A DNA stretch of 20,000 bases, taken from IMG/VR virus record IMGVR_UViG_3300041964_000150; one strand, 5' to 3'. How positions within the stretch are numbered: the first letter of the stretch is position 1; each line of letters begins with the position of its first letter. A model generated the notes under the pieces. It had not been told where the DNA came from. It ran no database searches and saw only the letters and a program-made list of their open reading frames with translations. This stretch comes from an uncultured virus (IMG/VR IMGVR_UViG_3300041964_000150) (Duplodnaviria > Heunggongvirae > Uroviricota > Caudoviricetes). Below, piece after piece: positions 1-20,000 of the stretch. The position numbers and the translations under genes were made by a program.

Positions 1-587
1 TACCTTTACGCTCATAATGTGCCCGCAGCGCTGCTTTATTTTCCTCCACCTCAAAGAGGGCTTTATCTTGCTCGCGCACTGCCTGCTTCTGGACTTCTGG
101 ATCTTGACGCTGCGAAGCTTGAGCCGCCATCTTATCGAGCTGGATGAGCGATCGCCGCTGCATCAAATCGGTCGCCGCCTCTTTAAACAGCAGCAGTAAA
201 TCAACCTCTAAATCCAGCAGTGGATCACCCGTTGTACAGGCTGGCTGACGCTGCGGCGTAGCGTCGTCGCTTTCGCTGGCAGAACCAACCCTAGCAACTG
301 TTCTAAGCCGGAACGTTCTAGGGGCACCTCTCCGCCGACAAAAAGCACCAGCGCGATCGACTGGTGAGTGCTTCTGGCTCGAAGGCTGGCTCGGTCAGCG
401 CTGCCAGCTTGCGATAGTACATCTCCAGCAGCGGATACAAAGTCATTTCGAGTTCGAGCATCGATCGATCGATGCCCTGCAATTGCCCCTGCATCTCTTG
501 GTAGTAGGCAAACGCGATCGCATGGCGAGCCATTGGAATGAAGACTAGATCGAAGTTGCGATCGGTGTATTCGAGCCGGAAAAACAT
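1..587 (-). pseudogene. Probable tail assembly chaperone-like gene, split over three frames and running off the left edge
   Basis: Directly downstream of the putative tail tube. Frame 1 from ATG 587 (MFFRLEYTDRNFDLV...EPEALTSRSRWCF). Protein-like sequence continues in a second frame (FVGGEVPLERSGLEQLLG) and a third (GSASESDD...TTGDPLLDLEVDLLLLFKEAATDLMQRR...AHYERKG) to the window edge. Function inferred from position only. Confidence 0.45.
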
Positions 588-588
588 A

Positions 589-615
589 CAAAAAAGCACC
601 TCGATTTGAGGTGCT
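589..615 (-). terminator. Rho-independent terminator after tail tube gene
   Basis: AGCACCTC-5 nt-GAGGTGCT perfect stem (595-615) followed on the minus strand by a T run, about 20 nt after the 635 stop. Confidence 0.75.
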
Positions 616-634
616 GTAGGAGATTAGCAGAAGC

Positions 635-1450
635 CTAACAAACAACTTTGAGCGCGATATCTTCGATATCCCAACCCAAGCCCGATCGCGAACCACCATA
701 CGGCAGAATCCGCAGGTTGATGGTGCGCTTGCTGTCAGCAGTGAGACTTGCGCCATAGTCAAGCGAGCATTGATGCGCAGAGAATTCCTTTGCCAAGCCG
801 TCGAAGGTGACGCCCGTTAGGAAAACCCCGACCAGTCCCATGATCTCGTTAGACATCACAGTTGCATTTGCTGCCACGACAGGCACGCGCCCGTAGATCG
901 TGTAACCCGTTGCTGCCAGTTCAGGGCTGAGCGTGATCGCCAAGCCTGCACCGATGACCATTTCATCGCCAGTCGGATCGGCATCGACGATCGCGATTTC
1001 CTTAGATAGTCGGGTTGCTGGGTCGATGTAGTAAGCCGTCGCTCCAGACTCCGCTGTTTGAGCAGTCACCTGACCGCCATGCTCGCCCGTAGCCTTGGCC
1101 GCGATCGTCGTATTGGTTGCGACCACATGAAACAGTACGTGAGTCGGTGCGTTGGCAACTGACTTCACAACGCGCCCGTGAATGAGCTGTTCCAGTTCCG
1201 GTCCAACCGTATCAAAGGTGAGCTTAAGTTTAGGTAGCGTTTCTTCAGGAAACGTGAATGCGGTTTGCAGTGGACCTGTGCAGGTTCGCTGCTTCAGTTC
1301 TCCCAGGTTTACGCCTGGATCGAGTTCGACATCGCTGGGAGGAATCAGAATCGATAGCGGCTTGGGAGTTTGCACCGGGGGGGTGCCTGCCAAGACGTAT
1401 CGGCGGATAAAGCACTTGGTAATCGTTCTAAAGCCGTAAAATCCAGTCAT
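635..1450 (-). CDS. Putative major tail tube protein
   Basis: 271-aa clean ORF, rich in T/A/G/V, with its own terminator and followed by a chaperone-like gene. Positional inference. Confidence 0.55.
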   Translation of the reverse strand: MTGFYGFRTITKCFIRRYVLAGTPPVQTPKPLSILIPPSDVELDPGVNLGELKQRTCTGPLQTAFTFPEETLPKLKLTFDTVGPELEQLIHGRVVKSVANAPTHVLFHVVATNTTIAAKATGEHGGQVTAQTAESGATAYYIDPATRLSKEIAIVDADPTGDEMVIGAGLAITLSPELAATGYTIYGRVPVVAANATVMSNEIMGLVGVFLTGVTFDGLAKEFSAHQCSLDYGASLTADSKRTINLRILPYGGSRSGLGWDIEDIALKVVC

Positions 1451-1662
1451 AGTGCATTAAGGGGTAGGGTTGCGTTTGCGAGCTGCACCGCTGAGTCTGC
1501 TGCGGGGCACGCCTGCGGTGATCAGAAATTGGTCAAGATCGATAGTTCCAGCGAGTTCACAGCGCTGCTGTCTGCCTCATCAAGGGCATATCGGGACAAC
1601 TCCTTTAGATGGTTTGTAGCGTCTCACTCGGAGCATCCCGATCGCGCACGGGCAGCGTTGTG

Positions 1663-1690
1663 CTTAGGATTCCCATGCGGGCAAGCTAAG
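1663..1690. promoter_or_regulatory. Back-to-back pair of GGGMAnnCTRR boxes (candidate late promoters)
   Basis: GGGAATCCTAAG on - (1674-1663) and GGGCAAGCTAAG on + (1679-1690), facing the divergent genes starting at 1450(-) and 1707(+). Confidence 0.6.
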
Positions 1691-1706
1691 TTAAAAACCG
1701 CTCATC

Positions 1707-2108
1707 ATGCCGAAAAACCTCAACCAGCGATTGCGCCACATCGATCGCCGTTCTGCCAGCGTCGATCGCCGCCTCGGTTTCCTGTCAATGCGCCTCTACT
1801 TTCAACCGCTCGATGGTGCCAGAGTCGAGGTCAGCATCTTTGCTGCTGCGGACCTGGGCACCAGCGCAAAGAACCAGAAAACAGGCGAAGAAGTGACCGC
1901 ACATCGCTACCGTTTCAGCGTCGATCGCGATTGGCTGGATCAATACGCTGGTGTTATTGGCGTTTGGTCGATCGCCCCTGAAGGCGAGCCGCCGCTAGAA
2001 TCAACACTTGAAGATCAAACCATTGCCGACGAAGGTACAGACGGCGTGCTAGTGTTTCGCATCGATCTGCAATCGTCGTTCATCCTGCCGGAGATTCCCC
2101 CACTGTGA
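1707..2108 (+). CDS. Hypothetical phage protein, possibly head-closure/head-tail joining type
   Basis: 133-aa ORF with ATG 16 nt after the conserved box. GTGA overlap with the next ORF. Size and alternating hydrophobic pattern fit a head-completion protein. Confidence 0.55.
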   Translation: MPKNLNQRLRHIDRRSASVDRRLGFLSMRLYFQPLDGARVEVSIFAAADLGTSAKNQKTGEEVTAHRYRFSVDRDWLDQYAGVIGVWSIAPEGEPPLESTLEDQTIADEGTDGVLVFRIDLQSSFILPEIPPL

Positions 2109-2464
2109 CCAGTCCCTACGCCAAGCCTGCTGCTGACTCTGCGATCGCCGCCTGCAAAGCTCTAACGACTGTCCTCGATCTGCCGTCTGCATGGGGCACG
2201 GGTGAGCCGATCGCTGGTGAACGAACCGGAATGCTGGCCGCGCAGGTGTTCAGCGATGGTCCCGGTGCTGAGAAGTGGATCGATTGCCTGTTTGTTGCTA
2301 AGGCCGCATTCACGATTATTGGGCAGCAATGCGCTGGAGTACAGAAACGGGATGAACCTCGATCACGAACTGCCGCGATTAACACTGCCCTTTGCAAAGG
2401 GTTTGAGCCGCTTAGAGAAGACTGGCCGGATTACGATCGGCAACCCCAGAGCGCTGCTGCCTGA
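2105..2464 (+). CDS. Hypothetical protein
   Basis: 119-aa ORF coupled to the previous gene by a GTGA overlap and followed by a hairpin. Confidence 0.55.
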   Translation: MTSPYAKPAADSAIAACKALTTVLDLPSAWGTGEPIAGERTGMLAAQVFSDGPGAEKWIDCLFVAKAAFTIIGQQCAGVQKRDEPRSRTAAINTALCKGFEPLREDWPDYDRQPQSAAA

Positions 2465-2562
2465 ATCGAAGCAACAGCAGTCTAAAGCTTGGGTAACTGA
2501 GGTAGTCTGCCCCTGCCGCCTGGTGTTCGTTTTCCATCGCGACGTAATTTGCGGCCACCAAT

Positions 2563-2597
2563 AAAAAGCGATCGCTCAGACTAGAGGCGATCGCTTT
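2563..2597. terminator. Terminator hairpin between convergent genes, with the stem built from two HIP1 sites
   Basis: AAAGCGATCGC-11 nt-GCGATCGCTTT. T tract on the minus strand (TTTTTATT), shorter one on plus. Confidence 0.65.
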
Positions 2598-2656
2598 GAT
2601 GCGTGTTGCTGTGATGTAGCGATGCCTTATTTTGGCTGATTTTGGCAAATTTCGCT

Positions 2657-3086
2657 TTATATCAGCGTCAGGTTGCTGTTGGGCAAAGCCCGAACAGGTA
2701 GACGAAATTCGATCGCCCAAATGTTGAGACGATCGATTTGTTCGCTGTTAAATCGGCTGCTCAAGCCCAATATCGCTTGATTCCAGTAGTTCATAAGTCG
2801 CTGAGCGTTGATGCCATCCACGATCGAGCGCTTGCCAAACTCAACAGCGAGCCAGGTTAGCACGGGCGATTGTGAACTCATGAGTTGCATGGCAATATCA
2901 GACACCTCAAACCGTGTAAAAAATCCGTTCCAGTCGGGCGGATTGGGCACTACAGGATTCAGAAACGCTTGCATCTTGGATCGTCATCTGTGCGACAAAT
3001 TCCCAAAGCTCCGCCTCTGCGGTCGGAGGGGCAACTTGCGCATAGCCGATCGGATTGCCAGCCGCATCATATTTTCCGAAAGGCAT
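2657..3086 (-). pseudogene. Small tail-fibre-associated protein, frameshifted near 2975-2990
   Basis: ATG 3086 overlaps the upstream stop (TAATG). MPFGKYDAAGNPIGYAQ...ELWEFVA joins via DDDPR (another frame) to QAFLNPVVPNPPDWNGFF...NLTLI of ORF 2657-2974. Confidence 0.55.
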
Positions 3087-3854
3087 TAGTTCCACGCTCC
3101 TCTAGGATGGATAAACCCTTGGGTCTGATAGTTGACTGTTGTACCAGAAGCGGTCACATACAAACGCACTTGACCACTGATATTCGTCTGCACCTCAAAC
3201 GGAATTCTTGAATATCGTTAGTCGTGCTTGGATGACACACGCTAAAAGCGCGGGCTGGGGCATCGGGCGAGCCTGTAATAAGAGCCGATGTTGAGGTCGT
3301 ATGCACCATATCCACGATGCCGAGGGCGATCACTCGAATTCCTGTTGGAACGGTAAGCGCTTGGAGGTTGGTGGTTGCTGTTGGGGCAGGGTTGGCAAAC
3401 GTAATCAGAGATGGATCCGCTCCACCAGAAAGGTCGCCGATCTGCACAAAGCTCATGATGTTGCTGCTGACATCGTGCGGATCGATCCGATGATTCGCGC
3501 ACTCCAGCCGCTCGGAGCGTTCGCGCCTGTTGCGCTGGTATCAAATCCCAAAGTCGATCGCCCCATCACTCGATCGCCGAATGATGAAGACGTGATAGGT
3601 CGTATTAGCAGCGCGTACGCCTGAGAACAAGCCGCCGCTGCCAGCTGCCGCTCGCCCAGTTCGCGCTGATTCGCTTGGTCATGACCGATCCGCTATCGCA
3701 ATATAGCGATCGCTACCTGCTGCAACGATCGCCCGACCAGGCGCAATATCAGATCCGTACTAGGCAGCGCACTGTTGCGCGATAGCGTTAGATCTTCCGG
3801 TGAGCCGATCGGGAGTGATAGTAAGCTGCGGTTGATTGCGTTTTGAAATGGCAT
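3086..3854 (-). pseudogene. Tail fibre-like protein with multiple frameshifts
   Basis: Manual cross-frame reading: MPFQNAINRSLLSLPIG...IAPGRAIVAAG...MTKRISANWASG..GSGGLFSGVRAANTTYHVFIIRRSSDGAIDFG/FDTSATGANAPSGWSARIIGSIRT/DVSSNIMSFVQIGD...IPFEVQTNISGQVRLYV...GFIHPRGAWN*. ATG is adjacent to the 3855 stop. About six frame changes are needed. Confidence 0.65.
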
Positions 3855-4934
3855 TTACACTACGTCGATATTTCCGATCGAGCCAACCACCTGCCAGATT
3901 GTACTCGCAGCGATACACAGCAGATCAACACAGTCGCGGCTATGCGTTGAATCCAACCTCCCCCCTGTACCTGCGGTACTGGAAACATCGCCAAATACAA
4001 TCTGCTGGCCTGCATTCTGGGCAATCCGCCAGCCGCCTGCACCCTGACCAACAACACGGATCACGGTGTCTACTACTGCGGTGGTAGGTAAGGTGAGCGT
4101 TACCAGTGCGGCATTATTGGCGCGATAGCCATTGTTGGGAGCGATCGCCTGAGTGGTGCCCGTCACTGCGGTAAACGGCAACGGCACAAAAGGTATTGCT
4201 TGCCAGCTTTGATCGCCGCGCAGAAAGGTGCCACTGTTGGCCGTGCCGCTGCCTAATCGGGCAGTGGCGATCGTGCCCGAAACGATATCAGCAGCGGTGA
4301 TCGTCGTGTCGCCAATGCTGATCCAGTTCGCATCTGTTGTTGCGGGCAGCGTCGATAAAATGTAGCTCAAGCCGTTATCGGTCTGCTTGGCAACGTCACC
4401 CACCTGTACATTAGACAGCGCTAGACGCGCTGCCTGATCTGCGACCACTTGAATGCTAGTGAGCGCAATTGCGGGAATAACCGAAACCGCAAGCTGTCCA
4501 TTGCTGTCCAGTACAGGCACGTTTCCGGCTGCCGTGCCCGTGCTGGCCGTTGCCGCTGTGCCCAATCCCAACAGCGATCGCCCTGTTGTGGCGTCCAGCT
4601 CCTCAATTAGTCCAGCTCCGCTGCTGTTGCGTCCGAGCAATCGCCCTGACGCCGAAACGTTTTGGATTTTGGCGTAGGAAACCGCATTCGCGGCGATCGT
4701 GGGATTGGGGTAGGTTCCCGTCAGGTCGCCGCCTGCGTTGCCAGTCGGGGGAACACCTGTCACCCAGGCAGGTATGCCGCCGCTAATCCCCAAAATGCTG
4801 CCAGCGATGCCGATTTGTAGACGCGCTAGAAAGCCGTTGCTGTCTCGATAGTAAAGGTCGCCAGTTGCATCACTGCCGATCAGCGTTTCGATCGAGCCGC
4901 GCAACTGGTTGTTGAAGGCGTTTGCAATTACCAC
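3855..4934 (-). CDS. Tail fibre protein
   Basis: G/A/T/S-rich with fibre-type motifs (AGGDLTGTYPNPTI, LGLGTAAT..TGTAAGNVPVLDSNG, RLGSGTANSGTFLRGD). Likely GTG start at 4934 overlapping the upstream stop. Confidence 0.8.
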   Translation of the reverse strand: MVIANAFNNQLRGSIETLIGSDATGDLYYRDSNGFLARLQIGIAGSILGISGGIPAWVTGVPPTGNAGGDLTGTYPNPTIAANAVSYAKIQNVSASGRLLGRNSSGAGLIEELDATTGRSLLGLGTAATASTGTAAGNVPVLDSNGQLAVSVIPAIALTSIQVVADQAARLALSNVQVGDVAKQTDNGLSYILSTLPATTDANWISIGDTTITAADIVSGTIATARLGSGTANSGTFLRGDQSWQAIPFVPLPFTAVTGTTQAIAPNNGYRANNAALVTLTLPTTAVVDTVIRVVGQGAGGWRIAQNAGQQIVFGDVSSTAGTGGRLDSTHSRDCVDLLCIAASTIWQVVGSIGNIDVV

Positions 4935-5458
4935 AGGTCTAAGTGTCCGTAAATAGTAGTGGCACACCAGCGCTCAGCGCTCAGCGCCACGATTTCAACT
5001 TGTGCGCTCGGTTCGATCGAGTCGATGCGGCCAGTGATGCCGACTGACGTTGCCACGTTTCCGGCCTGAACCTGCTGATCGGCGTTCTGCGTGATTCGCC
5101 AACCACCTGCGCCCTGACCAATTAACCGAATGCGATCGCCAATTGCAGGGTTGATCGGCAGATTCAGCAGCAGCAGGATCGGGGAATCGAGAACGTAAGC
5201 GTGATTACTCTGCATCTGATGAGATGCGCTCAACGTCTGCCAGGTAAAGCTTGTACTGCTATCCTGTCCGTTGCGCCCTGGTGGTCCCTGGATGCCAACT
5301 TGCAGCGTTTGTATGGGCTGCGGCTCGACATCAACTTGCAGCAGTTGTGGGGTCGTTAGAAGCTGTACGGTCTGGGGGTCAACTTCAACCGTTGCCGACT
5401 GCTGTACAACCTGAATTTGAGTAATCTGCGGCTGAACAACAATGATCGGATCAGGCAT
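4928..5458 (-). CDS. Tail fibre/baseplate-associated protein
   Basis: 176 aa. V/Q-rich N-terminus, short collagen-like GIQGPPGRNG, and a C-terminal domain paralogous to that of the next gene (GQGAGGWRIxQNA). Confidence 0.7.
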   Translation of the reverse strand: MPDPIIVVQPQITQIQVVQQSATVEVDPQTVQLLTTPQLLQVDVEPQPIQTLQVGIQGPPGRNGQDSSTSFTWQTLSASHQMQSNHAYVLDSPILLLLNLPINPAIGDRIRLIGQGAGGWRITQNADQQVQAGNVATSVGITGRIDSIEPSAQVEIVALSAERWCATTIYGHLDLW

Positions 5459-5768
5459 AGATTTCGACCGTTCCCGCAGCTTTCAAGGTGCGCTGCTGCG
5501 CAACCTCCCAGAACAGTCGCCATCGGTAGGTAGCCGCTGGCAGGCTGAGGATGGCTGCGCGAGACATTAGCAGCATAATTTTGCCGCTGGTGGGAGCTGG
5601 CACCCAAACGGTCATCGCCCCAACAACTACATCCCGTCGCAGAATTTCGACCTCAAAGCTGTAATCCGTCAGATCGATCGGCAGTTGATTGGCCTGCTTG
5701 AACTCCAGCGGCAGCGAAAAATCAGCCCCGTGATGTAGTGCTAAATTGACCGTCGCTTGATCTGACAT
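5451..5768 (-). CDS. Baseplate/fibre-attachment Ig-like protein (BppU N-terminal-like)
   Basis: 105 aa with the pattern GADFSLPLEF...PIDLTDY..., G.I.L.MSRAAILSL...YRWRL...G.VEI, typical of small beta-sandwich proteins preceding fibre genes. Confidence 0.6.
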   Translation of the reverse strand: MSDQATVNLALHHGADFSLPLEFKQANQLPIDLTDYSFEVEILRRDVVVGAMTVWVPAPTSGKIMLLMSRAAILSLPAATYRWRLFWEVAQQRTLKAAGTVEIYA

Positions 5769-5771
5769 AAG

Positions 5772-6140
5772 TTAGCCCAGAGGGGTGCGGTTAGAGGCAG
5801 ACTGCGATCGAATCAGAACCCCAGTGAAGGGATAGAGCCGATTTTGCAGATTCTCGATGAAGCTGCGATGCCGGAAAGAGTAGCCGTTGCGATCGATGCG
5901 GCTTGAATCGAGGGCAACGCCTTCGTATTCCGCCAAAATCTCCCCAACCCGATTAACCTGACTTTCATCTCGGTTGATTGCAAGAATTGCTGCGGCCAGG
6001 TGTTCGCGTGGCGCCTGAACGAACTCACTCAGCGGGGGAGCTGAAGATAAGCCGTTTTGTCCGATCGTCAGCGTCTCCGCGCGATACGGAATGCCGTAGA
6101 TCTCATGCAGCAGCGTTTCTTGCTTCTCACTCAGGGGCAT
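5772..6140 (-). CDS. Putative head-tail connector/adaptor
   Basis: Helical ~122-aa protein (likely start MPLSEKQETLL at 6140), two genes after the capsid. Positional inference. Confidence 0.5.
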   Translation of the reverse strand: MPLSEKQETLLHEIYGIPYRAETLTIGQNGLSSAPPLSEFVQAPREHLAAAILAINRDESQVNRVGEILAEYEGVALDSSRIDRNGYSFRHRSFIENLQNRLYPFTGVLIRSQSASNRTPLG

Positions 6141-6471
6141 CGGTGCCAAACTCCAAACGATCGACAAACTTCATCCAGCTCGCGCCATTCGGCAAAGGTA
6201 CGCGCTCGATCAAGTCTTCGATCGCAGCGTAGGGGCGATTATCTTTCAGCGTCTTGACCGTTGCCGTGCCGATGCCGTCGAGCAGTTTGGCAATGCGGCT
6301 GGGGCTGTCAGTGTTGACGTTGACTTTTTCAGGCGCAACAACGGTTGCAGTAACGATCGGGGTTGCGGCTGGATCAGGGCGCCGATAACCCTGCGCCAGA
6401 AAACTATTAACCTCACCATTGGGGACGCGCCGAGGCTCACCACTGGGGGAATTGAGCAGAACGAAGGACAT
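6127..6471 (-). CDS. Helix-hairpin-helix (ComEA-type) domain protein
   Basis: KVNVNTDSPSRIAKLLDGIGTATVKTLKDNRPYAAIEDL matches the INxA...L.GIG...I...RPY...EDL HhH signature. Confidence 0.8.
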   Translation of the reverse strand: MSFVLLNSPSGEPRRVPNGEVNSFLAQGYRRPDPAATPIVTATVVAPEKVNVNTDSPSRIAKLLDGIGTATVKTLKDNRPYAAIEDLIERVPLPNGASWMKFVDRLEFGTDAPE

Positions 6472-6486
6472 AACGACAAATCCCAG

Positions 6487-6521
6487 ATAAAGAAATTTGC
6501 CGCCCGCAGTCGGACGGCAAA
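6487..6521 (-). terminator. Rho-independent terminator after major capsid gene
   Basis: Minus strand TTTGCCGTCCG-ACTG-CGGGCGGCAAA then TTTCTTTAT, 10 nt after the capsid stop. Confidence 0.7.
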
Positions 6522-6531
6522 GGATGAGCAG

Positions 6532-7866
6532 TTAGAGCGAGAGCATCAAGCAGGCTTTGCGGTAGTCGGTGATCTTCGCGCCCATCAGCAGCGAAGCGAC
6601 ACGCGACTCGCGGAAGCGAGTTACATCGAAGCTACCCGACCAAACTTGCAGCGCTACGTTTGTCCCTTCTTGTACCTGGGTGACGGCTGTTGCACCGCTG
6701 CCTTCGCTCGGTGGCTCCATCATGCGGGTTGAGTAAACCAGCGCTTCACGATGGTGTGCGATCGAGATCGAGGGAATCATCGGAATCGAGAACTTATCAA
6801 CAGCCGGATTGATTTGAGCCGCAACAAGCTGCTGACCCTTCATCGAGAACGGCACAATGTAGACGGTCTTGGTCGCCAGATTGACGCGCAAAACAATACC
6901 GTAAGCCTTGGCGTTTCCTGCGGTCGGACCAATGCGAGCAATGTCACCGACTGCAACGTTTTGCAGTGCGCCTGTCGTTCCCAGAGTCAGGACGATCGCG
7001 CCCAGTGAGGTGCGATTAGCGAAATCGCCTGCAACAAAGAAGGATTGACCACCGTTAGCCGTGTCTGAAACTGCGCTAGCGATATCAACAGCAGGTTGAT
7101 TAGAAGCCGCGCCATCCAGATCGGTGCTGCCAACCTGCGATCCAATGGTGTTCGAGCCGCCGACCATGAAGCCGTAGCGAGGGAGGAACTGACCGATCGG
7201 CAAGCCTTGCTGTAGCAGCGTCGAACCACTGGCAATTGCTTCGAGGTAGCCAGCATCGACCGGGGTTGCTTCACCCAGAAAATCGCCCTTCGCTGTCGAG
7301 CTGATTTCAGCAAAGCGATTACCAGCGGGGACGTTTTCGCGATCGAGTACCGTACCTGCATGAATCAATGCGCTGCGATCGAATGAGGAGAGTTCACCGC
7401 TGCCGTTTTCGTTGGCAACACAGGCGATCGGTGCGTTGGAGCTGAAGGCAACTTCACCCGTCGAACTGTGGGTTGCGGTGCGGAATTTGTTGTACAGGTG
7501 CCCGTCGAACTTCGTCGCGATGCTCTGTGCGATCTGATCTGAGAAGTCCCGAACGTAGGTTGAGATTTTGAAGTCGCTGCTGAAAAGTGGGAAGCCGTTC
7601 GCCAGCAGTTTCTCTAGGGTGAGGTTGCCGCTGAGGTAGCCTGGTTGCGTCAAGTTCAGACCCGATCCAGTGCGGGGGTCATACTCTTGAGCTTCCGAGA
7701 TTTTCGGGCGCCGGAATTTAACAGTATCGCCAACTTCAAAACTGCCCTTTTCGTAGTCGCCCATGCTAGAGCGAGGAAACAAGGACATTAGATTGAGCTG
7801 AGTGAGTGACCGCATGGCGATCAACTCTTCAGGGATTAATGCTGCGGGTGCAAAGGTAACGGTCAT
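6532..7866 (-). CDS. Major capsid protein, P22 coat (gp5)-like
   Basis: Likely start MTVTFAP at 7866. Motifs GDTVKFRRP, IAQSIATKFD, A..VLDRENVP..NRF, R.GF.V..SN and SIAHHREALVYSTR recall P22-coat family capsids. Lies downstream of the scaffold and has its own terminator. Confidence 0.8.
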   Translation of the reverse strand: MTVTFAPAALIPEELIAMRSLTQLNLMSLFPRSSMGDYEKGSFEVGDTVKFRRPKISEAQEYDPRTGSGLNLTQPGYLSGNLTLEKLLANGFPLFSSDFKISTYVRDFSDQIAQSIATKFDGHLYNKFRTATHSSTGEVAFSSNAPIACVANENGSGELSSFDRSALIHAGTVLDRENVPAGNRFAEISSTAKGDFLGEATPVDAGYLEAIASGSTLLQQGLPIGQFLPRYGFMVGGSNTIGSQVGSTDLDGAASNQPAVDIASAVSDTANGGQSFFVAGDFANRTSLGAIVLTLGTTGALQNVAVGDIARIGPTAGNAKAYGIVLRVNLATKTVYIVPFSMKGQQLVAAQINPAVDKFSIPMIPSISIAHHREALVYSTRMMEPPSEGSGATAVTQVQEGTNVALQVWSGSFDVTRFRESRVASLLMGAKITDYRKACLMLSL

Positions 7867-7946
7867 GAGGGATGTCCATAGGTATCGGTTTGTAGTGCGT
7901 TCCGCTGGGGACATCCCTTTTAAGGCAAGGGCAGCCTTTCTCTGCT

Positions 7947-7958
7947 TCTAGGTTTCCC
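7947..7958 (-). promoter_or_regulatory. GGGMAnnCTRR box upstream of capsid
   Basis: GGGAAACCTAGA in the scaffold-capsid intergenic gap. Confidence 0.55.
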
Positions 7959-7969
7959 GATCGAGCAAC

Positions 7970-8788
7970 CTAAACTACACCGTCAAGCTGTGCAAGTAGC
8001 GTGTCAAGGTTGCCTGTGCGAGCCGCTTGCTGCATGGCGTCGCGATCGAGCGTTAAACCGTCTTGACCTTGCTTCAGCAGCGGTGATGTCGTGGGGGTTC
8101 CGGCTGGGGCTGGGCTAGCTGGAGTTCCACCCGTGCCCGTGCCAGGGCGAGGCGGCAGATAGTGTGACCAGCGCTGTTCAACCAGTTGTTGCAGTCCGTC
8201 AGTTGCAGGAATCAGCGTCTTGAAGCCGAGATTATCGGTTCCTTCTAACTTGAACTGATCGCCATCTTCATGAAGAATTTTCGCTCGCTTCATGTTGTCC
8301 AGCAATTCGCGCTCAGTCCCTTGGCGCACGAACTGCCGCAGGTTATCAAGAATTGGCTCATCCAGTTTGAGTAGTCGCGCTTCTTTCGCCATATCTTCCC
8401 GACTTTTGCGCTCATTCTCTACCGTGCTGCGAGCGGTTTTAACCTCTTCCTGCATCGCTTCAAGTTGGGCACGCATTTCAGCGATCGCTGCTTCTGACTC
8501 TGAAGGGGGTTTGCTGCCTGCTTCTTCTTCTTCTCTGGCGATTCTATCGAGCAGTGCTTCGAGTTGAGTGCTGACTACTCCGCCCAACTTGTCAGCGTCG
8601 AAGCTGCCTAGTTTCTCCTGAAGTGGAGCGATCTGGGTCTGAATCAGTTTAGGCATTTCGGTTTGCACCAAGCGGGCAGCCAAGCCGCTCAGTCCTTCAT
8701 TTTGCTGCTTGGTAACGGTTTCTACGACCGCACCGAGTTGGGACGAAATTAATTCCTTGAGCTGGGCTAGCTGTTGTTCGGTGAACAT
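7970..8788 (-). CDS. Capsid scaffolding protein
   Basis: Coiled-coil E/Q/K/L-rich ORF (likely start MFTEQQL at 8788) with a G/P/T-rich linker (PGTGTGGTP) near the C-terminus, directly upstream of the capsid. Confidence 0.7.
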   Translation of the reverse strand: MFTEQQLAQLKELISSQLGAVVETVTKQQNEGLSGLAARLVQTEMPKLIQTQIAPLQEKLGSFDADKLGGVVSTQLEALLDRIAREEEEAGSKPPSESEAAIAEMRAQLEAMQEEVKTARSTVENERKSREDMAKEARLLKLDEPILDNLRQFVRQGTERELLDNMKRAKILHEDGDQFKLEGTDNLGFKTLIPATDGLQQLVEQRWSHYLPPRPGTGTGGTPASPAPAGTPTTSPLLKQGQDGLTLDRDAMQQAARTGNLDTLLAQLDGVV

Positions 8789-8816
8789 AGGGGGGGAAAG
8801 GATGCAATGCAACGCT

Positions 8817-8850
8817 TCTAGCGTTCCCTGGTTTGACAGGGAATGCTAAA
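8817..8850. promoter_or_regulatory. Back-to-back pair of GGGMAnnCTRR boxes
   Basis: GGGAACGCTAGA on - (8828-8817) toward the scaffold and GGGAATGCTAAA on + (8839-8850), 3 nt before ATG 8854. Confidence 0.6.
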
Positions 8851-8853
8851 AAC

Positions 8854-9360
8854 ATGAGTAAGCTTGCAGTTCTGCGTAAAATTGCCGTTTCCAATCAGCC
8901 GCGCGATCGCACTGGCCGCTGGGTCAAGATTGCTGTAGCTAGCACGGGTAAAGTCGTCGGATCGAAAGTCGGTATGGTGGTAGCCGGACCAAACGGCGCA
9001 CTGGTCGGCAGCCTGGTAGGGGCGATCGCCACCCGCAAAGCAATGGCCGATGCGACGGCAACCTACACCGCTCACCAACAACTGAAGCACGATCGGGCTT
9101 ATGCTAGCCTGAGTCGCTTGGAGAAGCTGAAGGCACTGCGGGAGAAGGCGATCGCTGAACTTGAAGCCAAAAAAGCGCAAACTGAAGATGAGATATTGAG
9201 CGATGTTGCAGGCTGGGCAGTCGGCAACGCCTCATCTGAAGCGATCAATGCTGCGGTGTCTGCACTTGCGCCCGTTCCCGGTAAAGGGGCGATCACAGCG
9301 TTCGCAACGGTGCCGAAACTCATGAAACTGAAAGAAAGACTAGCCAATGCTAAACGATGA
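8854..9360 (+). CDS. Hypothetical phage protein with QPRDxxGRW motif and glycine zipper
   Basis: MSKLAVLRKIAVSNQPRDRTGRWVK, then GKVVGSKVGMVVAGPNGALVGSLVGA, then an amphipathic helical remainder. Confidence 0.7.
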   Translation: MSKLAVLRKIAVSNQPRDRTGRWVKIAVASTGKVVGSKVGMVVAGPNGALVGSLVGAIATRKAMADATATYTAHQQLKHDRAYASLSRLEKLKALREKAIAELEAKKAQTEDEILSDVAGWAVGNASSEAINAAVSALAPVPGKGAITAFATVPKLMKLKERLANAKR

Positions 9361-9604
9361 ACAGATGGGACTGGATGAGCTAAACGCTGCGATCGCCGCA
9401 GAAGAAGCCGAGATCAAGTTGCAGATGCAAGAGCTGATTGAAGAACAGTATCCGGTCAAGGTTGCCGAGTTTGTTGGCGATTTCGCGGCAGGTGACGACG
9501 AATCGATTACGGGTAGAGTGCAGATTACTAGCGATAGCCCAGACTGGCCGAGCGGCGAATATGCTTTTGTTAGCGGCGATCGCATGGTCCTCACAGCACT
9601 GTAA
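9347..9604 (+). CDS. Hypothetical acidic protein
   Basis: 85-aa ORF overlapping the previous stop by 14 nt, same strand. Confidence 0.6.
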   Translation: MLNDEQMGLDELNAAIAAEEAEIKLQMQELIEEQYPVKVAEFVGDFAAGDDESITGRVQITSDSPDWPSGEYAFVSGDRMVLTAL

Positions 9605-9622
9605 TCAACTCTTGTTGCACCT

Positions 9623-11146
9623 ATGACTAATAATTTGCGTGGTGGTATTTTCCCCGATAAAATCTTTAACCTGCTAACTCAGGAGTTTGCAACCTGGGAA
9701 GAAGCGATCGCCGCTTCAGGTCACGACAGCGTTCGAGTTAGCTGGGCAATCCTGCCGCCTGTACCGATGGGTAGGCTCAACCCTGCATCTGCATACCCAG
9801 TTCGAGTAGCAACGCCGCAGAAACACTCAGCCGTTGTTGTGTTCAATGGCGAGTGTTATTACTGGCAACCGACCGCTGAGCGCGATCGCGAGGTGTTGGC
9901 GCAACTGGTAGCAGAGAAATTAGCCGAACGCGATCGCCTGATTCGATCGAGAAATGCAGTCCATCGCAGCATTAATGTTCTGACGGCGATAAGAGGTGAT
10001 GAGTCATGGATCGAGCCTGAGCAGTGCAATCTTCACAACTTCCAGCAGGCTTATGCCGCAATGAGTGACGATGCTTTGATCGCCGCAGCCGAGCGCGATC
10101 AACTGGCGCGGCTCTCAGCAACTCCCCCAGTGCTGTTGATTGCGGGGAGAGCAGCATTCGCATCTCACTGGAAGCGGCTACATCCCGAAGTTGCCCGACA
10201 CTGCCGCTATGTTTCAGATCCAAACCAGCTTCGCGGCCTGCGGCGTGATGCGATTCTTATCAGAATGAATCTGCACGAACAGAATCCGCTTTATCAATCT
10301 GGGTTACTCCATCGGTTTATGCCGATCGAGCAGTCCCCGATCGTTGAATACGATGAGCGCATTCCGGCTGTTGAAGCATGGCTCACCAACATCCTGCGAC
10401 AGCAACAGCCAGCACACGATCGCCGCATTACTCAACGGGAATGGAGGCACGATCGCCCTGCTGAGGTTACTTTTGCTTGGTGGGATGAGGCCGAAACTGA
10501 TGTAATGCGCCCTTCTCCAGAACAGCTCGAAGCGTCTTTAGAAGAACTCGATCGACTGTGCAGCAGTACGATCGCGCTTATAGTAGACGGTCGAAGGACA
10601 CCAGAGGGTCAAGCCTTGAACAACTTGACGCACCACCTGCGCACGTTTGGAGATCCACAAACCGCAGAATTTGCGATCGCCCTGCATGAGAAGTTTCGCA
10701 AAATCCAGATCATGACGCCTGCCGAATATCGGCAAATTAAGTGTGAAGCCTTTGCTGAGATGGAAGAATTAGCGGCAGAGATATCTGAGTTATCACCTGA
10801 GAGTGCGCGAGCTTCGCTGCCATCGCCAGGGCGAATGGTTCGATCGCAGGTTGTTGATCCGCCTGGGCTGACGATCGAGAATGCGGTCACCTCATATCTG
10901 CCTGAGTTCTGCCGCCGCTACAAGCCGTCGATCTGCTGCAAGGCCGCTTATGTGTTTATGCGACTTGAGTATGATTGCTATTTCACCTGCGGCGATTTCC
11001 ATGCAGTTCACTACCTGCGTGAGAGCGAATTAGAGGCCGCACGTTCTAGGGGCGCACTGCTCTGGCACCTGATTGAGGTAGTCGAGCAGGCAGCACAACA
11101 GCTCGCCTCAATGCAGAATCCGCAGTCAGGGAATACTGAGGGCTAA
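9623..11146 (+). CDS. Hypothetical protein
   Basis: 507-aa open frame filling the gap before the portal. No motif recognised. Confidence 0.65.
   Translation: MTNNLRGGIFPDKIFNLLTQEFATWEEAIAASGHDSVRVSWAILPPVPMGRLNPASAYPVRVATPQKHSAVVVFNGECYYWQPTAERDREVLAQLVAEKLAERDRLIRSRNAVHRSINVLTAIRGDESWIEPEQCNLHNFQQAYAAMSDDALIAAAERDQLARLSATPPVLLIAGRAAFASHWKRLHPEVARHCRYVSDPNQLRGLRRDAILIRMNLHEQNPLYQSGLLHRFMPIEQSPIVEYDERIPAVEAWLTNILRQQQPAHDRRITQREWRHDRPAEVTFAWWDEAETDVMRPSPEQLEASLEELDRLCSSTIALIVDGRRTPEGQALNNLTHHLRTFGDPQTAEFAIALHEKFRKIQIMTPAEYRQIKCEAFAEMEELAAEISELSPESARASLPSPGRMVRSQVVDPPGLTIENAVTSYLPEFCRRYKPSICCKAAYVFMRLEYDCYFTCGDFHAVHYLRESELEAARSRGALLWHLIEVVEQAAQQLASMQNPQSGNTEG
11129..11140 (+). promoter_or_regulatory. 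GGGMAnnCTRR box upstream of portal
   Basis: GGGAATACTGAG, 25 nt before ATG 11166. Confidence 0.5.
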
Positions 11147-11165
11147 GCCTTTACCCCTCAGAACA

Positions 11166-12725
11166 ATGCCTACGCTCGCTCAGTTACGCAGACGCCATCC
11201 TGAACACAAAGCCGACTTAGATCACTGGCAGTTATTGACCTCGATCGTTCAGGGTGGCCGCAGTATGGACGAGGCGGCCAAGCAAAAGCTGCTGCCCAAT
11301 CCAGACGGGCGACCGATGGAGGTTGTAAAAGAGCGGGTAAAGCTGGCGACCTATACCAATAAAATTGGTCCGATCCTCACCCGCTTCAACTCGCAGCTAT
11401 TCTCGCAGCCGCCGACCTTTAGCGGTTCAGACAAGCCATTTTGGGAAGTGTTTCGCAACGGTGGGGCGCTGCTGGACGACGACGACGACGCTCGCGCTAG
11501 CTTCAACACGCTGCTGAGCCGCGCCATGTTCGCCGCCCTGACCACAGGTAAAGCGATCGCCCAGATTGACACACGCATCGCATCAGGGGAAGCCAAATCG
11601 CTCGAAGAACAATCTGAAAACGGTGAGCTAGAGCCGTATGTAATCCTGCACCCCCGATCGGCGTTGTGGGATTGGAAGTCAGCCAGCAAGGGGTTTCAGT
11701 TTGCCAAGCTGCACGCTTGGCGAGTAGTTCAGGATACTTGGGACGCTGAACCAGTGGGTGAGCATGACTTCACGATTTTTCAGCGGCAGGCTGACGGTAC
11801 GATCATTGCTAGTCGCTACACGGTGCGCAAACGTCCGCGCCCAGGTGAAAAGCCGCCCGAAAATCCCTATTTCAGCCTCGATGACTGCAAGGATGAGGAT
11901 GTTGAAATTCTGCCGTTCAAGCTGGAAAACGGCACCACCTTGGAGAATCAGCAGATCTTTAGCGTCGGTGGGAAATTTGAGTTTCCGATCGTCTCACTGA
12001 CGTTGCCGCCAAGCCTCTGCATTGCCGATCAGTTATTCGAGTGCCAGAAAAGCTTTTTCAGCCAAACGGCTGCCCTTGAATATGCGATGTTCTGCAATAA
12101 CTACGCGATGCTGGTCGTGCTAGGGGTCGAGGACGAAGACGATGATCCGCTGCGTCGCAAAAAAGTAGGCGAAGGCTTCTACTTGACGCTGAAGCCTGGG
12201 CAGAGTTTGACCAGTTTCGAGCGCAGCGGCACCACGATCACAACGGCAATCAACTATCGCGCCGAAATCAAGCGCGACATTTACGATCAGCTCCAACAAA
12301 TTGCTATGTCTGCCGCTGATGGTGCGGCCATCATTGCGCGATCGGGCGAGTCGAAGCGGGAAGATCGTAGACCCGAACAGCTCTTGCTGTCTGAGTTTGG
12401 GCGATTGACAAAAGAATTTGCCGTTCAGATTTTGCGCTGTGCGGCGATCGCGCACGGTGAAGATGCGACCTGGAAAGCTGAAGGTTTAGACGACTTTATG
12501 GGCGAAGGCATTCTTGAAGAGATTGCCGACATTCAAGGCTTGCAACTACTGCCCATGCCCTCGCCCACATTCAAGCGAGAGACAATGAAATACCTTGCCC
12601 AGCGAGCCGCTAAGCGCTTCAGCTTCGCAAGTGACAAGACGACGACGATCCTCAAAGAATTGGACTCAGCCGCAGATGAAGAGTTTGAGCCGCCTGCACC
12701 AATGCCTGAGCCTGCTGCGGCTTAG
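11166..12725 (+). CDS. Portal protein
   Basis: 519 aa. N-terminal HPEH...W......GG, RVKLATYTN, ALTTGKAIAQID and SGESKRED motifs resemble SPP1-like/DUF4055-type portals. Acidic Pro-rich tail. Confidence 0.75.
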   Translation: MPTLAQLRRRHPEHKADLDHWQLLTSIVQGGRSMDEAAKQKLLPNPDGRPMEVVKERVKLATYTNKIGPILTRFNSQLFSQPPTFSGSDKPFWEVFRNGGALLDDDDDARASFNTLLSRAMFAALTTGKAIAQIDTRIASGEAKSLEEQSENGELEPYVILHPRSALWDWKSASKGFQFAKLHAWRVVQDTWDAEPVGEHDFTIFQRQADGTIIASRYTVRKRPRPGEKPPENPYFSLDDCKDEDVEILPFKLENGTTLENQQIFSVGGKFEFPIVSLTLPPSLCIADQLFECQKSFFSQTAALEYAMFCNNYAMLVVLGVEDEDDDPLRRKKVGEGFYLTLKPGQSLTSFERSGTTITTAINYRAEIKRDIYDQLQQIAMSAADGAAIIARSGESKREDRRPEQLLLSEFGRLTKEFAVQILRCAAIAHGEDATWKAEGLDDFMGEGILEEIADIQGLQLLPMPSPTFKRETMKYLAQRAAKRFSFASDKTTTILKELDSAADEEFEPPAPMPEPAAA

Positions 12726-12919
12726 CGAGTGCGGACGCTGCGGCGAGTCGGCTGAGAGGGGCTGCGGCGAACGCTGATGCGCGATCGTGCCGTTTCGATT
12801 GTGGTGCGATCGCGCTGCTGGGTGATGTTGGGCGCAACACTGGCGATCGTTCGTATCCAGAACGCTGCTAGATCAAGCTGAGTTTTGTTGTTCACTAGAA
12901 ATTCCTGCGAGTTTTCCAA
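12722..12919 (-). CDS. Small hypothetical protein
   Basis: 65-aa ORF overlapping the end of the large tail gene and converging on the portal stop. Confidence 0.35.
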   Translation of the reverse strand: MENSQEFLVNNKTQLDLAAFWIRTIASVAPNITQQRDRTTIETARSRISVRRSPSQPTRRSVRTR

Positions 12920-15579
12920 CTGTCGTCAATCAAAACCCCCAGCGTCAGCCGATTGAACCGCACACCGGGGACGGGTGGAGGTAGGTCCGGCGCCTGAATG
13001 GGTGGGGTTGCCTTCGTGGTCAGGCTATCGGCCTTGCGGCGACTGTGCAGCGTCACCGGAATTGTCCGATCGATGCCTGCTGTAATCTGCGTCGGTGCGC
13101 CTGTCACCAAGGGATAGCCGTCGATCATGCCCTCGAAGTTGTATTGATGCGCGATCGAGATAACGCGCGTCTTGATGCGTTGCGACTCGCAGCGGATGCG
13201 CAGGCGATCGAGCGGGCGAATGCGAGCGTTTGGCGGCACTGCAAACGAGTATTGGATCGACTGCTGAATGTCGCGAATCTTCAGGTCAGCTTTGGCCGCA
13301 GCAAGTGCCTGTTTAGACGAATAGCACTCATAGCTGACGCTGCCATTGATCGCGTCAGTCGCTTGTAGCCTGGGGTGCAGATGGTGAATTCAAGGTTACG
13401 GTCTTTGTCGCGATCGTCGTTATCTGCGTCGTCCGGTTCTGGTTCCTGCCGCTCTAGTGCAGGAGGTAAGCGCGTTGCAGGTGACGGGCGATCGTCGTGT
13501 TCAGTGAACGACTCATGCACCGGCTTTTTCTTTGAATCCGGCGCCCTGCGCTGAGTCTTCAATGTGCCACTCAACGAACCGATCGATTTCCTCCTCAGCG
13601 TTGTTAGTGAAGGTGAAGGGGATGCCATCAGATTTAGTGATCGTTTGCTTTGAAGGAACGATCGTGAGATAGGTATGCACCTTCGATTCTTCGCCAGTAG
13701 TGAACGGGCACAATCGCCCTTCAGGGCTGCTCGGATCGTCGTCAGGGTTGGCGATTGAAGCGAAAGAATTCTTGTAGGTGAACTCTTCGATCACAAACAT
13801 TGCAGGCGCATAGGTCGGGTCTTTCACCCAAGCCAAGCCAGAGGTGCCGTCATTGTTGCAGACCTTATAGCTGATCATCGCCTCGGATTCGTCCACATCG
13901 TTGTAGACGTTAGAAAAAGCTTCTAATGTGACGCGCGATCGTTCTCGCAGGGGCAGCTTTTGGAACTGGTAGAGCGCGAGGTAAGGGGCAGATTCGGGCG
14001 AGCCGTCACCATAGGCGATCGTTTCCAGTGCTTCGGACTCCTGTTTAAACCGTCTCATGCTCCATCCGGTTGTATCAAACCCCATTGCATAGCCGTAGAC
14101 AGGCTCATAGAGGTAGGTCACAACCTTGTAGGAAACCAGTCGCCAGAAGCCTGCCGGATTGCCTTTCAGCTCGCCGTCTGCATTCGCGATTTCCTTGGCC
14201 GTATAGCAAAATCCATAAATCAGCTCCTCATCCGTGAACGGCATCCCGTCTTCAGTCGTGCTGATTTTGAGCGTTTTCGTCGGACCGGACGCATCCCAAT
14301 TGAGATCCAGCGTCTTCAGCCAATCGGTCTGAGCGGGCATCTCTGCGGCATCGTCATCGCCCGATCGCAGCGTCCTGCGCACGCGAGGGCGCGGCACCCA
14401 TAGCGGCTTATCTGGTGAGTTGGGACGGTTCCAGCGTCTACCGCTGAGGCTCGCTCGCGGCGTCTGGTAGCTCAATCGAGCGTTAGTGTATTCGACCGCA
14501 TAACCTCGATAGTCCGGGCTGTTGCGGGCATCGCCCTGATAGGTGGTCTGCAAGTCGCGCACGCGATATCGCCAAATTGCCCCACGCTCGATCGATCGGG
14601 CAATCACCGCATCAAACTGGCTGTAATCAATCCAACAGTTGTTGATGCGCGAGCGAGCATTCGCCAGCTCACCCCAACTCACGGTTGCATCGAGCGGAGT
14701 ATCAGCAGGAACGTTCACACCCCAAAAGTCACCCTCGCAGCGGAACGGCACGCCGACCCGTGCGGCGATCGTTGCCACTGTGAGCCGTCCAGTCGTTGAT
14801 CCGGCTGTCGGGGAGTTGCCGTTACTGCAATCAGGGTCAGGCTCGATCGGTGAAATGCTGCTGCCGCTGCTGCTGCCCGATCGCAGCTTCACAGGTTGCT
14901 GGTAGCGAGTCGCCGCCCAGCGACCCGTGAGCGAAACGGCAACCAGATACAGACCTTCATCCGCCTTAAAAGTTGTGGTTAGGCTCGATACACTCCAGCC
15001 GCGATCGAATAACTCCAGTTCGGTGCCGTTGGCAAACCGCTGCTCAACACTGGCGATCGTCTCAGCCGTGCAGACCAGATTGAGTGAGCCAGAGGGCTGC
15101 TGCTCTAGTGATTCGCTCCACCGGATCTGCCCAAGCACGGGCAAGCCTGCCAGCGGTGCCAACACGCGCCCATCAATCAGGTTGGTGGGGATACGCTCGC
15201 TGCCGCCGATCGCCACGATCGGCAAGTCAGTAGAAACTGCAAGCGCACTGGCAATCGCGATCGTGCCGTCTGCATTTTCCACAAACTCGCTTGCCTGTGG
15301 ATTGTCGGGGTCATCAGCGAGCGTATAGGTTTGGCCTGCATGAACGATCGCATCGACCTGGGTAAGCGTCGGTGTGATGGTGGTTTGGCCGTTGCTGATG
15401 GTGGCCGCTGTCACCGTTGCGATCGCAGGTTCGAGCGGAATCGTCACATCGAGCGCTCGCGCCGATGCGCCCATATCGAGGTCAGCGATCGGGGTGGCCG
15501 CAGGTGCAGGTAGCAGGGCGATCGCACCTGCGGCAGGATGTTCTAGGGGCAGCGCGTTGGCTGGGGCAAGTCTCCACAT
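12895..15579 (-). pseudogene. Large tail/baseplate structural protein (~890 aa), interrupted by two compensating indels
   Basis: ORF 13513-15654 (likely start MWRLAP at 15579, 4 nt after the conserved box) ends ...GAGFKEKA. It continues in another frame VHESFTEHDDRPSPATR...ICTPGY, then returns to the original frame ATDAINGSVSYECY...SFAVPPNARIRP to the 12895 stop. Indels at about 13520 and 13362. Confidence 0.6.
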
Positions 15580-15583
15580 AATC

Positions 15584-15595
15584 CCTAGAATGCCC
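15584..15595 (-). promoter_or_regulatory. GGGMAnnCTRR box upstream of large tail gene
   Basis: GGGCATTCTAGG, 4 nt before ATG 15579. Confidence 0.55.
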
Positions 15596-15678
15596 AGGCG
15601 CCGAAGTTGATTTGATTGCGGCTGATCAGCGGCGAGCAACATTATGACAGGCAAGACAAGATCATCCGTGTCATCCCA

Positions 15679-15871
15679 CGATCGCCGCTTTCACTGTCTA
15701 CTGGACTATTCCAGTCGTCCACTAGACACCAGATTCAGATTTGTGTTTAAGCGCTCAAGGGGCGAATTTTTCACGGGTTGATGTTCGTTCCTCTGCCCGT
15801 GTCGATTTGCGTTTAAGTAAGCGATCGCCCCTTTCGCTGTCTACTAGACAATTCCAGTCGTCCACTAGATC
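15679..15871. repeat. Two direct copies of a 48-bp unit containing a 34-bp imperfect palindrome
   Basis: 15679-15726 vs 15822-15869, 44/48 identical. Core TGTCTACTGGAC-TATTCCAGTC-GTCCACTAGACA at 15695-15728. Confidence 0.9.
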
Positions 15872-15923
15872 GCGAAGTGGTGAAGCAGGGGCAACCGTCC
15901 CTACAGCTTAATTCAGCGATCGC

Positions 15924-16084
15924 TGTGCAGTGACAAATTAACTGTCATCATCAGTGACAGATTGATGTCGCTGGCGACAAATTAAATGTCATCGGTGACA
16001 GATTGATGTCGCTGGTGACAAATTAAGTGTCATCGGTGGCCTGTGCAGTGACAGATTAATGTCGTCGGTGACAGATTAATGTCG
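15924..16084 (+). repeat. Array of seven TnsB-binding-site-like repeats with two TGTGCAG termini (type V-K CAST end-like)
   Basis: YGACA-N6/7-TGTCR units at 15931, 15955, 15975, 15996, 16016, 16049 and 16069. TGTGCAG at 15924 and 16042. The repeat structure is directly visible; the likeness to the ShCAST end is from recall. Confidence 0.85.
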
Positions 16085-16086
16085 CT

Positions 16087-16174
16087 GGGCGATCTTATTT
16101 TTGCCAGCGACAATATGACGCCAGATCGCAACTCTTATTATCGATTCGAGCCAATTTCTGAAATAAGACTGCCC
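16087..16174. repeat. TCTTATT-core repeats: an inverted pair plus an internal copy
   Basis: GGGCGATCTTATTT (16087-16100), GCAACTCTTATTA (16128-16140) and inverted AAATAAGACTGCCC (16161-16174, 12/14 match to the first). Confidence 0.6.
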
Positions 16175-16182
16175 CTAGAACA

Positions 16183-17670
16183 TCAAGCCGCAATGCCCTT
16201 GATCGCTCGATCGTGCCGCAGTGTGCTGGCAACTTTCTTGTAGGGATAAAGCGTGTGCATCAGGTAGCCTGCTGCATCGCTGGGGTGGGTCCGCATTGAA
16301 TCGGATTTGTCGATCGCAACCTTGTCTTTGTCGAATGCCACCATTTCCCAATCTTTCACCAGCTCAGGGCAGCCAGCTAGATCGACATAAACGCGATTGT
16401 TTCTAAACAGACAATTGCAGGAATTGACGCGACTGAGAACGGGTGGATTCGCTTTCGGAATGTGCCGATGCAGGTTGCCTACTTCCACTGTGAAGCCGAT
16501 CGATCGGAACGCATCAAACACCAAATCCCAGTTTGTGATCCGAGAGACAGCGGTGCGAGCGTGGCCTGAAGCGTCACCATAGAGGTGAATTTCTGCTTGA
16601 TGGTCTGCCGCTGCAATCCAATCACAGAGGTCTGTTGCGAGTTCATGCGTGTCGCTATCGCAGATGTAGAACTCCTTGAAAAAGTGAATTTCATCGCCGC
16701 GCCGTTGGGATAGAACGCAGACCGCTGGCGAGTAGTTGAAGTCGAAGCCGATATGCAGATCGAGCAGTGGATCGTAGTCCAGCAGGGCAGAATCTTCGCC
16801 TTGCAGCGCGTGCGTAGGGCGATCGAAATATTTGTAGGTTCTGCCTACAACTGTGTTGATAAACGCGCCTTCGAGTTCCTGCGCGGCGAGTTCATCAGTG
16901 TAGTTCGCTTCGAGCGATCGCACGTAATCCTCACCCAGTCCGGCGATATTCTCACGGGTAGAGCAGGAATACATGACATAGAGCAGCTTGCGATCGTCTG
17001 CCCGCAGCGGATCAGCAAAGCGGTCATAGAGCCAGTTAAAGCCGTTGGGTGAGGTTGTCAGCATCCCTTGCCCTTTCATCGTGCCGGGTCCACGACCTAA
17101 CCGCCCGTCGAGCGTTTGAAAGGCTTGCTCTGAGGCATACGCCGCTTCATCGATCCAGGTCCAGCGAATTTGTAAGCCGCGAGCTGCCTGCGTGTTGCCC
17201 ATGAAGGAGTTGAGCGATAGCACATAGACGAAGGCACGCTCAGAGCCGATGTAGCAGCGCTGACGGTTGGCGATCGCGAGTGCGGTATCTTCGACGCTGG
17301 CCGCGCTCGGTTCTAAGGGGATGTTGAACTGCCGACAAACCTCAACCAGCGTCATGAGCGAGGCTCGCGAGAGCTGGCCGAAACTGTTGGCCGCAATCAA
17401 GCCGCGCGACTTTGGATCGAGCAATGCTCGCGAAATTGCCCAAGCTGCACCACAGTAAGACTTGCCGCTGCCAATGCCGCCAATCAGGGCACTAAATCGG
17501 CAATCATCTGGCTCGATCGAGGTTAGCGGGAAGCGCTCGAAGAAGCGGGCTTGTCCGCCTGGGTTCGGCTTGAACTCTTCCAGCAGCGTCGGACCGCGAT
17601 CGCCTAACTCAAACTCGATCGCCGCTCTAACTCGATATTCGTCCTGTAGTAGTCCGCCCCAGAATCCCAT
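16183..17670 (-). CDS. terL: Terminase large subunit
   Basis: Walker A GGIGSGKS, Walker B WTWIDEAA, motif III LTTSPNG, RNase H-like nuclease acidic motifs (IGFDFN, YGDASG, THPSDAAGY). Confidence 0.95.
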   Translation of the reverse strand: MGFWGGLLQDEYRVRAAIEFELGDRGPTLLEEFKPNPGGQARFFERFPLTSIEPDDCRFSALIGGIGSGKSYCGAAWAISRALLDPKSRGLIAANSFGQLSRASLMTLVEVCRQFNIPLEPSAASVEDTALAIANRQRCYIGSERAFVYVLSLNSFMGNTQAARGLQIRWTWIDEAAYASEQAFQTLDGRLGRGPGTMKGQGMLTTSPNGFNWLYDRFADPLRADDRKLLYVMYSCSTRENIAGLGEDYVRSLEANYTDELAAQELEGAFINTVVGRTYKYFDRPTHALQGEDSALLDYDPLLDLHIGFDFNYSPAVCVLSQRRGDEIHFFKEFYICDSDTHELATDLCDWIAAADHQAEIHLYGDASGHARTAVSRITNWDLVFDAFRSIGFTVEVGNLHRHIPKANPPVLSRVNSCNCLFRNNRVYVDLAGCPELVKDWEMVAFDKDKVAIDKSDSMRTHPSDAAGYLMHTLYPYKKVASTLRHDRAIKGIAA

Positions 17671-17690
17671 AATCGCAGTGTGTCACTCTG

Positions 17691-17702
17691 GCTAGAGTGC
17701 CC
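17691..17702 (-). promoter_or_regulatory. GGGMAnnCTRR box upstream of terL
   Basis: GGGCACTCTAGC, 20 nt before ATG 17670. Confidence 0.55.
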
Positions 17703-17739
17703 AATGTTCTAGGGGCAGGGGCGATCGAACCTTCAAAAT

Positions 17740-17805
17740 ATTATCCAGAAAATTGTTGACATATCCACAAATATATGGATAATAGAAGTATCAACTTAGT
17801 GGAGG
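17740..17805 (+). promoter_or_regulatory. Sigma70-type promoter with overlapping operator-like palindrome and RBS
   Basis: TTGACA 17756-17761, 16-nt spacer, GATAAT 17778-17783. TATCCA-N8-TGGATA at 17762-17781 plus an extra TATCCA at 17742. GGAGG at 17801-17805. Confidence 0.7.
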
Positions 17806-17814
17806 TCAAATTCG

Positions 17815-18075
17815 ATGAAATTCTACTTATTCCAGCGTTATCGATTAGATAGCAATGGCAGGTCAAATTTTGGCAGCGGATCTTTTGTTGCTCCCGGTGG
17901 TTCACCAGAAGAAGCTCAGCAGCGTGTTGAGAAGCTGCATAGTCCTAGTTATAGTCAGTGGCGATTTAAGCTGCTGAGTTCAGCAGAAATTGAGACAGGC
18001 GATCAGCTTTCAATACAACTTCAGGTTCGCCAAGTCTTGCAACCAACCTGTTCCGATAGTGAGCTTGTATGGTGA
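17815..18075 (+). CDS. Hypothetical protein
   Basis: 86 aa, strong GGAGG RBS, first gene after the promoter. Confidence 0.7.
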   Translation: MKFYLFQRYRLDSNGRSNFGSGSFVAPGGSPEEAQQRVEKLHSPSYSQWRFKLLSSAEIETGDQLSIQLQVRQVLQPTCSDSELVW

Positions 18076-18296
18076 AAACGCCTAATCTATCCGATCGACT
18101 TCAGCAGGTTCTAGATGCTGAAAATCTGACAGTATATGGTGCCGCGCATATCGTTGCTGCTGAGACAGATGAACCCTGGAAAACCGTTCATGAGCGGATC
18201 AGCAACCACCTAAAGCGCCCACCTAAGTCATGGGTCGCGATCGAGCAAACGCTAAATGCTCTGGGCTACGAAATCAGAATCGATCGCATTCCTTGA
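18069..18296 (+). CDS. Putative Cro/XRE-like helix-turn-helix regulator
   Basis: 75 aa. LSDRLQQVLDAENLTVYGAA...IEQTLNALGYEIRI resembles the XRE-family start and end pattern. Confidence 0.55.
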   Translation: MVKTPNLSDRLQQVLDAENLTVYGAAHIVAAETDEPWKTVHERISNHLKRPPKSWVAIEQTLNALGYEIRIDRIP

Positions 18297-18368
18297 CCAT
18301 CAAGCCGGAAGCTTTTTTTCCGGGTTCAACCTCCATAATTTTTCTTGCAGCTTTGAAGGACAAAAACT

Positions 18369-18632
18369 ATGACATCTGAATCGCAACCTCTAACAGGCAA
18401 TCTATATGATGTGCAGGCGGAGATTTATAACGGCCTTTCTGGGTTCTACGATCCGGCAGTCTTGCTGGAAGAATGCAAGGGTGATGCAAATGAAGCGGCT
18501 CGCCAGATCGTTGACGGCGCGATCGCCGCTGGCATGATCTCCAGCGCAGATGTCGCTTGGGACGCGCCTGATGGCGTTGTGCGCGAGATGGATTGCTACC
18601 AATTAATCGAAGGATACTTGGAGCGCGTTTAG
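18369..18632 (+). CDS. Small acidic hypothetical protein
   Basis: 87 aa, AAGGA RBS upstream. Confidence 0.7.
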   Translation: MTSESQPLTGNLYDVQAEIYNGLSGFYDPAVLLEECKGDANEAARQIVDGAIAAGMISSADVAWDAPDGVVREMDCYQLIEGYLERV

Positions 18633-18666
18633 CGATCGCCCTCGAATTAACCCAAGGAGAAAAACC

Positions 18667-18906
18667 ATGCAGGCAATTGTCAGTTTGAACGGCAAAGCGA
18701 TCGCGTCCTATTCTGGGGTTTCACAGTTAGAAGCACTGCAAACCGCAGAGATAGAGTTTCCTCGGCAGCAGGGCGATCTTCGGGTTGCTGAGTGGGCGGG
18801 GTCGTACTACACCTCAACAAAGATGGCTGAAATTCAAAAATTTCTAGCGGGAGACTCAAGCGCTAGAGCAAATCAGCAAGACGTTGACTTTTGCCCGTAT
18901 CTGTAG
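18667..18906 (+). CDS. Small hypothetical protein
   Basis: 79 aa, AAGGAG RBS upstream. Confidence 0.7.
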   Translation: MQAIVSLNGKAIASYSGVSQLEALQTAEIEFPRQQGDLRVAEWAGSYYTSTKMAEIQKFLAGDSSARANQQDVDFCPYL

Positions 18907-18958
18907 AGTCAGCCAGTCCGCAAAATCAAAATTGAAAAATCACCCACAGGACAAACCA

Positions 18959-19225
18959 ATGAGCGCAATTGAAAGACAATTTGCAGGATTGACCGCAGTT
19001 CTGGATAGCTCTGGCATCTCAATTTTCTGGGATGCGGCTAAAACTCAGCTTCAGTATCGCCCGCTGTTAGGGTCTGCCGAATCAACAGAGGGAAGCAGGT
19101 ATCGCGCCGTCTTCCTGCCGTTCGATGTTTGGTCGTTTGGGTTCACTGAGGCAGATTTGAACGCCTGCGGCTGGGCAACACCGATCGACATTCAAACCCG
19201 ACTGCCCTATTACGGAACTCGCTAA
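18959..19225 (+). CDS. Small hypothetical protein
   Basis: Likely start MSAIERQF at 18959 after an AGGA RBS. Confidence 0.65.
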   Translation: MSAIERQFAGLTAVLDSSGISIFWDAAKTQLQYRPLLGSAESTEGSRYRAVFLPFDVWSFGFTEADLNACGWATPIDIQTRLPYYGTR

Positions 19226-19255
19226 GAATCCAGAAAATCTAAAGGAAGCCAGCTA

Positions 19256-19696
19256 ATGAGCAGCATTTGCAGACCAGCGCTAGTGAATTGGAACGGCAGC
19301 TATAAAGTAGTCAACTACTTTAATGGGGGAGTTGGCAAAGAGGATTGCAGCCTCGAAACGGCTCAAGCTGCCTGTCAGTCTGCTTATTGTGCGATCGTTC
19401 GCCAAGATGCAGAGCATATCTTCGACTACCAAAAAAACACATTCGTTTGGGTTTCACCCTCTCAAGAGCAGGAGGAAGCTAGCCGAGTAGAACAGGGAAA
19501 AGCCTATTTTGAGCAGGGCAGAAACACGGGTCTGTCAGCACCTCCCTACCTATCCGTGCAGTGTCCCGCAGTGCCCTCAGATATTCCTGATACCTTCGCT
19601 GAATGGTGGATCAATGGCTGGCAGGATGGACACCAAGCAGCGATCGATGAACGTTGCAAATCAGAGTGCTTGTCAGTTGGAGCGATAGGAGCATGA
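19256..19696 (+). CDS. Hypothetical protein with C-terminal Rmf/CrpP-like motif
   Basis: 146 aa, AAGGA RBS. AYFEQGRNTG...CP...WWINGWQDG. Confidence 0.6.
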   Translation: MSSICRPALVNWNGSYKVVNYFNGGVGKEDCSLETAQAACQSAYCAIVRQDAEHIFDYQKNTFVWVSPSQEQEEASRVEQGKAYFEQGRNTGLSAPPYLSVQCPAVPSDIPDTFAEWWINGWQDGHQAAIDERCKSECLSVGAIGA

Positions 19697-19974
19697 GAGT
19701 CGCGCTTTGGTTCAATCAGCTAGGGCTTTCACACTCAGACCTTGCCGAGCATGGCGACTGTATTGAGCTACCAGAAGCACCCCTATTAGGGGATTGTGTC
19801 TCTGTGAGTGCTTTTGATGCCGATGAAGATGAGTACGTTGAAACAACCTGGATTGTTACGCGCAGGGTTTGGGTGACAGACTCAAGCGAAAAAATCGATC
19901 TCGAAATCGAGCTAGATGCCGCAGATGAGAGGTCAGCAAAAACAGTTGCAGAGCATCGAAAAATCAGGTTTTGA
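19693..19974 (+). CDS. Small acidic hypothetical protein
   Basis: ATGA overlap with the previous gene and AGGAG RBS. Start MRVALWF. Its stop overlaps a further ATG at 19974 that runs off the window. Confidence 0.65.
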   Translation: MRVALWFNQLGLSHSDLAEHGDCIELPEAPLLGDCVSVSAFDADEDEYVETTWIVTRRVWVTDSSEKIDLEIELDAADERSAKTVAEHRKIRF

Positions 19975-20000
19975 TGAGAATTCATCAACCAAACAGAGCC

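What the first reader, a model, noticed from the sequence alone, without database searches (positions are those of the whole stretch)
15580..16182. Non-coding cassette stacking three unrelated families of end-like or recombination-site-like repeats
Seen: in an otherwise gene-dense region, this ~600-bp gap holds in series (i) two TGTCTAC-led palindromic units, (ii) the CAST-end-like array and (iii) TCTTATT repeats, whose minus strand also begins TGT (TGTTCTAGGGGCAGTCTTATTT from 16182). HIP1 or partial HIP1 sits at the junctions (15679, 15821, 15916 directly abutting TGT 15924, about 16089). Known: Tn7/Mu-family ends start with TG(T) followed by repeated transposase sites. Inference: a modular collection of binding sites for different DNA-acting proteins, perhaps a multi-transposon decoy board assembled by HIP1-mediated recombination.
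Basis: partly seen in the sequence, partly recalled or inferred. Interest (0 to 1): 0.8.

Follow-up and report, generated by a model that had tools for sequence, protein, structure and literature searches.

The report
Solo CAST transposon end inside phage
The gap after a cyanophage's large-terminase gene holds a stand-alone, length-variable array of binding sites for the transposase of CRISPR-guided (type V-K) transposons, most likely a footprint of transposon attack that may now shield the phage, while the two other "modules" are ordinary phage intergenic sequence.

Summary
The 603-bp gap (15580-16182) between terL and an ~890-aa phage gene is real. It is not a board of three transposon-end families.

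- **Module ii (15924-16088)** is a genuine type V-K CAST right-end array. It has two TGTGCAG heads and seven ~20-nt TnsB-type sites, all on one strand, phased like the dense ends of verified Cas12k/TnsB elements. The window holds no partner end, and no transposase was found among the ORFs scanned.
- **Population evidence:** contigs of biocrust metagenomes from three studies link the array to unique phage flanks. They show 7-, 4- and 3-site alleles. The same samples hold true CAST ends whose first two sites match the phage's sites.
- **Analogues:** two other viral records carry solo, amplified arrays of the same sites without tnsB.
- **Module i** is a real 48-nt repeat pair. It matched nothing in the 401 cyanobacterial genomes or the phage, plasmid and viral collections searched.
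- **Module iii** is weak. Its "TGT end" is one copy of a 14-mer scattered through the phage.
- **HIP1** occurs at its background density.

Best reading: a retained footprint of CAST insertion that still binds TnsB. Cis target immunity is inferred, not shown.

The parts
16183..17670 (-). terL (large terminase, 495 aa). The gap lies downstream of it.
   Evidence: Pfam Terminase_6N E 2e-18; PHROG 2, terminase large subunit, E 1e-34; 98 homologues at E <= 1e-10.
15580..16182 (.). 603-bp non-coding gap. It is the AT-richest stretch locally.
   Evidence: Boundaries. No ORF over 56 aa inside. GC is 0.47-0.49 here against 0.58-0.61 to the left and 0.52-0.59 in terL.
15679..15726 (+). Module i, copy A: a 48-nt unit starting with a partial HIP1 and holding a 12-nt-arm near-palindrome (TGTCTAC from 15695).
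   Evidence: The region folds better than shuffles on both strands (z -3.8 and -4.5).
15822..15869 (+). Module i, copy B: 92% identical to copy A, with the last 18 nt identical.
   Evidence: Present in metagenome contigs X1 (15315-15890) and X2 (15569-15948) at phage-level depth.
15924..16036 (+). Module ii, part 1: head TGTGCAG (15924-15930) plus five TnsB-type sites starting at 15932, 15956, 15976, 15997 and 16017. It includes a 41-nt tandem duplication (15948-15988 / 15989-16029, 93%).
   Evidence: Same architecture as the dense (right) ends of verified V-K CASTs.
16042..16088 (+). Module ii, part 2: second head TGTGCAG (16042-16048) plus two sites (16050, 16070), in the same orientation as part 1.
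   Evidence: The second head is absent from the 3- and 4-site alleles seen in runs X1, X2 and X4.
16077..16115 (.). 12-nt inverted repeat formed by the right half of the last site and a lone inverted half-site.
   Evidence: Inverted repeat I10, 92% complementary. It is not a full inverted TnsB site: searches find no minus-strand site.
16093..16168 (.). Module iii: TCTTATT three times (two direct, one inverted).
   Evidence: not significant window-wide (14 of 200 shuffles). No match in 401 genomes.
16169..16192 (-). Right arm of a 24-nt inverted repeat. Its inner 14 nt are the dispersed phage motif TGTTCTAGGGGCAG, and it overlaps the terL stop.
   Evidence: I1, 22 of 24 complementary with 15529-15552. 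The 14-mer is exact at 15539 (+), 16182 (-) and 17705 (+); the core is also at 316 and 11044.
15529..15552 (+). Left arm of the 24-nt inverted repeat, inside codons 10-17 of the downstream gene.
12895..15579 (-). Downstream phage gene of about 890 aa, function unknown. In the window it is split into three ORFs (13513-15579, 13281-13628, 12895-13239).
   Evidence: PHROG 15468, E 4e-65. Homologues are 886-913 aa. Metagenome contigs differ from the window by single-base indels at 13520 and 13359. The Atlas lead is viral hypothetical or tail-like proteins.

Best explanation

**Shown.**
- 15924-16088 has the sequence, head and site phasing of a V-K CAST right end.
- It stands alone in the window: no inverted partner end, and no transposase domain among the ORFs scanned against Pfam.
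- It is physically part of the phage genome in independent metagenomes.
- It varies between 3, 4 and 7 sites.
- Real CAST ends with near-identical sites live in the same communities.

**Inferred origin.** A host CAST inserted into this AT-rich gap at least once, either RNA-guided or by the RNA-independent pathway that prefers AT-rich DNA. A roughly 72-kb headful phage cannot carry a 20-kb insert, so only derivatives that deleted everything except the right-end array survived. Unequal recombination among the 20-nt sites then produced the alleles and the second head.

**Inferred consequence.** In a host with a cognate CAST, TnsB will occupy the array. TnsB triggers TnsC filament disassembly, so the array should confer cis target immunity on the phage DNA. 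I cannot decide whether that is selected or a by-product.

**Other modules.** Module i (the 48-nt repeat pair) and module iii are the phage's own sequence, most likely intercistronic hairpins or operator-like sites. They are not mobile-element ends.
For: **Identity of the array.**
- Seven sites, one strand, one place.
- Five verified CAST right ends show sites at 9/30/49-50/69/97 from the terminus, and a left end at 9/29/124/154.
- The window shows 9/33/53/74/94/127/147. In the allele lacking ATC at 15945 (seen in X1 and X3) this becomes 9/30/50/71/91/124/144. The 4-site allele gives 9/30/50/70 and the 3-site allele 9/30/50.
- The comparators are true V-K CASTs. The ORF beside the dense end matches ShCas12k at E 9e-257. 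TnsB matches ShCAST TnsB at E 5e-289. TniB and TniQ are present.
- ShCAST RE has 5 TnsB sites and LE has 3 (PMC9527255, passages).
- 32 of 401 cyanobacterial genomes match, and 39 of 40 match rows fall within 15923-16086.

**The array is solo.** No minus-strand site exists in the 20 kb. No transposase domain appears among the 18 ORFs scanned against Pfam. Relatives' contigs are 72.3-75.3 kb against 72.5 kb here, which leaves no room for an intact CAST (inference).

**The array is real in the phage.**
- An X4 contig of 522 nt joins roughly 15737-15950 to 16048-16335.
- An X2 contig of 418 nt covers 15569-15948 and then jumps to 16046.
- X1 (252 nt) and X3 (196 nt) contigs span the long form.

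**Cognate CASTs co-occur.** Depth in bin 15944-16127 is 4-10 times that of the flanks. Loose ends reading '...TGTACAGT' precede 15976 in 5 (X1), 3 (X2) and 4 (X3) contigs.

**Not a conserved phage feature.** No sites were found in 104 TerL-related loci totalling 1.0 Mb.

**Plausible route and mechanism.**
- AT-rich preference of RNA-independent V-K insertion (PMC10370016, abstract and passages).
- Insertion 60-66 bp from the PAM, and TnsB-driven TnsC disassembly as the basis of target immunity (PMC9798831, introduction passage).
- Guides aimed at phages and plasmids (PMC11406308, Figure 3 legend).
Against: - No other CAST fragment survives: no crRNA-like repeat, no left end, no recognisable 5-bp target duplication. 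The insertion-plus-deletion history is therefore inferred, not traced.
- The two heads in direct orientation, 118 nt apart, are not the simple product of one insertion and one deletion.
- All seven sites fit the consensus exactly, and the array exceeds a natural end (7 against 5 sites). This fits selection better than neutral decay.
- Two other viral records carry amplified solo arrays. One has no TGT head at all and sits, as here, downstream of terL with its sites pointing at terL. This hints at function or at a common targeting rule rather than accident.
- Both heads read TGTGCAG, whereas the cyanobacterial ends printed and 35 read mostly TGTACAG and none read TGTGCAG.
- TnsB binding and immunity were not tested.
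- The closest relative (TerL 79%) could not be inspected.
Confidence: 0.55

Rival explanations
1. **Selected anti-transposon decoy.** The array is kept and amplified because TnsB bound to it disassembles TnsC and makes the phage genome immune to insertion by the host's V-K CAST. Phages and plasmids would acquire such arrays from failed insertions and then expand them.
For: - All 7 sites are intact and there are more sites than in a natural end.
- The array persists across three studies dated 2017-2025 with copy-number alleles.
- Cognate CAST ends occur in the same samples.
- There are two independent analogues without tnsB (G001 as positive control). Record G404 has a 178-nt unit repeated 2.5 times, each with a double head and 4-5 sites. 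Record G405 has 8+1 exact sites plus a second site class.
- In both records the sites are confined to one locus.
- Target immunity is attributed to V-K systems (PMC11406308 section 2.8; PMC9798831 introduction).
Against: - No experiment shows that TnsB sites alone immunise a V-K target, or over what distance.
- Tandem site arrays expand and contract neutrally.
- The array is absent from 104 TerL relatives.
- Only 2 of 7 hits in 2.9 million viral contigs are true analogues.
- It is unknown whether CAST insertion is a real cost to phages.
Confidence: 0.25
2. **The phage's own binding-site array.** The sites would be a pac site for small terminase, an origin with iterons, or operators for a phage regulator, and would only resemble TnsB sites.
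For: - The array lies next to terL here and next to terS-terL in G405.
- In G404 it lies next to a TrfA-like initiator and ParA.
- The G405 array has no TGT head and includes inverted sites.
Against: - The exact CAST terminal heptamer (one base changed) appears twice, with right-end phasing.
- No such sites occur within 7 kb of terL in 104 relatives with 21-67% TerL identity.
- Site number varies from 3 to 7 within the population.
- The sites equal the terminal sites of co-resident CASTs.
Confidence: 0.08
3. **Still-mobile miniature element.** The array would be part of a non-autonomous mini-transposon moved in trans by a CAST's TnsB/TnsC.
For: - TGT heads are present.
- Abundant short TnsB-ended repeat families exist in Nostoc genomes.
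- A lone inverted half-site lies at 16104-16115.
Against: - No inverted end with head exists in the 20 kb.
- No matching 5-bp duplication flanks 15924-16182 or 15539-16182 (read).
- The flanks (modules i and iii) are single-copy at phage depth in the metagenomes.
Confidence: 0.05
4. **First reader's model.** The gap would be a board of three different transposon-end or recombination-site families stitched together by HIP1-mediated recombination.
For: - Three repeat-bearing segments lie in series.
- Full HIP1 sites lie at 15821 and 15916, the latter abutting the head.
- G405 shows two site classes side by side.
Against: - Modules i and iii match no element in 401 genomes, nor in viral, phage or plasmid collections.
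- They show no extra depth.
- The module iii 'end' is a dispersed phage 14-mer.
- HIP1 density equals background.
Confidence: 0.03

Closest known systems
[quoted passage not shown]
   Same: It has a terminal TGT-led heptamer followed at once by ~20-nt TnsB sites packed at 20-21-nt steps (9/30/50/70). In nature the dense end lies beside cas12k. ShCAST RE has 5 sites (PMC9527255).
   Different: - The head reads TGTGCAG, not TGTACAG.
- There are 7 sites and a second head in direct orientation.
- No left end; no tnsB, tnsC, tniQ or cas12k among the window ORFs scanned; no crRNA-like repeat noticed by eye.
- It sits in a phage structural operon and varies in length within the population.
Target immunity of Tn7 and phage Mu (transposase-binding sites in cis repel the AAA+ target protein)
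   Same: An array of transposase sites on a DNA molecule is the known signal. For V-K, TnsB disassembles TnsC filaments (PMC9798831 introduction; PMC11406308 section 2.8).
   Different: In the known cases the sites belong to a resident copy of the transposon and protect the transposon's own host DNA. Here they would protect a phage that carries no transposon. This was not tested.
PAST: one-ended, protelomerase-associated relatives of V-K CAST (bioRxiv 10.1101/2024.11.13.623437; abstract and sections read)
   Same: A single TnsB-type end with no second end, in cyanobacteria.
   Different: PASTs keep tnsB-tnsC-tniQ and a protelomerase and sit at hairpin telomeres. No such gene was found in the window ORFs scanned. 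The neighbouring 713-aa ORF has no Pfam or PDB match.
MITEs shared between phages and their hosts (PMC11602168; search listing and abstract only)
   Same: Host mobile-element DNA without a transposase, found in a viral genome.
   Different: A MITE has two inverted ends and many copies. This array has one orientation only, and its flanks are single-copy.
RNA anti-CRISPRs: solitary CRISPR repeat units carried by phages (PMC10651486; abstract only)
   Same: The logic is similar: a phage carries a mimic of the nucleic-acid part of a host system and so titrates or misleads its protein.
   Different: Those act as RNA against Cas proteins. Here DNA sites would act on a transposase/ATPase pair. This is an analogy only.

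Membership tests
Type V-K CAST transposon end (TnsB-bound, Tn7 family) | Terminal 5'-TGT-led sequence followed directly by the first TnsB site | tested here: met
   TGTGCAGTGACA at 15924 and 16042. It differs by one base from the TGTACAGTGAC found at most of the cyanobacterial ends printed.
Type V-K CAST transposon end (TnsB-bound, Tn7 family) | Array of ~20-nt sites with right-end phasing | tested here: met
   Five verified right ends give 9/30/49-50/69/97. Window alleles give 9/30/50(/70) and 9/30/50/71/91/124/144.
Type V-K CAST transposon end (TnsB-bound, Tn7 family) | Binding by a V-K TnsB | not testable with these tools
   Needs a gel-shift or footprint assay with a cognate TnsB.
Complete V-K CAST element | Second, inverted end within reach | tested here: not met
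   No minus-strand site in the 20 kb. The rest of the 72.5-kb contig was not visible.
Complete V-K CAST element | tnsB, tnsC, tniQ and cas12k genes | tested here: not met
   No such domains in the 18 window ORFs scanned. Comparators L154 and L155 have them.
Complete V-K CAST element | 5-bp target-site duplication | tested here: not met
   Flanks ATCGC / TCAAG for 15924-16182, and CAGGA / TCAAG for 15539-16182, do not match (read).
MITE / non-autonomous mini-transposon | Two terminal inverted repeats and multiple genomic copies | tested here: not met
   One orientation only. Modules i and iii sit at single, phage-level depth and are absent from 401 genomes.
PAST (one-ended telomeric relatives of V-K CAST) | tnsBCQ plus protelomerase next to a hairpin telomere | tested here: not met
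   No such domains. The 713-aa neighbour has no Pfam, NCBIfam or PDB match. The array lies between structural genes.
Phage packaging site (pac/cos) | Conserved with its terminase lineage; genome ends map there | tested here: inconclusive
   Absent near terL in 104 relatives. Termini cannot be read from contigs.
Invertible DNA segment | Inverted repeats flanking the segment, with both orientations present in the population | tested here: inconclusive
   A 24-nt inverted repeat brackets the gap. Contigs, the only data on hand, can miss rare forms.
HIP1-bounded recombination cassette | HIP1 enriched at module borders above background | tested here: not met
   32 HIP1 per 20 kb, one per 625 nt. 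Two full sites in 603 nt is the expected number.

The most novel reading that the evidence does not exclude
Phages and plasmid-like elements of cyanobacteria keep and amplify stand-alone arrays of V-K CAST TnsB-binding sites as a cis-acting 'immunity badge'. The mobile element passes for DNA that already carries the transposon, so TnsC is stripped off and RNA-guided or untargeted CAST insertion is blocked. This would be an anti-transposon counter-defence by mimicry of a transposon end, and it would imply that CASTs act as a real burden on phages.
Probability: 0.22. Interest if true: 0.85.

Novelty: new variant of a known kind. Interest (0 to 1): 0.6.

Why it matters
CASTs are thought to aim their array guides at phages and plasmids, but natural traces of such encounters are scarce. 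This gap gives a concrete case. A V-K right end is embedded in a roughly 72-kb cyanophage, alive in soil-crust populations over several years, and changing in site number. Two further viral records carry amplified solo arrays.

At the least, this documents CAST-phage contact and shows what survives it. If the arrays confer target immunity, they would be the first known counter-measure of a mobile element against RNA-guided transposition. They would also be a simple DNA part for protecting chosen replicons from V-K CAST tools. My literature searches found no paper describing transposon-end arrays in phages or their use as decoys.

Tried and rejected
- **Whole genome of the window:** none is held.
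- **TerL as a single query:** no loci in genome contigs or viral contigs. An alignment of 19 homologues was needed.
- **RNA and signal scans:** Rfam gave no match at gathering score and only two chance-level rows at E 3-5. No tRNA. No sigma-70-like promoter in 15300-16400, and four weak terminator-like sites against about 1 expected.
- **Similarity searches of the gap:** none in GenBank phages or plasmids.
- **Module i 18-mer in viral contigs:** 0 hits.
- **The 14-mer in viral contigs:** 83 single hits, which I take as chance level (my own estimate). Uninformative.
- **Relatives of the 713-aa ORF in viral contigs:** none.
- **Protelomerase or telomere-site idea** for the 713-aa ORF and module i, prompted by the PAST preprint. 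Dropped: no Pfam, NCBIfam or PDB match, and the Atlas leads point to viral hypothetical or tail-like clusters.
- **Inversion of the gap through the 24-nt inverted repeat:** no strand-changing joint was listed, but contigs cannot exclude it.
- **CAST spacers against the phage:** blastn-short of the window against 0.70 Mb of fetched cyanobacterial loci gave only HIP1-type 17-26-nt matches. The sample is far too small to count.
- **A 23-nt inverted match between 1522-1544 and 16139-16161:** not extended on alignment.
- **TTCTAGGGGCA in the G405 gap:** 3 hits in 1.76 Mb against 0.84 expected, so I treat it as possible chance.
- **Expression:** no RNA holder was listed.
- **PF09299 search of the viral records:** rang nowhere, not even in the controls. 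I replaced it with a TnsB protein query that included a positive control.

Full report
**Setting.** The window is part of a tailed cyanophage.
- terL lies at 16183-17670 on the minus strand (Pfam Terminase_6N). A portal-like gene lies at 11166-12725 and a major head gene at 6532-7914. HIP1 occurs 32 times in the 20 kb.
- The TerL protein sits on a 72,526-bp contig. Its relatives sit on contigs of 72.3-75.3 kb, or in MAGs and genomes of filamentous cyanobacteria.
- No whole genome is held for the window.
- The gene downstream of the gap starts at ATG 15579: three homologues of 886-913 aa all begin at the window's residue M26. It holds no ORF above 56 aa.
- It is the AT-richest stretch between 12 and 17.6 kb (GC 0.47-0.49).

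**The observation.**
- *Module i* is real. It is a 48-nt direct repeat at 15679-15726 and 15822-15869, 92% identical, whose last 18 nt are identical and occur nowhere else in the window. Each unit has dyad symmetry, good in copy A and poor in copy B (and direct reading). The region folds better than shuffles on both strands (z -3.8 and -4.5).
- *Module ii* is the strong feature. Seven sites GACA[AG]ATT(N2-3)TGTC lie on the + strand at 15932-16083, with none elsewhere; 0 of 200 shuffles reach these counts. There are two TGTGCAG heads (15924, 16042) and a 41-nt tandem duplication.
- *Module iii* is weak. TCTTATT occurs three times in the gap and four times in the window, and 14 of 200 shuffles do as well.
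- The minus-strand 'TGT' start at 16182 is an exact copy of the 14-mer TGTTCTAGGGGCAG. This 14-mer also lies at 15539 (+) and 17705 (+), and its core recurs at 316 and 11044. It is a dispersed phage motif that happens to bracket both the gap and terL. It is not a transposon terminus.
- HIP1 at the 'junctions' is at background density.

**What module ii is.**
Most are titled Nostoc or other cyanobacteria.
- I fetched the elements behind the two closest dense arrays. One encodes TnsB (E 5e-289 to ShCAST TnsB), TniB and TniQ, with restriction-modification cargo. In the other, the 633-aa ORF beside the dense end is Cas12k (E 9e-257). These are bona fide V-K CASTs.
- Their dense ends place sites at 9/30/49-50/69/97 from the terminus, and a sparse end at 9/29/124/154. 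This fits the 5 right-end and 3 left-end TnsB sites reported for ShCAST (PMC9527255, passages).
- The window's array follows the right-end pattern.
- Of 401 cyanobacterial genomes searched with 15655-16182, 32 matched. Of the 40 match rows, 39 lie inside 15923-16086. The other is a marginal hit at 15864-15902.
- Modules i and iii matched nothing there. They also matched nothing in GenBank phages, plasmids or IMG/VR.

**It is solo, and it is really in the phage.**
- No site in the opposite orientation exists in the 20 kb.
- No transposase, TniB, TniQ or Cas12k domain appears among the window's larger ORFs.
- Runs holding the stretch are biocrust metagenomes, plus a small-share sediment run that I did not lay. 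I laid Logan contigs from four biocrust runs of three studies.
- These contigs tie the array to unique flanks. One 522-nt contig joins the module i side to terL across a 4-site allele. One 418-nt contig covers 15569-15948 and continues at 16046, giving a 3-site allele. Contigs of 252 and 196 nt span the 7-site form, minus an ATC at 15945.
- Every allele keeps the canonical phasing. That is expected anyway from recombination between in-phase repeats.
- The depth bin holding the array is 4-10 times deeper than its neighbours. Contigs that match only 15976-16014 are preceded by '...TGTACAGT'.
- So real CAST ends, whose first two sites are 87-92% identical to the phage's third and fourth sites, live in the same samples.
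- Modules i and iii show phage-level depth only, so they are not multi-copy elements there.

**It is not a conserved phage feature.**
- I fetched 104 loci around TerL relatives (21-67% identity, 1.0 Mb).
- None has a single TnsB-type site, a module i core or the 16-mer GATGTTCTAGGGGCAG that contains the 14-mer motif. None has the ~890-aa gene.
- Gene order and orientation around terL differ widely among them.
- This argues against a pac site or origin tied to this terminase lineage. Termini themselves could not be tested with contigs.

**Analogues elsewhere.** A scan of IMG/VR for two adjacent sites gave 7 loci, of which two are true analogues.
- *Record G404* (72 kb, about 45% complete) has a 178-nt unit repeated 2.5 times. 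Each unit holds a TGCACAG head with one site, followed directly by a TGTACAG head with four sites. That is the same double-head layout as here. It lies beside a TrfA-like initiator and ParA.
- *Record G405* (121 kb, 98% complete) has 8+1 exact sites plus a second class sharing the right half-site, and no TGT head. They lie in the gap downstream of terS-terL, with the sites pointing at terL as in the window.
- Neither record encodes a TnsB; genome G001 served as positive control. In both, the sites are confined to one locus.

**Mechanism.**
- *Shown:* a V-K right-end array, solo, polymorphic, co-occurring with cognate CASTs.
- *Inferred origin:* CAST insertion into this AT-rich gap. V-K systems insert 60-66 bp from a PAM (PMC9798831). 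They also insert without RNA into AT-rich DNA (PMC10370016), and their array guides are described as aimed at phages and plasmids (PMC11406308, Figure 3 legend). Deletion of all but the end would follow, then unequal exchange among sites.
- *Inferred consequence:* TnsB occupies the array and, by disassembling TnsC, gives cis target immunity (PMC9798831; PMC11406308 section 2.8).
- *Confidence:* I put 0.55 on 'retained footprint that binds TnsB, benefit undecided'. I put 0.25 on 'selected decoy'. The intact sites, the excess over a natural end and the two amplified analogues pull towards the latter. The lack of any assay and the instability of tandem sites pull against it.
- *Unexplained:* how two heads came to lie 118 nt apart in direct orientation, here and in G404.

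**Modules i and iii.** Their function is not established. My best guess (inference) is that they are intercistronic hairpins or operator-like sites of the terL operon. They are single-copy, phage-specific and, for module i, present in the variant phages of runs X1 and X2.

**Literature.**
- I read passages of PMC9527255, PMC11406308 (plus its section 2.8), PMC9798831, PMC10370016, PMC11656645 and PMC11300857.
- I read the outline, one section and passages of bioRxiv 10.1101/2024.11.13.623437.
- PMC11602168 and PMC10651486 were seen as search listings with abstracts only.
- Six searches found no report of transposon-end arrays in phage genomes or of their use against CASTs. Subscription-only papers, such as the original ShCAST report, were not searchable.

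**Verdict.** The interesting core is narrower than claimed: one module, not three.

Noticed in passing
window 12895-15579 (-): The gene downstream of the gap is about 890 aa in relatives (886-913 aa). In the window it is split into three ORFs. Metagenome contigs of three runs differ from the window by single-base indels at 13520 and 13359, so the window may carry assembly errors or a pseudogene.
   Followed up: partly
window 314-327, 11044-11054, 15539-15552, 16169-16182 (-), 17705-17718: The 14-mer TGTTCTAGGGGCAG (core TTCTAGGGGCA) is dispersed through the phage. Two inverted copies bracket terL, and a 24-nt inverted repeat brackets the gap. Its function is unknown; it may be a regulatory or recombination site.
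   Followed up: partly
window 9623-12725 (+) against its neighbours (-); loci L160-L204: The portal gene and a 507-aa ORF lie on the opposite strand to terL and the head genes. Among TerL relatives the relative orientation of the terL, portal and capsid modules differs from phage to phage.
   Followed up: partly
L377 (record G404, 54680-55053): A 72-kb viral record holds a 178-nt tandem unit (2.5 copies), each with a TGCACAG head plus one site followed directly by a TGTACAG head plus four sites. It lies next to TrfA-like and ParA genes, with no tnsB in the record.
   Followed up: partly
L379 3957-4680 (record G405, 115.2-115.9 kb): A 121-kb, 98% complete phage has at least 13 direct and 3 inverted TnsB-like sites of two classes (GTGACAAATTA.. 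and TTCTCAAATTA..). They have no TGT head and lie in the gap downstream of terS-terL.
   Followed up: partly
L003-L119 (many Nostoc loci): A very common short family begins with the CAST head and two sites and then continues with a conserved ~120-nt sequence. Several copies occur per genome (for example two copies 1.4 kb apart in L010/L011). It looks like a non-autonomous derivative of Tn7-like elements.
   Followed up: no
L124, L125, L264, L265, L269, L284 (flank of the dense end): A conserved GTCCAT lies about 9-14 nt outside the right end of V-K CASTs from different genomes. It is possibly part of the shared attachment site.
   Followed up: no
proteins P0011, P0014, P0016, P0035, P0039, P0042, P0051, P0061: Eight TerL homologues of this phage group are 602-851 aa long and carry an intein domain (PF14890). 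The window's TerL has none.
   Followed up: no
window 17756-17785: A TTGACA followed about 17 nt later by a TA-rich hexamer lies upstream of the + strand small ORFs that diverge from terL, about 38 nt after a copy of the 14-mer motif.
   Followed up: no

Follow-up and report, generated by a model that had tools for sequence, protein, structure and literature searches.

CRISPR-associated transposons (CASTs) of type V-K are thought to reach mobile DNA via CRISPR arrays and by an untargeted pathway. Their ends are described as carrying alternating long and short repeats, with termini that read tgtacagtgac... (PMC9527255). Attachment is described at tRNA sites, with truncated repeat-spacer guides (17-nt) and a GTN PAM (bioRxiv 10.1101/2021.02.06.429022), and insertion takes place 60-66 bp from the PAM (PMC9798831). 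ShCAST also inserts independently of a guide, at AT-rich sites (PMC10370016). V-K CASTs have no TnsA and are reviewed as transposing replicatively (PMC11406308). Degraded copies are common, and tnsBCQ genes lie nearby for only 152 of 282 cas12k genes in the survey of Hsieh and Peters (bioRxiv 10.1101/2021.02.06.429022).

The locus described here has the form of such an end but lies in a phage. The window, a 20-kb stretch read from a 72,526-nt contig, has seven near-palindromic sites and two TGTGCAG termini of the same orientation at 15924-16088. The pattern YGACA-N6/7-TGTCR matches exactly seven times on the plus strand of the whole window, at 15931, 15955, 15975, 15996, 16016, 16049 and 16069, giving site-to-site spacings of 24, 20, 21, 20, 33 and 20 nt. 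The same seven sites are also read on the minus strand because they are near-palindromes. Chance would give a mean of 0.38 matches and a maximum of 4, both strands together (500 first-order Markov resamples of the window). The terminus TGTGCAGTGACA is exact at 15924 and 16042, on the plus strand both times, and no minus-strand copy was found in the window with up to two mismatches allowed. A 41-nt two-site unit is duplicated, 15948-15988 being 93% identical to 15989-16029. With position weight matrices made from the ends in cyanobacterial genomes, the seven sites reach 24.5-31.3 bits, and shuffled sequence gives a mean of 0.2 matrix hits. Apart from the seven sites, only one match in the 20-kb window, on either strand, exceeds 10 bits: the first site read in reverse.

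The array opens with terminus 1 (TGTGCAG, 15924-15930, plus strand), which is one base off the TGTACAG of the listed cyanobacterial ends. It runs into site A1, a long-type repeat with an N7 spacer that resembles a TnsB site (15930-15950, plus strand, 30.3 bits), followed by B1, a short-type repeat with an N6 spacer (15954-15973, plus strand, 24.5 bits). The long-type A2 (15974-15994, 26.5 bits), short-type B2 (15995-16014, 24.5 bits) and long-type A3 (16015-16035, 31.3 bits), all on the plus strand, make up segments that are absent from a variant allele described below. Six bases separate A3 from terminus 2 (TGTGCAG, 16042-16048, plus strand), which has the orientation of terminus 1 and occurs only in the window-type allele. 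The short-type sites B3 (16048-16067, 29.0 bits) and B4 (16068-16087, 25.7 bits) follow on the same strand. A possible degenerate, spaced fifth site (GCCAG + CGACA..., 16098-16121, plus strand) is weak, seen by eye and below 10 bits; it weakly resembles, again by eye, the spaced last site of the genuine ends L179 and L180. A scan of 16089-16182 for a degenerate right end gave nothing above 10 bits.

The layout agrees with V-K ends in that TGTNCAG is directly followed by TGACA...TGTC repeats, long (N7) and short (N6) in alternation, with 20-21-nt spacing. At both 15924 and 16042 the terminus stands directly before a repeat (TGTGCAG + TGACA..., with A->G at position 4), and the array has seven putative TnsB repeats of long and short types, where a V-K end calls for three or more, about 20-21 nt apart. 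The TGTGCAG terminus, in place of TGTACAG, sets it apart from the listed V-K ends, as do the location in a phage and the second direct terminus of one allele. A promoter scan found 0 promoter-like sites. Two of four terminator-like hairpins from a terminator scan are the palindromic array sites themselves, and Rfam gave 0 matches on 15300-16500 at E up to 1. A role as pac site, as iterons or as operators for phage proteins was considered and rejected, since the terminus with its long/short repeat grammar is that of a CAST end and the array is absent from the relatives of the phage.

Sequences like the array are found at CAST ends in many cyanobacterial genomes. The 17-mer TGTRCAGTGACARATTA occurs in at least 121 stretches when one genome is taken per prokaryotic species, and the majority of matches among the 80 record titles listed are cyanobacterial. 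The non-cyanobacterial matches among those listed lack sites behind the 17-mer. As a literal string, TGTRCAGTGACARATTA was not found in the literature searched. The array used as a DNA query matched all five chosen genomes and 25 of 401 genomes sampled across cyanobacteria. Its top matches, at 75% identity over 113 nt (G210) and 88% over 48 nt (G008), are to ends near cas12k and tRNA genes. Several matching ends adjoin transposition genes: Cas12k (NF038191, E 3.8e-265) at L020, a Cas12k fragment at L061, a TnsB-like protein (Mu-transpos_C + rve) with TniB/TnsC at L070 and L051, and a TnsA-TnsB fusion with TniB and two TniQ at L011. Among the five best-matching genomes that were checked, three (G210, G160 and G005) have an intact cas12k, situated 0.7-1.1 kb inward of the matching end. 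In the other two, Cas12k remains only as a 160-aa fragment (G008:C77) or as cas12k fragments elsewhere in the genome (G214).

The matched cyanobacterial loci (n=42) carry the terminus in 27 cases and a tRNA gene ending 4-45 nt outside it in 18. The motif CTTTCAAY, complement of the 3' end of the CRISPR repeat, lies within 400 nt inside the terminus in 12 of the 42, at distances of 133-368 nt. At L179, 17 nt beside a CRISPR-like repeat match the adjoining tRNA in reverse complement, and the terminus lies 60 nt past a GGTT of that tRNA. The repeat grammar, termini, tRNA sites, 17-nt guide and GTN PAM at these cyanobacterial ends match the published V-K descriptions. Together with the matches to ends that adjoin cas12k, tnsB/tnsC and tRNA sites, these features identify the array, by its sequence, as homologous to that end of type V-K CASTs which is proximal to the attachment site and lies on the Cas12k side, called 'LE' in the ShCAST papers.

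The array lies between two phage genes. On one side is the T4-type large terminase gene terL (16183-17670, minus strand, 495 aa; Terminase_6N, E 2e-18), whose stop codon is 95 nt from the last array site. The downstream neighbour of the array on the minus strand is a 713-aa phage gene (13513-15654, minus strand, phrog_15468). The spacer from the terL stop (16183) to the first possible start of the 713-aa ORF (15654) is 528 nt long, and neither gene is interrupted. Genes for a portal-like protein (11166-12725), a major head protein (6532-7914) and a tail-fibre-like protein (3855-4967) are also present. Just upstream of the portal gene lies an ORF of 507 aa (9623-11146, plus strand) for which Pfam, PHROGs and NCBIfam gave no match and the related phage G001 no homologue.

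The spacer and its borders contain two further repeats. A 24-nt inverted repeat (15529-15552 and 16169-16192, 92% complementary), judged far beyond chance length, brackets the whole spacer between terL and the 713-aa gene. Its arms, one across the terL stop and one about 100 nt inside the 713-aa ORF, could pair on a shared minus-strand transcript, looping out 616 nt that include the array. A 48-nt direct repeat lies to the left of the array (15679-15726 and 15822-15869, 92% identity, 143 nt apart), and its 17-nt core TCCAGTCGTCCACTAGA has only these two copies in the window. The second copy ends 55 nt short of the first terminus, and the match to a metagenome contig of run X4 stops near 15840, within this repeat.

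That the phage is a cyanophage is indicated by its sequence and by its terminase. The HIP1 motif GCGATCGC is found 32 times in the 20 kb, where chance would give 0.3. One of these copies directly precedes the first terminus (15916-15923), and just past the last site stands a GCGATC (16089-16094). Named TerL homologues are found in assemblies of Tolypothrix, Dolichospermum, Symploca and Leptolyngbyaceae, and a 48%-identical homologue sits on a 6.75-Mb Leptolyngbyaceae contig, which implies an integrated copy. Against cultured phages, tblastn with TerL found nothing above 28.3% identity and blastn with 13500-17700 found no match; blastn of the array against plasmids also gave no match. The HIP1 excess, the cyanobacterial TerL homologues, the integrated copy and the lack of a close cultured terminase place the phage in an uncultured, HIP1-rich cyanophage lineage, at least some members of which are temperate.

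Within the 20-kb window the array is an orphan end. No inverted partner end was found in the 20 kb of the 72.5-kb contig. Transposase, TniB, TniQ and Cas12k families were not found among the window ORFs scanned (26 ORFs against Pfam, 24 against PHROGs and 15 against NCBIfam), so tnsB, tnsC, tniQ and cas12k are missing from that set. The window contains 0 tRNA genes by ARAGORN, and no tRNA remnant was found to the left of the termini by ARAGORN or by eye. In the interior direction, the nearest CTTTCAAY-like match is at 18007 with one mismatch, which is chance level; the array therefore has neither an RNA-gene attachment site outside nor a truncated repeat-spacer guide or CRISPR repeat inside, unlike V-K CASTs. 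The preliminary description of this DNA, made from the letters alone, had reported seven sites, two termini of one orientation and a duplicated 41-nt unit, and the motif count, the exact search and the 93% identity bear this out. Matrices, the terminus search and Pfam/PHROGs/NCBIfam likewise agree with its statement that the window has no partner end and no tns or cas12k genes, and the position of the array between 15654 and 16183 with its statement that the flanking genes are uninterrupted. The likeness to a V-K CAST end that it had noted is upheld by the genomic homologues and sharpened to the Cas12k-side, attachment-proximal end, and phage genes, HIP1 and TerL homologues support its placement of the array in cyanophage DNA.

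Other incomplete CAST ends resemble the array in part. Degraded V-K remnants in chromosomes (G214 and G008:C77) also retain an end when the transposition genes are gone. Unlike the array, such remnants stay at the tRNA attachment site and usually keep cas12k, a CRISPR array or a guide, whereas the window retains about 165-200 bp of end, in phage DNA. One of them (L179, G214:C1:6261149-6261250) is a complete-looking attachment-side end beside tRNA-Val, with five sites and a tRNA-complementary guide; as cas12k survives in that genome only as short fragments at other places, L179 is an orphan end within a host chromosome. Nostoc genomes contain MITE-like CAST-end derivatives with inverted TGTACAGTGACAAATTA termini (L038 8001-8201, 201 bp; L123 301-484, 184 bp). 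They share with the array a terminus type that bounds non-autonomous DNA. Unlike these elements, the window has two direct termini and none inverted, and no pair of inverted termini within a few hundred bp was found at the array. Among the Nostoc loci listed, ends of the type TGTACAGTGACAAATTAAATGGCG... are very common. By title and abstract start, no relevant paper on Cas12k and MITEs was found in the literature searched.

L002 (G409), a plasmid-like contig from IMG/VR, is a second case of an orphan, tandemly repeated end. At 4700-5230 it has about 2.5 tandem units of 178 bp followed by 22-nt iterons, on a 72-kb contig without a Cas12k or Mu-transposase match. As in the window, the end copies are tandem and of the same orientation, and each unit consists of TGTACAG and four sites. 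Unlike the window, L002 is AT-rich and has its unit of about 178 bp beside TrfA-like and ParA genes and the iterons, and it is unrelated to the window phage.

The relatives of the phage do not carry the array. A terminase profile search, unlike single-protein IMG/VR searches with TerL and the 713-aa protein, which found no relatives, yielded 11 metagenome and 24 IMG/VR loci with TerL 26-67% identical (n=35). The nearest TerL, at 79% identity (P0002, on a 74.8-kb contig), falls outside this 35-locus comparison. The array motif is present in 0 of the 35 related loci, and the 713-aa gene lies within 6 kb of terL in 0 of the 35. A matrix scan of 399,348 bases from relatives, including the whole 72,295-nt G001, gave only nine isolated hits of 12.1-15.6 bits and no cluster. 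In G001 the homologue of the 713-aa gene is about 30 kb from terL, which places the array at a point of differing gene order. The left flank (15655-15923) has no homologue in the relatives and is thus not proven to be original phage DNA. Several terminases of the lineage (P0011, P0014, P0016, P0035, P0039, P0042, P0051 and P0061) are 600-850 aa long and contain the intein splicing domain PF14890; the window terminase has no intein domain.

CAST-type ends are almost absent from IMG/VR as a whole. The first 17-mer gave four hits, one of which is a true end (L002), and among 2.9 million contigs of IMG/VR the two-site pattern and a TGACTA-type terminus each gave 0 hits. The conservation across related phages that would point to selection is not seen in the 35 loci; within the phage's own population the array is kept.

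That population can be followed in biocrust metagenomes. Runs from several studies match 14500-17500, none of them an RNA run, and Logan contigs of four runs were aligned on 13500-18000. Phage depth in these contigs is 3-9 in the flanks and 18-47 over 15916-16066, and loose contig ends over the array read ...TGTACAGT. The rise in depth and the loose ends indicate that CAST ends of other organisms in the same communities pile up on the array.

Contigs of low depth nevertheless bridge the unique phage flanks and the array. In X1 (study P1), a 252-nt contig of depth 4 spans 15861-16115 in the window form save for a 3-nt gap at 15945. A second X1 contig, of depth 4.4, has three flank differences (15891, 15893 and 15895), runs to 15950, continues with 20 other letters that make one short-type site, and resumes at 16048. 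X4 (study P3) has a 522-nt contig of depth 3.1 with the same structure, reaching 16335 within terL, and X2 (study P1) has a 418-nt contig that runs from 15569, within the 713-aa ORF, into the array and is compatible with the four-site structure. The depths of the two X1 alleles (4 + 4.4) sum to about the flank depth. With such contigs from two studies, the junction of array and phage DNA is real on both sides and no assembly artefact.

Two haplotypes therefore exist. In one of them a lone terminus is followed by four sites at even spacing (long, short, short, short), whereas the window haplotype has seven sites and two termini and is 74-77 nt longer, with three extra sites and the second terminus. 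The four-site allele occurs in two studies, is the more widely seen and is a plain canonical end. X1 is possibly the window's own source and so lends little independent support to the seven-site form. The two haplotypes diverge at 3-5 of 20 positions in the middle site and by about 2% in the flanks. The indel is bounded by similar site starts (GYGACARATTA), and repeat-mediated deletion or duplication can explain it. A three-site allele (joint 15948 to 16046) was rejected as a separate form: the simplest account is that the contigs, which end 38-39 nt past the joint, carry the four-site allele and were aligned with a shift of one repeat.

The array is probably an orphan V-K end left by a CAST insertion into a phage or prophage, the rest of the element having been lost. 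A V-K CAST or a non-autonomous derivative would have transposed into phage or prophage DNA, and all but the first 165-200 bp or so of one end would then have been lost, since an element of 10-30 kb would hardly be tolerated in a 72-kb packaged genome. Later repeat-mediated rearrangement may have given the allele with one terminus and four sites and the one with two termini and seven sites. Had the element struck a prophage or replicating phage DNA and then lost everything except one end, a precise joint of terminus and target would remain and nothing else. We infer this insertion and deletion, and a cognate TnsB may still bind. A point against a mere relic is that all seven sites score like genuine ones and that both natural haplotypes keep the array, which would fit either recent arrival or selection. 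Neither a partner end nor a target-site duplication nor an empty-site allele was found, so the insertion event is deduced rather than demonstrated. The 5 nt before the two termini differ (ATCGC before terminus 1, TGGCC before terminus 2), with no partner end for comparison. GTC at 15857-15859 and 15860-15862 would place a GTN PAM 64 or 61 nt before the terminus, within the 60-66 given in PMC9798831, and was discarded as evidence for guide-directed insertion, as by our own estimate GT falls there by chance about one time in three.

A route without transposition, in which host DNA bearing a degraded CAST end was captured by recombination at a recombination-prone phage junction, is possible but rather unlikely. 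The different gene order in G001 at the position of the array would suit such a junction, and the array is bracketed by the very frequent HIP1 sequence and GCGATC. Orphan ends that could serve as a source do exist in host genomes, as in G214 (an end with its attachment guide, cas12k fragments being elsewhere) and G008:C77. Genomic ends, however, carry a tRNA outside and a guide or CRISPR repeat inside, neither of which is present at the array. In addition, the foreign segment begins exactly at the terminus, as a transposition joint does, and random capture is unlikely to give such a border.

Slightly less likely again is that selection keeps the array as an anti-CAST device, in which a TnsB-binding array, expanded in one allele, would guard the phage genome through target immunity in cis or through titration of TnsB. 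Tn7 and Mu offer a parallel in that their ends make nearby DNA a poor target. TnsC disassembly driven by V-K TnsB, along with target immunity, is described in PMC9798831, and V-K systems apparently have target immunity according to PMC11406308. The array would resemble these cases as a set of transposase sites on DNA. It differs from usual target immunity, which belongs to a resident complete element, in being an end alone, in a phage and known here from sequence only. The intact sites with their high matrix scores, retention in two haplotypes and two studies, the allele with more sites and the tandem orphan array of L002 would all suit a selected device. Absence from all 35 related loci speaks against a general strategy, as do the 0 hits of two further end patterns in IMG/VR, and the more widespread allele is a plain single end. 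Immunity in cis is a plausible by-product if the cognate TnsB binds: in Tn7, Mu and V-K systems TnsB or its counterpart removes an AAA+ target selector, and fewer insertions near the array would be expected. A neutral scar would give the same effect, so immunity alone would not prove selection.

The preliminary description had favoured a version of this idea, proposing capture and amplification of end sequence by the phage, to serve as a decoy or TnsB sponge. None of the tests supports this proposal, given the lack of the array in relatives and the near absence of CAST-type ends from IMG/VR. The amplification that it saw is present as the second terminus and the duplication, but only as one of at least two natural alleles, the commoner of which is plain. 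Retention of the array at terL in related phages, which it had put forward as a check, is seen in 0 of 35 loci. The decayed CAST remnant that it named as an alternative fits best.

An improbable alternative is that the array bounds a larger element that can still move, carrying terL and the genes to its right as cargo and having its inverted partner beyond the window. The 20 kb read of the 72.5-kb contig leaves room for a partner end or tns genes elsewhere on it, and the interior of the end faces terL. Against this, the terminus has phage structural genes to either side, with terL on the inside and portal, capsid and tail fibre on the outside, no partner is present within 4 kb on the interior side or elsewhere in the window, and tns/cas genes were not found in the window. 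Threading of abundant CAST ends from other metagenome organisms into the phage contig during assembly, to which the excess depth and loose ends over the array would point, is hardly credible in view of the low-depth bridging contigs (3.1-4.4) in X1, X2 and X4 from two studies and the X1 allele depths that add up to about that of the flanks.

As the probable trace of a CAST insertion, an orphan yet intact end in a wild cyanophage is field evidence of encounters between V-K transposons and phages. The literature searched gave no link between cyanophages and CRISPR-associated transposons, and its titles and abstract starts no natural phage-borne TnsB decoy. Whether a lone end suffices for V-K target immunity is called unexamined in a 2024 review (PMC11406308), and the natural four- and seven-site alleles could be used to probe this point. 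If the array is a scar only, it makes a small addition to the catalogue of degraded CASTs. If it does act as a shield in cis, host TnsB bound to the array would strip TnsC off the 72-kb phage DNA, leaving it immune to RNA-guided or untargeted CAST insertion, and expansion from four to seven sites would tune the shield. This would be a viral counter-measure against a CRISPR-guided transposon, made solely of the transposon's own DNA sites.
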